Part shown: positions 1-43,696 of the stretch, piece by piece
Position numbering within the stretch: the first letter of the stretch is position 1
Layout of the letters: every line of letters starts with the position of its first letter
Source: a virus
Strand: one strand, 5' to 3'
Virus record (IMG/VR): IMGVR_UViG_3300045988_044483
Length of the DNA: 43,696 nt
Notes under the pieces: model-generated
Told to the model about the DNA's origin: nothing
The model's database searches: none
The model's input: the letters and a program-made list of their open reading frames with translations, nothing else
Program-made: the position numbers and the translations under genes

Positions 1-55
1 CTGGCGAAATCCCATCCTCCATTAACACTAAGCAAATTCTTAACGTTCTCAATGA
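1..55. repeat. Terminal direct repeat, copy 1 (identical to 43642-43696)
   Basis: Exact 55-nt identity read directly: ctggcgaaatcccatcc...cgttctcaatga at both ends. Confidence 0.95.
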
Positions 56-470
56 AAAGGTAAGTGGGTTTATTTTCTTCCTCGAGCTGTCCGATAAGGT
101 ACATAACTCTGAAAAACAGGCTCGAGCGGTTTCCTTTAAATCCAATTTGCTTTCCTGCGACAGAAATGTCCTGACATGGGAATCCGAAGCACCAGCAGTC
201 TGCCCTTGGAATGTCTCTTGCATATACTCTTCGAATGTCATTTGCGTACCATTCTCCATTTCTGTATTCCTCCTTCAATATTTCTTTTTGCCGTTTCTTC
301 AATGGCACTTTTCCTAATGATTCTCTTTGTTTCTGCGTGAGTAGGTGCATAGATATATAGCTTGCCGTTGCAAATTTGTCAAACTCGCAAAATCCAACAC
401 ATTTATGCCCCGCCAACTCCATTCCTTTTCTAAACCCGCCTATCCCCGCAAAAAAATCAATAAATTGCAT
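1..470 (-). CDS. dcm: DNA (cytosine-5)-methyltransferase, N-terminal part; the gene continues at 43641 downward
   Basis: Hand translation from ATG at 470 (RBS AGGAGG) gives MQFIDFFAGIGGFRKG (motif I), GFPCQDIS (motif IV) and FIENVKNL (motif VI). The frame is open to base 1. Joined length is 470+820 = 1290 nt, i.e. 430 codons. Confidence 0.9.
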   Translation of the reverse strand, partial: MQFIDFFAGIGGFRKGMELAGHKCVGFCEFDKFATASYISMHLLTQKQRESLGKVPLKKRQKEILKEEYRNGEWYANDIRRVYARDIPRADCWCFGFPCQDISVAGKQIGFKGNRSSLFFRVMYLIGQLEEENKPTYLFIENVKNLLSVNGGWDFA

Positions 471-479
471 TTTCCCTCC

Positions 480-698
480 TCACCTCTTCCATGTCGGTTC
501 TGCCTGCTCCTGAACACGCTCCACCATGTCGCACTGGCAAACAATCTCTGTTGCCCACTCACGAATTTGCCGAAGCCCATCCGCATCCGGTGCGATACCT
601 GCACGCCGTTCGATCGAGAGCGCCAGCTCCCTGATCCGGTTATCTGCCGCCATCCATACCGGTTCGGCATCCGGCGGCGTTTTAATCCATATTGCCAT
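480..698 (-). CDS. Hypothetical protein (72 aa)
   Basis: ORF tightly packed on the coding strand, ending 10 nt before the dcm start. Confidence 0.5.
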   Translation of the reverse strand: MAIWIKTPPDAEPVWMAADNRIRELALSIERRAGIAPDADGLRQIREWATEIVCQCDMVERVQEQAEPTWKR

Positions 699-822
699 TG
701 TCCTGTCTCCTTTGCCCTATCCTGTCAGTGTCCTGCTCCAGGACAATGCTTTCTCCGGTTTTATAAATCCGGTACAATAGCACACCCGTCAGGACTACTA
801 ATACAGTTATTATCTTTCGCAT
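682..822 (-). CDS. Small hydrophobic protein (46 aa, MRKIITVLVVLTGVLLY...)
   Basis: Hand-translated ORF below the track cutoff. RBS is GGAGGTAAAA before the ATG, and there is an N-terminal TM/signal-like segment. Confidence 0.45.
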   Translation of the reverse strand: MRKIITVLVVLTGVLLYRIYKTGESIVLEQDTDRIGQRRQDNGNMD

Positions 823-840
823 TTTTACCTCCTGAGCGGC

Positions 841-1431
841 TCACGTTCCCGCTCCCTGTTCCTCTGCCACTGCAAATTCTCCATTCTTCAGCGTATAAAA
901 CGTATTTTCTTTTATGCGCTCACCGTCCACTTTTTCCATCTTTGCACAAACTAAATTGTTAGAATCGTCATACTCGGCAAGGACCAGATAACAGCCTTTT
1001 TCTCCTCTTGTTTTTCCGCGTCTTCCCCACGATACGGCCACGCCGTCTTTTCCCGTATTGGTTGCGGCGCTCCAGTTTCCCGTGTTGGTTGCAGCGCTCT
1101 CTCCATTTGTTCGTTTTAATGTAACTTCAACAAATGCATTCACAAAATTATGTATTGAGAGCTTCGCGCCAATTTTTAATTTTGTAGTACAAAATTTTCG
1201 TCCGTCGTCCGTTTTTTCGTCCGCAAGCGCTTCGACTTCCGCGAACTCGTTTATTTCAGCGTTATCGTTTACAAACCCGTAATGCTCAAGCACATCAAAC
1301 GGATTCTTGCAGTAGTGCATTCCAGTATTGCAAATTTTTGCTTCCGGCTCTTCAAACACAGCATTTTCCTCGTATTGTTTGCCCCGGCAAATCATACCGG
1401 GATTAAAAGCCTTATATCCAATTTTGTCCAT
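841..1431 (-). CDS. Conserved phage protein of unknown function (starts MDKIGYKAF)
   Basis: ORF with AAGGAGG RBS before the ATG at 1431. Function unknown. Confidence 0.6.
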   Translation of the reverse strand: MDKIGYKAFNPGMICRGKQYEENAVFEEPEAKICNTGMHYCKNPFDVLEHYGFVNDNAEINEFAEVEALADEKTDDGRKFCTTKLKIGAKLSIHNFVNAFVEVTLKRTNGESAATNTGNWSAATNTGKDGVAVSWGRRGKTRGEKGCYLVLAEYDDSNNLVCAKMEKVDGERIKENTFYTLKNGEFAVAEEQGAGT

Positions 1432-1433
1432 GT

Positions 1434-1655
1434 TTACCTCCTTAGCGGCGCACATGCCCGCTCCCAGCTCTCTGCCCATCCATCCGGCTCCGCTCTCATA
1501 ATCTCGTAGCCGTCTTTTGCCTTTACGCCGTGGTATACGCGGCTGGCTACGGTCTCGCGGGACATGCCTAATAAATCCATAAGCTCTTTCGCTTTATACC
1601 GTCCCTGGTACTCATCGTTCTTGTACAGGTCGTACAAGATTATCTTTCGTCCCAT
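1434..1655 (-). CDS. Small hypothetical protein (73 aa), possibly DNA-binding
   Basis: ORF whose stop abuts the next gene's RBS. The LLGMSRETVASRV segment looks HTH-like. Confidence 0.5.
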   Translation of the reverse strand: MGRKIILYDLYKNDEYQGRYKAKELMDLLGMSRETVASRVYHGVKAKDGYEIMRAEPDGWAESWERACAPLRR

Positions 1656-1974
1656 TCCACTTTCCTCTCTTCCTGCACCACTGCGGACTGTTTGCCACTT
1701 TCTGCTCGATTAGTCGCATATCTACGATGCACAGCCGCCGGTATCCGTCCTGTTTCTCCTTGCGGATCAGTACGCAGGATTCGCAGCCATCGCAGTGCGG
1801 CAGCGTTGCTTTTATCCTGCTCCTGTAGTCCCGCTGCTTCTGCCGGTATGCTTCCGGATCTGCCTGCCGCTGCCGACGCTTTAACAGCGCCCTTATATCC
1901 GTGCCAGACATGATGCAGTCTGGATGCTGGCAGGCTTCGCAGACCGGATAGGCGCAATCCTTTGTTGCTCTCAT
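1612..1974 (-). CDS. Cys-rich hypothetical protein (120 aa)
   Basis: ORF with several CxxC-like pairs (CAYPVCEACQHPDC, CDGCESC). Confidence 0.5.
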   Translation of the reverse strand: MRATKDCAYPVCEACQHPDCIMSGTDIRALLKRRQRQADPEAYRQKQRDYRSRIKATLPHCDGCESCVLIRKEKQDGYRRLCIVDMRLIEQKVANSPQWCRKRGKWNGTKDNLVRPVQER

Positions 1975-1981
1975 ACCCGCC

Positions 1982-2776
1982 TCACTTTCCCAGCAGGGCA
2001 GCTTCCAGGCTGTCCATGTCGTAGTCGTGTTTCATAAATTGGTTATACTGGTCAACGCTGGTCTGCTGCCGCTTTGGCGTTTTCGGCTTCTTGTACTTTT
2101 CTGGCAGATACTCATCAAATTTCAATTTTCGCAGAAAATTTTCAGCGTTCAGCACATATTGTGGCTGCGTCCCGCGTATCTGGCAGGCTTCGGCGTAATT
2201 TCTGGCTGCCTGTACAAGTTCGTCAGCGTTTACACCCATCCGCAGGGTATTTAAGTATTCCACAGCCACTCCAGGCAGGTCTGCTCCTGCTTTCGGGTAC
2301 GCTGCGACAAAGTCCTCAAACCGCTCTGGTTCCTCGCGCGATATTGTTTTGGATTCGTATTCGGATTGGATTGGATTACGGGGACTATTGCAATCGTTCG
2401 ATATCATCTGATTGCAATTGATATCATCTGATATCAGATTCTCGCAGTTGCTTTCTTCCGCTGGATATTTGCTTTTCTTTGCTCTCACTTGCTGGTGATC
2501 TCCCCAAGTTGCCATGTGTAAGTACGGTCGTCCCTGAACGTAATATTCTCGGACCAAGCCTACAGACGTCAACTTCTGCAGGGCATCAGCAATCGTCTTA
2601 TTTGTAATATCCTTTAGCGGAAAGCATGTCCCGCGGATAATCGCAGGTCTTCCGTCAAATCTTCCATAATCGTCACACGCTACGATTAAGCGGTAGAACA
2701 GGACTTCTTCAAACCAGCTGAGCTGGTCAATCGTATCTGATCGGCAGATAGATTCTTTTAAAATCCTGTTTGGCAT
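1982..2776 (-). CDS. Phage replisome organizer / DnaD-like replication initiation protein
   Basis: The N-terminus (ILKESICRSDTIDQLSWFEEVLFYRLIVACDDYGRFDGRP) resembles the replisome-organizer N-domain. GGAGG lies 8 nt before the ATG at 2776. Repeats sit in the linker region of the gene. Confidence 0.6.
   Translation of the reverse strand: MPNRILKESICRSDTIDQLSWFEEVLFYRLIVACDDYGRFDGRPAIIRGTCFPLKDITNKTIADALQKLTSVGLVREYYVQGRPYLHMATWGDHQQVRAKKSKYPAEESNCENLISDDINCNQMISNDCNSPRNPIQSEYESKTISREEPERFEDFVAAYPKAGADLPGVAVEYLNTLRMGVNADELVQAARNYAEACQIRGTQPQYVLNAENFLRKLKFDEYLPEKYKKPKTPKRQQTSVDQYNQFMKHDYDMDSLEAALLGK
2351..2439. repeat. Iteron-like repeat cluster inside the replication gene (candidate ori)
   Basis: GGATT occurs four times (2351, 2363, 2368, 2373). 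ATTGCAAT palindromes occur at 2387 and 2411. GATATCATCTGAT is a direct repeat at 2400-2412 and 2420-2432. ATCTGATATCAGAT is a 14-bp perfect palindrome at 2426-2439. Confidence 0.5.
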
Positions 2777-2777
2777 C

Positions 2778-3146
2778 TTATCCGCCTCCATTCAGGCTCG
2801 CAAGCCATTCATCCATTGTGATCTGGTTCTTTTCCAACTCATTTTCGCGTGGCTTCTTATCTTTTCGCAGATATCGTTTCGCTGCATCCACATTCATGCG
2901 ATTTTCAGCAGTTCGGGAACTTTCTATTGCCATCCAGTTGCGAACCAGATTCTTTTCATCCTCCGCCGGTATAAAGTACCCTTTACCATCCTGCAGATTG
3001 ATAATCAGCTCCGCATCGCAGTCGTTTTTATTTACTTCTGCGATCAGCCGCCGCACCATCCGATCACTCATGTGCGTTGTGGTCTGCAGCCAGCGTCTGG
3101 AAACAGCATTTTTATGCCCGGTCGGGATGTAATCTAAAATGTTCAT
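2778..3146 (-). CDS. Hypothetical protein (122 aa), possibly winged-helix
   Basis: ORF with a GGAGAAAG RBS before the ATG at 3146. Confidence 0.5.
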   Translation of the reverse strand: MNILDYIPTGHKNAVSRRWLQTTTHMSDRMVRRLIAEVNKNDCDAELIINLQDGKGYFIPAEDEKNLVRNWMAIESSRTAENRMNVDAAKRYLRKDKKPRENELEKNQITMDEWLASLNGGG

Positions 3147-3356
3147 GATCTTTCTCCAGTTGGGGATGCGCCGCTTGCCCCCGGCGCTGGGGTAACAGGA
3201 GGTCACCCGTCATGCCCGTGATATATACGCCCCAACAAGTCCCGAATTAGTAGTTTCTTTCGCGCTTATTGCGCCAGTGTTTCAACTGTGTTAGGATTAT
3301 CTAAAACCTTGTACCAGCCAAGTTTAATCCTCTTCCTTATAACATGTTTCACCACA

Positions 3357-3677
3357 TTACCGGCTATCTCCGTATAACTCCATAAAATCTTCAAATCTCA
3401 TGGTAACGAGCCAGCCGCAATTATTTTTTCGATGGAATACGGTCGGCTTCTCGTCTGTCTTTGCATCCGCAACAGACTGCGCCAAAGCATCATACAGGTT
3501 CAGACGCTCTACTCGCTTGCATTCGATGTGTATCCCTGGTAGCCCAACCACATCAGCGTCGCCGTTCGAACCACAGTATTGTTGTCCTCTGCGCGCTTCA
3601 TAGCCGTATTCCTTCAGTTTCCGCGCAAGCTCTCGTTCTCCACTCGCGCCCTTGTTTCTGCTGTTCGTTTTCCTCAT
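3357..3677 (-). CDS. PD-(D/E)XK-type nuclease, probable Holliday junction resolvase
   Basis: KGASGERELARKL ... GDADVVG ... IHIECK gives the E..D..ExK arrangement. The start is uncertain: ATGs at 3677, 3698 and 3734 are all possible. Confidence 0.55.
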   Translation of the reverse strand: MRKTNSRNKGASGERELARKLKEYGYEARRGQQYCGSNGDADVVGLPGIHIECKRVERLNLYDALAQSVADAKTDEKPTVFHRKNNCGWLVTMRFEDFMELYGDSR

Positions 3678-4302
3678 CCTCCTTGTAGATAATTCCATAT
3701 ACTTTATACATTTTTTGGAAGCTCTCCCTTCCACGCTGATGCGCGTTTGTGTGATGCTCCCGGCATAGGCATATCTTTCGATGGTCCGAATCGTCTAGGG
3801 TATTGCGGTTGTTTCCCATGCCGATAGCATCCCAATGATGTATTTCCCCATCTCTTCCGCATATCGCACATTTTTTATGCTTTATACAAAAATACAGGTA
3901 TCGGTTAATATCATCGGTACGTTCCACAGCGTTATCCGTTAATGGGATTCCATTTTCCACCGCGTACTCCAATATGGTGTTAATAAACTCCCGCGCCGTA
4001 TCCATAGAGCAGTCTGCAAGGCTAAAATATCCGCATCCTGTTTTCACGATATGTAAGTATTTCAACCACTCCTTCTGCTCCTCTGGAAGATAGCCAGTAT
4101 AAGATGCTATGTCCCGGATCGTCGCATATGCCTTTTTACGCTGCTCGGCGGATATATGCCGTCCATCATCCAGCCGGATTTCTGCATCCTTAATCTTTTT
4201 TTTGCTGAGGACTTCGCCGAGGCCTTTAATCGGGACGGATATAATTAAGTCTGTCCCCTTGTCGGTGTCCTTGTACTTTTCTATCCTCACAAACGCATTC
4301 AT
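3598..4302 (-). CDS. HNH-like nuclease-domain protein (234 aa)
   Basis: C-terminal CAICGRDGEIHHWDAIGMGNNRN...CLCREHHTNAHQRG is a Cys/His metal-finger pattern. Confidence 0.5.
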   Translation of the reverse strand: MNAFVRIEKYKDTDKGTDLIISVPIKGLGEVLSKKKIKDAEIRLDDGRHISAEQRKKAYATIRDIASYTGYLPEEQKEWLKYLHIVKTGCGYFSLADCSMDTAREFINTILEYAVENGIPLTDNAVERTDDINRYLYFCIKHKKCAICGRDGEIHHWDAIGMGNNRNTLDDSDHRKICLCREHHTNAHQRGRESFQKMYKVYGIIYKEDEENEQQKQGREWRTRACAETEGIRL

Positions 4303-4817
4303 GATTTCCCTTTGCCCCTTATGTCATACACAAAAGCCATTTTGTTAATGGAGGTATTTTTAATAGCAAGTGCCACAATCCGGGAATCTTTGTAGATGAT
4401 CTGCGTGACATGGAAACGATCGTATGTCGTAAATTTAGGCTTTGTCCCGGATATTTGCACTTTATCAGATGGAATCCATATAAACGGCGCAGTATACAGC
4501 TCTCGCCCTATGCCCCAGTTAAAACAGGCGCGTTTAAAACTATCGGATGCAAGTCCTTTTTCCTTTGCCGAAAAGGATTCTATGCCCGTGTCCTCTTTTG
4601 ATATCCAAAGTTGCTTCTCGCTGTCATAAATGCTTACGGTACAATTCGCATTATCCCGCGTATGCTTCCGCTCCCAGTTCATCGGGCCTACAGCCTCGTC
4701 GAGGATGTTCATGTCACATCTTGCATCCTTATACAGCAATAGTGAGCAGCCGTTCTCTTTTACTGTGGACACGCGGCATTCAATCTCATCCGCCCTCAGC
4801 TCTCTAAATTTATTCAT
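4299..4817 (-). CDS. Rad52/Sak-like single-strand annealing protein
   Basis: RVSTVKENGCSLLLYKDARCDMNILDEAVGPMNWERKH and FKRACFNWGIGRELY fit the Rad52/22 family. It sits beside Gp157 in a recombination module. Confidence 0.65.
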   Translation of the reverse strand: MNKFRELRADEIECRVSTVKENGCSLLLYKDARCDMNILDEAVGPMNWERKHTRDNANCTVSIYDSEKQLWISKEDTGIESFSAKEKGLASDSFKRACFNWGIGRELYTAPFIWIPSDKVQISGTKPKFTTYDRFHVTQIIYKDSRIVALAIKNTSINKMAFVYDIRGKGKS

Positions 4818-4826
4818 GTCCGCCTC

Positions 4827-5315
4827 CTACTTAATCCGAAGATGCTCCCCGCGCTCCTTCAATTCAGCAAATGTGAGGGTTTTTCCTGCATTCAATGCCT
4901 CTCTAATCTTAGACGTGTCAGGGATTTTCTTCATGTAATCGTCTGGGACTGCCGTATCATCCACTTCCATCGGAGCGACGCCGCCGTTTTTGCAGATTGC
5001 AAACGAGTAGAGGTTTGTTTTAAACTTCTTCCGGTCGCAAAGTACCATTGCTCTCTTTAGCCTGTCTTTCAGCATCGCGCTCCGTCCGTGTAACTGCTCC
5101 GCGCGCGCCGCAAGGCGATCAGCTTCTTTTTCAAACTTCGCGGCTTCCGCATCCAGCTCCGCCATAATGATTGCGTAATTCTCCGCCTTTTCTTCTAGTT
5201 CGCCGTCCATGCCGTCCAGCGTGTCTTCGATAACCTTCATCTCCAACTCATCCGCTGATTCCATCATTTCATATAGTTCCAAATACTGCCCTGTGATCTC
5301 ATATAATGTGCTCAT
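4827..5315 (-). CDS. Siphovirus Gp157-family protein
   Basis: MSTLYEITGQYLELYEMM...EDTLDGMDGELEEKAENYA...RLKRAM...FKT is the typical Gp157 pattern. ATG at 5315; the longer ORF begins with TTG. Confidence 0.65.
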   Translation of the reverse strand: MSTLYEITGQYLELYEMMESADELEMKVIEDTLDGMDGELEEKAENYAIIMAELDAEAAKFEKEADRLAARAEQLHGRSAMLKDRLKRAMVLCDRKKFKTNLYSFAICKNGGVAPMEVDDTAVPDDYMKKIPDTSKIREALNAGKTLTFAELKERGEHLRIK

Positions 5316-5445
5316 CTTCTTTGTTTTCCTCCTGTTCAATCTCCTGCGTTATCCGCATTATTCTTCTCAGGCGCTTATGCGCCTTTAATTCAGTTCCCGT
5401 ATCCAGGCTTTCATTGTATTCATCTATCGGCTGTTCTGTATACAT
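5299..5445 (-). CDS. Small hypothetical protein (48 aa)
   Basis: The ATG follows the upstream stop with RBS GGAAGG. Short ORF. Confidence 0.4.
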   Translation of the reverse strand: MYTEQPIDEYNESLDTGTELKAHKRLRRIMRITQEIEQEENKEDEHII

Positions 5446-5446
5446 G

Positions 5447-5719
5447 TTACTCATCCTTCCACATGTCGCGGAATTTATCAAAAAACTCATTCACGGCCTT
5501 ATTCATCTCTTCCATCTCTGGTATCGTTTCATTTTTTTTCTTACATGCTTCTATCATGCCAACGTAAAGCGTTTTTTTCATGATACTGTTCGCATCTTCA
5601 TACGATACCCCAGCATCTAATAGGCTTTTCGTTACCGACGCAGACGCTACTGCAAAATCTCTAAGGACGTTCAACCCCGTCCCCATAATTCTCACTTTGC
5701 CATCTTCTGATAAAATCAT
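5447..5719 (-). CDS. Hypothetical protein (90 aa)
   Basis: ORF on the coding strand of the early operon. Confidence 0.5.
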   Translation of the reverse strand: MILSEDGKVRIMGTGLNVLRDFAVASASVTKSLLDAGVSYEDANSIMKKTLYVGMIEACKKKNETIPEMEEMNKAVNEFFDKFRDMWKDE

Positions 5720-5797
5720 TGCATTCTCTCCATTCTTGTCTTATAATAAAGATGATCTCCACAAAAGATCATCCGATGCAGAGCCAGTCCCCCAAGA

Positions 5798-5965
5798 TTA
5801 CAGCTCTGCATCATTTTTTTTGACCATTTCCCGCGCGCCGATCAGAAACGCTGCCGCTGCAGTAACCGCCAGCGTCGCGGGGAACCACTGCAGGTCTGTG
5901 GTTTCCCACAGGATCACTGCCGCTGTCAGGCAGTTTGTCGCGATCCCAAATATTAAATCTTCCAT
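5798..5965 (-). CDS. Small membrane protein (55 aa, MEDLIFGIATNCLTAAVILW...)
   Basis: Hand-translated. RBS is AGGAGGAGGA before the ATG. Two hydrophobic segments. Confidence 0.5.
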   Translation of the reverse strand: MEDLIFGIATNCLTAAVILWETTDLQWFPATLAVTAAAAFLIGAREMVKKNDAEL

Positions 5966-5978
5966 TCCTCCTCCTTTC

Positions 5979-6140
5979 TTACCCGAACTTTGGAATCTCC
6001 TTTTTTCTCTCGCGCGCTTCCATGTTAAGGATGTTTGCGATATTATTAAGGATCTCCATCGGCACTCTGACCTTGCTCAAATCTTCGATCAGGGTGCCGT
6101 TTTTGTCGTAATTAAGCACCTTTATTTGCTGCTTCATCAT
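5979..6140 (-). CDS. Small hypothetical protein (53 aa)
   Basis: ATG at 6140 preceded by GGAGGAAG. Confidence 0.45.
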   Translation of the reverse strand: MMKQQIKVLNYDKNGTLIEDLSKVRVPMEILNNIANILNMEARERKKEIPKFG

Positions 6141-6273
6141 TTTCTTCCTCCGGCTTCTTTGCAGACGCTGCAAGAGCTTCTGCATATCCCAAAAAGTAGC
6201 CCTGTTCGCGCTCCGACATCTGAGGTAATGCTTTTTTCAGCGTCTGGATTATGTTTTTTTCTTTTTCGCTCAT
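6112..6273 (-). CDS. Small hypothetical protein (53 aa, MSEKEKNIIQTLKKALPQMSEREQGYFLGY...)
   Basis: Hand-translated ORF below the track cutoff. It overlaps the next gene's start. Confidence 0.45.
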   Translation of the reverse strand: MSEKEKNIIQTLKKALPQMSEREQGYFLGYAEALAASAKKPEEENDEAANKGA

Positions 6274-6373
6274 GTGCTGCTCCTTTCTATTCTTATTTGA
6301 TTCTGACCTGCCATCATCAGAACCGGGCGGTCATCCCCGGTTGACGGTCCTTTCGAACCGTTTCGGCTTGCTA

Positions 6374-6571
6374 CTACATCTCGATCCCAAACTCATCGGA
6401 AAGTACCGCTTCAAAGTCCGGATCAATTTCCAGGTATCTCTTTAAAAAAGCTTCCGGCTCGCATGGTGCCATTTCGAAATGAATGCGTTCCCGGATTCCT
6501 CCGTCCATATAAAAAGAGACGTCATCCAGAAGATTCTGCGTAAACTTGATTTTTTCTCCATATCTTGTCAT
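6374..6571 (-). CDS. First early gene product (65 aa), unknown function
   Basis: First ORF downstream of the leftward promoter. RBS is AAAGGAGCAAAC. Confidence 0.55.
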   Translation of the reverse strand: MTRYGEKIKFTQNLLDDVSFYMDGGIRERIHFEMAPCEPEAFLKRYLEIDPDFEAVLSDEFGIEM

Positions 6572-6593
6572 TTTTTTGTTTGCTCCTTTTTGA

Positions 6594-6671
6594 TTATCTA
6601 ACTTGTGAGATTATAATATAACACAATGTTAGATTTGTCAACAGGAAATTATTTGACCTAGTTAGATTTTT
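6594..6671. promoter_or_regulatory. Three copies of a GTTAGAT(A/T)(A/T) operator-like motif in the genetic switch
   Basis: TTATCTAACTT at 6594-6604 (reverse orientation), GTTAGATTTG at 6628-6637 and GTTAGATTTTT at 6661-6671. They overlap the two promoters. Confidence 0.5.
6613..6641 (-). promoter_or_regulatory. Early (leftward) sigma-A-type promoter
   Basis: On the minus strand: TTGACA (6636-6641), 17 nt spacer, TATTAT (6613-6618). Confidence 0.6.
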
Positions 6672-6681
6672 GTGTTATTAT
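6653..6681 (+). promoter_or_regulatory. Repressor (rightward) promoter
   Basis: TTGACC (6653-6658), 17 nt spacer, TATTAT (6676-6681) with an upstream TGt extended -10. Confidence 0.55.
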
Positions 6682-6709
6682 TTATTCAATCGGAGAAGGA
6701 GGTGAGACC

Positions 6710-7078
6710 GTGAACGATAGAATAGTAAAAGTAAGAAAAGAAATCGGACTAACGCAAGACAGCTTTGCGGAAAAAATAGGATTATCTAAGAATTTTGTTT
6801 GGATGATCGAAAAGGGCGAACGCGTACCATCTGAAAGAACAATAAATGCGATCTGCCGGGAGTTTGATGTAAATAAGGAATGGCTGCTAACTGGAGAAGG
6901 AGAGATGTTTAAGGCACTCACCCGTAGCCAGACAATAACTAACTTCATGGGGGATCTGGTAGTTGATGATACATCGTTTAAAGCGAGGCTGATTGAAGCA
7001 CTTGCAAAACTGGATGAGTCGGAGTGGGAAACGCTGGAAAAGATTGCAAAAGAGATCGTACAAAACGGAGGCAGTTAA
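6710..7078 (+). CDS. CI-like repressor, XRE-family HTH
   Basis: IVKVRKEIGLTQDSFAEKIGLSKNFVWMIEKGERVPSERTINAICREF is a classic HTH_3. GTG start after GGAGAAGGAGG. Divergent from the early operon. Confidence 0.8.
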   Translation: MNDRIVKVRKEIGLTQDSFAEKIGLSKNFVWMIEKGERVPSERTINAICREFDVNKEWLLTGEGEMFKALTRSQTITNFMGDLVVDDTSFKARLIEALAKLDESEWETLEKIAKEIVQNGGS

Positions 7079-7303
7079 AAAGGCAGGGGAATCAATCCCC
7101 TACCTTAAAACCTTCCGGCAGAACCGGTAGACAAGCTCCAGCATTTTTTCGTTGTTGGATCCGTTTACAAGGTCCGTTATAAGTTTTTTGTACATAGCAT
7201 GCCCTCCTGTGTGTTAATTTCATGTTTAATATACAGGATCTGCATGAGAAATTTTGTAGAATTTCCGCGATAATGCCACGGAAAATGCAAGGAGGAATCA
7301 AAA

Positions 7304-7756
7304 ATGTTAATCAAATGCCCTGAATGTGGTCAGGATGTATCGGACAAGGCTAATATTTGCCCGAACTGCGGTACCCCGATCAAGAAAAAATTCTGTGCTC
7401 ACTGCGGAGAGCGCATAGACGTTGACTGTGTAGTGTGTCCGCACTGCGGAAAGCAGGTCGGCAGCCTAAAAGATGATAAAAATATCATCATAAACAACAA
7501 TAATAACAACAATAACAATAACAGCGCGGCTGCCTCTTCTTCCCTGTCTGCACGGTACAGATCTGGAAAGAAAGTAAACAAGTGGACAGCGTTTCTCCTG
7601 TGCTTATTCCTCGGATGGATGGGAGCACATAAATTTTATGAGGGCAAAACAGGCATGGGTATTCTGTACCTGCTTACAGGTGGATTATTTATTTTTGGCT
7701 GGCTGATCGATCTAATCTCAATATTGTTTAAGCCAAATCCGTACTACGTTTACTAA
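7304..7756 (+). CDS. Double zinc-ribbon / poly-Asn linker / TM2-domain membrane protein
   Basis: CPECG..CPNCG and CAHCG..CPHCG pairs. Ten consecutive Asn codons at 7493-7522. C-terminal [31 protein letters not shown] is TM2-like. Confidence 0.7.
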
Positions 7757-7776
7757 AAATAAGGGGGAAATAAACT

Positions 7777-8175
7777 ATGATGATTAAATGCCCAGAATGT
7801 GGGAAAGATATTTCGGATAATGCTACTGCATGCCCTCACTGCGGCTGCCCGATGGAGGACATCCGAAAAGAACTGACAGATGCGGGCACGTCTGCACCGG
7901 CAGAAGCTCCGGAGGATGTAAGCGATAAAGAGCAAGTAAAGGCAGTGCTTAAAAAAGTGCGTCACGGCATACAGTGGGCACTTACAATTCTCTTCTTCCT
8001 GTTCGCGATTGTATTTGTACAGGAGGGATACGGCATCCTGTCCGCAATCCTGATTGTCATTTCCGCTGTTTTTCTGGCTCCGCCGTTTTCCAAAGTAAAT
8101 AAGATTTCAAAGGGTACCCGGGTTGCTGTTATAATCGTTACATTTATAGCAGCGTTCTGGGTATCGCTAAAATAG
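7777..8175 (+). CDS. Zinc-ribbon membrane protein (132 aa)
   Basis: CPECG...CPHCGCP followed by hydrophobic helices. Confidence 0.65.
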   Translation: MMIKCPECGKDISDNATACPHCGCPMEDIRKELTDAGTSAPAEAPEDVSDKEQVKAVLKKVRHGIQWALTILFFLFAIVFVQEGYGILSAILIVISAVFLAPPFSKVNKISKGTRVAVIIVTFIAAFWVSLK

Positions 8176-8240
8176 ATTATATTTCCCCGGTGCCGCGCAT
8201 GACGGTTTCCGGGGAAAATTGTATAAAAATGGAGATCGCA

Positions 8241-9644
8241 ATGGACAAGGCAGTATTTATTTATACCCGCGTATCAACGCGTGAGCAGGCAGACGAGGGC
8301 TACTCACTTGGGGAACAGGAAGAGCGCTTGAAAAAGTACAGTGAGGCTATGGGCTGGAAGGTCATAGGAATATACACGGATCCAGGCTACAGTGGATCGA
8401 ACATGGAAAGACCTGCACTGCAGCAGATGCTGTCCGACATCAGCAAAAAACATCCGGATATCGTACTGGTGGACAAGCTGGACAGGCTGAGCCGCAGCCA
8501 ATATGACACACTCTATTTAATCAAAAAAGTGTTCGCAGCTGCAGGCATTTCTTTTGTCAGCCGCGCAGAAGCGTTTGACACGTCTACAGCATTCGGACGC
8601 GCGATGCTCGGCATCCTATCTACATTCGCGGAATTGGAACGAGAACGGATCAAAGAACGCATGATGGAGGGCAGGCAAGGCAGGGCAAAAGACGGACTGT
8701 ACATGGGCAGTCAAGCGCCACTCGGGTACAACTACAGCCCAGAGAACGGTTTAACGATTAACGAAAATGAAGCGGAAATAATTCGTTTTATCTTTGAACA
8801 AGCTGCACAACGTCGTCCTTTTGCGTGCATCGCCGGAGATTGCGCGAACATGTATGATATTGACTTTTTTTGGAGTTTAGCCAGTATCACTCGGATTTTG
8901 AACAGCAAGTTATATATCGGTCAGGTTTTATTTTGTGGAAAATGGACGCAGGGGAAACATGCGCCGATCATATCAGAAGAAACATTCGAAAAAACGCAAG
9001 AAGTGCTGGGCGAACGGAAGGAAAACTTTTCAAAATTCACGGGGAAAAAGACAAAAAACCTATTGAGCGGTCTAATTTACTGTGAATACTGCAAAAAGCG
9101 GTTTCACAAAATACAGACTGGTACATACATTTACTATGTATGTTACAGTCGATCAAGGGTGAAAGGGTCAATGGTCGTTAATCGGGATTGCAGTGCGAAA
9201 AGATTAAATCTTCGAAAAACAGATGCGCTTGTACTGGACCAGATAAAGCGCATCCGGACGGATGTTGCCTTTTACGACTCTGTTAAACAGGCAAAAGGCA
9301 GCGCGGATCAGACTGTGGAAAGCCTCGGGAAGAAAATAGCATCAATAAATACCCGCATAAACAGACTGATCAGCCTTTATTCCCTGGAACAAATCGACAT
9401 AGAGCAGGTAAAAGCACAAATAGACCCGCTAACCGCCCAAAAAAAAGAATTGCAGAAAAAGCTCGATGCAGCCGAAAGTAAAAAGAATGATTATGTTAAA
9501 CGGGAAGATGCAATGACGTTATCGCAGGCAGTAGAAGAAGCCTATAACTCCGGAAATATCAATGAGGCTCGCGCACTTATCTCCCAATTGATCAAATACA
9601 TATCTGTAAACGCTGATTCTATCAGCATACACTGGAGGTTTTAA
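8241..9644 (+). CDS. int: Large serine recombinase (integrase)
   Basis: AVFIYTRVSTREQADEGYSLGEQ...LVDKLDRLSRS is a resolvase catalytic domain. It is followed by a recombinase domain, Cys-rich CEYCKKRFH...YYVCYSR and a coiled coil. GGAG lies 7 nt before the ATG at 8241. Confidence 0.9.
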   Translation: MDKAVFIYTRVSTREQADEGYSLGEQEERLKKYSEAMGWKVIGIYTDPGYSGSNMERPALQQMLSDISKKHPDIVLVDKLDRLSRSQYDTLYLIKKVFAAAGISFVSRAEAFDTSTAFGRAMLGILSTFAELERERIKERMMEGRQGRAKDGLYMGSQAPLGYNYSPENGLTINENEAEIIRFIFEQAAQRRPFACIAGDCANMYDIDFFWSLASITRILNSKLYIGQVLFCGKWTQGKHAPIISEETFEKTQEVLGERKENFSKFTGKKTKNLLSGLIYCEYCKKRFHKIQTGTYIYYVCYSRSRVKGSMVVNRDCSAKRLNLRKTDALVLDQIKRIRTDVAFYDSVKQAKGSADQTVESLGKKIASINTRINRLISLYSLEQIDIEQVKAQIDPLTAQKKELQKKLDAAESKKNDYVKREDAMTLSQAVEEAYNSGNINEARALISQLIKYISVNADSISIHWRF

Positions 9645-9655
9645 TTTTTTTTATA

Positions 9656-9709
9656 TTTTTATCTAACTTTTATCATTCATTTCAGCAAATAGTAAAAGTT
9701 AGATAAAAA
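9656..9709. repeat. 17-bp perfect inverted repeat with a 20-bp spacer; candidate attP or repressor site
   Basis: TTTTTATCTAACTTTTA (9656-9672) and TAAAAGTTAGATAAAAA (9693-9709) are exact reverse complements. They contain the 11-mer AAGTTAGATAA also present at 6594-6604. Confidence 0.6.
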
Positions 9710-9735
9710 AGAAGGGGCAGCTTTTCGGCTGTCCC
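9703..9735 (-). terminator. Rho-independent terminator of the accessory cassette (possibly bidirectional)
   Basis: Minus strand reads GGGACAGC-CGAAAA-GCTGCCCC followed by TTCTTTTTTAT, directly after the stop at 9742. Confidence 0.65.
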
Positions 9736-9741
9736 TAACTT

Positions 9742-10227
9742 TTAAAATTCATCGATCATCGGGCAATCGTGATGATCCATCTCTTTTAGATCATTTATGC
9801 TCACATAGTACTTTATGAGCGCGTATGCAATGTCTCTTTTTCCTGGTGCGGCGTTCAGGTCAAAAGTAAATGGCATATTCCGGAGCGCATCGTTGTATGC
9901 CGCTGAAAAGATCATGTATGCCCGCGTATGTAGGTTTGCCGGTCTCTCGCCGGATTTCTGATTCCGGTAATCCTCTGCGATTCCTTTCCAGCTCAAATCC
10001 TCCGGAATCTCTGCCGTAATATATACGCGCTCCGCGTAATCATCCGGCAGTTTTTCTACTTCGATGTACGCATATCTCCGCTGCCCGTCTTTCTCGTATC
10101 TAAATACGATATCCTCAATATACGGGAGTGCGGTATATTTCACTCCGTTTTGCTTCAAGACCTCTTCAAAAGGTCCATCGATGACCTGATATATTACCTC
10201 TACACCATAATGATTAAATTTTTCCAT
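9742..10227 (-). CDS. Hypothetical protein (161 aa), cassette gene 4
   Basis: ORF with AAGGAG RBS. No motif recognised. Confidence 0.65.
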   Translation of the reverse strand: MEKFNHYGVEVIYQVIDGPFEEVLKQNGVKYTALPYIEDIVFRYEKDGQRRYAYIEVEKLPDDYAERVYITAEIPEDLSWKGIAEDYRNQKSGERPANLHTRAYMIFSAAYNDALRNMPFTFDLNAAPGKRDIAYALIKYYVSINDLKEMDHHDCPMIDEF

Positions 10228-10276
10228 TTTTTCTTCTCCTTTTTCATTTTCTTTTTCCAGCCGATCCAGTTCAGCA

Positions 10277-11107
10277 TTATTTGTTATACCTTAAAACTGG
10301 ATCATAACTCGCGATCCTGTCGATATCTACTATCACAATCTGCCCTTTTATCATCGTAAACCAAATAAGCATTGCACCCTTTATTCTGCGATCAATCCCT
10401 TGTTTGCTCTTTAATGGTATAAGCATGTTTTTCCCGACAATTGCGATGTTGCACCCGCGATTAAAAAACCCTTTTAATATGTCGTAAAATAATTTTATCT
10501 GTAAACCTTCTTCTTCGTTTACGAGATATATCCGGTTTAAATTACCGGGCTTCTTCGCATTATAAGAGCATCCCATTGGATAACCCTTTCGCTCTTTTTC
10601 CTTCAACCATTTTCCTTTCGTCATACCTGATCTGGGCGGCATACTTATAGACTTTTCTCTCCAGTCTTTCATCCCGAGTTCTCTATAAAGTTCCGGAGAA
10701 TCCATAAGAAAAAATTTTACAATATCCTGATCTTCCTTTTTAATTTTGCGAATATTATTTTTTATAACGTCAGCAAAAAACATATGGTCTCCCGGCGTTT
10801 CCAGCTTTTGAAAATATTCGTCTATGTCCGCATCAGTCAACTTTTGTACGTTTCTGCAGAAAAACGTTAAATAATTGTTGCTAAAAACCAGCTTGCTTTT
10901 TACCGGTTTCTGCATGGATACAATCCATGAATAATAGTCCATCATACGATATTTCGTATTAAAATAGATCATCCTTTCGTTGCGGATTTCCCTTATTATT
11001 TTCCCGCCCGGAGAAACAAATATATAAATTCCGGGACGTGGTTTATATGCTCTCAGCGCAATATCTTCCAGATTTTCAGCGCCTATATCTTCAATGGCTT
11101 CCAGCAT
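10277..11107 (-). CDS. Hypothetical protein (276 aa), cassette gene 3
   Basis: ORF with AAGGGG RBS. AT-rich. No motif recognised. Confidence 0.65.
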   Translation of the reverse strand: MLEAIEDIGAENLEDIALRAYKPRPGIYIFVSPGGKIIREIRNERMIYFNTKYRMMDYYSWIVSMQKPVKSKLVFSNNYLTFFCRNVQKLTDADIDEYFQKLETPGDHMFFADVIKNNIRKIKKEDQDIVKFFLMDSPELYRELGMKDWREKSISMPPRSGMTKGKWLKEKERKGYPMGCSYNAKKPGNLNRIYLVNEEEGLQIKLFYDILKGFFNRGCNIAIVGKNMLIPLKSKQGIDRRIKGAMLIWFTMIKGQIVIVDIDRIASYDPVLRYNK

Positions 11108-11119
11108 ATCATTTCCCCT

Positions 11120-11398
11120 TTATATCAACTCAATTTTTGTTATTTTCACAAGTGTGTCCAATGGATTCTCTTTCTTCTCTACGATATCAAATTCGTAGTT
11201 GATCCACTGGTCATTTGTTATTTTGTGCGAATATGATCCGTAAGAACCAGACTCCTCATCATCCGGTGCTTCGCCCTCTCCGTCCCAGACATCGTTCAGT
11301 TCTACAATTTCTCCAACTTCAACCTCTGGAAGATAATCAACTTCAAAATCACCGGTTTCTTTTGCGATTTCGTACGCTTTTTTCACTGTCTCATTCAT
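11120..11398 (-). CDS. Highly acidic small protein (92 aa), cassette gene 2
   Basis: ORF with AAGGAGAG RBS. Counted 25 Asp/Glu versus 8 Lys and 0 Arg. Confidence 0.65.
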   Translation of the reverse strand: MNETVKKAYEIAKETGDFEVDYLPEVEVGEIVELNDVWDGEGEAPDDEESGSYGSYSHKITNDQWINYEFDIVEKKENPLDTLVKITKIELI

Positions 11399-11428
11399 TT
11401 CGAGCTCTCCTTATCTGCTTTCTTGTTT

Positions 11429-11644
11429 TTACTCAATTTTTGTACCATCTGGGAATTCAAAACCAGAATAGTATTTTGCCCCTATGGCTTTCGCCATATT
11501 TTGGAAGTCCTCGTCGGAAAACTTCCCTGTTTTTAAACGTTGGGAAAATGCGGACTGTGATAATCCTATTCGCTTTCCAAGTTCCGTTTTGCTGATTTCA
11601 GCCGCGGAGCACGCCATGTTTACTTTTTGCTGGATGGTTAAAAT
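11429..11644 (-). CDS. XRE-family HTH regulator, cassette gene 1 (probable non-ATG start)
   Basis: EISKTELGKRIGLSQSAFSQRLKTGKFS is an HTH. The only ATG (11617) has no SD. AAGGAGG (11653-11659) lies 8 nt before an in-frame ATT at 11644, which would supply the first helix (ILTIQQKVN). Confidence 0.6.
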   Translation of the reverse strand: MLTIQQKVNMACSAAEISKTELGKRIGLSQSAFSQRLKTGKFSDEDFQNMAKAIGAKYYSGFEFPDGTKIE

Positions 11645-11687
11645 TTTTACCGCCTCCTTATTATTTATTAGGTTTTCCTTATATCTT

Positions 11688-11715
11688 ATTATATAATACT
11701 TCTGATTTTTGTCAA
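11688..11715 (-). promoter_or_regulatory. Near-consensus sigma-A promoter of the accessory cassette
   Basis: Minus strand: TTGACA (11710-11715), 16 nt spacer, TATAAT (11688-11693). Confidence 0.65.
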
Positions 11716-11739
11716 CATGTATTTGAAACTTTTTTTGAT

Positions 11740-11766
11740 AAAAAAACAGAGCTCATAAGAGCCCTG
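11740..11766 (-). terminator. Rho-independent terminator ending the late operon
   Basis: Minus strand: CAGGGCTC-TTAT-GAGCTCTG followed by TTTTTTT, about 40 nt after the stop at 11808. Confidence 0.7.
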
Positions 11767-11807
11767 CTTTTCGGTGTTGTTTTTCTGTATGTCTTTGGTC
11801 AGAAAAT

Positions 11808-12239
11808 TTACTCTTTCCGCCACTTTTTTGTTTTCCCGTCCCATTTAAAACCGCGTTCTTTCAGTTCTGCGCGGATGCCATACGTCTGCCCCGAGACAGC
11901 TTTAACCTTGTCCCAATTGATACCAAACGTGTCTCCATCCTCTGCGCCAGCATTTAACTTATATGTAAGATACTGCGTTTTATTTGTTTTAGATGTCTTT
12001 TCGCGTTTTTCAGGAGTAGCATAGTCAAAAGATAACTCCCCGGTACGATCATCAGCAGATGCCTGCAAAATCTCGTTCTTGTAATAAGACCCGTAATACC
12101 CGCGTGATTCTCTATATACTGCTTCTATTTCCCTGGGCTCTGCAGATGGATCGATGATCCCACCTCTATTTTTTTTCGCACTTCCGGCTGCGTTTAAAGC
12201 AGATCCGCGCCCACCGAAAAACTGTAAATTTATCACCAT
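11808..12239 (-). CDS. Hypothetical protein with an N-terminal NLQFF (Prp-cleavage-like) motif
   Basis: The sequence starts MVINLQFFGGRGS. The C-terminus is ELKERGFKWDGKTKKWRKE. It is the last gene of the late operon. Confidence 0.65.
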   Translation of the reverse strand: MVINLQFFGGRGSALNAAGSAKKNRGGIIDPSAEPREIEAVYRESRGYYGSYYKNEILQASADDRTGELSFDYATPEKREKTSKTNKTQYLTYKLNAGAEDGDTFGINWDKVKAVSGQTYGIRAELKERGFKWDGKTKKWRKE

Positions 12240-12406
12240 GCCGCCACCTCCACAACGTTAAATTTATCGCTAAACGGCTTTATCCTGATTATATCACCTT
12301 TGCAATCGTCTGGTACAGACCCATAAAAGATAATCTTATCAGGACATAGCCGCTTCATCATTTCATCATAGCCTGCGGCCGGGAGGACTTTGAATGTTCT
12401 CTCGGC
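12233..12406 (-). pseudogene. Truncated second copy of the DUF4417 gene (C-terminal remnant only)
   Basis: Hand translation gives AERTFKVLPAAGYDEMMKRLCPDKIIFYGSVPDDCKGDIIRIKPFSDKFN. This aligns with LFLAGYEEMVRRLQPETIIFYGSVPEECMGNIVRIRAFTDKFN at the C-terminus of the 24494-25144 product. Stops lie immediately upstream. Confidence 0.6.
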
Positions 12407-12414
12407 CTATATCT

Positions 12415-13191
12415 TTATTCCAAGATCTTAACCTTATGGACAATCCCATTAATTCCCATCGCCGCAAACTGCTGCCGGATAACCTCTGCCTGCTCGCGTG
12501 TCCATACATCAGCTACGGATACTGTGTAAATCACTCCCGGCTCCGCTGCAGGATGCGTCCATTCCGCAGGATCATCATATGCGATATCAAGGTCTGCATC
12601 TCCCCTGATACCTGGGATCTCCCCAAAGCTCGTGTACTGCCATACAGATATGTCTCCGTCAACATTTGGCTTGTATTTCTGATCCGGCTCGTCATCAAAC
12701 TGCATCGTTCGATATCCGCGATAATAGCGTGCTATCCACAACCGTGTCCCAGCAAACGCATTAAAGTCAAACCAACGCTCCTTATAAACATACAACCCGA
12801 TATACAGACCAAATCTGTACCCTGCCGTTGTGATGACCTCCTGCGCTGCACGGATGCACTCTGTCAGCTTCTCAACTCCCAGCGGTCGCAGCGCATATTT
12901 GTCCTCCACATCCCACCATACCATTGTGCCGGTCAGCCCGTAAGACCGCAATAATGCTACGATCTGCTGCGCTTCCTGTTGCGCCACTTCCGGCGTGGCT
13001 GCGTAGGTATATTTATAAACTGCTATCGGAATGCCGTGCTTTCGGCAGCCTTCCAAATTTGCAGCAAACTGATGGTCTGTCTTGCCTGATCGGCGCACAC
13101 TGCGCAGGATTGCGAATGCAACATTTGCCGCTGCAACCTGTGCCCAGTCTATGGCACCTTGATTATCTGATACGTCTAACCCTTTCCACAT
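12415..13191 (-). CDS. Endolysin, GH25 muramidase with a C-terminal binding domain
   Basis: GLDVSDNQGAIDWAQVAAANVAFAILRS...WWDVED...LWIARY is the GH25 pattern. GGTGAGG RBS precedes the ATG at 13191. Confidence 0.85.
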   Translation of the reverse strand: MWKGLDVSDNQGAIDWAQVAAANVAFAILRSVRRSGKTDHQFAANLEGCRKHGIPIAVYKYTYAATPEVAQQEAQQIVALLRSYGLTGTMVWWDVEDKYALRPLGVEKLTECIRAAQEVITTAGYRFGLYIGLYVYKERWFDFNAFAGTRLWIARYYRGYRTMQFDDEPDQKYKPNVDGDISVWQYTSFGEIPGIRGDADLDIAYDDPAEWTHPAAEPGVIYTVSVADVWTREQAEVIRQQFAAMGINGIVHKVKILE

Positions 13192-13196
13192 AAGTA

Positions 13197-13457
13197 TTAC
13201 CTCACCACAAAGTTCTCCCACTTCTTGTATGCGTCTACATACGTTTCCTGCTTGTCCCCATTATATGTGATTTCATAATACATCCCGTCAGAAACAGTTG
13301 TGCTCAGCAGCGCCTTGTGATTCTGAAGCGTCTTGCAGTACCAGACCACATATACATCATCCTGTGCAATCTGCTTCTGGTCGGTTTTGTCCGCATGACT
13401 GTTGAAATAGTCAACGACAATCTGTTTGCTCTTTTCCAAAAATTCTTTGCTTCCCAT
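13197..13457 (-). CDS. Hypothetical protein (86 aa)
   Basis: ATG at 13457 with GGAGG 9 nt upstream. Confidence 0.55.
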   Translation of the reverse strand: MGSKEFLEKSKQIVVDYFNSHADKTDQKQIAQDDVYVVWYCKTLQNHKALLSTTVSDGMYYEITYNGDKQETYVDAYKKWENFVVR

Positions 13458-13461
13458 ACTT

Positions 13462-13779
13462 TCAATCCTCCGTATAATCTTCAATCACAGCAATTCCGTA
13501 CTCAATGGCGCAAGTATTTTCGATGCGACATTCTCTTGCGTTTTCCCAGCCTTTTGCAAAATATGCAATGTCTGCCGTAGAAAGCAATTCCAAAGATTTT
13601 CCCAAAAACCACAGAGGTCTCGCATCCGCAGGCGCGCTCTAGAAAAACGAATCAATAACCTCTACTTCTTCGTTCTCTGCAAAATTTCTCTTTGCGCTGG
13701 CAATTGCCTTTTCCCTCTCTTTTAAAATTTCATCATCTGTTTTGCCTTTCATCGGCTGTGAAATAAAAAGTTTTTTCAT
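13462..13779 (-). pseudogene. DUF4406-like (nucleoside 2-deoxyribosyltransferase-like) gene interrupted by an in-frame TAG
   Basis: Hand translation: MKKLFISQPMKGKTDDEILKEREKAIASAKRNFAENEEVEVIDSFF-TAG(13639-13641)-SAPADARPLWFLGKSLELLSTADIAYFAKGWENARECRIENTCAIEYGIAVIEDYTED. RBS is AAGGAGAG. Both halves share one frame (106 codons). Confidence 0.6.
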
Positions 13780-13866
13780 ATTCTACTCTCCTTATCATTT
13801 TATGAGGGCGACCGAAGCCGCCCCAGAATCACGCTTAACCCCGCGCCGGGAGATAATCGGATCACC

Positions 13867-14082
13867 TTATCCTTCCTTGTCTGCTTCAATAGCTGCCGCA
13901 TCTGTCAAACCCTCGCCGATGACATAGCCGATAACCGTAGCACCAGCCATGATCAGCGCAGAGATCTGTGTGGCTTCATTTTCCGTCCCTCCGCAAGCCA
14001 CAATCATCAGCGTCACAAATGATGCCACGCTCATCCAAAGCTTTCTGCTTGTCAGTTTTCGCATCCAATCAATCTTTTTCAT
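13867..14082 (-). CDS. Holin (small, about 2 TM)
   Basis: MKKIDWMRKLTSRKLWMSVASFVTLMIVA... has hydrophobic helices and a charged C-terminus. It lies in the lysis region upstream of the endolysin. Confidence 0.65.
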   Translation of the reverse strand: MKKIDWMRKLTSRKLWMSVASFVTLMIVACGGTENEATQISALIMAGATVIGYVIGEGLTDAAAIEADKEG

Positions 14083-14084
14083 TT

Positions 14085-14681
14085 TCATACCTCCTTAATT
14101 TTGTATATGCTTCCATCCGGATATTTGATGTCTAGAGCTAACACCTCCGGCTGCAGCTTTTCGTGATAAATGTCATCCCCGCCGGCAGCTTCGTACACAT
14201 TCCCCAGCTCTCGGAAGGTCTTTAATCCGTCCGGCGTCACATATCTCTGTGATGTAAATTCCTTATGTAGCCGCCACAGAGTTGTACGTAGCGAAGCAAT
14301 CGTGCGTTCGTTGTCCTTCTGGATGTACTCTTCCAGCATCCGAGTTATATTCTTTACATCCTGCTTCAATTCAATCTGTTTTTCGTACAAATCGTCCTGC
14401 CTTCTGGCAAGATTGTCCCTGATCGTAATAGATTGCTGGTGGTACTCCTCTTGCTTTGACACGACTCCACTTTGCAGCTCCTCGATATGTGAATAGACTG
14501 CTGCGATCTCCTTTTCACGCTGTTTCCGGAAAAGATTCTTTTTCTTTACCAACCCCAGTGCGTCAAGGACCTTATTCCAGCTTTCCACGATAGTCGGGAT
14601 AAACATAAACACACCAGCGATCACAACCGCTATCGTCCCCCACCCAACATTTTCCGCCTTTTCTATCAGTTCAATAAGCAT
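14085..14681 (-). CDS. N-terminally membrane-anchored coiled-coil protein (198 aa)
   Basis: A TM segment (WGTIAVVIAGVFMFIPTIV) is followed by a long heptad-like charged region. Confidence 0.55.
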   Translation of the reverse strand: MLIELIEKAENVGWGTIAVVIAGVFMFIPTIVESWNKVLDALGLVKKKNLFRKQREKEIAAVYSHIEELQSGVVSKQEEYHQQSITIRDNLARRQDDLYEKQIELKQDVKNITRMLEEYIQKDNERTIASLRTTLWRLHKEFTSQRYVTPDGLKTFRELGNVYEAAGGDDIYHEKLQPEVLALDIKYPDGSIYKIKEV

Positions 14682-14695
14682 TTCCTACGCCTTTC

Positions 14696-15127
14696 TCATT
14701 CGCTGGCTTCTTTCCATACACTATCCGTTCCTACGGCTCCCGGCTCCCATACATTATTGTCGACCAGAGATTCCCAGACCTTACTATTGTGTTTTACCTT
14801 ATCGCCTTTTTTATATCCGTTTGTGCTTCCCGGCTGCTCCCAGTCCGGTGTTACGTTCGGGTCTGGGATAAGAACTTTTGCGAACAGGGACGGTGCCGCC
14901 TCCGGAGTCCACTGCTCCTGTTTATCGTGGTCAGACAGGACATTGTACAGCACTTTATTATAAGTGCACCGCCGCCCTTTTGTCAGATGTGTTCCGGCCT
15001 CCAGCGCTTCCCATTCAGGGTACAATGACGGCACGCGTAAAGCTTGTGCATCCGTGTTGTCCGCAGCGCTGAATTTAGCCTGCTCTAGCATTGCCAGGAG
15101 ATTTTCTTTCGCTTTTTCCGTAAACAT
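14696..15127 (-). CDS. Protein with CBM5/12-like carbohydrate-binding repeats
   Basis: YKKGDKVKHNSKVWESLVDNNVWEPG and TKGRRCTYNKVLYNVLSDHDKQEQWTPE are aromatic-spaced motifs. GGAGGG RBS precedes the ATG at 15127. Confidence 0.55.
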   Translation of the reverse strand: MFTEKAKENLLAMLEQAKFSAADNTDAQALRVPSLYPEWEALEAGTHLTKGRRCTYNKVLYNVLSDHDKQEQWTPEAAPSLFAKVLIPDPNVTPDWEQPGSTNGYKKGDKVKHNSKVWESLVDNNVWEPGAVGTDSVWKEASE

Positions 15128-15128
15128 A

Positions 15129-15566
15129 TCATTCGCCCTCCAAAATTCCGTTAACTTCATTGATGCCGGACGTGATGCTGGACACATCGTTTTCCAGTTT
15201 TGCGACTTTATCAGTCAGTCCCTCCGGCAGCACTGCTTCTTCAACTTTTGCCATATGCACCGTACATACAGCCACATGGGATTCCGCAAACCCGCTTTCT
15301 GTGGTTGCGTCCTCCTGCTCATAATTGATGGACGCTATCACGTCAGGCGTATATTTCAAACTCACGAATTTTTTAAACCCAGCATATCCGCATATCAGGT
15401 CAGTCCCAACATAATATCGCATCACAGCCGTATTCTCAGCGTTCGAAAACATGTCAATTATGCTTTTTGTATCGCTGCTTTTTATAGAGATTTGCAAGAA
15501 TTTCTCGCTTTGGGTAATTCCATCAATCTCCAGTTCTTTGCCAGATTTAAACACGATTTTTTTCAT
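15129..15566 (-). CDS. Hypothetical tail-associated protein (145 aa)
   Basis: ORF in the tail fiber region. Confidence 0.5.
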   Translation of the reverse strand: MKKIVFKSGKELEIDGITQSEKFLQISIKSSDTKSIIDMFSNAENTAVMRYYVGTDLICGYAGFKKFVSLKYTPDVIASINYEQEDATTESGFAESHVAVCTVHMAKVEEAVLPEGLTDKVAKLENDVSSITSGINEVNGILEGE

Positions 15567-15619
15567 GCTTTTACCTCTTTTCTGTTAGTGTTTTAGATTT
15601 TTGCTAAAAATTGCAAACG

Positions 15620-16393
15620 TTAATATTTTAATGTAATTAATCCGCCCGTTTTATCACCCCATTGGCTGGGTCTGCTCTTACTGCCAACTTTAGCTCCAAC
15701 AGTCAGATGCCCTTGCGCATAATCATCTTCAACCGTAACTACAAGGTCATCTCCATTCCAACGCACACATCCTGTAACCCATTCCTGATTTTGCCCCGCC
15801 GGGGGATCCATCCAATACCCGCCAACCCCCGCAATAGTTCCGGATCTACCCAATTTTTTTAATACTGGATCAGCACCTCCGGTTTTAAAATTATACGTAA
15901 CCCATTTCCAAACAGATCCGGGATCTGCTTCTGAGCCGCGTTTGTTTATGTCGCCCCAAGCGGTATTTCCGCCGTCTGTGTAACAAGTGCCAGAATAAAA
16001 GTCTGCGTTATTTACGCGGATATTAAACATAAATGATGTATGTTTTATTGCCTCTGCGTCTGTAAAGAGATATCTCAAAGCCTTTTGGGCATGCACACTT
16101 GCATCATCCGATAATGTAATATTGTAGTTTAATACAGGGAGTTTGCCTCCCATGTCACTACTTAGTGTTTCAACCGCTGTCTTTGCGTTTCCAAATCCAT
16201 TTGCTACCCTTTGTTCAAGATCGTTCATGTTTTTGGTATTAAACGCATCGCCCTCCTGCGAAACCTGCCCCTCGCTACGGGATACGTCATATGTTACAGT
16301 TTCTCCGTTTGCAACATTTCTCAGCAACCGCCGTCCTGCAAATTCCACAAGGCGGGCTTTCCACTCTTTTGGCGTAAACCATGTCTCTGCCAT
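15620..16393 (-). CDS. Tail fiber / receptor-binding protein
   Basis: The N-terminal EGDAFNTKNMNDLEQRVANGF motif is typical of Firmicutes phage fibers. Position at the distal end of the tail module. Confidence 0.6.
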   Translation of the reverse strand: MAETWFTPKEWKARLVEFAGRRLLRNVANGETVTYDVSRSEGQVSQEGDAFNTKNMNDLEQRVANGFGNAKTAVETLSSDMGGKLPVLNYNITLSDDASVHAQKALRYLFTDAEAIKHTSFMFNIRVNNADFYSGTCYTDGGNTAWGDINKRGSEADPGSVWKWVTYNFKTGGADPVLKKLGRSGTIAGVGGYWMDPPAGQNQEWVTGCVRWNGDDLVVTVEDDYAQGHLTVGAKVGSKSRPSQWGDKTGGLITLKY

Positions 16394-16854
16394 TATAAAA
16401 TCCCTATTCCTTCCCCGGCGTAGATTTCATCGCCGCAATAATAATAACTGTCCATGACGCGGTCATATACATATTTGACATCGTGTAAAATCCGTTCTAT
16501 GGCATTCCATTTTTGATAAGTAACCAGCGGCGTATCTGGCGTAACTGGGGTATCTTTCAAGGTACTCCATGCGTCCCGGATGCGTTGTACATTATCACGG
16601 ATTCTTTTAAAATCACTTACTCGTGGGATTTGATTCTTTTCCCACGTTTTCGTTGTTACAGTTATCGCTAAAATTCCAGCGATTTCCCGGATATTCCCTT
16701 CAATCCTGTTCAGGTCTGAGGCATTCAGCGCGCCTTTCATTCCTGCAGCCCATTCTTTTTTCTCCGTTTCCGTGATCGTCCCCGCAGCATATTTTTGCGT
16801 AAGTAGTTTTGCCCGCTCCACATCCTCCTGTGTCCGGTCATATACCCATTCCAT
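16393..16854 (-). CDS. Tail fiber-associated protein (153 aa)
   Basis: DRTQEDVERAK...LNASDLNRIEGNI motif. ATGA start/stop overlaps on both sides. Confidence 0.5.
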   Translation of the reverse strand: MEWVYDRTQEDVERAKLLTQKYAAGTITETEKKEWAAGMKGALNASDLNRIEGNIREIAGILAITVTTKTWEKNQIPRVSDFKRIRDNVQRIRDAWSTLKDTPVTPDTPLVTYQKWNAIERILHDVKYVYDRVMDSYYYCGDEIYAGEGIGIL

Positions 16855-18578
16855 TAGGTGATTCCCACCTCCTCATCAGCATACAACTCGCCAGAATAAT
16901 AATCTTCTGATGTTATTTTATAATATCCTCTGTACTTTGCCGTACCCACAAATCCACCTGTAAGGTCAACGCTAAAGGATTCTATACAGGCGACAAAATT
17001 TCCGTGCATTTGCAAGGTATTTTCAATCTCCGCCCAGTCCCCTGCTTTTTCCTCTGCGGACAAATGGCGTGTCTGGATGATCTGCTGGAGTTGGTAATAA
17101 TCCAGGATATTGTCTGCAACCTTCTGTGCGCTTTCGTAATTTAAAAGCGTGCCGGAAAATGTTTTCGTGTTCCGCACTTCACCTGACTTTATATGCTCGA
17201 TTCTGGACAGTGTAGCCAGCTCTGTACCAACATATTTGTGCCCCGTGATCGTGACCTCTGCACGTGCATTTCCCGCGATTTCCAGCACAACATAGTACGG
17301 CATTTGTTTGACAATCCTCCCCGCAGATGCGCTCATGTTCACTGCCGGGCTTGTGAGCTGAATTGTATGTATCCCCGGATCGTATGTGCCTTTCGTAATC
17401 TCGCTTTCCGCCGCGTCCAACACCCACGTTTTATATTTTACGCTTACGTCTGACACATAAGGATCTGCCTTTAACGTCGTGGAAAATTTCCGGCTGCGCG
17501 GAATCGTTGTCGATATTTTTCTGGTCGATTTTCGTATTTCGATTCCAGACCGGCGGGATGTGTTCATAATCGCAGCGCAAGCGAACAATACCTCACGCAG
17601 AGCTTTTTGACAGGTCTGGATTTTAAGCGTGCCATACAGCGGCGTTTGCGCCACCTCTTCCTCAACCGTATAATCTTCAATCCCTGCCGCTGTCATAATC
17701 TCTTCGATCACACTTCCCGCCGTTTCTCCGTCGTATATCCGCCCGTCTTTAAAATCCACATTAGCAAGCATCCCTTTGTAGTCAATCGCCGATATTTGTG
17801 TGACGTTTTTTGCGGTACTGTTAGATTCCATGAAAAACACGCCCAGCGGCATCTTCACGCCGTCAACGATTTCATAGGGTAACATTCTCTGCTTTTTCTG
17901 CAATGTTTTGTGCAACCCGTCGATTTTGCCAATATTAAAATCATCATCAGGGTCAACAAAGTCAAACGTAAGCTTGTCCGTCTTGACCTGATTACTGATA
18001 GGGTCTGTGTCATTTACAAGCTTCGCGCTTTTTATAACATCCGGCCCCCAGATAAACGTTGTGCCATACTCGAGATAGTTTAACTTTACATTGTGCCACG
18101 GTAGGGCACGTACAAATCGGATCTCAATTCGTCCGTATTCCTCCACCTGGTTTTCGGCAAAATAATTCAGTTTGTCCGGGAAGAAACGTTTTTGCGATTT
18201 ATATGTACCGCCGAGGTCGTACCATGTCACTTCCATCTCCAGCGGGAATGTTTCCGAAAAATGAAAAGTCAGCCCGATAGAGGTATGATTTTCGGTAAAA
18301 TCTATTCTGATTACAGGCTGTTTTGTGAAAATTCCATCTGCGCCCGCTTGCACATCCGAAAAAAATGGGATGTCCGTCGGCGTGTCTGGCATTTCGCTAA
18401 GACTCCCATCCAACACGAAAAAATTATGTTCCAGTGTAGCGTATTTTGGTGGGCTGCCTTTTGACTTAAACAGCCCCATATCCCCAAAAGCAGCATTGCT
18501 CTCTGTGCTTTCTTTTGCATCAGGCAGAGCAGTCGTGTCATACAGATTGTATTCGACATAAAATTCTGTTTTCATCAT
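16854..18578 (-). CDS. Tail tip / baseplate protein (Dit/Tal-like, 574 aa)
   Basis: Large ORF downstream of the tape measure gene and translationally coupled to it. Confidence 0.55.
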   Translation of the reverse strand: MMKTEFYVEYNLYDTTALPDAKESTESNAAFGDMGLFKSKGSPPKYATLEHNFFVLDGSLSEMPDTPTDIPFFSDVQAGADGIFTKQPVIRIDFTENHTSIGLTFHFSETFPLEMEVTWYDLGGTYKSQKRFFPDKLNYFAENQVEEYGRIEIRFVRALPWHNVKLNYLEYGTTFIWGPDVIKSAKLVNDTDPISNQVKTDKLTFDFVDPDDDFNIGKIDGLHKTLQKKQRMLPYEIVDGVKMPLGVFFMESNSTAKNVTQISAIDYKGMLANVDFKDGRIYDGETAGSVIEEIMTAAGIEDYTVEEEVAQTPLYGTLKIQTCQKALREVLFACAAIMNTSRRSGIEIRKSTRKISTTIPRSRKFSTTLKADPYVSDVSVKYKTWVLDAAESEITKGTYDPGIHTIQLTSPAVNMSASAGRIVKQMPYYVVLEIAGNARAEVTITGHKYVGTELATLSRIEHIKSGEVRNTKTFSGTLLNYESAQKVADNILDYYQLQQIIQTRHLSAEEKAGDWAEIENTLQMHGNFVACIESFSVDLTGGFVGTAKYRGYYKITSEDYYSGELYADEEVGIT

Positions 18579-18967
18579 GGTCTCCTTGCCGGTTCTTTCG
18601 CCGTAAACTTGCAGGTAAACCCTTTATAATCAGCGCTATCCTGTGTTATCTTCTCGTATTCATCAGAGACGCTGGATATATAAGCTGTGTATTCGTAATA
18701 ACCAGGATCTGACGGCAGCGAAATAACATGGAATGGTACGGGCTCTGTGACCTTATCCCAGAAACGTTTATATACGCCATCCGGGAACGAGCTGCTCTTC
18801 CCGACCGACATTGTGTAGTTAAAATACACGCCTATCAATTCACGCTGGAGATCTCCCGTTTCAACTCTTTCGGCGAATTTGTCGAGGAAATCCGCGTTTC
18901 TTTTTATGGACACGATGGGGATGTTAAAATACTCCCCATCTATGTATATGCCGCGTGTAAAAATCAT
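18575..18967 (-). CDS. Small distal tail protein (130 aa)
   Basis: Immediately follows the tape measure gene with a 4-nt overlap. Confidence 0.45.
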   Translation of the reverse strand: MIFTRGIYIDGEYFNIPIVSIKRNADFLDKFAERVETGDLQRELIGVYFNYTMSVGKSSSFPDGVYKRFWDKVTEPVPFHVISLPSDPGYYEYTAYISSVSDEYEKITQDSADYKGFTCKFTAKEPARRP

Positions 18968-21963
18968 CCTCCGATCACCTCCAGATCATATCCTTGCCTG
19001 CTTGCTTCCGATAAGAAATCCTGCAGTGTAGCTTGCGCCAGATCTACCCCGTTTACCTGCAAGACAATTTTCGCCGTTCTAAATCCGCCGCCGTTCTCTG
19101 CCATTACCTCCGATACAGCTTGTTTGATTGTGCCTATCGGCGCTTCGATGTTGGTCTGCCCTGCCCGCTGGTCGCCCAGAATCGCCAGGAACGGGTTGCC
19201 GCCACGGATTACCGAGCCAGATGCAAGCGCCGGGATATCCCGCAGGGTACGAGATGCAAAGCTTTCGTTTATGGCATACGGCTGCGTGGACATTGTTCGC
19301 GGCTTCGATGATCCGCCACCAGTAAATGCGTTTTTGATACCGCTGCCGATGTTCTTGATTTCCTCTATAACGCCTGCAATCATGTCGCTAACCCATGTAA
19401 AGAAGCCGGACAAGAACGCCTTTATAGAATCCACGACGCCTTCTACTTTGGTTTTAAAAATCGTGAAGATTTCCTGCGCGGTATTCCATGCGCCCTTCCA
19501 GTCTCCATCAATCAGCTGCTTAACAACTTTTACAAACAGACGAAATACAGTTTTCATGATGTCAATAATGCTTTTTATCTTATTCCAGAAATCGTTGAAC
19601 GTATCCCAAGCAACCGCCCACGCCTCTTTCCAAAATTCTAAACAATCGTTTATAAACGTCATAAAGGTTGTAAAACCATCAACAATCGTCTTAATTCCAA
19701 GTATAATAAACTCTAACAGCACCCCTAATCCTTGCACCAAGAATGGCACTGCGTAGGTCATAATCCAGTCAACAATCGGTTGCAAAATACTCTCCCAAAA
19801 AGATTTTAAAATATCCGCAACCAACCCAACTCCTCTTATTATAGCTTCCCAAGCCGGCAGAAAAGACTGCGTAAGAAGCTCTGATATTCTAGTCCCGATT
19901 CTGTCGATAACTGGCTGAATGTGTGTATTCCATGCGGTTAAAAAATGGTTGACAACCTCTGAAAGCCCGCTCGTTAAACTATCAAATAATGGCTTTATAT
20001 GAGCGTCGTACATTGCATTCAGGCTATCAAACGCTTTATCTACAGCCGTCTTAAATCCTTCCAGCACGGTTGCTGCGCCGCCTAATAACCCCTCCAGCGC
20101 AGTCTTGAACCCGTCAGCGTTTTCTGTAAACGGTACAATGAGCATTTGTAAAAAGTCCCGCCCCAGTTTAAGCGCAAGTTCAGTCAGCCCCATAGCTGCA
20201 TCCGCAATGCTTCCTATCAGCGCCGATACAAAGCGGATCCCGTTTTCGCTTGCAAATGCTTCAAATACATAGGCTATACTTTGAAACAAATCCGCCAGAA
20301 GGAGGTTTATATCTGCCCCCACGTTAAATGCGGATATCAGGAATTTCTTTATCCGGTCGGTATTGTTTTCGAGATAATCCCCAACCCCGCCGATCAAAGC
20401 CGCCGCCAGAGTAAGACCTATGCTCGCCATTGAGCCGGTAAAGGAACCCAACATATACATAAAAGTTTTAAGGAAGTTGTCAGCAGCCCCTACAACCGCA
20501 GGATCTGACCATATCTCTATCCATGCATCGCGGATTTGCTGAAGCCCATTTTTGATGATATCTAAGCGGTATTCAAAATCCCCCAAACCATCCCAGAATC
20601 CTTCCGCAAAAGCATCTTTTAACTCTTTTACATAGTCAAGAATAGGTTTCAGCTTCTCCAAGATCCCATCAAGCCAAGACTTCACTCCTGCATCAATAGG
20701 GACTTCCTCGAACATGTCTTTCGGCTGCGTTCCGCCTCCACCGCCGCCGGAATCATCCTGCTTTTGCAGCACATCCAGGTCATCAAACTTTGCCAAAGCT
20801 CCGGCTGCCTTTTTTGCCGCCGCTGCTGTTCCATTCAGGGAATCGTTATAGGAATCCTGTATCTTTTTCGCTCGGATGAAAGTGCTTTTCCCGCCAAGGA
20901 TGGCAATAAACTGCGCCACATATGTTATCGCCCGCGTTATCCCGTTTATAAGTGTATTGAGATACGGAATTACTATCTGGACAATCGGCGCAAAGGCAGC
21001 AGCAAACGCATTACCAAGTGTAACCAGCGAATTTTTTAGCGCCTGAAATGAATTTGCCAACGGAGCGGAGTATTTCGTAAGGTTTGAAAACCCCTTTTGC
21101 ATTCCGGCTACCATCGCATTAAATGCTTTTGTAATCCAGTTAAATATCAACAGCGATAATGCGATACCTTTCAATCTTGATGCAAAAGTGCCGAACAGCC
21201 CCGCGCTTTTTTTTGCGCCGGACGACGCTGTTTTAAATGCTTTATCAGCAGAATTCTTCATCCGGTCAAATTCTTTTTTGATGGGCTTCTGCTTCGCGTT
21301 AAGCTCTGCCATCCTGTGCTTTGAAACCTCTATGTTCCCAGCAAGCTGTGACGCCTTTACAGACATCTTCTGAAATTCTTCTGTATCTTTTGGGGATACA
21401 AACGCGTTACCGGATGCTTTCTCCGCGTTTATTTTTTCCTTGATTTCATCTACTTTTTGAGCCGCTTCATCCAGTTGAGCCTTGTCCACCTTCGGGGTAT
21501 ACGCATTTCCACTGTTCTCCATCTGCTGAAGCTTTTCTTTCAGATCATCTACACGGTCGGATGCGGCTGCAACCTGTTCATTTAGTACGTCCCATGCGCC
21601 GCCGGTTTGAGGTACCCCCATGTTTTCCCAGTCTGTCTGACGTGCTACAAGCTTAGACAGCTCTCCTTGCGCCGCAACGAGGTCTTTCTGTAAAGCTTTA
21701 TACTCAGACGTTGCCGCCCCCTTTTGTGACATACGGGCCTGCAGTTTTGAATACTCGGATTCTGCCTTTTCTAACTCTCTTTGTAATTCTGCAAATTTTT
21801 CTGTCGGGATTTTCTTTTGCGAAAATTCTTCCATTTTGCGATTGAGAGAATCTAAAGCCGCGCTGTCTTTTTTTATGGCATTAGACACGCGCATCATCTG
21901 GCTGTTTAAATCTTTTGTTTCAATTTTTGTGTTTATCCGTATCGAACCGTCATATTTCGGCAT
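18964..21963 (-). CDS. Tape measure protein (999 aa)
   Basis: Size, N-terminal coiled coils, central hydrophobic/Gly-rich segments (GGGGGG), and position after the tail chaperones. Confidence 0.9.
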   Translation of the reverse strand: MPKYDGSIRINTKIETKDLNSQMMRVSNAIKKDSAALDSLNRKMEEFSQKKIPTEKFAELQRELEKAESEYSKLQARMSQKGAATSEYKALQKDLVAAQGELSKLVARQTDWENMGVPQTGGAWDVLNEQVAAASDRVDDLKEKLQQMENSGNAYTPKVDKAQLDEAAQKVDEIKEKINAEKASGNAFVSPKDTEEFQKMSVKASQLAGNIEVSKHRMAELNAKQKPIKKEFDRMKNSADKAFKTASSGAKKSAGLFGTFASRLKGIALSLLIFNWITKAFNAMVAGMQKGFSNLTKYSAPLANSFQALKNSLVTLGNAFAAAFAPIVQIVIPYLNTLINGITRAITYVAQFIAILGGKSTFIRAKKIQDSYNDSLNGTAAAAKKAAGALAKFDDLDVLQKQDDSGGGGGGTQPKDMFEEVPIDAGVKSWLDGILEKLKPILDYVKELKDAFAEGFWDGLGDFEYRLDIIKNGLQQIRDAWIEIWSDPAVVGAADNFLKTFMYMLGSFTGSMASIGLTLAAALIGGVGDYLENNTDRIKKFLISAFNVGADINLLLADLFQSIAYVFEAFASENGIRFVSALIGSIADAAMGLTELALKLGRDFLQMLIVPFTENADGFKTALEGLLGGAATVLEGFKTAVDKAFDSLNAMYDAHIKPLFDSLTSGLSEVVNHFLTAWNTHIQPVIDRIGTRISELLTQSFLPAWEAIIRGVGLVADILKSFWESILQPIVDWIMTYAVPFLVQGLGVLLEFIILGIKTIVDGFTTFMTFINDCLEFWKEAWAVAWDTFNDFWNKIKSIIDIMKTVFRLFVKVVKQLIDGDWKGAWNTAQEIFTIFKTKVEGVVDSIKAFLSGFFTWVSDMIAGVIEEIKNIGSGIKNAFTGGGSSKPRTMSTQPYAINESFASRTLRDIPALASGSVIRGGNPFLAILGDQRAGQTNIEAPIGTIKQAVSEVMAENGGGFRTAKIVLQVNGVDLAQATLQDFLSEASRQGYDLEVIGG

Positions 21964-21964
21964 A

Positions 21965-22552
21965 TCAGCCTCCTACCTTGATCCATTTCATAAAAGCGTC
22001 AACGTCTTCCTGTTCCTCTTCTGTCAGTTCCTCTTCCCGCTCTATTGCAAATATTTGTTTCTGCTCCTGCAATGCCTGTTTTGCACGCGTGTCCATCTTA
22101 GGGTCTATTTTCTGCTGCCGGATGGCTATGACGTTCGTGTATGCGCATTCACCGAGCGTGGACAGCAGTCCCATGAACGCCCAGTAGTGCATGTCAGACC
22201 GGTTCAGGTCGATTCCGTACTTCTCCAGAAATGCTGAATAGATGCGCCACTGGTCTATGTCAAAATCTGTTACCGGAACTTTGTCCTCATCCTTCGGGCG
22301 GTTGTCGGTATACCACCCGCTCAGAAACCACCTAAGGCCATCCACGGCAGTTTTTAAATCGGGTAAAGAAGAAGGGCTGCCGTCCCCATCCTCTGACGGA
22401 TACAGCAGCCCAAGCGCTACAGCCAACCTTTCATCGTCTGACAGGTCCGGATCTTGCAAAGCCTGTGAAATCTGGATCCCTGTCTGGAAGGCTTCGTCTA
22501 TGCGGAAACCCTCATATTCTGTTGGGAATTTATCAAGCAGCACATTCCACAT
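21965..22552 (-). CDS. Phage Gp15-family tail assembly protein
   Basis: MWNVLLDKFPTEYEGFRIDEAFQTGIQISQALQD..DDER is Gp15-like. It lies between the chaperone and the tape measure gene. Confidence 0.6.
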   Translation of the reverse strand: MWNVLLDKFPTEYEGFRIDEAFQTGIQISQALQDPDLSDDERLAVALGLLYPSEDGDGSPSSLPDLKTAVDGLRWFLSGWYTDNRPKDEDKVPVTDFDIDQWRIYSAFLEKYGIDLNRSDMHYWAFMGLLSTLGECAYTNVIAIRQQKIDPKMDTRAKQALQEQKQIFAIEREEELTEEEQEDVDAFMKWIKVGG

Positions 22553-22975
22553 TTAATTGCTTCGCGCCCCTTTCCTGTTCGGGCTGTATTTGCTTGTGAT
22601 TTTCTGATTTCGTTCGGTGGCGAAGCCCTGAAGAATCGGTATGATCTGGTCTAAAAAGTCCGCGATAAGCTCCATTCCCGGGGATTCCACGTCAGGGAAC
22701 ACCTTTTTGCAACACCCGCTCCCAAACAGAGAATCCAACTCAGCGCAGGCCTCTTTGCATAAAGCGTCATACGCTCCGAAGCGTTCCGTGAAATCACCGG
22801 AAGAATCATTAGCAATCCTATCGGCTTCCTCGTTTTTTGCATTCAGCCATGCCACAAAATCGTCAAAACGCTTAAAAAAACTGTTGTCAGAGATGTTGAC
22901 CGCAATATAATCGCCGTTGTCGTTGACCTCAATGCGTTTGACGCCACTGTCTACTCGTAAACTTGCTGCTCCCAT
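22553..22975 (-). CDS. Tail assembly chaperone
   Basis: Position between the major tail and Gp15 genes. Acidic 140-aa protein. Confidence 0.55.
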   Translation of the reverse strand: MGAASLRVDSGVKRIEVNDNGDYIAVNISDNSFFKRFDDFVAWLNAKNEEADRIANDSSGDFTERFGAYDALCKEACAELDSLFGSGCCKKVFPDVESPGMELIADFLDQIIPILQGFATERNQKITSKYSPNRKGARSN

Positions 22976-22985
22976 CTTGTCCTCC

Positions 22986-23498
22986 TTATTCCGTTAAAGC
23001 TCTGTCAGACGCGGGCGTCGCCGTGAATTTTCTTGTGGTTACGTTAAACGTTCCAGCTTCTCCGTCACCTCTGCCACCCAGAGTCAGTGTATCTGTCACG
23101 TTTGACCCTGCATCGCCACCTGTGCCACCTACACTCACAACGCAGCGACGGCGGACTGCCGGATATTCAGGTCCAGCGCCGGAAACTCTCACGCGGACAT
23201 AGGATGTTATGGCATCAGCTCCGACGGGCAGCGTGTCTATCATCTTGTTAAACCAGTCTGTAAGATCCTGATCCTCTTCGTCTACGTTCTGCCTTTCAAC
23301 TTCGATGGACGGCGTATAGGATTTAAGGTCCGTAGATCCGTTTTCCTGATTGATGTACTGTACCGTCTCCGTCTCGGGGTTCATTTCCTCCGTTAAAGAG
23401 GTAATACCCGTTCCCAGAAGCCGGTAGTCTGCCGCTGTCCCCTCAGAGGTCGTGTCCATTTTTACATCGACAAAATGTCTCAACAAATGTCTTTTCAT
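22986..23498 (-). CDS. Major tail protein
   Basis: 170-aa ORF preceding the chaperones. Assigned by synteny. Confidence 0.6.
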   Translation of the reverse strand: MKRHLLRHFVDVKMDTTSEGTAADYRLLGTGITSLTEEMNPETETVQYINQENGSTDLKSYTPSIEVERQNVDEEDQDLTDWFNKMIDTLPVGADAITSYVRVRVSGAGPEYPAVRRRCVVSVGGTGGDAGSNVTDTLTLGGRGDGEAGTFNVTTRKFTATPASDRALTE

Positions 23499-23513
23499 CG
23501 TTTTATTCCTTTC

Positions 23514-24017
23514 TTAAAATTCGGGTTCGATAACATTTTTATAAAAAACCGTAACCGGTAGAACCCAGTCCTGCACGCCATTCTCCTGCGGCTGTGTCCC
23601 GTATGCGTTCCCGCGTGTTACCCGCTCAATTTTCCGCCCTGCGGTCAGATCTGGGTATATCGCTTTTTCGTACTCTTTCCCTTCAATCCCGGAGGGCTCG
23701 CGGCAAAGCCAGCGCCCCAGCGTGTCGAGAAATTCCAGGATAGTAATTTTCTGCCGTTCTCTTGCTCCCGTGGTCGAACGGTATACTACAAAGCAGGGAT
23801 ACCGGCATTCCTGATATATCCGCCCGAGTATATCTTCTTTTTCTGTATACACCAGCGCCCCGGAATCATTGGAAAACGCAATGCCATCCTCAGACCCGAG
23901 CTCTTCGAATTTAATTACTTCATCCGGATACAGCCCCGGAAACTGGTTAAGCAGCGACTTCATTGCCGCCGTCAAAACATCATAGCCGGTAGCATCATTC
24001 CCGATAGGTTCAGCCAT
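23514..24017 (-). CDS. Head-tail joining / tail completion protein
   Basis: Assigned by synteny, directly upstream of the major tail gene. Confidence 0.5.
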   Translation of the reverse strand: MAEPIGNDATGYDVLTAAMKSLLNQFPGLYPDEVIKFEELGSEDGIAFSNDSGALVYTEKEDILGRIYQECRYPCFVVYRSTTGARERQKITILEFLDTLGRWLCREPSGIEGKEYEKAIYPDLTAGRKIERVTRGNAYGTQPQENGVQDWVLPVTVFYKNVIEPEF

Positions 24018-24027
24018 TTTCCTCCAC

Positions 24028-24501
24028 CTACTTCCCTAAGATTTCAAAATGCGGAATTATCGCATATGGTCCGCCCACTGACGATATAAGATAAACAAAA
24101 TCCTTTTCGGTATTCATAAACGCGTAAAACCCTTCATATCGCCTGTCCGTATAATCTGCATCGTTCACAGGACTGTCCCCGTCCCATGCTCCTACCATAA
24201 AAAAATCTGTAGACGGATTAAATGTAATGCTGTCGGGCAACAAATCGTTGACCTGTCTGTTCCATTCCTTCGGCGGAAGCCACGGCAATTCTTTTCCGAC
24301 GGTATCAACAATAATTTTTCTCCCGTTCTTGACCCCGAACGGGATATGTAACTGTGCGTTATCTGTACTGTCTGGACCGTACAGCTTCATAATCTGCCCC
24401 CGGTCAGTCTCCAGATGCACGCCGGAAAGCACATGAGGATACCAGATGGCGGCGGTGCTGGATTCGTAAAAATTGAATATTGTCACTATCGCATCATTCA
24501 T
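24028..24501 (-). CDS. Head closure / head-tail joining protein
   Basis: Assigned by synteny in the head-tail connector cluster. Confidence 0.45.
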   Translation of the reverse strand: MNDAIVTIFNFYESSTAAIWYPHVLSGVHLETDRGQIMKLYGPDSTDNAQLHIPFGVKNGRKIIVDTVGKELPWLPPKEWNRQVNDLLPDSITFNPSTDFFMVGAWDGDSPVNDADYTDRRYEGFYAFMNTEKDFVYLISSVGGPYAIIPHFEILGK

Positions 24502-25144
24502 CGGTATCCCTCATTTCACAAAGAGCTTCGTTAAATTTATCCGTAAACGCCCGGATTCTCACGATATTTCCCATGCATTCCTCTGGCACAGAACCGTAAA
24601 AGATGATCGTCTCCGGCTGCAACCGCCTCACCATTTCTTCATACCCTGCCAAAAACAGCGCCTTTTTTTCCTTGCTGTTCATGCAGCCAACAGAAGATAC
24701 CGCCACCGTTCCACCCTCTGGCTCCCCATCGAAACACCAGTCATAAGAATCCGGTGTACTCCATGAGATGGTTGGGATAACTTGTATTCCTGCCTCCTGC
24801 ATATACGCCGCACACCAGTGTTTGCGGTAGTGGTTGTATATCTGCATGACCTTAGGAAAATCTGTATAGGTAGAGAAATCCGGAGACATTACATAGCGGA
24901 ATCTTTGAAGCATCGGGATATACCGGTCTATGTTTGACCACAGGCGGCAAAACTGGTAATCATCCAAAAAGAAATGAACACCTTTTTCAGATGGATTTTT
25001 GCAAGATTTTGCATAATTAAATCCGATCCAGTCACAACCGCCTTCATAAGTCACAGGGGATATTTCCGGTATGACATACTCTCCAACGCCGTCAAATATC
25101 CTGCGTTCCAGATTGTCGTAACTGCGACTGGTTCGATATCCCAT
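24494..25144 (-). CDS. DUF4417-family protein
   Basis: GVHFFLDDYQFCRLWSN...MSPDFSTYTDFPKVMQIYNHYRKHWCAAYMQEAGIQVIPTISW matches my recollection of the DUF4417 signature. Confidence 0.6.
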   Translation of the reverse strand: MGYRTSRSYDNLERRIFDGVGEYVIPEISPVTYEGGCDWIGFNYAKSCKNPSEKGVHFFLDDYQFCRLWSNIDRYIPMLQRFRYVMSPDFSTYTDFPKVMQIYNHYRKHWCAAYMQEAGIQVIPTISWSTPDSYDWCFDGEPEGGTVAVSSVGCMNSKEKKALFLAGYEEMVRRLQPETIIFYGSVPEECMGNIVRIRAFTDKFNEALCEMRDTDE

Positions 25145-25146
25145 TC

Positions 25147-25461
25147 CTACTCGCCTTTCTTAAATCTGCTCCATAATTCTGCAAACTTCTCCCAGCCGTA
25201 CATCGCCACGAAAGCAACTGAAAATCCCGCCAGAATAGCCGCCAGAATCATGTACCAAATAATAGTCTGCTGGATGTACTGCATATATGCTACAAACGCG
25301 GTCACTGTAATCCCGATGGACAGGACAAGCACGAGGATATCCGTAGGGATTTTGGCAAGCACGCCTACACCCTTAAATACCTGTGTGATGACCGACACGA
25401 TAAACGCTAATGCGCCGATAACCGCCAAAATTGCGGTCATATTTGTAAACAACATCTCCAT
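25147..25461 (-). CDS. Three-TM holin-like membrane protein (104 aa)
   Basis: AILAVIGALAFIVSVITQVFKGVGVLAKIPTDILVLVLSIGITV resembles Hol118/A118-type holins. Charged C-terminus (RFKKGE). Confidence 0.5.
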   Translation of the reverse strand: MEMLFTNMTAILAVIGALAFIVSVITQVFKGVGVLAKIPTDILVLVLSIGITVTAFVAYMQYIQQTIIWYMILAAILAGFSVAFVAMYGWEKFAELWSRFKKGE

Positions 25462-25463
25462 AT

Positions 25464-25961
25464 CTACCTCGTTCCTGCGTACAACAACGGTACGCCATCA
25501 TCATTTTTCACTCCTGCCAGATAAAGCATTGCCGCATCTGCCAGAAGCTTGTTCGTCTCCTGTGCATCCCCGGCCGCCTGGTAGACCGCGCTCCATGCCT
25601 TTGCGCCGTTTGCCATTTCAGACGGGGAGGCGTAGGAAACTGATTCAGAACCGGCAGACTTGGAAGTAATTACTCCCGAAGTAACACCGCCAGCCCCGCC
25701 GGAAGATGTCCCCCCGGCAGCGGCAGATAGCGCCTGTTTATCTGCCAGCTCCAGTTGATATAACTTATCACAGACCGCACACACGGCCTTCTGTACCTTT
25801 GTCGCCGCCCTTTCATCAGACGGTAAGCCGTCAGCCAATCGGTCAAAGGTTATCACGTCCAGAAAGTCACTGGCGCGGTCTGCGATACGATCAAAGTCCT
25901 CCGCCGGGACGACATTCCCGTGGTAGATCTGTTCATAAAATGTAAATGTGGTGTATGCCAT
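25464..25961 (-). CDS. Head-tail adaptor (gp6/gp15-like connector)
   Basis: First gene after the major capsid gene. The N-terminal helical region is followed by a Gly/Ser-rich linker. Confidence 0.5.
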   Translation of the reverse strand: MAYTTFTFYEQIYHGNVVPAEDFDRIADRASDFLDVITFDRLADGLPSDERAATKVQKAVCAVCDKLYQLELADKQALSAAAGGTSSGGAGGVTSGVITSKSAGSESVSYASPSEMANGAKAWSAVYQAAGDAQETNKLLADAAMLYLAGVKNDDGVPLLYAGTR

Positions 25962-26048
25962 CTCGTCAGCCTCCTTATCTCTTACTCTTCCGTCTTGTTT
26001 CCCCCGAAAGCGGTTCGCCGTCAGTATTTAGGGGTGTACTGGCGGCCA

Positions 26049-26939
26049 TCAACCCCCCGCGTTTACGGTAATCTTCGCAATGGCATCCAGGTATTCCGCG
26101 AACAGCACAAGGCCGGTGATCGCAAACGCCTCAGACACGGCGGTGTTGTAGTTGCCCTGTGTGTGGAAACCGATCAGATTCGTTTCTCCGCTGGTCGTGT
26201 ACACAAGTCCTGCCTTCGCGAAGTCGCTGTCGTTGGGGTCGATGTAATACATCACGATGTTTTCCACCGGTGTAGCGATTACCGTATCAGCCGGGATCTC
26301 GCTGTCAGAAAGGAGGAAAATTGTATTGAACCCCATAAAATCCTTCAGGTACTGGAAGCCGAACTGATTCTGGATGGTGATGTTCGCTGCTCCGAGATAC
26401 TTGTACACGTCAAGGATGTTTACAAAACCGACAACCCCAGTGATGTTCCTGTGCATCTGTTTAAACTTGTTCTCCACCTTGCCCTTTGCCATCGCAAGAG
26501 CCATCTGGAAGGTTGTTTCCTCGGATGTGAGCGTTCCGGTTTTCAGATAGTCGTAAAACTTCTTTGTCACGCCCGCCTGAAGCTGATAGAGAAACTCGTC
26601 GTCAGTCATCTGGACAGCGTTGTCATAACCGTGATCTTTGATTGCCTCAATGGAAACAGCCTTCGCATACTTCTCGATGGTCATCTCCTTATACTTCTTT
26701 TCCTTTACGGTAAATTTGCTATACGGGATATCCTCGCCTTCGCCTACTGCACCATCCTCGAGCGTCCCCTCCGCGTATTTACTTTTCAGCACTGCGCCGG
26801 GCTGCTTCTTGATGGGGCGCATAATCCCCAAGATTTCCCGCAGATGCTGCCAGTTGCGTTCAAAACGCGTAACAAAGTCCAGCTCTCTGGCTGTTACCTG
26901 TATATCTGTTGTTCCGATTATATTGGCCTTTGCCGCCAT
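26049..26939 (-). CDS. Major capsid protein
   Basis: 296-aa ORF directly after the scaffold gene with a strong RBS. Assigned by synteny. Confidence 0.7.
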   Translation of the reverse strand: MAAKANIIGTTDIQVTARELDFVTRFERNWQHLREILGIMRPIKKQPGAVLKSKYAEGTLEDGAVGEGEDIPYSKFTVKEKKYKEMTIEKYAKAVSIEAIKDHGYDNAVQMTDDEFLYQLQAGVTKKFYDYLKTGTLTSEETTFQMALAMAKGKVENKFKQMHRNITGVVGFVNILDVYKYLGAANITIQNQFGFQYLKDFMGFNTIFLLSDSEIPADTVIATPVENIVMYYIDPNDSDFAKAGLVYTTSGETNLIGFHTQGNYNTAVSEAFAITGLVLFAEYLDAIAKITVNAGG

Positions 26940-26954
26940 AATTGCCCTCCTGCT

Positions 26955-27587
26955 TTAATTAAATAAACTCATGTTCGCAGCAATTGCAGCCTGACGCTCA
27001 GAAGCATCCTTGATGCTCATAATCTGGTCTTTCGTCAGCGCGTCGCCCTGCCCCTGCTTGTTTGTCGGCTGTGTAAAGCGTGCCTGATTCTGCTGTGCTT
27101 TCTGCTGCTCATCGTCAACAAATGCCGAAGCGTCCTTTTCCTTCATCTGGGTTAGGAGGTCATTCAGTCCGAGGATTTTCCCGTCTTTCAGTTTTAATCC
27201 GGCCTCCTTGACTTCTGCCATAATTGCGCGCTTTGCCGCTTCGCTCGAGAATTTAATTCCTTCAAACTCCGTTTTCAGAGCGTCCGTGAAATCTCTCTCA
27301 TACAGCTGCGCCTGTGCGTTTTTCTCGGCATCCTCGGCCTTTTTCTTCCAATCAGCCAAATCCTTCTGCATTGTTTCAAGGTCAACGCCCTCGAAGCCTT
27401 TCAGGGTGCTTTCTGCCGTCTCAGCTTTTTCTTTCCACGTGTCCCGGCCAGTCTCAGCCTTTCCCAGCTTCTTTTCATGTTCAGCTTTCGTGACGTAATT
27501 TTCCGCCACCTTTTTCGTAAGGCTTTCCTTTTTGTCCGCCGAGACCTCAATTCCCAGTTCTGTCAAAATTGCTTCAATATTCTGCAT
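26955..27587 (-). CDS. Scaffolding protein (GP20-like)
   Basis: Highly charged coiled-coil protein (KAEHEKKLGKAETGRDTWKEKAETAEST..., Q-rich C-terminus) upstream of the capsid gene. Confidence 0.7.
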   Translation of the reverse strand: MQNIEAILTELGIEVSADKKESLTKKVAENYVTKAEHEKKLGKAETGRDTWKEKAETAESTLKGFEGVDLETMQKDLADWKKKAEDAEKNAQAQLYERDFTDALKTEFEGIKFSSEAAKRAIMAEVKEAGLKLKDGKILGLNDLLTQMKEKDASAFVDDEQQKAQQNQARFTQPTNKQGQGDALTKDQIMSIKDASERQAAIAANMSLFN

Positions 27588-27664
27588 CTTTATCCTCCTA
27601 AACGTGATTGATTAACCGCCCGTCAGCGGTATGGATTAAGCCCGATAAACCACGGGCGGGGTAG

Positions 27665-27737
27665 TTGTGGGAAGGGGAATTGAACCCATGACACACGGCT
27701 TATAAGGCCGCTGCTCTACCTCCTGAGCTATCCCACA
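27665..27737 (-). tRNA. tRNA, anticodon UAU (Ile, reads AUA)
   Basis: Hand-folded cloverleaf: acceptor TGTGGGA/TCCCACA, D arm GCTC-AGGAGGTA-GAGC, anticodon arm GCGGC-CTTATAA-GCCGT, T arm ATGGG-TTCAATT-CCCCT (one mismatch). No CCA is encoded. Confidence 0.8.
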
Positions 27738-27803
27738 AAGCGCCCGGGGTAGCGAACCGGGCGAAAAGCGTAATGATCGGCGCTGTCTAAACAATGCACC
27801 TAT

Positions 27804-27845
27804 ACCGTGCGCCGGGGCTTGAACCCGGCTGCTTCCATGCACGGT
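27804..27845 (-). ncRNA. tRNA-like minihelix (acceptor-like stem plus T-arm only)
   Basis: Minus strand: ACCGTGC-ATGGAAGCA-GCCGGG-TTCAAGC-CCCGGC-GCACGGT. This gives 7+6 bp of stacked helices with a T-loop-like loop and no D or anticodon arm. Confidence 0.4.
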
Positions 27846-27900
27846 GGCAAAAACAAAGAAAGATGGGATGGATTTTCCTGCAATTACGATTTACAGGATT

Positions 27901-27952
27901 GCACACAGACGGAGTCGAACCGCATTTTCAACCTTCCCGCAAGGCTGTGTGC
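27901..27952 (-). ncRNA. tRNA-like element (8-bp acceptor-like stem, T-arm-like hairpin, one short hairpin)
   Basis: Minus strand: GCACACAG-CCTTGCGGGAAGG-TTGAAAAT-GCGG-TTCGACT-CCGT-CTGTGTGC. At 52 nt it is too short for a canonical tRNA. Confidence 0.4.
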
Positions 27953-27974
27953 TGTAAAGGAGGAAATACAAATA

Positions 27975-28023
27975 CAAAAAAGAGCCAGCAATCTGTAAGA
28001 AATCCTTACAAATCACTGGCTCT
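27975..28023 (-). terminator. Rho-independent terminator after the KTR gene
   Basis: Minus strand: AGAGCCAG...TGTAAG-GATTT-CTTACA...CTGGCTCT followed by TTTTTTG. Confidence 0.7.
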
Positions 28024-28041
28024 GCGTCTGGCGTCTGGCAC

Positions 28042-28203
28042 TTAACGGACGATAGGCTCTGCCTTTCCGTTTTCAATATTCACGAGGCTGGTCATTTTGC
28101 ATTTTGGGCAAAACACCGGAAGATTATGCGCTGTCGTATCCTTGCGGAATGCTGACCGCGTTTTGCTATTACAGACAGGACAGTATACCCTTTTGATATC
28201 CAT
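28042..28203 (-). CDS. Cysteine-rich KTR-domain zinc-ribbon protein (53 aa)
   Basis: Hand translation: MDIKRVYCPVCNSKTRSAFRKDTTAHNLPVFCPKCKMTSLVNIENGKAEPIVR. It has CPVC...KTR...CPKC. Confidence 0.7.
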   Translation of the reverse strand: MDIKRVYCPVCNSKTRSAFRKDTTAHNLPVFCPKCKMTSLVNIENGKAEPIVR

Positions 28204-28308
28204 GATTATCATTCCTTTCCATAGCCTTTAATACATTTTACCAAACAAAAAAAGCTATGGCGTACCCATGTTTAAAGCAAAAGCGGCAGGTTTACCCGCC
28301 GCCTTTAC

Positions 28309-28851
28309 TCACATCATCTTTCGTAATTTTTCGATATACCGCGAAATGGTCTCCCGTTCTTCTCGGCAGTCCGCATCCTTTGACAGATCTCCAAGCTCTT
28401 CTGTTAGCGCATCCAGAGCGGCCAGCATACGCCGCTTGCAATCCTCAGACTTGCCGTTGCGATAAGACTGCTTGTTTTCCATGTAATCATCATAAGGGTC
28501 ATTGTTTCCGTTTCCACGGCTATAGTGCCCCTTTACATAGTGCTCCCCACGTCGCGCATAGGATGATCCATCGTCATAGGCCGTCATGCTCATTCCATCA
28601 TCCCTGCTGTATCTCCCACGGCTGTCGCGTTTCCGCCTCTCGCTGTGGTCTCCTGCCTGGCTATATCCGCCTTCCATTTCGTCGAGAACGGCGTTATAAT
28701 AGCCCTCTTTGCACTTCCAGTATTCCACATTTTCCATGTCTTTCAACATGTCTATCAATTTGTATGCGGTCTCAAGATTGCCTGTGTTCAGACCTTTTTC
28801 CGCGATTTTATCCAGCTCTTCCCGGATATTCTGCATCAATTTGTAACTCAT
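28309..28851 (-). CDS. Hypothetical protein (180 aa) with helical ends and a low-complexity R/D/S/G/Y-rich centre
   Basis: ORF; composition read from the translation. Confidence 0.6.
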   Translation of the reverse strand: MSYKLMQNIREELDKIAEKGLNTGNLETAYKLIDMLKDMENVEYWKCKEGYYNAVLDEMEGGYSQAGDHSERRKRDSRGRYSRDDGMSMTAYDDGSSYARRGEHYVKGHYSRGNGNNDPYDDYMENKQSYRNGKSEDCKRRMLAALDALTEELGDLSKDADCREERETISRYIEKLRKMM

Positions 28852-28863
28852 GGTCTGCCCTCC

Positions 28864-29274
28864 TTAACCGCAAACCCGAACAGCTGTTATGTTCGGATTG
28901 TCTACTAACACAGGAATTGTCCCTGCGTTTTTGATGGAAACGTTTTCACAGCATCCACAGAACACATCGACGTATGTCTGGGACGATGTGTTAAAATACT
29001 GCTCTACTGCCGCAGGGGTGGCACGCATCACCGTGCCGCCGAGGATTTCCCCATCTCTGGCAATTCCCAGCGCCACTTCTCCTACCGTTTCCCCAGTCGG
29101 TACTGCGACGTTCCCGGAAAATGTGATCAGATATCTACCGGGCTTTACAAGCGTTATCTGCGCGCTTCCAGCCCTGTGTCTTTCTGCGCATCCGCCCTTT
29201 GTTGCCACTGCCGAAAACGGGATGGACTGCCCTACTGGGACCGTGACCGGCGTTGTGTTTACTAACTCAATCAT
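28864..29274 (-). CDS. TNF/C1q-like (BclA C-terminal-domain-like) protein (136 aa)
   Basis: The pattern IPFSAV...ITLVKPGRYLITFSGNV...LGIARDGEILGGT...VSIKNAG...NITAVRV resembles exosporium BclA C-terminal jelly rolls. There is no collagen repeat. Confidence 0.5.
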   Translation of the reverse strand: MIELVNTTPVTVPVGQSIPFSAVATKGGCAERHRAGSAQITLVKPGRYLITFSGNVAVPTGETVGEVALGIARDGEILGGTVMRATPAAVEQYFNTSSQTYVDVFCGCCENVSIKNAGTIPVLVDNPNITAVRVCG

Positions 29275-29392
29275 TTTATTCTCCCTTCATTTCAAAAGGG
29301 GCAGACGTTCTCAGCCTGCCCCTTTTTGTGAATAACGGCATCAGCCGAACATCATGGCAAAATAATGCCACGAAGATACTCCGTCTGAAGTT

Positions 29393-30082
29393 TTAACATC
29401 CGCATCCCGTGTTGCCTCCGTAGCCACATCCGGCGCCAAAGCTAAAGCCTGTCGGGTTTACGATGGACGTGTACGGGGACATGACCGGATAAGACGGAAC
29501 GGGTGTAGGTCTCAAAGCATTTAAGATGCTGTTTGTCTGTGCGTTGTTAGACAGCTGGAGCTGTGCGGACTGTAACTCGGTCTGCAAAGACTGTATCTTG
29601 TCCTGTGTAAACAGGTCGATGATGCGCTGTGTTCCGGCGTTCTGCGCGTCAATTACATCGCGGAATCCGTTGTTTACGGTATTCTGTAGGATGTTTGTCT
29701 GGGCTGCCATGTTGTAGTTTACGCCAGCAATAGCCTCACGGGTATCGCAGCAGCATTGCTGCATCTGATAACCCAGATTTGACAGGTTGGCGTTTACGCC
29801 AGCAAAGCCGTTGCAAAGCTGGCCGGAAAGGTTCTGGATCCCGTTTTCGATTCCCTGCGTGGAAAGCGCTGCGTCGATATCGGCACGGGTTGCATAACCC
29901 TGAAATGCAGGAGAATTTGCTCCTCCACCATTTCCGCCCCAGCCGCCGAAGCCGCCCCAGCCAAACATACCGAAAATCAGGAAAAGGATAATCCATGCAC
30001 CCCAATCTCCGCCGAAGCCGTCATTTTTTCCTGTGCCGCCGGTTAATACGGCAACATCAGAAGCGGTTAAACCGTCTGTCAT
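29393..30082 (-). CDS. Gly-rich / TM / Gln-Asn-rich / C-terminal Gly-Cys-rich protein (229 aa)
   Basis: GFGGDWGAWIILFLIFGMFGWGGFGGWGGNGGG, a central QQCCCD and Q/N coiled region, and C-terminal GAGCGYGGNTGCGC. Confidence 0.6.
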   Translation of the reverse strand: MTDGLTASDVAVLTGGTGKNDGFGGDWGAWIILFLIFGMFGWGGFGGWGGNGGGANSPAFQGYATRADIDAALSTQGIENGIQNLSGQLCNGFAGVNANLSNLGYQMQQCCCDTREAIAGVNYNMAAQTNILQNTVNNGFRDVIDAQNAGTQRIIDLFTQDKIQSLQTELQSAQLQLSNNAQTNSILNALRPTPVPSYPVMSPYTSIVNPTGFSFGAGCGYGGNTGCGC

Positions 30083-30137
30083 AGTAATTATCTCCTTCGA
30101 TAATGTATTTACAAAACCGTGTGCACCCGGTTGTGTA

Positions 30138-30350
30138 CTATTTAAAAAAGCCTTTAAACATACCCTGCATCTGCTGCGCCATCTGCTGGGCTTGATTTAA
30201 CTGTTGCTGGTTTATTTTGCCAGACTGCAACAGCCTGTTAATCTCTTCATTCGGATTTCTGCCCTCCATCTCTTTTCGGAATTGCTGGAACTGTTCCAGC
30301 ATTCCGGCCATTCTATTACCATTCAGGGCCTCAAACAAGGGATTCGCCAT
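30138..30350 (-). CDS. Small Gln-rich protein (70 aa, MANPLFEALNGN...)
   Basis: AAGGAGG RBS before the ATG at 30350. Confidence 0.55.
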   Translation of the reverse strand: MANPLFEALNGNRMAGMLEQFQQFRKEMEGRNPNEEINRLLQSGKINQQQLNQAQQMAQQMQGMFKGFFK

Positions 30351-30786
30351 GTCTGCCTCCTTCCGGCTTTGTTGCCGTTTCGAGATAACTATATAATTCT
30401 TCATATTTGCTTCTCAAATCGTCGTATTCTTTCCGAGTAACGTATTTATCGTCTAAGTTCACTTCCTCCTGTTTCTGTGGCTCTTTCGCGCCCACCGTGA
30501 CCTCTTTGTAAGCAAAGGTGCGGAGCGTCGGCATCCCGGCGGCATCGGTAGTCTTTATATAAAAATTAGAGTTTTCGGAGTCCATCAAAAGGACGCTTGT
30601 ATTTGGAGCGACAAGATAAGATTTAGCTCCAGCCTCGCCCTGCACCCACAGGATCCCCTGATTTACCTGCTGTGGCTGCTGATACTGAGCCTGCATCTGC
30701 GCCAGCCTGTCCATCTGCGGCTGTAGCGGATTTACTTGTCCATACTGATACGGATTATAGCCATACCCTTGATATGGTAATGCCAT
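30331..30786 (-). CDS. Protein with a Q/Y/P-rich N-terminus and a compact beta-rich C-domain (151 aa)
   Basis: MALPYQGYGYNPYQYGQVNPLQPQMDRLAQMQAQYQQPQQ, then GILWVQGEAGAKSYLVAPNTSVLLMD. Confidence 0.6.
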   Translation of the reverse strand: MALPYQGYGYNPYQYGQVNPLQPQMDRLAQMQAQYQQPQQVNQGILWVQGEAGAKSYLVAPNTSVLLMDSENSNFYIKTTDAAGMPTLRTFAYKEVTVGAKEPQKQEEVNLDDKYVTRKEYDDLRSKYEELYSYLETATKPEGGRHGESLV

Positions 30787-30887
30787 GCCTGCGCCTCCTA
30801 TGACTAATTCAATAACTTTCTATAGCTAAATTATGGCATAAAAAATAAGCCTCTGACAGTTCATCAAAGGCTTACAAAAGTATCAAA

Positions 30888-31088
30888 TCAGCATACCCGT
30901 ATTATCTTTTTGTTTATTCGCTGGCTCATTCTTTTCACAGTGGACACGCTCACGTTCATCATCTCCGCACATCTTTCCAGCGGGATATTCTGCGTCCGTA
31001 ATTCAAAAAGCTGCCGTTCATCAGGTGTAAAATTGCAGTATTCGCGGAAAAAATCCAACTCAAATACTGTAAAATCACATACCTTCAA
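30888..31088 (-). CDS. Sigma-70 region-4-like HTH regulator (66 aa)
   Basis: TPDERQLFELRTQNIPLERCAEMMNVSVSTVKRMSQRINKKI has the r4/LuxR-type HTH layout. Confidence 0.6.
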   Translation of the reverse strand: MKVCDFTVFELDFFREYCNFTPDERQLFELRTQNIPLERCAEMMNVSVSTVKRMSQRINKKIIRVC

Positions 31089-31164
31089 AATTACTCCCCT
31101 TATTGTGTTATTGTGTCTGTGCCAGATTAAGATGTATAGCCTGTATCGTTTCCATAGCGCCTAT

Positions 31165-31554
31165 CTATCGCTCCCAGTAGTATATCGGGATCTCCTGTCC
31201 GCTGTCCCATGTGTCCCAGTAATGCCCATCCTTGACGCACACAACATGCCCGTCTATCCCGAGCACATACGTCCCCGTTGGATGATCTTGGCAAAAATCA
31301 TCTACCGTGTAAACATGCTGTCCGTGGTCGTCTACGATATACCGGCGGAAGCCATTCTCACGCAGATACGCACCCCAGACTCTATTAGCACTTGGCATGT
31401 CAGACAACGAAAAACCATACACGGACAAACCTACATAAACTGTATCCCAATCTTGCCCTAAAGCCTTGCACAATGCGCGCACAGTGCAATCCCCTACTCT
31501 TTGCCATTTCGAGGGGTTTGGATTGTAATATTCAAATCGGTTCGTTCTCCGCAT
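31165..31554 (-). CDS. Hypothetical protein with a possible papain-like Cys/His pair
   Basis: VGDCTVRALCKAL ... GIDGHVVCVKDGHYWDTWDSG. ATG at 31554; the longer ORF starts at a TTG at 31599. Confidence 0.45.
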   Translation of the reverse strand: MRRTNRFEYYNPNPSKWQRVGDCTVRALCKALGQDWDTVYVGLSVYGFSLSDMPSANRVWGAYLRENGFRRYIVDDHGQHVYTVDDFCQDHPTGTYVLGIDGHVVCVKDGHYWDTWDSGQEIPIYYWER

Positions 31555-32809
31555 ATCTTTTTGCCCCTTTATTTGCTGCCTTTTGCTGCGGGTATCCAAA
31601 TCCCGCTAATGCATTCCGATCATACTGCGGCTGTAATCCATGTTCTTCGCAATACTGGTTATAAGCCCTGTTCTGTCCCTGCAATCGGTAAGCCAGCTTA
31701 TCATATTCCTGCTGGAGCTTTTCCCGTTCCGCGCCGGACGCCCATGCAAGCTCTTCCTGTTTTACTATCAACTGTCGTTTCGTCTTTCGGATTCCGCGCT
31801 CCATAGATCGCTGCTTCTGGCTGTCCTCATACCGTTTTAGATTCTCAGCATCGGTAATTTTATTTCCGCTTCCATCCAGCAGATTCCCTTCTGCGTCCCT
31901 CCACGGATTCTTCATCCGCTTGTCAAACAACATATGACCGTGACGACAGTTATAGCCATGCAGCCCTCTCATATCCACAACCCTGCCCTCTCCCGTGGTC
32001 AGATCAATATCATACCCCGTCGATTCCAGCAGGTTCGGATATCCAGGCTCGCTTCCGTCAATTTTAAATACACGGCCCTGCCATTCGTCATGACCCGCAA
32101 GCAAGGGCTGCCCGTCGCGCCTTACTCTTGCCCCGAGGTGCGCCGAGGTCAACACATACTCTGTTCCGCTGTCCACGATATACCTATTTGTCAGCTGCGC
32201 CGCCGTCTGGTTCATTGACGTTACTACACAGCATCGTACTGCCGCTTCCAGCGTCCGCCGTGCTCCTGTCGGGTAATCCACCATAATGCCGCGTCCCGCG
32301 TACGCATCCAGCACATCCGCTATGGCTGCGGGATAGCTTTGTACTCCGCTTGCTACCCTTACATCGGCTTCGTCGAGCAGCGTCACAAGGTCTTTTTGGC
32401 TTTGCTCCAGCGTCGTCCTTGTTAGGTTCTTCAGCTCCGCTCGGCTTTTTATGTACTCTGCTTCGATAACAGCCATATACCGTGCATTTTCAAGCGGAGA
32501 CTGCGCCACGCCCCCCATTTCTGACAGTGTAACCGCATCATCTTCCCACGATGTCAGCACGGCACCACGCAGGAGCTTCCGCAGTTCTTTTTCGCTCAGG
32601 TCTGTCAGTTCCATGATACGCCGCTGTATCTCATCCCGGCTTTCCCCCAACTTCTCCAGCCTGTACAGCAACCTGTCCGCCGTGGCTGTGATTTTCCCGG
32701 ATTTTAAAATCCTTCTGGCGATATCCCGCAGGATAAAGTTTTCCAGCCGTTCATAGAGTTCTAATATCCGGTCAGCTTTCCCTTCAAAATACTCTGGTCT
32801 CAGCATCAC
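31532..32809 (-). CDS. Head morphogenesis protein, SPP1 gp7 / Mu F family
   Basis: The MuF-like core includes GLHGYNCRHGHMLF. Position in the head module. Confidence 0.75.
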   Translation of the reverse strand: MMLRPEYFEGKADRILELYERLENFILRDIARRILKSGKITATADRLLYRLEKLGESRDEIQRRIMELTDLSEKELRKLLRGAVLTSWEDDAVTLSEMGGVAQSPLENARYMAVIEAEYIKSRAELKNLTRTTLEQSQKDLVTLLDEADVRVASGVQSYPAAIADVLDAYAGRGIMVDYPTGARRTLEAAVRCCVVTSMNQTAAQLTNRYIVDSGTEYVLTSAHLGARVRRDGQPLLAGHDEWQGRVFKIDGSEPGYPNLLESTGYDIDLTTGEGRVVDMRGLHGYNCRHGHMLFDKRMKNPWRDAEGNLLDGSGNKITDAENLKRYEDSQKQRSMERGIRKTKRQLIVKQEELAWASGAEREKLQQEYDKLAYRLQGQNRAYNQYCEEHGLQPQYDRNALAGFGYPQQKAANKGAKRYAENEPI

Positions 32810-33237
32810 TCTTTCCCCACCGTTTTTCTCACAAGATTCAGCCAGTCGTCTTTATGCCGCCTTTTAGCTTCTTCGAACCATTCGGACGTCGTTCCCGGCT
32901 CGTGATATTTAATCTTTCTCTGCGTCGGGCTTTTGTTGGGTGGGGATGTCCACCCTATAATATTACCCTCTGCATCTTTAAGCGGGATATTCGGACCGTA
33001 CACAATGCCCTTGTACAGATAATGAGCATATGGCGTATCATACTCAATCACTCCGCCGTATACCCCGTCAGGATATCTTACGCTGTTTCTTAGTGCGCCC
33101 TGCCGGAATGGAACGAAGGGGGCGCTGTCCGCCACTACCTGCATATTCAAAAGCTTCTGGGCTTCCAGCAGATTATCGTCTATGCGGGACGTATCGAGCT
33201 TAATCTCCACGTCCCCAACTTTCGTATCCAGGTTCAT
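32806..33237 (-). CDS. Minor capsid / gp10-like protein (143 aa)
   Basis: ADSAPFVPFRQGALRNSV...IEYDTPYAHYLYKG resembles minor-capsid/HK97 gp10-like families. Confidence 0.45.
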   Translation of the reverse strand: MNLDTKVGDVEIKLDTSRIDDNLLEAQKLLNMQVVADSAPFVPFRQGALRNSVRYPDGVYGGVIEYDTPYAHYLYKGIVYGPNIPLKDAEGNIIGWTSPPNKSPTQRKIKYHEPGTTSEWFEEAKRRHKDDWLNLVRKTVGKE

Positions 33238-33268
33238 TTTACCACCTCCCGCATTTTATGGCGTACCC

Positions 33269-35077
33269 TTATTTCATCTTTGCGTATCCCACGCTCATCC
33301 CCGCTTCCGCATCGTTTGCCACGGTCGTTGTTGGGCTGTAGGTTCGCAGGGCTTTATAAGTGGCAAGCTGCTCTGTGGTAAGAGGTTTTTCGATCGGTGT
33401 TTCAAGCTGCCCTAAAAACGTCAATGGATTGGCTGAGTTTATAAAACCAAGAATCTGTTCTTTAGCCTCTTCTTTTGTAACATCTTCTTTGGGATGATAA
33501 TAAAAAGTTGTTGAATTTAATGCCCATCCGGGAGCAATTCCCCAATTTGCATAAATACCATGTGAGATTAAACACTTAGTCGAACCATCCCTATATCTAT
33601 TTACAAGGGCTCCAGAAATACAATATCTGTTTGGAACATCAGCGGTTTCTTCAAAATTTTTCCACTTTGCTTTTGGTGTTTCTGTTGCGACCCTCTGCAC
33701 ATACACTCCTTTTTTAAAATCCACCTCGTCGCATACCCACTGCTGCCCGTCTGCATCTGTGTAGTTTCCGCCGGATGATACCGGGATCCCAGAAAGACCG
33801 TTTGGTGTGGGAATGATGAGGGTCTGGGCGGGCTTGTAGGGTTCGTATGGCAAGGCGGTTGAGCCTGCGTTAATCATCGGATTAGACACTACTTCGTTAT
33901 ATGTCCCATTACTAATATAACAGTGATAAGTTGTTTCTTCATCAATTGTTAATATTCGATCAAATACGGAATCTTTAGATGCAATAATGTGCCATATAGC
34001 GCCACCTGTTAGACAATATACCCCAGGTTTTAACGTTATGTAAAAATTTCGGTTATTTGTACCAAAAGTTCCGTTTAAAACTACCTCTCCGGAATCGTTT
34101 ATATGCAGAAGTCCTGCATCTATCTGTGTTTTTAATGCAGTGGAAGCATCAAACAGATTCGCGCCCAGTGTCTTAACCTCAATCTCGCCATCCTGCCCTA
34201 CGCTTTCAATCTCCTGCGGGTACTCCTGTGACGGGGAGGGCTTGCCGCCGGTGTAAGGCTCGTAATTGGATGCAGTTGGATATCTTTTGGATATAATCGC
34301 CTTAACCTTGGTTTCAATGTCTTCTCTACATCTAAGCAATATCCGAAATTTATATCCAGCAATTACTTTAATTTTCACAGCAGCTCCAATTGTGGAAACT
34401 CCCAAAATTAAATATTCCCCATTTACAAATGTAGTGACAAGTAATTCCACATATTTGCTGTCTGAATAAATATAATATTCTCCCGGTGCTAATAACGGGA
34501 AATCGTCATATGAACTTTCAAGCGTAGCGTTTGGTCGTCCAACTGCATAGATATCGGTTCCTTTTTTGCAGGATATCACTATCCCATCTTCAAATACCTC
34601 AAAATTTATGCCCTTTTTCCCTACCTCAAATGGAAATAACTGTGCCCCAGTCGTGTTCATCTGCGTTGATTTGCCGTAGAGGGTAAGGGATTCCAGCCCA
34701 CGATTCCCCTTTGAATTTTCCAAGAGGGCGGGGTTGCCGGTAACGACCGTGAGCACAACGCTGTACGCATCGGCTACCAGCACCAAGAAATGCTCCTCTC
34801 GTGTCACAGGCGGAAAGACTTTCCCCTCTCCGCTGGCAATCGCCGCCCAGTAATATTCTAATCGTGTCACAGGCGCAGGGATGCTTCCGCCCCATACTCC
34901 TGCTACCTTTGCCATGTAATACTGCAATCTCGTGACGGGCTGCGGGGTATTGCCGGAATAATCCCCCGCCATAGTTGCAAGATAATATTCATCAATAGTC
35001 ACGGGCTCGGGTGTCTTGCCCTTATATGTCCCTGCAATCTTTGCAAGATAATACTCTTCTCTGGTTATCGGTTCCAT
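33269..35077 (-). CDS. Large structural-module protein with N-terminal 22-aa tandem repeats and a beta-rich C-terminal region (602 aa)
   Basis: The ORF lies between the portal gene and the minor capsid/MuF genes. Repeats are EPITREEYYLAKIAGTYKGKTP, EPVTIDEYYLATMAGDYSGNTP, QPVTRLQYYMAKVAGVWGGSIP, APVTRLEYYWAAIASGEGKVFP and PVTREEHFLVLVA. Confidence 0.7.
   Translation of the reverse strand: MEPITREEYYLAKIAGTYKGKTPEPVTIDEYYLATMAGDYSGNTPQPVTRLQYYMAKVAGVWGGSIPAPVTRLEYYWAAIASGEGKVFPPVTREEHFLVLVADAYSVVLTVVTGNPALLENSKGNRGLESLTLYGKSTQMNTTGAQLFPFEVGKKGINFEVFEDGIVISCKKGTDIYAVGRPNATLESSYDDFPLLAPGEYYIYSDSKYVELLVTTFVNGEYLILGVSTIGAAVKIKVIAGYKFRILLRCREDIETKVKAIISKRYPTASNYEPYTGGKPSPSQEYPQEIESVGQDGEIEVKTLGANLFDASTALKTQIDAGLLHINDSGEVVLNGTFGTNNRNFYITLKPGVYCLTGGAIWHIIASKDSVFDRILTIDEETTYHCYISNGTYNEVVSNPMINAGSTALPYEPYKPAQTLIIPTPNGLSGIPVSSGGNYTDADGQQWVCDEVDFKKGVYVQRVATETPKAKWKNFEETADVPNRYCISGALVNRYRDGSTKCLISHGIYANWGIAPGWALNSTTFYYHPKEDVTKEEAKEQILGFINSANPLTFLGQLETPIEKPLTTEQLATYKALRTYSPTTTVANDAEAGMSVGYAKMK
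34763..35074 (-). repeat. Coding tandem repeat, 4.7 copies of a 66-nt (22-aa) unit
   Basis: Read from the translated N-terminus. Consensus is P-V-T-R-x-E-Y-Y-L-A-x-I-A-G. Confidence 0.8.
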
Positions 35078-35078
35078 C

Positions 35079-36536
35079 TTATTCCTCCCCGAACAGCCCC
35101 GTTTCCTTCGGCTGGGCTTCCGTCACCATTGCCTTCGCATCGTCCTCTGTCATGCCCTCAAATTTGACGAAATACATCCACGCGGGTACCTTGCCCTGCA
35201 CAACATAGCTCCACCAGCGTGCCCTGTCCTCTTCGCGGTTGTAAGTGATGTCCCCGAAGTCGTATACCACTTCATAAACCCCGACAGGGGCAAGCGCGTA
35301 CAGATCTGCATACACCGACATGGCATATATAGCATCATTCAGACAACTCTCCAGTTTGTCCCGCACGTCCTTAATAAACTGGATGGTTCGCTGCTGTTCC
35401 GCTTCCACGCCTGTCGCTGTCTGGATGCCGCTCGCTTCGTTAAAAACAAAATAGCCGTTAGAGAACCCGCATTTATACCCTATCTGGGACAGGAGAGCAT
35501 TGATTCCGTCAAGGCGTGTGGCTGTGTTAAGCTGCGGTGAAATCTCCTGGTAAAACTCTTCCGGGCTGTTGCCGAACACGTTTTTCACATAATGCGGCAG
35601 CTTAACGTCTGGGATGCGCCCGTTAAGGTTCTTCCCGCTGTCAAACATCAACCTGTCATCCGCAAGGATGATCTTCTCGCTGTCATATATTTCCCCGGCG
35701 TTCCGGCTGTATGCGATGTCAAGGTCTTTCATTTCTTCGATTGCTTCCGCGTATATCGGCATCCCCAGCGGAGAAGAAAGATCTATGTTGTTTGCGGCAG
35801 GGGTGCGGAACACTCCGTACATGGGGGAATCAAGTCTTTCGTTCCCGCCCTTGAGAATCGGCGGCGTTTCCTCCAGCAGATCAGCCCACTTTGTCTGCTC
35901 CAGCGGGATAGGATCGCCGAGGGATTCGCTGCTCTTTGATACATATGCCCTGTTGGATATCACATACGGGTATATCACGCCCGCCTCCGTCCTCGTCTCG
36001 ACAAACCTATGATACTCCAAGCGTGTATAAAACTTTTCGTTAGCCGCATAGCTGTCTTTAAACACAACGCCCGTTATATTCCCGTTATCGTCCTGCTCCG
36101 TCACGAAAAAGTCCAGAGGGGTAAACATATCAAGCCCGCCGCCATTAGGCTTTACAATGATCGTGCCATAAGCACAGCCATACTCTACCCAATGACGCAT
36201 GCTATAATAGGCTTTATCAATCTGCTCCTGCAACCACGCCCCGCGTGCGCCGCCGTCAACCTGGATTTTAATCCCCAGCGTGACGAGCCGCGCCGTCTCG
36301 GAGCATACCGCCTTTGCAAAATTGATAGTCTTTATTCGATTATCTGCGTCTAACCAGTACGGCGTGCCGCGGTAGATGTTGGCACACTCTGCGACCTTTG
36401 CCATCATCTGCGCAGACGTGGTATCCTTTACCCTAAAATCTTTCTCAGCCTGCTTTTTAAATATCATATTAAACCACCTTTTGACTGTCTGTATAATTCC
36501 CATCTTTGCAATACCCCTGTGCCGTGTATTTGCCAT
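35079..36536 (-). CDS. Portal protein
   Basis: 485-aa ORF directly after the large terminase gene. The start is uncertain (alternative ATG at 36503). Confidence 0.75.
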   Translation of the reverse strand: MANTRHRGIAKMGIIQTVKRWFNMIFKKQAEKDFRVKDTTSAQMMAKVAECANIYRGTPYWLDADNRIKTINFAKAVCSETARLVTLGIKIQVDGGARGAWLQEQIDKAYYSMRHWVEYGCAYGTIIVKPNGGGLDMFTPLDFFVTEQDDNGNITGVVFKDSYAANEKFYTRLEYHRFVETRTEAGVIYPYVISNRAYVSKSSESLGDPIPLEQTKWADLLEETPPILKGGNERLDSPMYGVFRTPAANNIDLSSPLGMPIYAEAIEEMKDLDIAYSRNAGEIYDSEKIILADDRLMFDSGKNLNGRIPDVKLPHYVKNVFGNSPEEFYQEISPQLNTATRLDGINALLSQIGYKCGFSNGYFVFNEASGIQTATGVEAEQQRTIQFIKDVRDKLESCLNDAIYAMSVYADLYALAPVGVYEVVYDFGDITYNREEDRARWWSYVVQGKVPAWMYFVKFEGMTEDDAKAMVTEAQPKETGLFGEE

Positions 36537-36565
36537 ATTCCCGGCATTTTTCCGCTTGATGTATA

Positions 36566-37819
36566 TTAAGCTGTGTTCCCTCTGCGGTTAAATTTAGGTT
36601 CAAATGCGTAACGTGTCGCATCGATCGAATGGTTGTTTGCATCCGGATAGCCGCTGATGATGTTGCCGTCCTTGTCCCGGTCATATTCGTATTCGGTAAA
36701 TTCGCGGAATACGTTCGGTGTCCTGCGCTTGTCTATAACGATCTTTCGCCGCATAAGCCACTTCATTCCATATTCGACGCTACCTGGCCCTTTTATCGCC
36801 GGCCGCGCCGGAAGTCCCATGCTCCGGTAATCGTTTATAGATTTCGGTTCGGCACTATCGCAAGTTATATGATAATCCGTATAACCTTTTTCTTTGATCC
36901 AGTTACCCGTTATCTCGTTCGATTCTTTATTGACATAATGCTCGTCAATAAAATAAATCGTCTCGCTGTCCGCGTCATAATAGCATCGGACAAACGCATA
37001 CGCATCTGGGTACCAACCAAAGTCAGTCCCCTGATAAATCACATCCATCCGGGCTATTTCGTCATCGGTAATTTCGCGCAGCTCCAGAAGCTCAAATACG
37101 TTTCCACCTGTCCCAACTGCGTTCCCTAGATACTCATGCTCGTATGCTCTCGGATTTGTGAGCATTAAATGCTCGGCACTGTCAAAAAATTCATCTCCTA
37201 GCCACTCCCGCGGCACGCTCCTGTAATCGCTTTTGTGGTTGTATGCCCGACCATCCTCAATTTGCACATATTCGTTTGCCCAGTTGTTCCGATTGATCGG
37301 CGGATTAAACGTCTTAAACACGACATACCCATGCCCGCCTCTCAGAACAGACTGCTCCGCCATTCGGATTTCTTCTGGACCCTTGAAGATATCCAGTTCC
37401 TCGAACCAGAGATATTTAAAAAATCCTGTAGCTGCCTTGATGGATTTTGTCTTTTGTGCCTTATCCAGACCGCGAAATATGATCTTTTGCCCTGTCGGCA
37501 GGTAGGTAAATTGCATCGGGTTTACATTGCTGCGCCAGTAACCAGACACGCCCAGCGCATCTACCGCCCATTGGATCTGGTTATAAACAGAATCTCGCAG
37601 CATTGCGGAGAACTTGTGGAATACTACCGCGTTTGCTGCCGGGTCTTGCATCATGCCAAGTACGATCTCTACAGACACAAAAGAGGACTTTGTCGAGCCT
37701 CTTCCTCCGTAAAGGTTGTAGTACTCGTGCCGCCCTGCCTTTATATCCTTATGTACTTTGTAAAAAGCCGGAGCAATTAAATCTGTAAGCCCTATCCGTG
37801 CTCCCTGCCGTTCTGCCAT
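36566..37819 (-). CDS. terL: Terminase large subunit (PBSX/Terminase_3-like)
   Basis: Walker A-like YNLYGGRGSTKSSFVS, followed by a nuclease-domain-sized C-terminus. Confidence 0.85.
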   Translation of the reverse strand: MAERQGARIGLTDLIAPAFYKVHKDIKAGRHEYYNLYGGRGSTKSSFVSVEIVLGMMQDPAANAVVFHKFSAMLRDSVYNQIQWAVDALGVSGYWRSNVNPMQFTYLPTGQKIIFRGLDKAQKTKSIKAATGFFKYLWFEELDIFKGPEEIRMAEQSVLRGGHGYVVFKTFNPPINRNNWANEYVQIEDGRAYNHKSDYRSVPREWLGDEFFDSAEHLMLTNPRAYEHEYLGNAVGTGGNVFELLELREITDDEIARMDVIYQGTDFGWYPDAYAFVRCYYDADSETIYFIDEHYVNKESNEITGNWIKEKGYTDYHITCDSAEPKSINDYRSMGLPARPAIKGPGSVEYGMKWLMRRKIVIDKRRTPNVFREFTEYEYDRDKDGNIISGYPDANNHSIDATRYAFEPKFNRRGNTA

Positions 37820-37828
37820 TTAGTCTCC

Positions 37829-38194
37829 CTACTTTTCTGTCGCCGCGTCCGGAATATCGTCAACGATCGTAACCTTTCCGGATGCCTCGACCTCCATCTG
37901 GTCACGCTGTCCTAACCACTGCTTGCCTAACCAAATAGCCATTGTCGGATTCGTCTCTGCATGTTTGAACTGGAGTCTTCGCAGGCTTGCTTTGCCCTTC
38001 TGGCTCTTTTTTTTATAAGTCTCCGCAAATCCCTCTTTGTACGTCCTCACGCACCATCTTTCAATCGTGTCCTCGCTGCATCCGATAACTGCCGCAATCT
38101 CCGCAAGTGTGCATTGAATCGAACATAAGTTCTCGAATACTTTTTGATCAATTGGTATTCTTTTCCGTCCGCCCTTGTTTGCATTATCAGACAT
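37829..38194 (-). CDS. terS: Terminase small subunit (HTH type)
   Basis: KGGRKRIPIDQKVFENLCSIQCTLAEIAAVIGCSEDTIERW is an N-terminal HTH. It lies directly upstream of terL. Confidence 0.7.
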   Translation of the reverse strand: MSDNANKGGRKRIPIDQKVFENLCSIQCTLAEIAAVIGCSEDTIERWCVRTYKEGFAETYKKKSQKGKASLRRLQFKHAETNPTMAIWLGKQWLGQRDQMEVEASGKVTIVDDIPDAATEK

Positions 38195-38214
38195 ATATAC
38201 TACCTCTTTTTTAT

Positions 38215-38400
38215 TTATTGTTTGTTTTCAGTTAAATGCTCATCTTCTGCCTGACATTTTTTTAAGATGATCTCATTGTTATCCCCAATAAAAATTTGTA
38301 ACGGATCTGATTCTTGGATGTTCAACCTTCTCCGTACATACCTTGGAATTCTTATTCTTCCAAGATCATCTAATATATACACTCTTCCTATTGCTTCCAT
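38215..38400 (-). CDS. AbrB/SpoVT-family DNA-binding protein (61 aa)
   Basis: GRVYILDDLGRIRIPRYVRRRLNIQESDPLQIFIGDNNEIILKK aligns with the AbrB N-domain (VDELGRVVIPIELRRTLGI...). Confidence 0.8.
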   Translation of the reverse strand: MEAIGRVYILDDLGRIRIPRYVRRRLNIQESDPLQIFIGDNNEIILKKCQAEDEHLTENKQ

Positions 38401-38434
38401 TTCTCCTCCCGGGTTATTCTGCTATGCAAAAACA

Positions 38435-39596
38435 TTATTTATTTAATAAAACAGCTTTTGCCCCTGTAAACTTTTCCCATCTGTCGACAATAACATCCAC
38501 ATACCGTGGGTCGTATTCCATAGAATAGCCGCGCCGTCCATTCTGTTCGCATGCCATAATGGTTGTCCCTGATCCGCCGAACAAATCGAGAACCACGTCC
38601 CCCCCCCTTAGTATTATTCTTGATCTGGTAATCAAATAAGGGGATCGGCTTCATGGTCGGATGCATGTCATTCCGTGTGGGTTTGTCAAAATTGATTACT
38701 GTTGTCTGCTTTCTGTCTGAAGCCCACAGATGACCAGCTCCTTCTTTCCAACCATACAGGCACGGCTCGTGTTTCCATTGGTAATCCTGCCGCCCCATTA
38801 CCATGCTGTTTTTGTTCCAGATAAGGCACTGCCTTACCGTCCAGCCAACGTCAAAGCATGCTCCCCTAAAGTTGTATCCCTCGCTGTCCGCATGCCAAAT
38901 GTAAAAGACCGCGCCTGGTTTCATGACCATGTCGGCGTTGCTAAAAGCATCGATCAAAAACTGCCTAAAATTATCGTTGTCCATCTTGTCATTTTTTATT
39001 TTAAGCTTGTCTTTGGTCTTGCCCTCGTAATTTACGTTGTATGGCGGGTCTGTAAGCAGCATATCTGCCTGTACTCCCCCCATCAGCTTTTCCACATCTT
39101 CCAGCACCGTGCTGTCGCCGCACATCAGCCTATTATCGCCCAACTGATAAATGTCACCCAGTTTAGATTTCGGCTCTGCAGGTAACTCTACCTCAAATTC
39201 ATCTTCAACAGCTTCCTCGGCATCGTCCTGCAATGCATCCTCGAATCCAAACAATTCCATGTCAAGGTCGATAATATCGTCAAGTTCCGCATTCAGCAGG
39301 TCAAAATCCCATTCAGCTTTTTCAGCTACTTTATTATCTGCCAACCTGAATGCCTTTATCTGCTCATCTGTCAGGTCGTCAGCGATTATGCACGGCACTT
39401 CACTCATTTTAAGCTTTTTTGCAGCTTTATATCTTGTATGCCCTGCAACAATAACATTGTTTTTATCGATCACGATCGGAACCTTAAACCCGAACTCTTT
39501 GATGGATTCTGCAACGTATTTAACAGCATCATCGTTCTTTCTCGGGTTATTCTCGTATGGTTTTAAATTTTTTAAAGGGATATTGGTTATGTTCAT
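38435..39596 (-). pseudogene. ParB-like nuclease domain fused to an N6/N4 DNA methyltransferase, frame-shifted at a G9 tract
   Basis: N-terminal LKPYENNPRKND...VIVAGHTRYKAA is ParB-like and LLTDPPYNVNYEG is motif IV. Motif I (VVLDLFGGSGTT) lies in the other frame (ORF 38435-38635). The frames meet at the G9 run, and G8 would give ...NNTKGGDVVLDLFGGSGTT. Confidence 0.85.
38599..38607. repeat. Homopolymer C9 (G9 on the coding strand) at the methyltransferase frameshift
   Basis: Counted directly: aaccacgtCCCCCCCCCtta. Confidence 0.95.
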
Positions 39597-39875
39597 AACT
39601 CATTCATTCTCCTATTTCTATAATTTTACCATTGCTTCCGGCTCTCTTTGTACCCGATTCATGTTTATGTCCATCATGTGGTAAAAAAGGCGCTGGTAAC
39701 CGTAAAAGTCTGTCCTGCTCTTCGCTGTAAAATTGGCTGGTAGAAATTTTGATTACGAGCCCGTGGACAGTATGGCGCGCTGAAGCTTTTTCATGACGGC
39801 ATTACAATTCATATCATACCCCATACAGTTATTATTCTATTTTACCATTCTCGTTTCCTGATCCGCGTACCCCTT

Positions 39876-40178
39876 TTACACAATTGCATGTCCTTCCAGT
39901 ATCATATAGCTGTTGTATAGATATATCGTTTTCCTGCGATACCCATAAAAATCTTTCCTCCCGATAGGGATGTTGCATATCTTTGAGATGTTGTCATACC
40001 CCAGCCCTGATGTCAGGCTAAAAAACAGATATTGCGCCAACTCTGCATATGCGCTTTCCGCAGCCAAAAGCAGCAGTTCCAATTCCCTCCCCTTTGCGTT
40101 TTTGCACTTGTCTTCTATTTTTTTTACCTCATTGTATGTCAGACCGTAACCATTAAAGTATGTGTCCCTTGTTCCCAC
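39876..40178 (-). CDS. Hypothetical protein (100 aa), possibly an HTH regulator of late genes
   Basis: GTG start after GAAGG. C-terminal GLGYDNISKICNIPIGRKDFYGYRRK looks HTH-like. It lies upstream of the packaging module. Confidence 0.45.
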   Translation of the reverse strand: MGTRDTYFNGYGLTYNEVKKIEDKCKNAKGRELELLLLAAESAYAELAQYLFFSLTSGLGYDNISKICNIPIGRKDFYGYRRKTIYLYNSYMILEGHAIV

Positions 40179-40251
40179 ATTCCCAACCTTCTTTCTTTTT
40201 GCTTTATTTTTTTGTTACCCTATCCCAGTCCCGCAGGATTTATCTGTGTAG

Positions 40252-40327
40252 ACAGAGGGAACCAGCACACAAGCTGGCGCGCCGGAGCTGGCCGGTTAGG
40301 TGATACATTCTGCGGCTTCCCCTCTGT
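40252..40327. other. GC-rich nested-palindrome element (possible structured RNA)
   Basis: Outer arms are ACAGAGGGAA and TTCCCCTCTGT. The inner hairpin is CCAGC-ACACAA-GCTGG. GGCGCGCC is a palindrome. AGCTGGC is a direct repeat at 40272 and 40286. Confidence 0.4.
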
Positions 40328-40336
40328 TTCGTTAAT

Positions 40337-41086
40337 TTAATCTTCTAACCACCTATTATCCAAATAGCAAAACCAAATCACAATCGCAATCATCAGAATT
40401 ATCCAAAACGACCAGAACATTATATTTCCAATACCAGAAGTGCAACTATCTAATGCTTGCTTAATGGTATAGTCCTTAAAAAATTGTGAACTGTCAGAAA
40501 TAGTTCCATCTGATAATCTGGTATATATCGTGCCAGTGTGCTTAACGGGTGTTCCATAATACTTGAATCGTACCTTTACATATTCCCCTGACTTCCAACT
40601 GTACTCTCTGTCAGAATTTATTGTCTTTATGTGATTGTCCAGAGAATACGGGATTTTATCATACGGAAATTCGATACCACAAAACATAATATTTTCGGAA
40701 TGTTTGCTTTCTCTGTCCTCGATTTCCCATTCATAGTATACTTCTACTTTTGTGTGCTTTTTACCTTCTGAATCTGTTTCTGTCACTTCTCTTTCATGGC
40801 GTTCATATCGTTCTTCTATCTTTTTAACATGAAGATATTCCCCGCCAATCTCATCAAAAGTCACTGTATCAACCGCTTGCAAATCTCCATACACAAAAGC
40901 ATTTCCAACATTTGTGTCCATGCCATACCGAAATAATTCAGAGTCCTCAATATGCACTGCCTTCTGGTATTCGGCGTTCTTATCGTTCTGCATATCAGTT
41001 ATTTTTCCAGATATAAAGAAACCGACTATTAGCATAACGGCGGCGATTGCAACGCTGATGATGATTTCGCGCTTGGTTATTTCCAT
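40337..41086 (-). CDS. Two-TM membrane protein partnered with LemA (249 aa)
   Basis: N-terminal TM (IIISVAIAAVMLIVGFFISG) and C-terminal TM (IMFWSFWIILMIAIVIWFCY) flank a soluble domain of about 190 aa. The start is 4 nt after the LemA stop. Confidence 0.65.
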   Translation of the reverse strand: MEITKREIIISVAIAAVMLIVGFFISGKITDMQNDKNAEYQKAVHIEDSELFRYGMDTNVGNAFVYGDLQAVDTVTFDEIGGEYLHVKKIEERYERHEREVTETDSEGKKHTKVEVYYEWEIEDRESKHSENIMFCGIEFPYDKIPYSLDNHIKTINSDREYSWKSGEYVKVRFKYYGTPVKHTGTIYTRLSDGTISDSSQFFKDYTIKQALDSCTSGIGNIMFWSFWIILMIAIVIWFCYLDNRWLED

Positions 41087-41089
41087 AAG

Positions 41090-41632
41090 CTATTCTCCAA
41101 ATAAATCCTGCGGTGCGTCAACTGGTGCTTGATAATCCAACCGCTGAAATTTCAAAACCTCATAGCCTGTCCAGTCGAGGAAGATTCTTGCTGGAAACTT
41201 CTTTACATACCTGTTATAAGCTGTTACGGATTTATTGTAATTTTCCCGGTACTGGGCAAGCATGTTTTCGGTAATAGACAATTCATTCATGAGTTGCTTA
41301 TAATTCTCATTGCTTTTCAACTCTGGATAAGCATATGTAACTGCCGCGATCACAGTATTTACATCTTCTACACTGTTCCCTTCGCTCATTCCATCTGCAA
41401 GTCCAGTCAATGTTTCTGATTCATGCCGATCATACTGTTTTACACAGTCTGCCAGATTATAAACCAAGTCAACCCTGCGTTTCTCCTGCACTTTAATGTC
41501 AGATTCAGCGGTATAGACCGATTCTTCCAGACTGATTGCCCGATTCTGTACTGACTGCACTCCAAACACACACAACAAAACTACTGCCACTACTACTCCT
41601 ACAATAATCAATGGTAATTTCCAATTTTTCAT
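41090..41632 (-). CDS. lemA: LemA-family protein
   Basis: N-terminal TM, then QNRAISLEESVYTAESDIKVQEKRRVDLVYNLADCVKQYDRHESETL...AYPELKSNENYKQLMNELSITENMLAQYRENYNKSVTAYNRYVKKFPARIF, which is the LemA pattern. Confidence 0.8.
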   Translation of the reverse strand: MKNWKLPLIIVGVVVAVVLLCVFGVQSVQNRAISLEESVYTAESDIKVQEKRRVDLVYNLADCVKQYDRHESETLTGLADGMSEGNSVEDVNTVIAAVTYAYPELKSNENYKQLMNELSITENMLAQYRENYNKSVTAYNRYVKKFPARIFLDWTGYEVLKFQRLDYQAPVDAPQDLFGE

Positions 41633-41685
41633 AGTTCTTTTCCTTCCTTTAAATGCTCATTTTCGCCTTTGCAAAATACATCTGG

Positions 41686-41856
41686 CTAATCACCAATCGT
41701 GAAAAAAATCATAGGCAACACCCCAGCAAAGGCTGAGAGTATTAACACATCTCCCATTCTGCTGGAGCGGTCCATACTAAACGCCAGAATAAATAGTATC
41801 AGCCAAGCCGCAGCCGCTATTATGCCCAACTTTCCTAAAATATCCTTTTTGTCCAT
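41686..41856 (-). CDS. Small two-TM membrane protein (56 aa)
   Basis: Hand translation: MDKKDILGKLGIIAAAAWLILFILAFSMDRSSRMGDVLILSAFAGVLPMIFFTIGD. RBS is AAGGAGGGATAA. Confidence 0.5.
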   Translation of the reverse strand: MDKKDILGKLGIIAAAAWLILFILAFSMDRSSRMGDVLILSAFAGVLPMIFFTIGD

Positions 41857-41879
41857 TTTCTTATCCCTCCTTAATAACG

Positions 41880-42494
41880 TCAGATTTTTTCGATTACGTT
41901 TTTATACAGCTCTCTGTACTCTTCCAGCAGTGCTTCTGCTCTTTCCGCCCGGATAGTCAATTCTTGCACCTCTGCAGCACAACATTTTTGTGGCTCCGCA
42001 GGAGCGATATTGCTCGGAATTTCCACCGGTACTTCCCGGACAACTTCTTTTTCTGTGATCTGCGGTTCAATCCCGATCGATGCTGCAAGCTTGTTTTTAA
42101 TATCTGCCAGCTGCTCATCTGTTACTGTACGGAGGTATTCCTCAAAACTTCTAGATGGCACATAATACATTCGATCGCTGGAACCGTACCGCAGCCCCTC
42201 GCAGTTTACTTCGATATCTGTATGCGTACCCTCTTCTGCTAGATGAATTACATACGCCATTGCCCCGTGGTCTGCTACCACCAGCACGATCTTCTCTGCC
42301 CCTGTGACAGTTCGTGTTCTCCAAACTTCTCCGGTTTTATTTTCTGTTCCCATATTCTTGTCCTCCTGCAGTTTCCTGCGCTTTATTCTCTCTTCTCTTG
42401 CTACCGCGATAATCGCCCGGCAGGCTGTTTCGTCGCGGTAGCCCTCTGCGTTTTTATACATCCATGCCCCCCGAAAATCATTGGTTGATACCAT
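41880..42494 (-). CDS. Hypothetical protein (204 aa)
   Basis: ORF with an N-terminal MYKNAEGYRDETA-type motif common in Firmicutes phage proteins and a C-terminal coiled coil. Confidence 0.55.
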   Translation of the reverse strand: MVSTNDFRGAWMYKNAEGYRDETACRAIIAVAREERIKRRKLQEDKNMGTENKTGEVWRTRTVTGAEKIVLVVADHGAMAYVIHLAEEGTHTDIEVNCEGLRYGSSDRMYYVPSRSFEEYLRTVTDEQLADIKNKLAASIGIEPQITEKEVVREVPVEIPSNIAPAEPQKCCAAEVQELTIRAERAEALLEEYRELYKNVIEKI

Positions 42495-42521
42495 TTCATA
42501 CTATCCCCTCTGTTTTTGGTA

Positions 42522-42752
42522 TCATCTATTCCCGATGCAGAAGAACGTATCTTCGTCCCAGCATCCCTCATTATGGTCATATCTGTAATATCCAATGTCT
42601 CCATCTTCATTCACAAACGGCGCTGTGTAAGAATAATAGCAAGGACATCCTTTGGGATAATATGTCATTACCATCTCGTTTCCAAGCATCGGGCACTCTA
42701 TCTCCCCCCACTCTTCAACGTCATCGTTCCATTTTAACCATTCAATCGGCAT
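42522..42752 (-). CDS. Hypothetical protein (76 aa)
   Basis: ORF on the coding strand between dcm and the 204-aa gene. Confidence 0.5.
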   Translation of the reverse strand: MPIEWLKWNDDVEEWGEIECPMLGNEMVMTYYPKGCPCYYSYTAPFVNEDGDIGYYRYDHNEGCWDEDTFFCIGNR

Positions 42753-42821
42753 TGTCCGCCTCCATCAAATCTCATCTTTGTTAATTAACAATAGGTACCA
42801 CTTTATGCATATATGTTGCAC

Positions 42822-43696
42822 TCAATCTTTAACGCCCCTTTTTAGTTTCTTTGCTATATCAAAAATAACATTTACAGTGACTCCATTTCCTGCCTGCTTA
42901 TATAACTGACTATCTGAATTAACAAACGCTGCTTTTTCAAAATAATCATCTGCCCACCCCTGAAGTCTAAAACATTCTTTTGGCGTTAACTTTCGGATTG
43001 CTATGTAACACTTAAGCTTTTCATACCAGACCGCGTATACAATCAGTTCATCTGATACCTGCACGAAAATCCCTTGATTGCAGCTTGTATCAAGCGTGTT
43101 TGCTGTTGCTTCCTTGACCTCAATCGCAATTCCATTCCGGTCCTGTCCTGTCAACGTGAACATCGGCTCTCCATCATCTTTAAATCGTCTTCCATTCTGA
43201 CGTTTTTCTGCTCTGTCGGGTGTTAATACCGGAATTGCAATTCCGCTGTCCTGCCCTGCATGATTCGCCATGCCTTTGTAGTATCTTGCTTTCAAGCATC
43301 GTGCCTGCTCTGTCATCTGTGAGCCTTCGTAGCACAAATCAATGAAACACGGCAATGTAACATGATGACCTCTTTCACTGCCTTGTCCAGTATCAAGTGC
43401 TTCTGTTGCTCCTTCTGGTGCAAAGACCTGCGCATTTCTTCTGTATCCGTCTTTATGACCGACTATTTGAACACTATTTTCCCCGTCTGTTCCTTCGACA
43501 GGAAATACTTTTGCGGTACTTCGTCCTCTAAGATGTCCGATAATAAAACACCTTTCTCTGTTTTGCGGCACTCCAAAATCTTTAGAGTTGAGAACTTGCC
43601 ACTCTGCATCGTACCCCTTCCTGTCCATTTCAACGAGCAGCCTGGCGAAATCCCATCCTCCATTAACACTAAGCAAATTCTTAACGTTCTCAATGA
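42822..43696 (-). CDS. dcm: DNA (cytosine-5)-methyltransferase, C-terminal part (continuation of 1-470)
   Basis: IENVKNLLSVNGGWDF, GVPQNRERCFIIG (motif VIII) and KQAGNGVTVNVI (motif X). The frame is open to the window end. Confidence 0.9.
   Translation of the reverse strand, partial: IENVKNLLSVNGGWDFARLLVEMDRKGYDAEWQVLNSKDFGVPQNRERCFIIGHLRGRSTAKVFPVEGTDGENSVQIVGHKDGYRRNAQVFAPEGATEALDTGQGSERGHHVTLPCFIDLCYEGSQMTEQARCLKARYYKGMANHAGQDSGIAIPVLTPDRAEKRQNGRRFKDDGEPMFTLTGQDRNGIAIEVKEATANTLDTSCNQGIFVQVSDELIVYAVWYEKLKCYIAIRKLTPKECFRLQGWADDYFEKAAFVNSDSQLYKQAGNGVTVNVIFDIAKKLKRGVKD
43642..43696. repeat. Terminal direct repeat, copy 2 (identical to 1-55)
   Basis: Exact 55-nt identity with the window start. 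Confidence 0.95.

Follow-up and report, generated by a model that had tools for sequence, protein, structure and literature searches.

The window analyzed here is the complete 43,696-nt IMG/VR virus record IMGVR_UViG_3300045988_044483. Next to the phage attachment site it carries a cassette of four genes, raising the question whether these genes serve defence, anti-defence or some other function. The initial annotation of this DNA had described a self-contained module, and its four ORFs, promoter and two terminators were all found. On the minus strand, the cassette encodes a helix-turn-helix (HTH) protein of 62 aa as called (11617–11429), a 92-aa acidic protein (11398–11120), a 276-aa protein (11107–10277) and a 161-aa acidic protein (10227–9742). 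The HTH ORF comes first after a single promoter, TTGACA-16-TATAAT (11715–11688, minus strand), a sigma-70-type consensus scoring 12/12. No other exact match occurs in the 43.7-kb window, where 0.03 are expected; 3 of 100 shuffled windows contain one. Terminators lie on both sides, each on the minus strand. The upstream one (11740–11766) is an intrinsic terminator that closes the late/lysis operon past the GH25 lysin and a 143-aa gene. Its hairpin, CAGGGCUC-UUAU-GAGCUCUG followed by U7, has a minimum free energy (MFE) of −19.4 kcal/mol (z −6.1, fold of 11735–11775), a stability reached by none of 200 shuffles. The cassette terminator (9703–9735) consists of GGGACAGC-CGAAAA-GCUGCCCC and a U-run, with an MFE of −11.8 kcal/mol (z −2.4, fold of 9700–9741). 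Both hairpins were overlooked by a simple terminator scan and found by folding against shuffled sequences.

The composition and position of the cassette support the view of an accessory, horizontally acquired module at a prophage end. Its GC content is 0.391 versus 0.464 for the rest of the window, which places it in the lowest 2% of equal-sized windows and bears out the AT-richness noted earlier. The 276-aa and 92-aa genes are the AT-richest (0.369 and 0.391), and the 161-aa gene is phage-like (0.44). Mapping of prophage junctions places attP at 9661–9704, where ATCTAACTTTT / AAAAGTTAGAT form an inverted repeat and the crossover falls in the middle of it. Six integrated prophage contigs cease to match the window at 9680–9682, and host DNA follows; one of the six (L111) could be read through only after allowing a 1-nt indel. 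Therefore, after integration the cassette forms the end block of the prophage, directly next to host DNA. The integrase is then at the opposite end of the prophage, so that the placement of the cassette beside the integrase is true of the circular form only.

The initial annotation recognized no motif in the 276-aa product. We find that this protein matches the PADLOC Cas8b model PDLC01507 with an E-value of 5.4e-18. Using hhalign against 32 Cas8b sequences, viral residues 1–272 align with Cas8b residues 1 to ~330 (probability 100%, E 5.9e-42, 265 columns). An exhaustive search with the family profile returned 209 matches, and the profile matches more than 100 proteins of 560–620 aa over their first ~330 residues. 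Eight of these long proteins were sampled and are full-length Cas8b, seven with E-values of 1e-130 to 1e-173 and one with 8e-57. Full-length relatives occur in operons with CRISPR arrays: the order cas6b-cas8b-cas7b-cas5b-cas3b-cas4b-cas1b was confirmed by HMMs at one locus (L024, Anaerostipes hominis), and another (L013, C. botulinum) has the same ORF-length layout with flanking arrays. From these comparisons, the 276-aa protein is homologous to the N-terminal domain of Cas8b from type I-B. The C-terminal ~260 residues of the ~590-aa Cas8b, the helical, Cas11-like half, are absent. The AF2 model of the protein (pLDDT 86) gave weak Foldseek matches in the PDB; the top two are type I-C Cas8c (E 0.3–0.4) and I-B Cas8b is matched at E 3.9, which is suggestive only. 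The family profile had no match among PDB sequences. Pfam, PHROGs and NCBIfam returned nothing significant for the 276-, 92- or 161-aa proteins, and PADLOC was the sole family library that first exposed the Cas8b link.

Among the 55 ORFs of the window, the 276-aa protein is the only one with a Cas match and thus an orphan. In the PADLOC search, a check proposed with the initial annotation, Cas8b is the only defence-system family matched in the cassette; elsewhere in the phage the search gave methyltransferases and one HTH model, and no other defence-system protein. The Cas8b identity makes the case specifically one for anti-CRISPR and not for defence in general. Of the two options originally offered, the evidence thus favours anti-defence, and the defence reading is superseded. 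With moderate confidence, we propose that the cassette is an anti-CRISPR operon directed against type I-B systems and acting by mimicry of a Cascade subunit. An RNA anti-CRISPR or a solitary repeat was considered and rejected, as the window contains no CRISPR array and no I-B repeat-like sequence. Spacers in the I-B arrays we fetched do not match the phage, which counts against the proposal; matching 18–19-mers lie outside arrays and are at chance level.

The truncated Cas8b proteins form a large family of about 60 clusters. They are carried by 48 IMG/VR viral loci, by prophages and by plasmids of Clostridium botulinum, a species that has the cognate I-B operon. In a neighbor-joining tree of 142 N-terminal domains, all forms of 260–400 aa, together with a 529-aa viral protein (P0107), separate from the 560–620-aa Cas8b proteins; the tree was built without bootstrap and the separation is indicative only. 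Being cut down from a cellular gene and lying in an AT-rich segment acquired horizontally, the 276-aa gene could be the decaying, functionless remnant of a captured cas8b. This idea is scarcely credible given the selection and conservation data, which effectively refute it: the 276-aa gene is under strong purifying selection (dN/dS 0.06), dozens of diverged clusters retain intact ORFs of the same length that end at the same domain boundary, and synteny with the partner gene described below is conserved down to 40% identity.

How many conserved Cas8b residues are retained bears on the target of the protein. Of 53 N-terminal positions with at least 80% conservation among cellular Cas8b, 28 are kept and 25 are lost. 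The losses include the invariant E198 and Y202 and cluster at 198–214 and 228–249; the block 74–103 is fully retained. We count this alteration, as opposed to plain copying, in favour of the anti-CRISPR reading. The viral family lies at about the same distance from every cellular Cas8b, with no host-specific match to any particular one. Loss of so many conserved residues and the lack of host-specific similarity would fit an anti-CRISPR that does something other than poison I-B Cascade, acting on another CRISPR type or at another step, such as crRNA stability, Cas3 or adaptation. There is a parallel in AcrVIA2, a Cas3-derived inhibitor of type VI-A: this homologue of an I-B Cas protein inhibited VI-A and not I-B, and AcrVIA2.1 is broad-spectrum (Katz et al. 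preprint). The CRISPR type targeted by the cassette is uncertain for this reason. However, the intact block is the best conserved of the N-terminal domain, suggesting that a Cas8b-type interface is retained, and both homologues of Cascade subunits tested so far, AcrIB3 and AcrIB4, act on I-B. We therefore regard a different target or step as rather unlikely and continue with I-B Cascade as the probable target.

The gene directly upstream of the Cas8b fragment encodes a 92-aa protein with 25 D/E, 8 K and no R (pI 4.06). Its family comprises 53 homologue clusters, and a homologue is present in 53 of 55 Cas8b-fragment loci, directly upstream in 52 and 3.7 kb away in the remaining one (L087). The pairing holds down to 40% identity, extends to a locus with a 380-aa Cas8b fragment (L120) and recurs on C. 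botulinum plasmids. Across loci, the net charge of the partner is −8 to −23 and that of the Cas8b fragment 0 to +14. The dN/dS of the 92-aa gene is 0.03–0.25 in three informative pairs. This strict linkage suggests that the two proteins act jointly, the 92-aa protein working with the Cas8b fragment. The acidic partner is found with forms that lack the C-terminal domain and is absent beside the near-full-length 529-aa form; an 89-aa acidic protein next to the latter falls outside the 92-aa family.

Small, very acidic proteins are familiar from anti-defence contexts. Acidic DNA-mimic inhibitors include AcrIF2 and the Ocr/ArdA-type anti-restriction proteins. The initial annotation had drawn this comparison for the 92-aa protein; the extreme acidity holds, and the assignment as a DNA-mimic anti-restriction protein was drawn from charge, with no match in fold or sequence behind it. 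The AF2 model (pLDDT 85) gave nothing significant with Foldseek against the PDB and BFVD, the family profile did not match PDB sequences, and no acidic DNA mimic is among the listed PDB matches. Unlike the classical mimics, the 92-aa gene is genetically locked to the Cas8b fragment. We also considered whether the 92-aa or the 161-aa protein derives from another Cas protein. Neither shows similarity to Cas8b by hhalign, and HMM searches against all 1,705 ORFs from 52 type I-B loci gave no match.

A small acidic gene closely spaced with a larger basic gene and accompanied by an HTH gene resembles a toxin-antitoxin or addiction pair, in which the acidic protein would be the antitoxin, the basic protein the toxin and the HTH protein the regulator. 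One GenBank record labels the HTH protein ‘antitoxin component’. The terminal prophage position and the strong, constitutive-looking promoter would likewise suit a ‘moron’ that defends the lysogen, either as such a pair or as a defence or abortive-infection system. The position on which the initial annotation based its comparison with morons is, in this prophage, a terminal one; in many relatives, however, the 92/276 pair sits within an early lytic operon and not at a lysogen-expressed locus. Both settings resemble those of anti-CRISPR genes, as the cassette lies 3′ of the lysin like the Listeria acr operons, or in early operons in relatives. No toxin or enzyme domain was detected, the Cas8b domain to which the 276-aa protein is homologous serves as a scaffold and not as an enzyme, and PADLOC found no defence-system family except Cas8b. 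A lysogen-protecting or addiction role is thus very unlikely.

The conserved module is smaller than the cassette. The HTH and 161-aa genes are confined to near-identical phages, and we therefore consider the conserved unit to be two genes, not four; co-occurrence of the 276- and 161-aa genes outside this phage, raised by the initial annotation as a check on the module, fails for the same reason. As that annotation reported, the 161-aa product has no recognizable motif, with no match in Pfam, PHROGs, NCBIfam, PADLOC or the PDB. Its sole distant homologue (P0030, 43% identity) adjoins a tyrosine integrase in another mobile element. By its distribution, the 161-aa gene is unrelated, lineage-specific cargo outside the module. 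Its mass of 19.0 kDa is close to that of CasPR proteins, DNA-binding Acrs of ~19 kDa that silence cas8b and have CapR and AP2 domains and conserved Zn-binding cysteines (bioRxiv 10.64898/2026.02.23.707548). Assignment to CasPR was rejected, as the 161-aa protein has no Pfam domain match and a single cysteine.

The HTH protein matches phrog_4583, a transcriptional repressor family, with an E-value of 9e-6, and has weak Pfam matches to HTH and CI-repressor families. Its called start departs from the earlier description of four SD-coupled genes: the Shine-Dalgarno sequence AAGGAGG (11657–11651) is ~35 nt 5′ of the ATG. An in-frame peptide upstream of this ATG, (V)KILTIQQKVN, is conserved in variants, and for this reason the real start is probably upstream, near 11644, possibly an ATT at 11644. 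An AT-rich imperfect inverted repeat (11659–11670 and 11687–11698, 83% complementary) overlaps the −10 box, and a near-palindrome is present at 11636–11651. On weak evidence, the repeat over the −10 box is a possible operator. From its position, the HTH protein is a candidate Aca-like regulator of the operon, and it would autoregulate the strong consensus promoter. The arrangement resembles Acr-Aca operons, which combine a strong promoter, small accessory genes and an HTH gene, and relatives of the cassette have HTH-effector fusions, but in Acr-Aca operons the HTH gene is last, whereas here it is first (Feussner et al., NAR 2026, PMC13551039).

HTH genes add to the Acr-like context of the family. 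They are adjacent at four loci (the window, L078, L115 and L120) and fused in other relatives (P0023, P0086, P0090, L001 and a C. botulinum plasmid). C-terminal HTH fusions in several lineages might indicate that the Cas8b N-terminal fold was exapted outside CRISPR, as a DNA-binding regulator, a superinfection-exclusion protein or another anti-defence factor, with the acidic protein as its modulator. The pairing of a basic protein with an acidic one and the ancient divergence of the family from cellular Cas8b would agree with this. For a type I-B system in the host, Gallintestinimicrobium, neither a survey of the literature nor exact look-ups of eight Lachnospiraceae Cas8b proteins yielded a link to an organism, which likewise counts on this side and against the I-B reading. 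But HTH fusions are also typical of Acr-Aca proteins, of which AcrIIA1 is an example, and the verified Listeria Acr set has HTH-containing proteins. No role outside Cascade is known for the N-terminal domain of Cas8b, and a family member resides on plasmids of C. botulinum, a species possessing the cognate I-B system. Finally, orphan cas genes of viruses are found clustered with anti-defence genes (Katz et al. preprint). On this evidence, we judge exaptation outside CRISPR to be unlikely.

If the cassette is an I-B anti-CRISPR operon, its core would be a two-gene module consisting of the Cas8b N-terminal fragment and the acidic partner encoded upstream. The fragment could act as a dominant-negative subunit, either taking the place of Cas8b at the Cas5 end of Cascade or titrating Cas5. 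The poisoned complex would then fail in PAM recognition, in stable R-loop formation or in Cas3 recruitment. For the acidic partner, binding could be to the fragment, which is basic (pI 9.5), or to the face of the poisoned complex that contacts DNA.

Inhibitors with related logic are known. AcrIB4, like the 276-aa protein, is a mobile-element protein derived from I-B Cas8b whose gene lies in an acr-type locus and not in a cas operon. Its inhibition of I-B precedes the DNA-binding step and does not abolish Cascade assembly (Katz et al. preprint). Whereas the 276-aa protein matches the N-terminal ~330 residues of Cas8b, the 88 residues of AcrIB4 match its last ~90, the Cas11-like part, which the 276-aa protein lacks; AcrIB4 is a proposed replacement of Cas11. 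AcrIB4 is reported in Listeria only and the Cas8b-fragment family is found in Clostridia; furthermore, reports on AcrIB4 describe no obligate partner gene, whereas the Cas8b fragment is paired with the 92-aa gene. AcrIB3, a Listeria homologue of Cas5, shares the principle of a defective subunit, as it assembles into Cascade and blocks engagement of target DNA; it lacks the ‘hook’ that binds the neighbouring Cas8b. AcrIB3 is a full-length mimic of Cas5 verified by experiment, whereas the 276-aa protein is a truncated Cas8b domain known from sequence. Our family HMMs did not match the verified Listeria Acrs (AcrIB3-9, IIC7/9, VIA1/3 and IIA1-4/12/16; Table S2). The best score among them, to AcrIB4, is ~0.7 bits, and the proteins do not belong to the AcrIB3 or AcrIB4 families.

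The orphan viral cas8 and cas8b genes in Table S3 of Katz et al. belong to the same evolutionary family and are predictions from IMG/VR listed without experiments. They include UViG_3300014564_000104, which is P0107, the 529-aa protein and the closest long relative of the 276-aa family (E 5e-44). Like the cassette, the P0107 gene follows the lysis genes at a prophage end and has an adjacent HTH gene; the hosts are Lachnospiraceae. Unlike the 276-aa protein, P0107 still has most of the C-terminal half, and it lacks a partner of the 92-aa family. The 48 UViGs with the short family include none of the 11 cas8/cas8b UViGs listed there.

We tentatively suggest that the pair is a two-component anti-CRISPR of a kind not described before, a possibility to which we give limited weight. 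The fragment would dock in the Cas8b seat on Cas5 and Cas7-crRNA, and the partner would lock Cascade in an inert state, by filling the PAM/DNA-binding groove or by replacing the lost C-terminal domain.

Known I-B inhibitors are few, and those verified all come from Listeria; type I-B is the main endogenous editing system in Clostridia. If verified, the family would be the first candidate for an I-B anti-CRISPR in gut Lachnospiraceae and Clostridium. The N-terminal half of Cas8b, responsible for PAM recognition and Cas5 binding, would have been turned into an inhibitor, complementing AcrIB4, which is derived from the C-terminus, and an obligate small acidic cofactor would be introduced, suggesting a composite mechanism. 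The approach can be generalized, as domain searches for orphan cas fragments combined with analysis of conserved neighbours can reveal new anti-defence partners. Human gut metagenomes contain the phage very often: 588 blocks of the collection index the exact 276-aa protein, and an allele of the 161-aa protein occurs on 844 contigs. Given this abundance, the module may shape the phage-host dynamics of an abundant commensal. Were the two-component reading true, the pair would be a widespread I-B inhibitor in phages and plasmids of human-gut Lachnospiraceae and Clostridium.

The cassette (9742-11715, minus strand) contains four ORFs, encoding an HTH protein of 62 aa as called (11617..11429), an acidic protein of 92 aa (11398..11120), a 276-aa protein (11107..10277) and a 161-aa protein (10227..9742). 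Its promoter, TTGACA-16-TATAAT (11715..11688, minus strand), matches the consensus at 12 of 12 positions and is the only exact copy in the 43.7-kb window, compared with 0.03 expected. Minus-strand terminators, each a hairpin followed by a U-run, lie upstream of the promoter (within 11735-11775; -19.4 kcal/mol, z -6.1) and past the 161-aa gene (within 9700-9741; -11.8 kcal/mol, z -2.4). The GC content is 0.391 versus 0.464 for the rest of the window, in the bottom 2% of equal-sized windows, and AT content is highest in the 92-aa and 276-aa genes. The ORFs, promoter, two terminators and AT-richness described in the initial annotation are thus all found in the sequence. The HTH protein resembles phage repressors (phrog_4583, E 9e-6). 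Its gene had been described as SD-coupled, but the SD AAGGAGG (11657-11651) is about 35 nt 5' of the ATG (11617) and none is present at normal spacing. A peptide encoded in frame upstream of this ATG, (V)KILTIQQKVN, is kept in 73-74-aa variants, suggesting that the true start is probably upstream of the called one. A non-canonical codon may be used, possibly ATT at 11644. The candidate start site in this region (11618-11657, minus strand) lies in a near-palindrome, GGTAAAAATTTTAACC (11636-11651).

Searches of Pfam, PHROGs and NCBIfam gave nothing useful for the 92-, 276- and 161-aa proteins. Using PADLOC, we matched the first 128 residues of the 276-aa protein, in which no motif had initially been recognised, to Cas8b (E 5.4e-18), the large subunit of type I-B Cascade. 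Its close homologues form 25 clusters of 260-280 aa, except for a 352-aa HTH fusion and a 165-aa fragment. A profile of these homologues, searched against 1.84 billion representatives, retrieved 209 proteins; after the short family itself came more than 100 proteins of 560-620 aa, aligned over their first ~330 residues. Eight long matches were sampled, and PADLOC identified all as full-length Cas8b, seven at E 1e-130 to 1e-173 and the 529-aa protein P0107 at 8e-57. Aligning the short-family profile with a profile of 32 long Cas8b proteins gave 265 columns (probability 100%, E 5.9e-42) and paired viral residues 1-272 with Cas8b residues 1 to ~330. A genomic relative in Anaerostipes hominis lies in a cas6b-cas8b-cas7b-cas5b-cas3b-cas4b-cas1b operon, identified with HMMs, with a CRISPR array; another in Clostridium botulinum has the same layout, read from ORF lengths, with flanking arrays. 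Based on these sequence comparisons, we identify the 276-aa protein as the N-terminal domain of a Cas8b from which the helical, Cas11-like C-terminal half is missing. Its AF2 model (pLDDT 86, pTM 0.84) is closest in fold to two type I-C Cas8c chains in PDB, both weak matches (E 0.3-0.4).

Across cellular Cas8b N-terminal domains, 53 positions are conserved in 80% or more of the sequences. The viral protein keeps 28, including the entire DYxS..MNKP..K.IxSNN..F..K block, and has lost 25, including the invariant E198 and Y202; the losses cluster at Cas8b residues 198-214 and 228-249. It is an orphan, the sole Cas match among 55 ORFs in the window, which has neither a CRISPR array nor any sequence resembling an I-B repeat. 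Lacking the C-terminal domain, operon and array, it is not a genuine Cas8b. That the gene is a dead remnant of one is extremely improbable, as its dN/dS of 0.06 indicates strong purifying selection and the protein is conserved.

The 92-aa product is very acidic, as initially noted (25 D/E, 8 K, 0 R; pI 4.06). Its 53 homologue clusters share the core YLPELEVGEIVELNDVWDGEGE.P..SYSY.IT...WINY.FE.VE.KENPLDT.VKIT.IELI, and its model (pLDDT 85) consists of one helix with a small sheet and has no match in PDB or BFVD. Neither Cas8b nor any protein encoded in 52 type I-B loci resembles it. We looked for relatives of all four cassette proteins in 55 loci with a short-family gene, 48 of them IMG/VR contigs and the others prophage or metagenome contigs. 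A 92-aa homologue, down to 40% identity, is present in 53 of them, directly 5' of the Cas8b-fragment gene in 52 and, in L087, 3.7 kb away. The net charge is -8 to -23 for the partner and 0 to +14 for the Cas8b fragment. The HTH and 161-aa genes occur only in near-identical phages. The conserved unit, as judged from gene order, is therefore this pair rather than the four-gene module first proposed. For the 161-aa protein, Pfam, PHROGs, NCBIfam, PADLOC and PDB gave no family, structure or defence match, in line with its description as lacking a recognisable motif; its one distant relative adjoins a tyrosine integrase in another mobile element. The suggested PADLOC check thus gave Cas8b for the 276-aa protein and no defence system for the 161-aa one, and we consider a defence or toxin-antitoxin module very unlikely.

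The pairing extends to other architectures. In L120, an HTH_26 gene is followed by a 92-aa family gene and then by the gene for a longer Cas8b fragment (380 aa), beside lysis genes; in another phage group, the pair lies in the early operon, 3' of a Cro-like HTH. On ~260-kb C. botulinum plasmids, the acidic-partner gene is 5' of a Cas8b-fragment-HTH fusion (L123 5716-7017; NZ_CP013684.1, also CP006901.1), annotated merely as 'helix-turn-helix domain-containing protein', and the chromosome of this species encodes the cognate I-B system. C-terminal HTH fusions occur in several lineages (P0023, P0086, P0090, L001). A rough NJ tree groups P0107, the closest long relative, with all the truncated forms in a single clade apart from cellular Cas8b. 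P0107 is near-full-length and prophage-encoded (L115 8001-9590; L115-L117), at the prophage end, 3' of holin and CHAP endolysin genes; its gene is preceded by three small genes and overlaps an HTH_26 gene on the downstream side, and the locus encodes no member of the 92-aa family. The acidic partner is genetically locked to Cas8b forms without the C-terminal domain.

Alignment of the window with six integrated copies (L109-L114) placed the phage/host junction at 9680-9682, the centre of an inverted repeat with 11-nt arms (9661-9671 / 9694-9704), which is therefore attP. It follows that in lysogens the cassette is the last prophage block, in the order GH25 lysin, 143-aa gene, cassette, host DNA. 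The large serine recombinase (8190-9644), which the initial annotation had placed beside the cassette, is then at the opposite prophage end. The host is Gallintestinimicrobium (Lachnospiraceae), the genus whose name the flanking UvrB and MatE proteins bear; CCY21879.1 of 'Firmicutes bacterium CAG:24' has the same sequence as the 276-aa protein. At about 11400-12200 of L109-L114, the gene sets called beside the prophage show three patterns in six contigs. L109, L110, L113 and L114 share the same 30 nt of host sequence directly after the junction, as apparently does L111 if a 1-nt indel is allowed, so the six contigs show just two different junction sequences. The prophage in GCA_000431875.1 (L112) ends next to a 246-aa SpoVAD fragment encoded on the other strand, a position that could reflect insertion into a sporulation gene.

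Several other features of the phage were observed. The product of the 143-aa gene (11808-12239, minus strand), between lysin and cassette, begins with MVINLQFFGGRGS, a motif resembling the N-termini of Firmicutes phage proteins that are capsid-associated or processed by proteases. An unrelated phage has a homologue with 36% identity (L085 2569-2964) ~750 bp 3' of its 92/Cas8b-fragment pair, suggesting that it may be another accessory or anti-defence gene. The close relative L114 carries a Tad2-like gene (7124-7633; PF11195, anti-Thoeris family) between the tail/holin region and a DUF6275 gene, in the window's phage, a 105-aa gene occupies this position, a second variable anti-defence slot close to the lysis genes. 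An orphan DNA methyltransferase (42822-43676, minus strand; PHROG 116, E 4e-46) is probably the strongest PADLOC methyltransferase match among the window's ORFs (type II MTase, E 4e-102) and likely serves anti-restriction. Two small membrane proteins encoded between the cI-like repressor and the integrase (7304-8175, plus strand) have N-terminal zinc ribbons, one also a TM2 domain and an Asn-run, and are candidates for surface or exclusion factors expressed in the lysogen. A type II hammerhead ribozyme (6302-6368, minus strand; Rfam RF02276, 56.2 bits versus a gathering score of 37) heads the leftward early operon with its Gam, Erf-like and replication-initiator genes, opposite the cI-like repressor gene (6710-7078), and a tRNA gene (27665-27737, minus strand; 64.4 bits, Rfam tRNA) lies within the structural/late region.

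In type I Cascade, PAM recognition and contact with Cas5 at the 5'-handle end fall to the N-terminal domain of the large subunit. The subunit's C-terminal domain is part of the Cas11 'belly', where it adds stability to the non-target strand and contributes to the Cas3 surface (PMC11096372). Cas homologues of mobile elements can poison Cascade: among verified Listeria inhibitors, the Cas5-like AcrIB3 takes the place of Cas5, and AcrIB4 (Cas8b C-terminal/Cas11-like) stops I-B upstream of DNA binding. Listeria acr operons are downstream of lysin genes, and strong acr promoters are repressed by Aca HTH proteins. Based on these roles and precedents, we favour, with moderate confidence, an anti-CRISPR operon as the function of the cassette. 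Homology, truncation, orphan status, mobile carriage, pairing and selection are observed; from these we infer binding and inhibition. Either Cas8b and the fragment would compete for Cas5/Cas7-crRNA, or the fragment would titrate Cas5. Without the C-terminal domain and with an altered N-terminal surface, the complex so formed would, we propose, be unable to license interference. The acidic partner may cover the basic DNA-binding face of the decoy or block the DNA path of the poisoned complex, and the HTH protein may autoregulate the operon. Exaptation of the Cas8b fold for a role unrelated to CRISPR is unlikely, and an anti-CRISPR acting on another target or step, for which AcrVIA2 is a parallel, slightly more so.

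On every feature testable here, the 276-aa protein fits a 'Cas-homologue anti-CRISPR'. By sequence it belongs to neither AcrIB3 nor AcrIB4; the Cas8b-derived AcrIB4 corresponds to the opposite end of Cas8b and has no similarity to it. The literature searched described no Acr from a Cas8b N-terminal domain and no such acidic partner family. Co-option of viral cas genes into Acrs is a published concept: Katz et al. give 11 viral cas8/cas8b orphans from IMG/VR, with none of the listed cas8b genes assayed. P0107 is their entry UViG_3300014564_000104 ('cas8 CAS-I-B' orphan), and none of the 48 short-family UViGs is in their cas8/cas8b list. Of the defence or anti-defence module initially proposed, the anti-defence part stands, as a Cas8b-derived candidate Acr, and the defence part is dropped. 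The module would represent an abundant candidate type I-B inhibitor of human-gut phages. Studies of viral cas genes had foreshadowed the concept, but an obligate cofactor is unexpected.
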